From sequence record EF517003.1: a stretch of DNA of 532 bases; one strand, 5' to 3'. The notes below the pieces were generated by a model. It did not search any database, was not told the origin of the DNA, and worked only from the letters and a program-made list of their open reading frames with translations. Made by a program: the position numbers and the translations under genes. The DNA is from a phage. Below, in pieces: positions 1 through 532 of this stretch (within the stretch, counting starts at the first letter, position 1; each line of letters opens with the position of its first letter).

Positions 1-532
1 GCTTCGGTCGTATCCGTGACCTTGAAGCTAAACACTTCAAGAAAAACGTTGAGGAACAACTCAACAAGCGCGTAGGGCACGTCTACAAGAAAGCATTTAT
101 GCAAGTTGTCGAGACTGACATGCTCTCTAAGGGTCTACTCGGTGGCGAGGCGTGGTCTTCGTGGCATAAGGAAGACTCTATTCATGTAGGAGTACGCTGC
201 ATCGAGATGCTCATTGAGTCAACCGGAATGGTTAACTTACACCGCCAAAATGCTGGCGTAGTAGGTCAAGACTCTGAGACTATCGAACTTACATCTGAAT
301 ACGCTGAGGCTATCGCAACCCGTGCAGGTGCGCTGGCTGGCATCTCTCCGATGTTCCAACCTTGCGTAGTTCCTCCTAAGCCGTGGACTGGCATTATTGG
401 TGGTGGCTATTGGGCTAACGGTCGTCGTCCTCTGGCGCTGGTGCGTACTCACAGTAAAAAAGCACTGATGCGTTACGAAGACGTTTACATGCCTGAGGTG
501 TACAAAGCGATTAACATTGCGCAAAACACCGC
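1..532 (+). CDS. 1: T7-type single-subunit DNA-dependent RNA polymerase, internal fragment (about residues 151-326 of an ~883-aa protein); partial at both ends, first complete codon at nt 3, last complete codon ends at nt 530
   Basis: Frame 3 is open over the whole window and translates to FGRIRDLEAKHFKKNVEEQLNKRVGHVYKKAFMQVVETDMLSKGLLGGEAWSSWHKEDSIHVGVRCIEMLIESTGMVNLHRQNAGVVGQDSETIELTSEYAEAIATRAGALAGISPMFQPCVVPPKPWTGIIGGGYWANGRRPLALVRTHSKKALMRYEDVYMPEVYKAINIAQNT. I recognise this as the N-terminal-domain region of phage T7 RNA polymerase, with 171 of 176 residues identical by my recollection of the T7 protein. It is not in the supplied ORF track, presumably because the window holds neither a start nor a stop codon for it. 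Confidence 0.96.
6..167 (+). other. 1: Coding segment for the N-terminal refolding region (subdomain H, approx. residues 152-205) of T7 RNAP, which rearranges at the initiation-to-elongation transition
   Basis: Position within the recognised T7 RNAP alignment. Boundaries are approximate and come from established structural literature on T7 RNAP initiation versus elongation complexes. Confidence 0.55.
66..92 (+). other. 1: Coding segment for the protease-sensitive surface loop K172-R173 ... K179-K180 (NKRVGHVYKK), the classical nicking site of T7 RNAP and the usual split point for engineered split T7 RNAP
   Basis: Codons aag cgc at nt 66-71 and aag aaa at nt 87-92 encode K172-R173 and K179-K180 by alignment to T7 RNAP numbering. 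The functional assignment is established knowledge about T7 RNAP, not deduced from the sequence. Confidence 0.6.
240..287 (+). other. 1: Coding segment for the promoter-melting intercalating beta-hairpin of T7 RNAP (approx. residues 230-245; HRQNAGVVGQDSETIE, Val237 at nt 261-263)
   Basis: Translated motif HRQNAGVVGQDSETIE is identical to the T7 RNAP intercalating hairpin region as I recall it. Domain boundaries are approximate and taken from established structural knowledge of T7 RNAP, not derived from the sequence. Confidence 0.7.

Follow-up and report, generated by a model that had tools for sequence, protein, structure and literature searches.

A 532-nt piece of phage T7 gene 1 with nine GC>AT transitions is probably a mutagenised RNA polymerase allele

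Results and discussion

The stretch of DNA analysed here, 532 nt long and referred to below as the window, is an internal piece of gene 1 of phage T7, which codes for the phage RNA polymerase, and it departs from the T7 reference sequence at nine sites, every one of them a GC>AT transition. The most likely explanation is that the window is an artificially mutagenised copy of gene 1, that the treatment was most likely a guanine alkylation of the MNNG type, and that the amino acid changes it produced are passengers. The evidence lies in the direction, sequence context, clustering and coding effect of the nine changes, in their comparison with natural relatives of T7 and with T7 lines that had been mutagenised, and in the absence of the variant from the sequence collections that were searched.

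The window is an internal piece of T7 gene 1

Positions 1 to 532 of the window, read on the plus strand, correspond to nt 449-980 of gene 1 and to positions 3619-4150 of the T7 genome NC_001604, in which gene 1 itself occupies 3171-5822. The reading frame extends from nt 3 to nt 530, codes for residues 151-326, and is open, with 0 stops and 0 indels relative to T7. When phage sequences were searched with megablast, about a hundred T7 records matched the window over its full length with 98.3% identity and 9 mismatches. The nearest natural relatives have at most 93.8% nucleotide identity, and all the phage records above 95% are T7 or laboratory derivatives of T7. At the protein level, phmmer against the T7 RNA polymerase chains in the PDB (1cez, 1qln, 1msw, and others) gave E=5e-114 and an ungapped alignment over residues 151-326 with exactly five mismatches, and the Pfam family RPOL_N was matched with E=2.6e-13 and 50.5 bits, the cut-off being 30.1. 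The window belongs to the T7 RNA polymerase, that is, to gene 1 of Teseptimavirus T7. It is identical to the wild-type gene at 523 of 532 nt and to the wild-type enzyme (PDB 1CEZ, 1QLN, 1MSW) at 171 of 176 residues, and the domain layout is common to both, but it differs from the wild type by the nine transitions, five of which change the protein.

The nine differences from T7

The window was compared base by base with gene 1 of NC_001604. On the coding strand five of the nine transitions are G>A and four are C>T, and by their effect five are missense and four are silent. The missense changes are A188T (nt 114-116, GCT>ACT, by G>A at nt 114), S228N (nt 234-236, AGC>AAC, by G>A at nt 235), A247T (nt 291-293, GCA>ACA, by G291A), P248S (nt 294-296, CCT>TCT, by C294T) and T282I (nt 396-398, ACT>ATT, by C>T at nt 397). 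A first-pass annotation, made from the letters of the sequence without database searches, had named these same five substitutions at these codons. The base comparison and phmmer bear out all five, and at 188, 228, 247, 248 and 282 NC_001604 has the reference residues that the annotation assumed. The silent changes are G>A at nt 32 (K160, AAG>AAA), C290T (L246), G>A at nt 458 (K302, AAG>AAA) and C>T at nt 473 (R307, CGC>CGT); neither these four nor the uniform GC>AT direction was mentioned in that annotation.

The mutated G comes after an A at nt 32 and after a G at nt 114, and at nt 397, when the G-bearing strand is read, it also comes after an A. The changes at nt 290 and nt 291 form a tandem CG>TA and, together with C294T, make up a cluster of three transitions (nt 290-296, counting the whole codon of P248S). 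The chance of finding three of nine changes inside 5 nt is 0.008. Other records of the T7 lineage that were compared have 0-5 differences from the reference in the window region, and none of the nine window changes is present in any of them. The nine differences exceed what chance or noise would give.

Natural relatives of T7

Nineteen natural relatives were compared, 15 from Teseptimavirus and 4 from Teetrevirus, each of which differs from T7 at 24-93 sites in the window region. The pooled spectrum of 12 of these relatives consists of 171 GC>AT changes, 192 AT>GC changes and 150 transversions, so that GC>AT makes up one third, and only 7.9% of the changed codons in the relatives are missense. 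One relative, PSP2-22, departs from T7 at 24 nucleotides and at 0 amino acids. Under the natural spectrum the probability that nine of nine changes are GC>AT is P~5e-5, and under the natural missense rate the probability of five missense changes in nine is P~3e-4.

The T7 base is found in 19 of 19 relatives at nt 114, 294, 397 and 458, in 18 of 19 at nt 32, in 16 of 19 at nt 473 and in 15 of 19 at nt 291. Since the outgroup relatives mostly carry the T7 base at the changed sites, the window states are derived. The residues A188 and T282 are invariant in 19 of 19 relatives, and beyond these A188 is conserved in one distant fragment (P0001) and T282 in another (P0002). On the other hand, the positions that flank the intercalating hairpin of the polymerase vary across the relatives, residue 228 being S, N, T, H or E, residue 247 being A, T or S, and residue 248 being P, H or Q. 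JB01, Bas103, phiA1122 and NC-A naturally have N228, and AV103, phiA1122 and Bas102 naturally have T247, so that phiA1122 has both; T at nt 290 is natural in Bas103. The natural Teseptimavirus polymerases, these and others, are therefore like the window in having N228 and/or T247 and a variable position 248. They are unlike it in that their spectrum is mixed and their changes are mostly silent, and the 19 relatives all lack T188, S248 and I282. There are 173 possible missense GC>AT changes in the window, 13 of which reach states seen in relatives, and the window has two of the 13 (P=0.046). The excess of natural states hints weakly that the allele has been through a viability filter.

Searches of sequence collections

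When the whole window was searched with megablast against phages, plasmids and complete E. coli genomes, the best match was wild-type T7 at 98.3%, and there were 0 plasmid matches. Shorter queries of 61-66 nt from within the window found a 100% match in no phage record, and A188T, P248S and T282I in a T7-like context are absent from all 50,697 phage records. Exact 26-28-mers over the cluster at nt 290-294, over A188T and over T282I gave 0 matches in IMG/VR viral contigs, JGI metagenome contigs and GTDB genome contigs. The 176-aa translation was also searched against a collection of 5.8 billion proteins, from which only two short partial fragments with 64-67% identity were recovered; this search did not recover T7 RNA polymerase itself and was uninformative. 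From the nucleotide searches, the source of the window is not among the records deposited in these collections.

Comparison with mutagenised T7 lines

The deposited T7 isolates K, K115, P and P82 (AY264775-AY264778) served as an empirical control and were compared over 3.7 kb. Lines K and P were reportedly made with nitrosoguanidine. Over the 3.7 kb line K diverges from T7 by 1.22% and line P by 0.74%, and 71 of the 72 differences in the control lines are GC>AT. As in the window, the changes in these lines are almost exclusively G>A or C>T and affect either strand, and the lines have local clusters of changes, a density of about 1% and a raised missense fraction. A purine stands 5' of the mutated G in 34 of 45 cases in line K and 21 of 26 in line P (77%), against a background of 49% (P=2e-4 and 8e-4). 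In the window a purine precedes the mutated G at 7 of 9 sites against a background of 46%, for which P=0.057 with nine events only, and the likelihood ratio of the K/P rate over the background for this 7 of 9 is 6.7. Line K has groups of close changes, such as four in 32 nt inside the window region, its clustering being weak (P=0.08). In line K a stretch of 532 nt holds as many as 10 changes, compared with 9 in the window. At 1.7%, the density of the window exceeds that of line P (P=0.02) and lies high in the range of line K, with which it is compatible (P=0.21).

The control isolates, which we take to be those of Bull et al. 2003, are unlike the window in the sites that are changed. In this region their changes fall at window nt 2, 242, 344, 350, 369, 373, 375 and 480, and because none of the nine window sites is among those changed in K, K115, P or P82, the window does not come from these isolates but from an independent lineage or clone.

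If GC>AT changes fell in the window without selection, missense, nonsense and silent changes would be expected in shares of 64%, 5% and 31%, and the observed ratio of five missense to four silent fits this expectation (P=0.30). The missense fraction is 56% in the window, 64-67% without selection, 33% in lines K and P together and 7.9% in natural relatives, and that of the window is also compatible with the viability-filtered K and P lines (P=0.13). The probability that nine random GC>AT changes include no stop is 0.62. T7 clones that evolved in the laboratory in the absence of a chemical mutagen have acquired A>G (Q184R) and T>A in this region, and a published error-prone-PCR library of T7 RNA polymerase has AT>GC and GC>AT mixed. 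Mutagenesis of T7 by nitrosoguanidine or hydroxylamine is said, in a secondary statement, to yield mainly GC>AT (PMC6042481).

Probable origin of the nine changes

Based on these comparisons, we propose that an artificial mutagen with a specificity for GC>AT acted on a T7 gene 1 lineage or clone. The likeliest agent would be a guanine alkylator such as N-methyl-N'-nitro-N-nitrosoguanidine (MNNG), repeatedly applied to a small replicon, and published serially mutagenised T7 lines are a precedent for such repeated exposure. O6-alkylguanine would pair with T at replication and would give G>A on whichever strand bore the G. Mispairing of this kind would produce the five G>A and four C>T changes on the plus strand, the preference for a purine before the G, and multiple changes close together. 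As there are nine events and the purine preference in the window has the P value given above, MNNG is not separable from EMS, hydroxylamine or another process specific for cytosine or guanine. The five substitutions would be passengers of the mutation pressure, with at most a filter that kept the polymerase working, and there would be no selected functional module around the hairpin. A mutagenised chromosomal copy of gene 1, as in BL21(DE3), was considered as the source and was rejected because a genome-wide load of 1.7% would be inviable for a bacterium. For the same reason, the replicon would have been small, a phage or a plasmid, or else the mutagenesis would have been targeted.

Position of the substitutions in the polymerase

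In the structural literature on T7 RNA polymerase the intercalating hairpin comprises about residues 230-245 (nt 240-287). Three regions of the protein, all on the plus strand, carry the five substitutions. Residues 151-190 (nt 3-122) form the H subdomain, which refolds on promoter escape and in which A188T lies. Residues 191-267 (nt 123-353) are the second part of the promoter-binding domain, which includes the hairpin and carries S228N, A247T and P248S. Residues 251-296 (nt 303-440) are the C-linker, where T282I falls inside the conserved PPKPWTGITGGGYW stretch. These domain ranges are from PMC11617373; the H subdomain is also described in bioRxiv 2024.05.23.595468, where residues 232, 233, 237, 238, 242 and 243 are named as belonging to the hairpin, and one published study puts A247 where the hairpin passes into the J-helix. 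The published ranges agree with the earlier placement of S228N and the pair A247T/P248S on the flanks of the hairpin and of A188T in the region that refolds. The first-pass annotation had gone on to describe the substitutions as concentrated around the hairpin, with a possible effect on its function. As a description of placement this is correct, but the functional meaning does not hold because the 5-nt cluster that contains A247T and P248S has a silent third member at nt 290. Thus, the concentration beside the hairpin is mutational and not functional. What the cluster records is the one-directional, clustered spectrum of a mutagen at tolerant positions, and not functional tuning.

Since the states at 228 and 247 are natural ones and position 248 is variable, S228N, A247T and P248S are probably near-neutral. 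A188T and T282I would be the likeliest to carry a cost because their positions are invariant, and they are the two substitutions that may mildly impair stability or the transition from initiation to elongation. Taken over all five, the substitutions are probably neutral or mildly harmful.

Alternative explanations

An origin by cytosine deamination has to be weighed against guanine alkylation because it likewise predicts only GC>AT, on both strands. It could have come about by hydroxylamine or a bisulfite-type treatment of phage or plasmid DNA, by heat, or by a cytidine-deaminase mutator, such as a base editor, a system like MutaT7 or a deaminase-bearing mutagenesis plasmid. Taken alone, the preference for a 5' purine in the window falls short of significance, and in this respect it is in keeping with a cytosine-directed agent; against such an agent stands the 7 of 9 rate, which equals that of lines K and P. 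A TC context, as expected from deaminases of the APOBEC1 or DddA type, is found in 2 of 9 changes against a background of 23%, which is no enrichment. The close grouping of changes at nt 290-294, tandem in part, also speaks against cytosine deamination and fits nitrosoguanidine, since tandem and tightly clustered mutations are a classic feature of that mutagen. Hydroxylamine mutagenesis of T7, on the other hand, is documented and is dominated by GC>AT (PMC6042481). On balance we regard a cytosine-directed treatment as unlikely. The mutated C comes after a G in 5 of the 9 changes. That T7 was hypermutated in vivo by a bacterial anti-phage DNA cytosine deaminase, acting in the manner of APOBEC3 on a dsDNA phage but without a preference for TC, appears extremely unlikely. 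The differences could also be non-biological, either sequencing errors from cytosine deamination in a low-coverage assembly or a sequence altered deliberately or synthetically. Deamination damage yields only C>T and G>A, and the window sequence is absent from the collections searched, both of which are as this explanation would have it. But damage errors seldom persist into a consensus at nine sites per 532 nt, and neither the 5'-purine context nor the enrichment for tolerated natural states is expected from random damage or editing. The intact frame also counts against it, though weakly in view of the probability of 0.62 for no stop. We therefore consider a non-biological origin very improbable.

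The first-pass annotation had left it between neutral natural polymorphism and functional selection, and neither is favoured by the spectrum, the missense fraction and the ratio of missense to silent changes. If the window came from a wild T7-like phage, its differences would be ordinary lineage polymorphisms, and the alignment with relatives that the annotation had suggested does lend something to this, with N228 and T247 both natural, together in phiA1122, T at nt 290 present in Bas103 and position 248 naturally variable. However, the full set occurs in none of the phage, plasmid, E. coli, viral, metagenome and genome sequences searched, A188T, P248S and T282I being absent both from the 19 relatives and from the phage records, and exact matches were found in none of the viral, metagenome and genome contigs. 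Moreover, natural relatives do not come closer than the 93.8% given above, anything closer being T7 itself, and the spectrum and the missense fraction are unlike natural divergence. A wild origin is thus very unlikely. Selection of the five substitutions, by directed evolution or by adaptation of the phage, for promoter opening, abortive cycling or by-products, with the hairpin flanks as its core, would agree with the three missense changes on those flanks and with the two changes that reach natural states more often than random GC>AT missense changes would. A simple viability filter would enrich natural states equally, however, and there is no missense excess, the ratio of 5:4 standing against 6.2:2.8 expected without selection. 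Four silent changes have the same spectrum as the missense ones, and one of them, at nt 290, is part of the cluster on the side of the hairpin. The translation of the window has the wild-type residue at F162, K180, V214, E222 and P266, all of them positions that have been changed in engineered T7 RNA polymerases. In the papers searched for the window substitutions in this enzyme, A247T is mentioned and P248S, T282I, S228N and A188T are not. A247T was published together with F162S, in the variant Mut7, from a droplet screen for less dsRNA, and also in the PROSS thermostability design PCD9. These two engineered enzymes are like the window in A247T only. Their partner substitutions are missing from the window, which has the wild-type F162, and the window adds four silent changes of the mutagen spectrum, and nothing indicates that it derives from constructs of the Mut7 or PCD9 type. 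Selection for an altered function is accordingly improbable, and artificial mutagenesis of gene 1 is the explanation that we prefer.

Significance

Few enzymes have been studied as thoroughly as T7 RNA polymerase, and T7 genomes that stay viable under a heavy load of induced mutations have been in the literature since 2003, so that an allele of this kind adds little that is new. If the variant came from a viable phage, it would mean that the enzyme tolerates A188T and T282I at invariant positions, in addition to S228N, A247T and P248S, and such tolerance may be of interest in engineering the N-terminal domain of polymerases used for in vitro transcription.

Other features of the window

When both strands of the window were searched against Rfam, no family came near its threshold, the best match (E=0.7) scoring 18 bits where the gathering threshold is 80, and there are no promoter-like sites in the 532 nt. 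One terminator-like hairpin is present on the minus strand, a count that is at chance level. The open reading frames on the minus strand of the window are mechanical ones that lie inside gene 1.

Clustered and recurrent mutations in other T7 isolates

The deposited sequences of the mutagenised T7 isolate K and its descendant K115 (AY264775 and AY264776) offer a second case, in the same part of gene 1, of mutations packed closely together. In isolate K, four GC>AT changes lie within 32 nt, at positions equivalent to nt 344, 350, 369, and 375 of the window, and one further change is at the equivalent of nt 480. All five of these changes are kept in K115.

A different change, Q184R, which is caused by an A>G substitution and falls within the polymerase's H subdomain, is common to many clones deposited as laboratory-evolved 'Mutant Escherichia phage T7', among them MZ375237, MZ375285, and OL964748. 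The substitution is at the equivalent of window nt 103, in codon 184 of gene 1, and this codon is wild-type in the window. The clone T7_270L also has a silent T>A change in codon 298. That Q184R recurs in so many records suggests that it either came from a founder or was adaptive in those experiments.

Minor open reading frames and a hairpin

On the minus strand, antisense to gene 1, nt 237-524 of the window hold an ORF of 95 amino acids that starts with TTG. Smaller ORFs are at nt 106-189 and 397-468 on the plus strand and at nt 266-394 on the minus strand. All of these ORFs, the 95-residue one included, are mechanical and lie within sequence known to be coding; there is no support for their expression. 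A terminator-like hairpin, with a 7-bp stem followed by a T-run, is also antisense to gene 1 (nt 47-66, minus strand). Because one such hairpin was observed against 0.5 expected from shuffled sequences, its occurrence is at chance level.

Unusual database records

The record of Salmonella phage PSP2-22 (ON886116.1) bears an UNVERIFIED_ORG flag. Its 532-nt stretch differs from T7 at 24 nucleotides and the encoded protein is identical, whereas its RNA polymerase CDS, annotated at 23041-24372, is only 1,332 nt long instead of ~2,652 nt. The short CDS may be due to a downstream frameshift, or to a fault in assembly or annotation there.

In the large protein collection the only matches were P0001 and P0002, which are short partial fragments of T7-like RNA polymerases; T7 RNA polymerase itself was absent from the matches, which is odd given how common it is. 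The contigs bearing these fragments are 295-395 nt long, are labelled Streptococcus danieliae and Xylella fastidiosa, and are probably phage contamination or misattributed.

A single phage record that gives Acinetobacter baumannii as the host has 95-99% identity to sub-windows of T7 gene 1, and T7 itself matches the same sub-windows at 95-99% identity. Acinetobacter baumannii is an unexpected host for a T7-identical polymerase gene.

Follow-up and report, generated by a model that had tools for sequence, protein, structure and literature searches.

Directional G:C to A:T mutation of phage T7 by nitrosoguanidine or hydroxylamine is already known, and whole genomes carrying the same signature as the fragment analyzed here are public. 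T7 lineages have been propagated in nitrosoguanidine, an agent that favours G:C to A:T changes (PMC5850294). According to a further source, this class of change dominates in T7 after treatment with either nitrosoguanidine or hydroxylamine, and about 4 viable mutations per T7 genome per infection are given for nitrosoguanidine (PMC6042481).

As references, the isolates K, K115, P and P82 (AY264775-AY264778) were used, with AY264774 as their wild type. We take these four genomes to be those of Bull et al. 2003 (J Mol Evol), i.e. mutagenised T7 lineages that presumably go back to the "known phylogeny" of T7 which Hillis et al. 1992 generated with nitrosoguanidine. Over the whole genome, isolate K (AY264775) differs from AY264774 by 417 substitutions (93% G:C to A:T; G>A to C>T 196:192; density 1.07%) and isolate P (AY264777) by 307 substitutions (93% G:C to A:T; 127:159; density 0.79%). 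A purine is located 5' of the mutated G in 80% of the cases in K and in 84% in P, compared with a genome baseline of 51%. Missense changes make up 55% (K) and 54% (P) of the coding changes. The average density in gene 1 is 1.0% in K and 0.8% in P, and 532-bp spans with at least 9 changes account for 15% of the spans in K (maximum 13) and 2% in P (maximum 10).

In this study, a fragment of T7 gene 1 was compared with these lineages, with wild-type T7 and with natural relatives of T7. The fragment had been noted for its one-sided pattern of differences from T7 in a preliminary description.

Nine transitions in a fragment of T7 gene 1

The window, i.e. the whole stretch of 532 bases analyzed here, is an internal piece of gene 1 of phage T7 coding for T7 RNA polymerase (window 1..532, plus strand; gene nt 449-980). 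The matching segment of the T7 genome is NC_001604 3619-4150, located inside the RNA polymerase CDS 3171-5822. In a megablast search against 50,697 phage records, more than 49 T7/DE3 records matched over 100% of the window at 98.3% identity, all of them at one place in gene 1 with an ungapped alignment and 523 of 532 bases identical. The mutagenised isolate P82 (AY264778) matches at 97.9%. The nearest natural phage is Salmonella phage PSP2-22 with 93.8% identity, and all matches above this value are T7 itself. In translation, the gene 1 frame starts at window base 3 and runs through the complete codons 151-326 (176 codons) with no stop codon. Wild-type T7 gene 1 (NC_001604 3171-5822) and the DE3 prophage copies are colinear with the window and have the same frame. 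Judged from this colinearity, the intact frame and a similarity to T7 far greater than to other phages, the fragment is an allele of T7 gene 1.

A base-by-base ungapped comparison with NC_001604 revealed exactly 9 mismatches, each of them a G:C to A:T transition, and together they lead to five amino acid replacements (Table 1). No indels, no transversions and no A:T to G:C changes were present across the 532 bases relative to NC_001604. On the coding strand, there are five G>A and four C>T changes; five are missense and four synonymous. In total, 9 of the 276 G/C positions of the window are changed. The resulting density of 1.7% exceeds what K and P show on average in gene 1.

Table 1. Substitutions in the window relative to wild-type T7 gene 1 (NC_001604)
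Position	Strand	Base change	Codon change	Effect	Context or remark
32	+	G>A	AAG>AAA	K160K, synonymous	AAGCA, purine 5' of G
114	+	G>A	GCT>ACT	A188T	AGGCT (GG)
235	+	G>A	AGC>AAC	S228N	TAGCT
290	+	C>T	CTC>CTT	L246L, synonymous	part of the cluster 290..294
291	+	G>A	GCA>ACA	A247T	part of the cluster 290..294
294	+	C>T	CCT>TCT	P248S	part of the cluster 290..294
290..294	+	C>T, G>A, C>T			all three within 5 bp, CTCGCACCT -> CTTACATCT
397	+	C>T	ACT>ATT	T282I	opposite strand: G with A 5' of it
458	+	G>A	AAG>AAA	K302K, synonymous	AAGAA
473	+	C>T	CGC>CGT	R307R, synonymous	opposite strand: G with A 5' of it

The preliminary description had named the five missense codon changes and, with less certainty, four synonymous differences from T7 (30-32, 288-290, 456-458 and 471-473), and all of them were recovered in the alignment with NC_001604. 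Its estimate of about 9 of 9 differences as G:C to A:T, none in the reverse direction and no transversions, turned out to be exact. The lack of strand specificity that it had pointed out agrees with the ratio of five G>A to four C>T on the coding strand. A mixture of transitions in both directions and transversions, named there as evidence against such a signature, was absent from the T7 alignment, which contains a single class only.

With regard to sequence context, a purine is located 5' of the mutated G at 7 of the 9 window sites (78%) compared with a baseline of 46% in the window (P=0.059; 9 sites only). Viewed from the mutated C, the 5' base at the 9 sites is G five times, T twice, A twice and never C. 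The two changes outside the purine-G context are those at 290 and 291, which are the two halves of one CpG (CG>TA).

Comparison with natural relatives of T7

The T7 reference state at the 9 sites is found in more than 49 independent T7/DE3 records and in 28 complete E. coli (DE3-type) genomes. PSP2-22, the nearest natural outgroup, carries the T7 base at 9/9 sites, and in an alignment with nine natural relatives the T7 base is the majority state at each of the sites. The window states can be regarded as derived, since PSP2-22 agrees with every wild-type T7 copy in having the alternative base. The comparison with natural T7-like phages suggested in the preliminary description has thus polarised the T7 base as ancestral and the window base as derived. 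An identical natural phage with the window state as the ancestral one, which had been named as contrary evidence, did not occur in the collections searched.

Several of the derived bases are found elsewhere in nature. Five of them (32, 235, 290, 291 and 473) occur in some more distant relative; for G/C sites in general, the baseline is 24% (P=0.04). The highest number of window bases in one relative is three (32, 235 and 473), found in phage Rambo, the most distant member of the panel. Among the nine natural relatives, A at site 32 and T at site 473 occur only in Rambo. Sites 114 and 458 are G in all nine, and site 397 is invariant across them. On the amino acid level, JB01, Bas103 and phiA1122 naturally have N228 (AAC), so position 228 tolerates change. 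T247 is natural in phiA1122, and residue 248 varies (P/H/Q) among natural relatives. Altogether, three of the five missense changes are located at residues variable in nature (P=0.04), and S228N and A247T lead to residues used by relatives. The bases shared with distant relatives look like recurrence at weakly constrained sites and not like recombination or natural ancestry.

Recombination with a natural relative was considered as the source of the five homoplastic bases and rejected: PSP2-22 has 0/9 of the window bases, no relative has more than three, and none of the relatives' own flanking differences is present in the window.

For natural divergence among T7-like phages (Teseptimavirus) in the same stretch, the 423 differences between T7 and the nine natural relatives were classified. 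Pooled over the relatives, 34% of them (range 22-54% by relative) are transitions from G/C in T7 to A/T, the remaining ones being A:T to G:C transitions and transversions. The probability of 9/9 G:C to A:T changes is about 6e-5 at the pooled value of 34%, and 0.004 at the value of the most biased single relative (54%). The ratios of missense to synonymous changes in the six closest natural relatives are 0:24, 1:26, 2:32, 3:36, 2:34 and 3:41, pooled 11:193 (5% missense, 11/204), compared with 5:4 in the window (Fisher P=1.3e-4). When all 272 possible G:C to A:T transitions in the frame are considered, 67% of those not creating a stop codon are missense; the 5/9 observed in the window are close to this expectation for unselected G:C to A:T mutation. 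Accordingly, the earlier remark that this ratio is high for a gene under purifying selection holds true, and so does the view that the window is unlike ordinary divergence between natural phages, since its changes run in one direction, are strand-symmetric and have a missense share far above that of natural relatives. The signature is real and far outside natural variation.

Spontaneous mutation in bacteria and phages is biased towards G:C to A:T. An environmental phage very near T7 that diverged under such a general bias would account for the direction of the changes, and the five window bases present in at least one more distant natural relative would suit it as well. However, no natural phage is nearer to the window than 93.8%, no relative carries more than 3/9 of the bases and PSP2-22 carries none, and the allele was not found in viral, metagenome and genome contig collections. 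Natural differences are G:C to A:T in 34% of the cases with the pooled ratio given above, as opposed to 100% and 5:4 in the window. Natural divergence is therefore extremely improbable as the origin of the fragment.

Laboratory evolution of T7 offers a further comparison, used as a control free of directional bias. Among the alleles queried in an allele-centred megablast search of the phage records, only 114A was found again, in MZ375279, the genome of the mutant T7 clone T7_240L, so that A188T recurs in an independent laboratory clone. T7_240L has none of the other window alleles, and A188T in this clone is best read as an isolated parallel change. Genome-wide, T7_240L has 47 substitutions of mixed types, only 9 of which (19%) are G:C to A:T; ordinary T7 laboratory evolution thus does not yield the pattern of the window.

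Candidate agents and alternative origins

The 9/9 changes are about 9000 times more likely (likelihood ratio ~9000) under the spectrum of K and P than under the natural spectrum. In our assessment, the source of the fragment is a T7 lineage of laboratory origin, or else a cloned gene 1, replicating in the presence of a G:C to A:T-specific chemical mutagen, most probably nitrosoguanidine, and we assign this reading a probability of roughly 65%. Which mutagen acted and how the lineage arose is what we infer here, and we do so from observed properties of the alignment, i.e. direction, strand symmetry, context, ratio of missense to synonymous changes, density and the agreement with K and P. The preliminary description had seen a resemblance to alkylating-agent or hydroxylamine mutagenesis, to deamination or damage, or to artificially introduced changes. 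This is supported by the present data, and the spectrum is quantitatively that of K and P.

SN1 agents such as N-methyl-N'-nitro-N-nitrosoguanidine methylate guanine at O6 with a preference for guanines preceded by a purine, and O6-methylguanine pairs with T at the next replication, by which G>A is fixed. In the window, guanines would have been alkylated at O6 by an SN1 agent such as nitrosoguanidine and subsequently mispaired with T, resulting in G>A, and a damaged G on the other strand would read as C>T on the coding strand. As damage can strike both strands, equal numbers of G>A and C>T would be expected in the coding sequence. Changes would have built up to a level of about 1-2 per 100 bp, with purifying selection doing little more than preserving a working version of the essential polymerase, and such accumulation under weak selection would lead to a near-neutral ratio of missense to synonymous changes. 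A mild excess of changes would be located where positions tolerate variation in nature. Since gene 1 is essential to T7, a viable lineage should avoid destructive changes; the intact frame is in line with this requirement, as is the finding that residues variable in nature account for three of the five missense changes.

An agent acting on cytosine in mutagenised laboratory T7 or in a cloned gene 1, for example hydroxylamine, would give a similar result. N4-hydroxycytosine pairs with A and thereby leads to G:C to A:T changes on both strands, so that 9/9 changes of this class with strand symmetry fit equally well, and the adjacent CpG changes at 290 and 291 lie outside the purine-G context. To our knowledge, hydroxylamine has no context bias of the 5'-purine type, whereas 7/9 mutated G in the window follow a purine against a baseline of 46%, as do 80-84% in K and P. 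Over the 9 sites, the likelihood ratio for this 5'-purine context is about 6 in favour of an SN1 alkylator such as nitrosoguanidine, as opposed to hydroxylamine or deaminases of the APOBEC type. T7 has been mutagenised with hydroxylamine, with up to 8 mutations per genome and G:C to A:T changes dominating (PMC6042481). On balance, we regard a cytosine-specific agent as unlikely, although it deserves some weight.

Enzymatic cytosine deamination, either by enzymes of the APOBEC, AID or CDA1 type with uracil repair blocked (for example from PACE mutagenesis plasmids or tools of the MutaT7 type), by a bacterial anti-phage deaminase, or associated with transcription, likewise yields C>T and G>A only. 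The motifs TC, CC and WRC are not enriched at the mutated sites (TC 2/9 compared with a baseline of 23.5%), and the cluster at 290..294 mixes strands, unlike processive deamination of a single strand. Promoter-specificity substitutions in T7 RNA polymerase obtained in PACE work include E222K, and none of those known to us is among the window changes. T7 RNA polymerase is a standard PACE substrate, and C>T changes are enhanced by the cda1 and ugi genes of the mutagenesis plasmid MP6 (PMC4633624). However, the plasmids MP1, MP4 and MP6 have broad spectra including A:T to G:C changes and transversions (PMC4633624), and 9/9 changes of a single class would be unlikely with them. For transcription-associated deamination (Beletskii et al. 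2000, cited in PMC8923235), an excess of C>T on the non-transcribed strand is expected; this excess is absent with four C>T as opposed to five G>A. Deamination by such enzymes appears decidedly unlikely.

The three transitions at 290..294 were considered separately. When 9 random G/C sites are drawn, three fall within a span of at most 4 with P=0.008, the test having been chosen after seeing the data. No triple of changes within 5 bp is present in the K or P genomes. Closely linked multiple hits have been described for nitrosoguanidine at replication forks. Linked multiple hits, co-selection of A247T and P248S, or chance are possible explanations for the cluster. A biological hypermutation may also be imagined, in which T7 survived a host or defence deaminase that acts on double-stranded or replicating phage DNA with an unusual GC/AC context, or in which a natural process made the CG>TA tandem and the 5-bp triple in one event; we give it a minimal probability.

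For the detection of the allele in other sources, several collections were searched. No identical sequence was found among the 50,697 phage records, and megablast searches of plasmids and complete E. coli genomes returned wild-type-like copies of at most 98.3% identity or nothing. A search of viral, metagenome and genome contigs with exact k-mers across the private alleles found none of them, except for five matches in metagenome-assembled genomes (MAGs) to the 20-mer at site 397, which according to BLAST are chance matches of 20-23 nt in unrelated MAGs. In allele-centred megablast searches, neither the allele of the 290/291/294 cluster nor 397T occurred in any phage record, and 458A together with 473T was absent from all records covered by the k-mer search of contigs and the allele-centred megablast of phages. 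The exact 176-aa translation was absent among about 15 billion proteins including assemblies of public sequencing runs; a protein homology search gave almost no matches in this collection, in which the T7 RNA polymerase family is apparently barely represented. A literature search found no paper in which these substitutions are combined, and A247T occurs by itself in engineering papers.

The absence of the allele from all collections searched, including the about 15 billion proteins, would also be expected for artificial changes made with no replication under a mutagen, i.e. a designed or synthetic variant or G:C to A:T edits made in silico, and 5/9 missense changes against 67% expected is what random edits of this kind would give. 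For uniform random edits, three observations are unexpected, each from a weak test: mutated G tend to follow a purine (P=0.059), 3/5 missense changes fall on tolerant residues (P=0.04), and three changes form the 5-bp triple (P=0.008). We consider artificial changes quite unlikely.

Finally, cytosine deamination of the template could have been fixed in a low-coverage consensus of contaminating T7 or DE3 DNA. Damage or a sequencing artefact of this type affects both strands, appears as C>T and G>A and leaves the ratio of missense to synonymous changes neutral, and the short length of the window (532 bases) would suit it. With 9 of 276 G/C positions changed, a conversion of the bisulfite type does not apply. 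Furthermore, damage predicts neither the purine-G context nor the enrichment at naturally tolerant residues, the tests behind both being weak, and the translation is absent from a collection that includes assemblies of public sequencing runs. An artefact is thus very unlikely.

Use of the fragment and relation to mutagenised T7 lineages

The biological weight of the fragment is small, and its value is a practical one in annotation. The window should be handled as an artificially mutagenised T7 derivative and not as a natural variant, and conclusions about T7-like RNA polymerases, be it on their natural diversity, selection or phylogeny, should not be drawn from it. Provided that the lineage was viable, the replacements A188T, S228N, A247T, P248S and T282I are probably tolerated by the polymerase.

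Membership of the fragment in K, K115, P or P82 was tested as well and rejected. Within the 532 bp of the window, five changes are found in K and three in P, all of them G:C to A:T, and the number of substitutions shared with the window is zero (0/5 of those of K and 0/3 of those of P).

In the design of the T7 known phylogeny, a sister taxon of K or P would reportedly be expected to have many of their changes. If so, the fragment would more probably come from an outgroup lineage or from a separate experiment than from a sister taxon of K or P.

Among the 50,697 phage records searched by megablast, no record matching the T7 populations from lethal mutagenesis was found. In these populations, obtained with nitrosoguanidine or hydroxylamine (Springman et al. 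2010; Bull et al. 2013, as summarised in PMC6042481), G:C to A:T changes are likewise dominant. The closest known systems include the isolates K, K115, P and P82. They differ from the window in the sites affected: K and P are unmutated at all 9 window sites, and the window is unmutated at the 8 sites changed in K and P; having no sites in common with them, the window represents an independent lineage or experiment. K and P resemble it in the gene and wild-type backbone, the G:C to A:T spectrum and its strand symmetry, as well as in the missense fraction (54-55% compared with 56%) and a similar density. The share of mutated G preceded by a purine (80-84% compared with 78%) points in the same direction, in a small sample of 9 window sites.

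Tandem change in the window and substitutions shared by K and P

Neighboring changes in the window turned a CpG into TpA, so that both strands of a single dinucleotide were affected. Among the nine changed sites, only these two were not preceded by a purine 5′ of the mutated G. The genomes of the mutagenised isolates K (AY264775) and P (AY264777) have 25 identical substitutions in common relative to their wild type AY264774, as counted over the whole genomes, which fits either a stem that the two lineages once had in common or hits that occurred in parallel. Each of the two genomes is also missing about 0.8 kb of early-region sequence near genes 0.6–0.7.

Positions and records of the features
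Feature	Record	Position or source
Tandem CG>TA	window	290-291
G>A (A188T), window position 114	MZ375279.1 (T7_240L)	3022-3056 (stretch with both 103 and 114)
A103G (window numbering)	MZ375279.1 (T7_240L)	
Exact CTGGCATTATTGGTGGTGGC	L018-L022 (MAG contigs)	Alphaproteobacteria, Lactobacillus, Thiobacillus, Parafilimonas, Treponema

Database matches

The 20-mer CTGGCATTATTGGTGGTGGC across T282I was matched exactly in five unrelated MAGs. Since BLAST gave identity limited to 20–23 nt, they were regarded as chance matches to a low-complexity word containing GGTGGTGG. A search of 5.8 billion proteins with the T7 RNA polymerase fragment yielded just one hit, a partial protein with 64% identity that carries the label Streptococcus danieliae. 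This database seems to contain hardly any members of the family, or to mask them, and its silence is therefore no evidence.

Mutant T7 clones carrying gene 1 changes

The substitution causing A188T was also found in 'Mutant T7 clone T7_240L', where it arose independently and is accompanied by A103G. This genome contains 47 substitutions of mixed type, 19% of them GC>AT, and it has several deletions. The site of A188T, in a GG context, may be a mutational hotspot, or the change may be mildly beneficial. Many clones of the 'mutant T7' series (the T7 records concerned are MZ375237–MZ375294 and OL964748) show 98.1% instead of 98.3% identity to the window (positions 1–532) and therefore have one extra non-wild-type difference within it in common. 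A literature search found no publication on this clone series. The common difference is possibly the A103G seen in T7_240L; in that case gene 1 would have changed in parallel in these clones, or they would have inherited the change.
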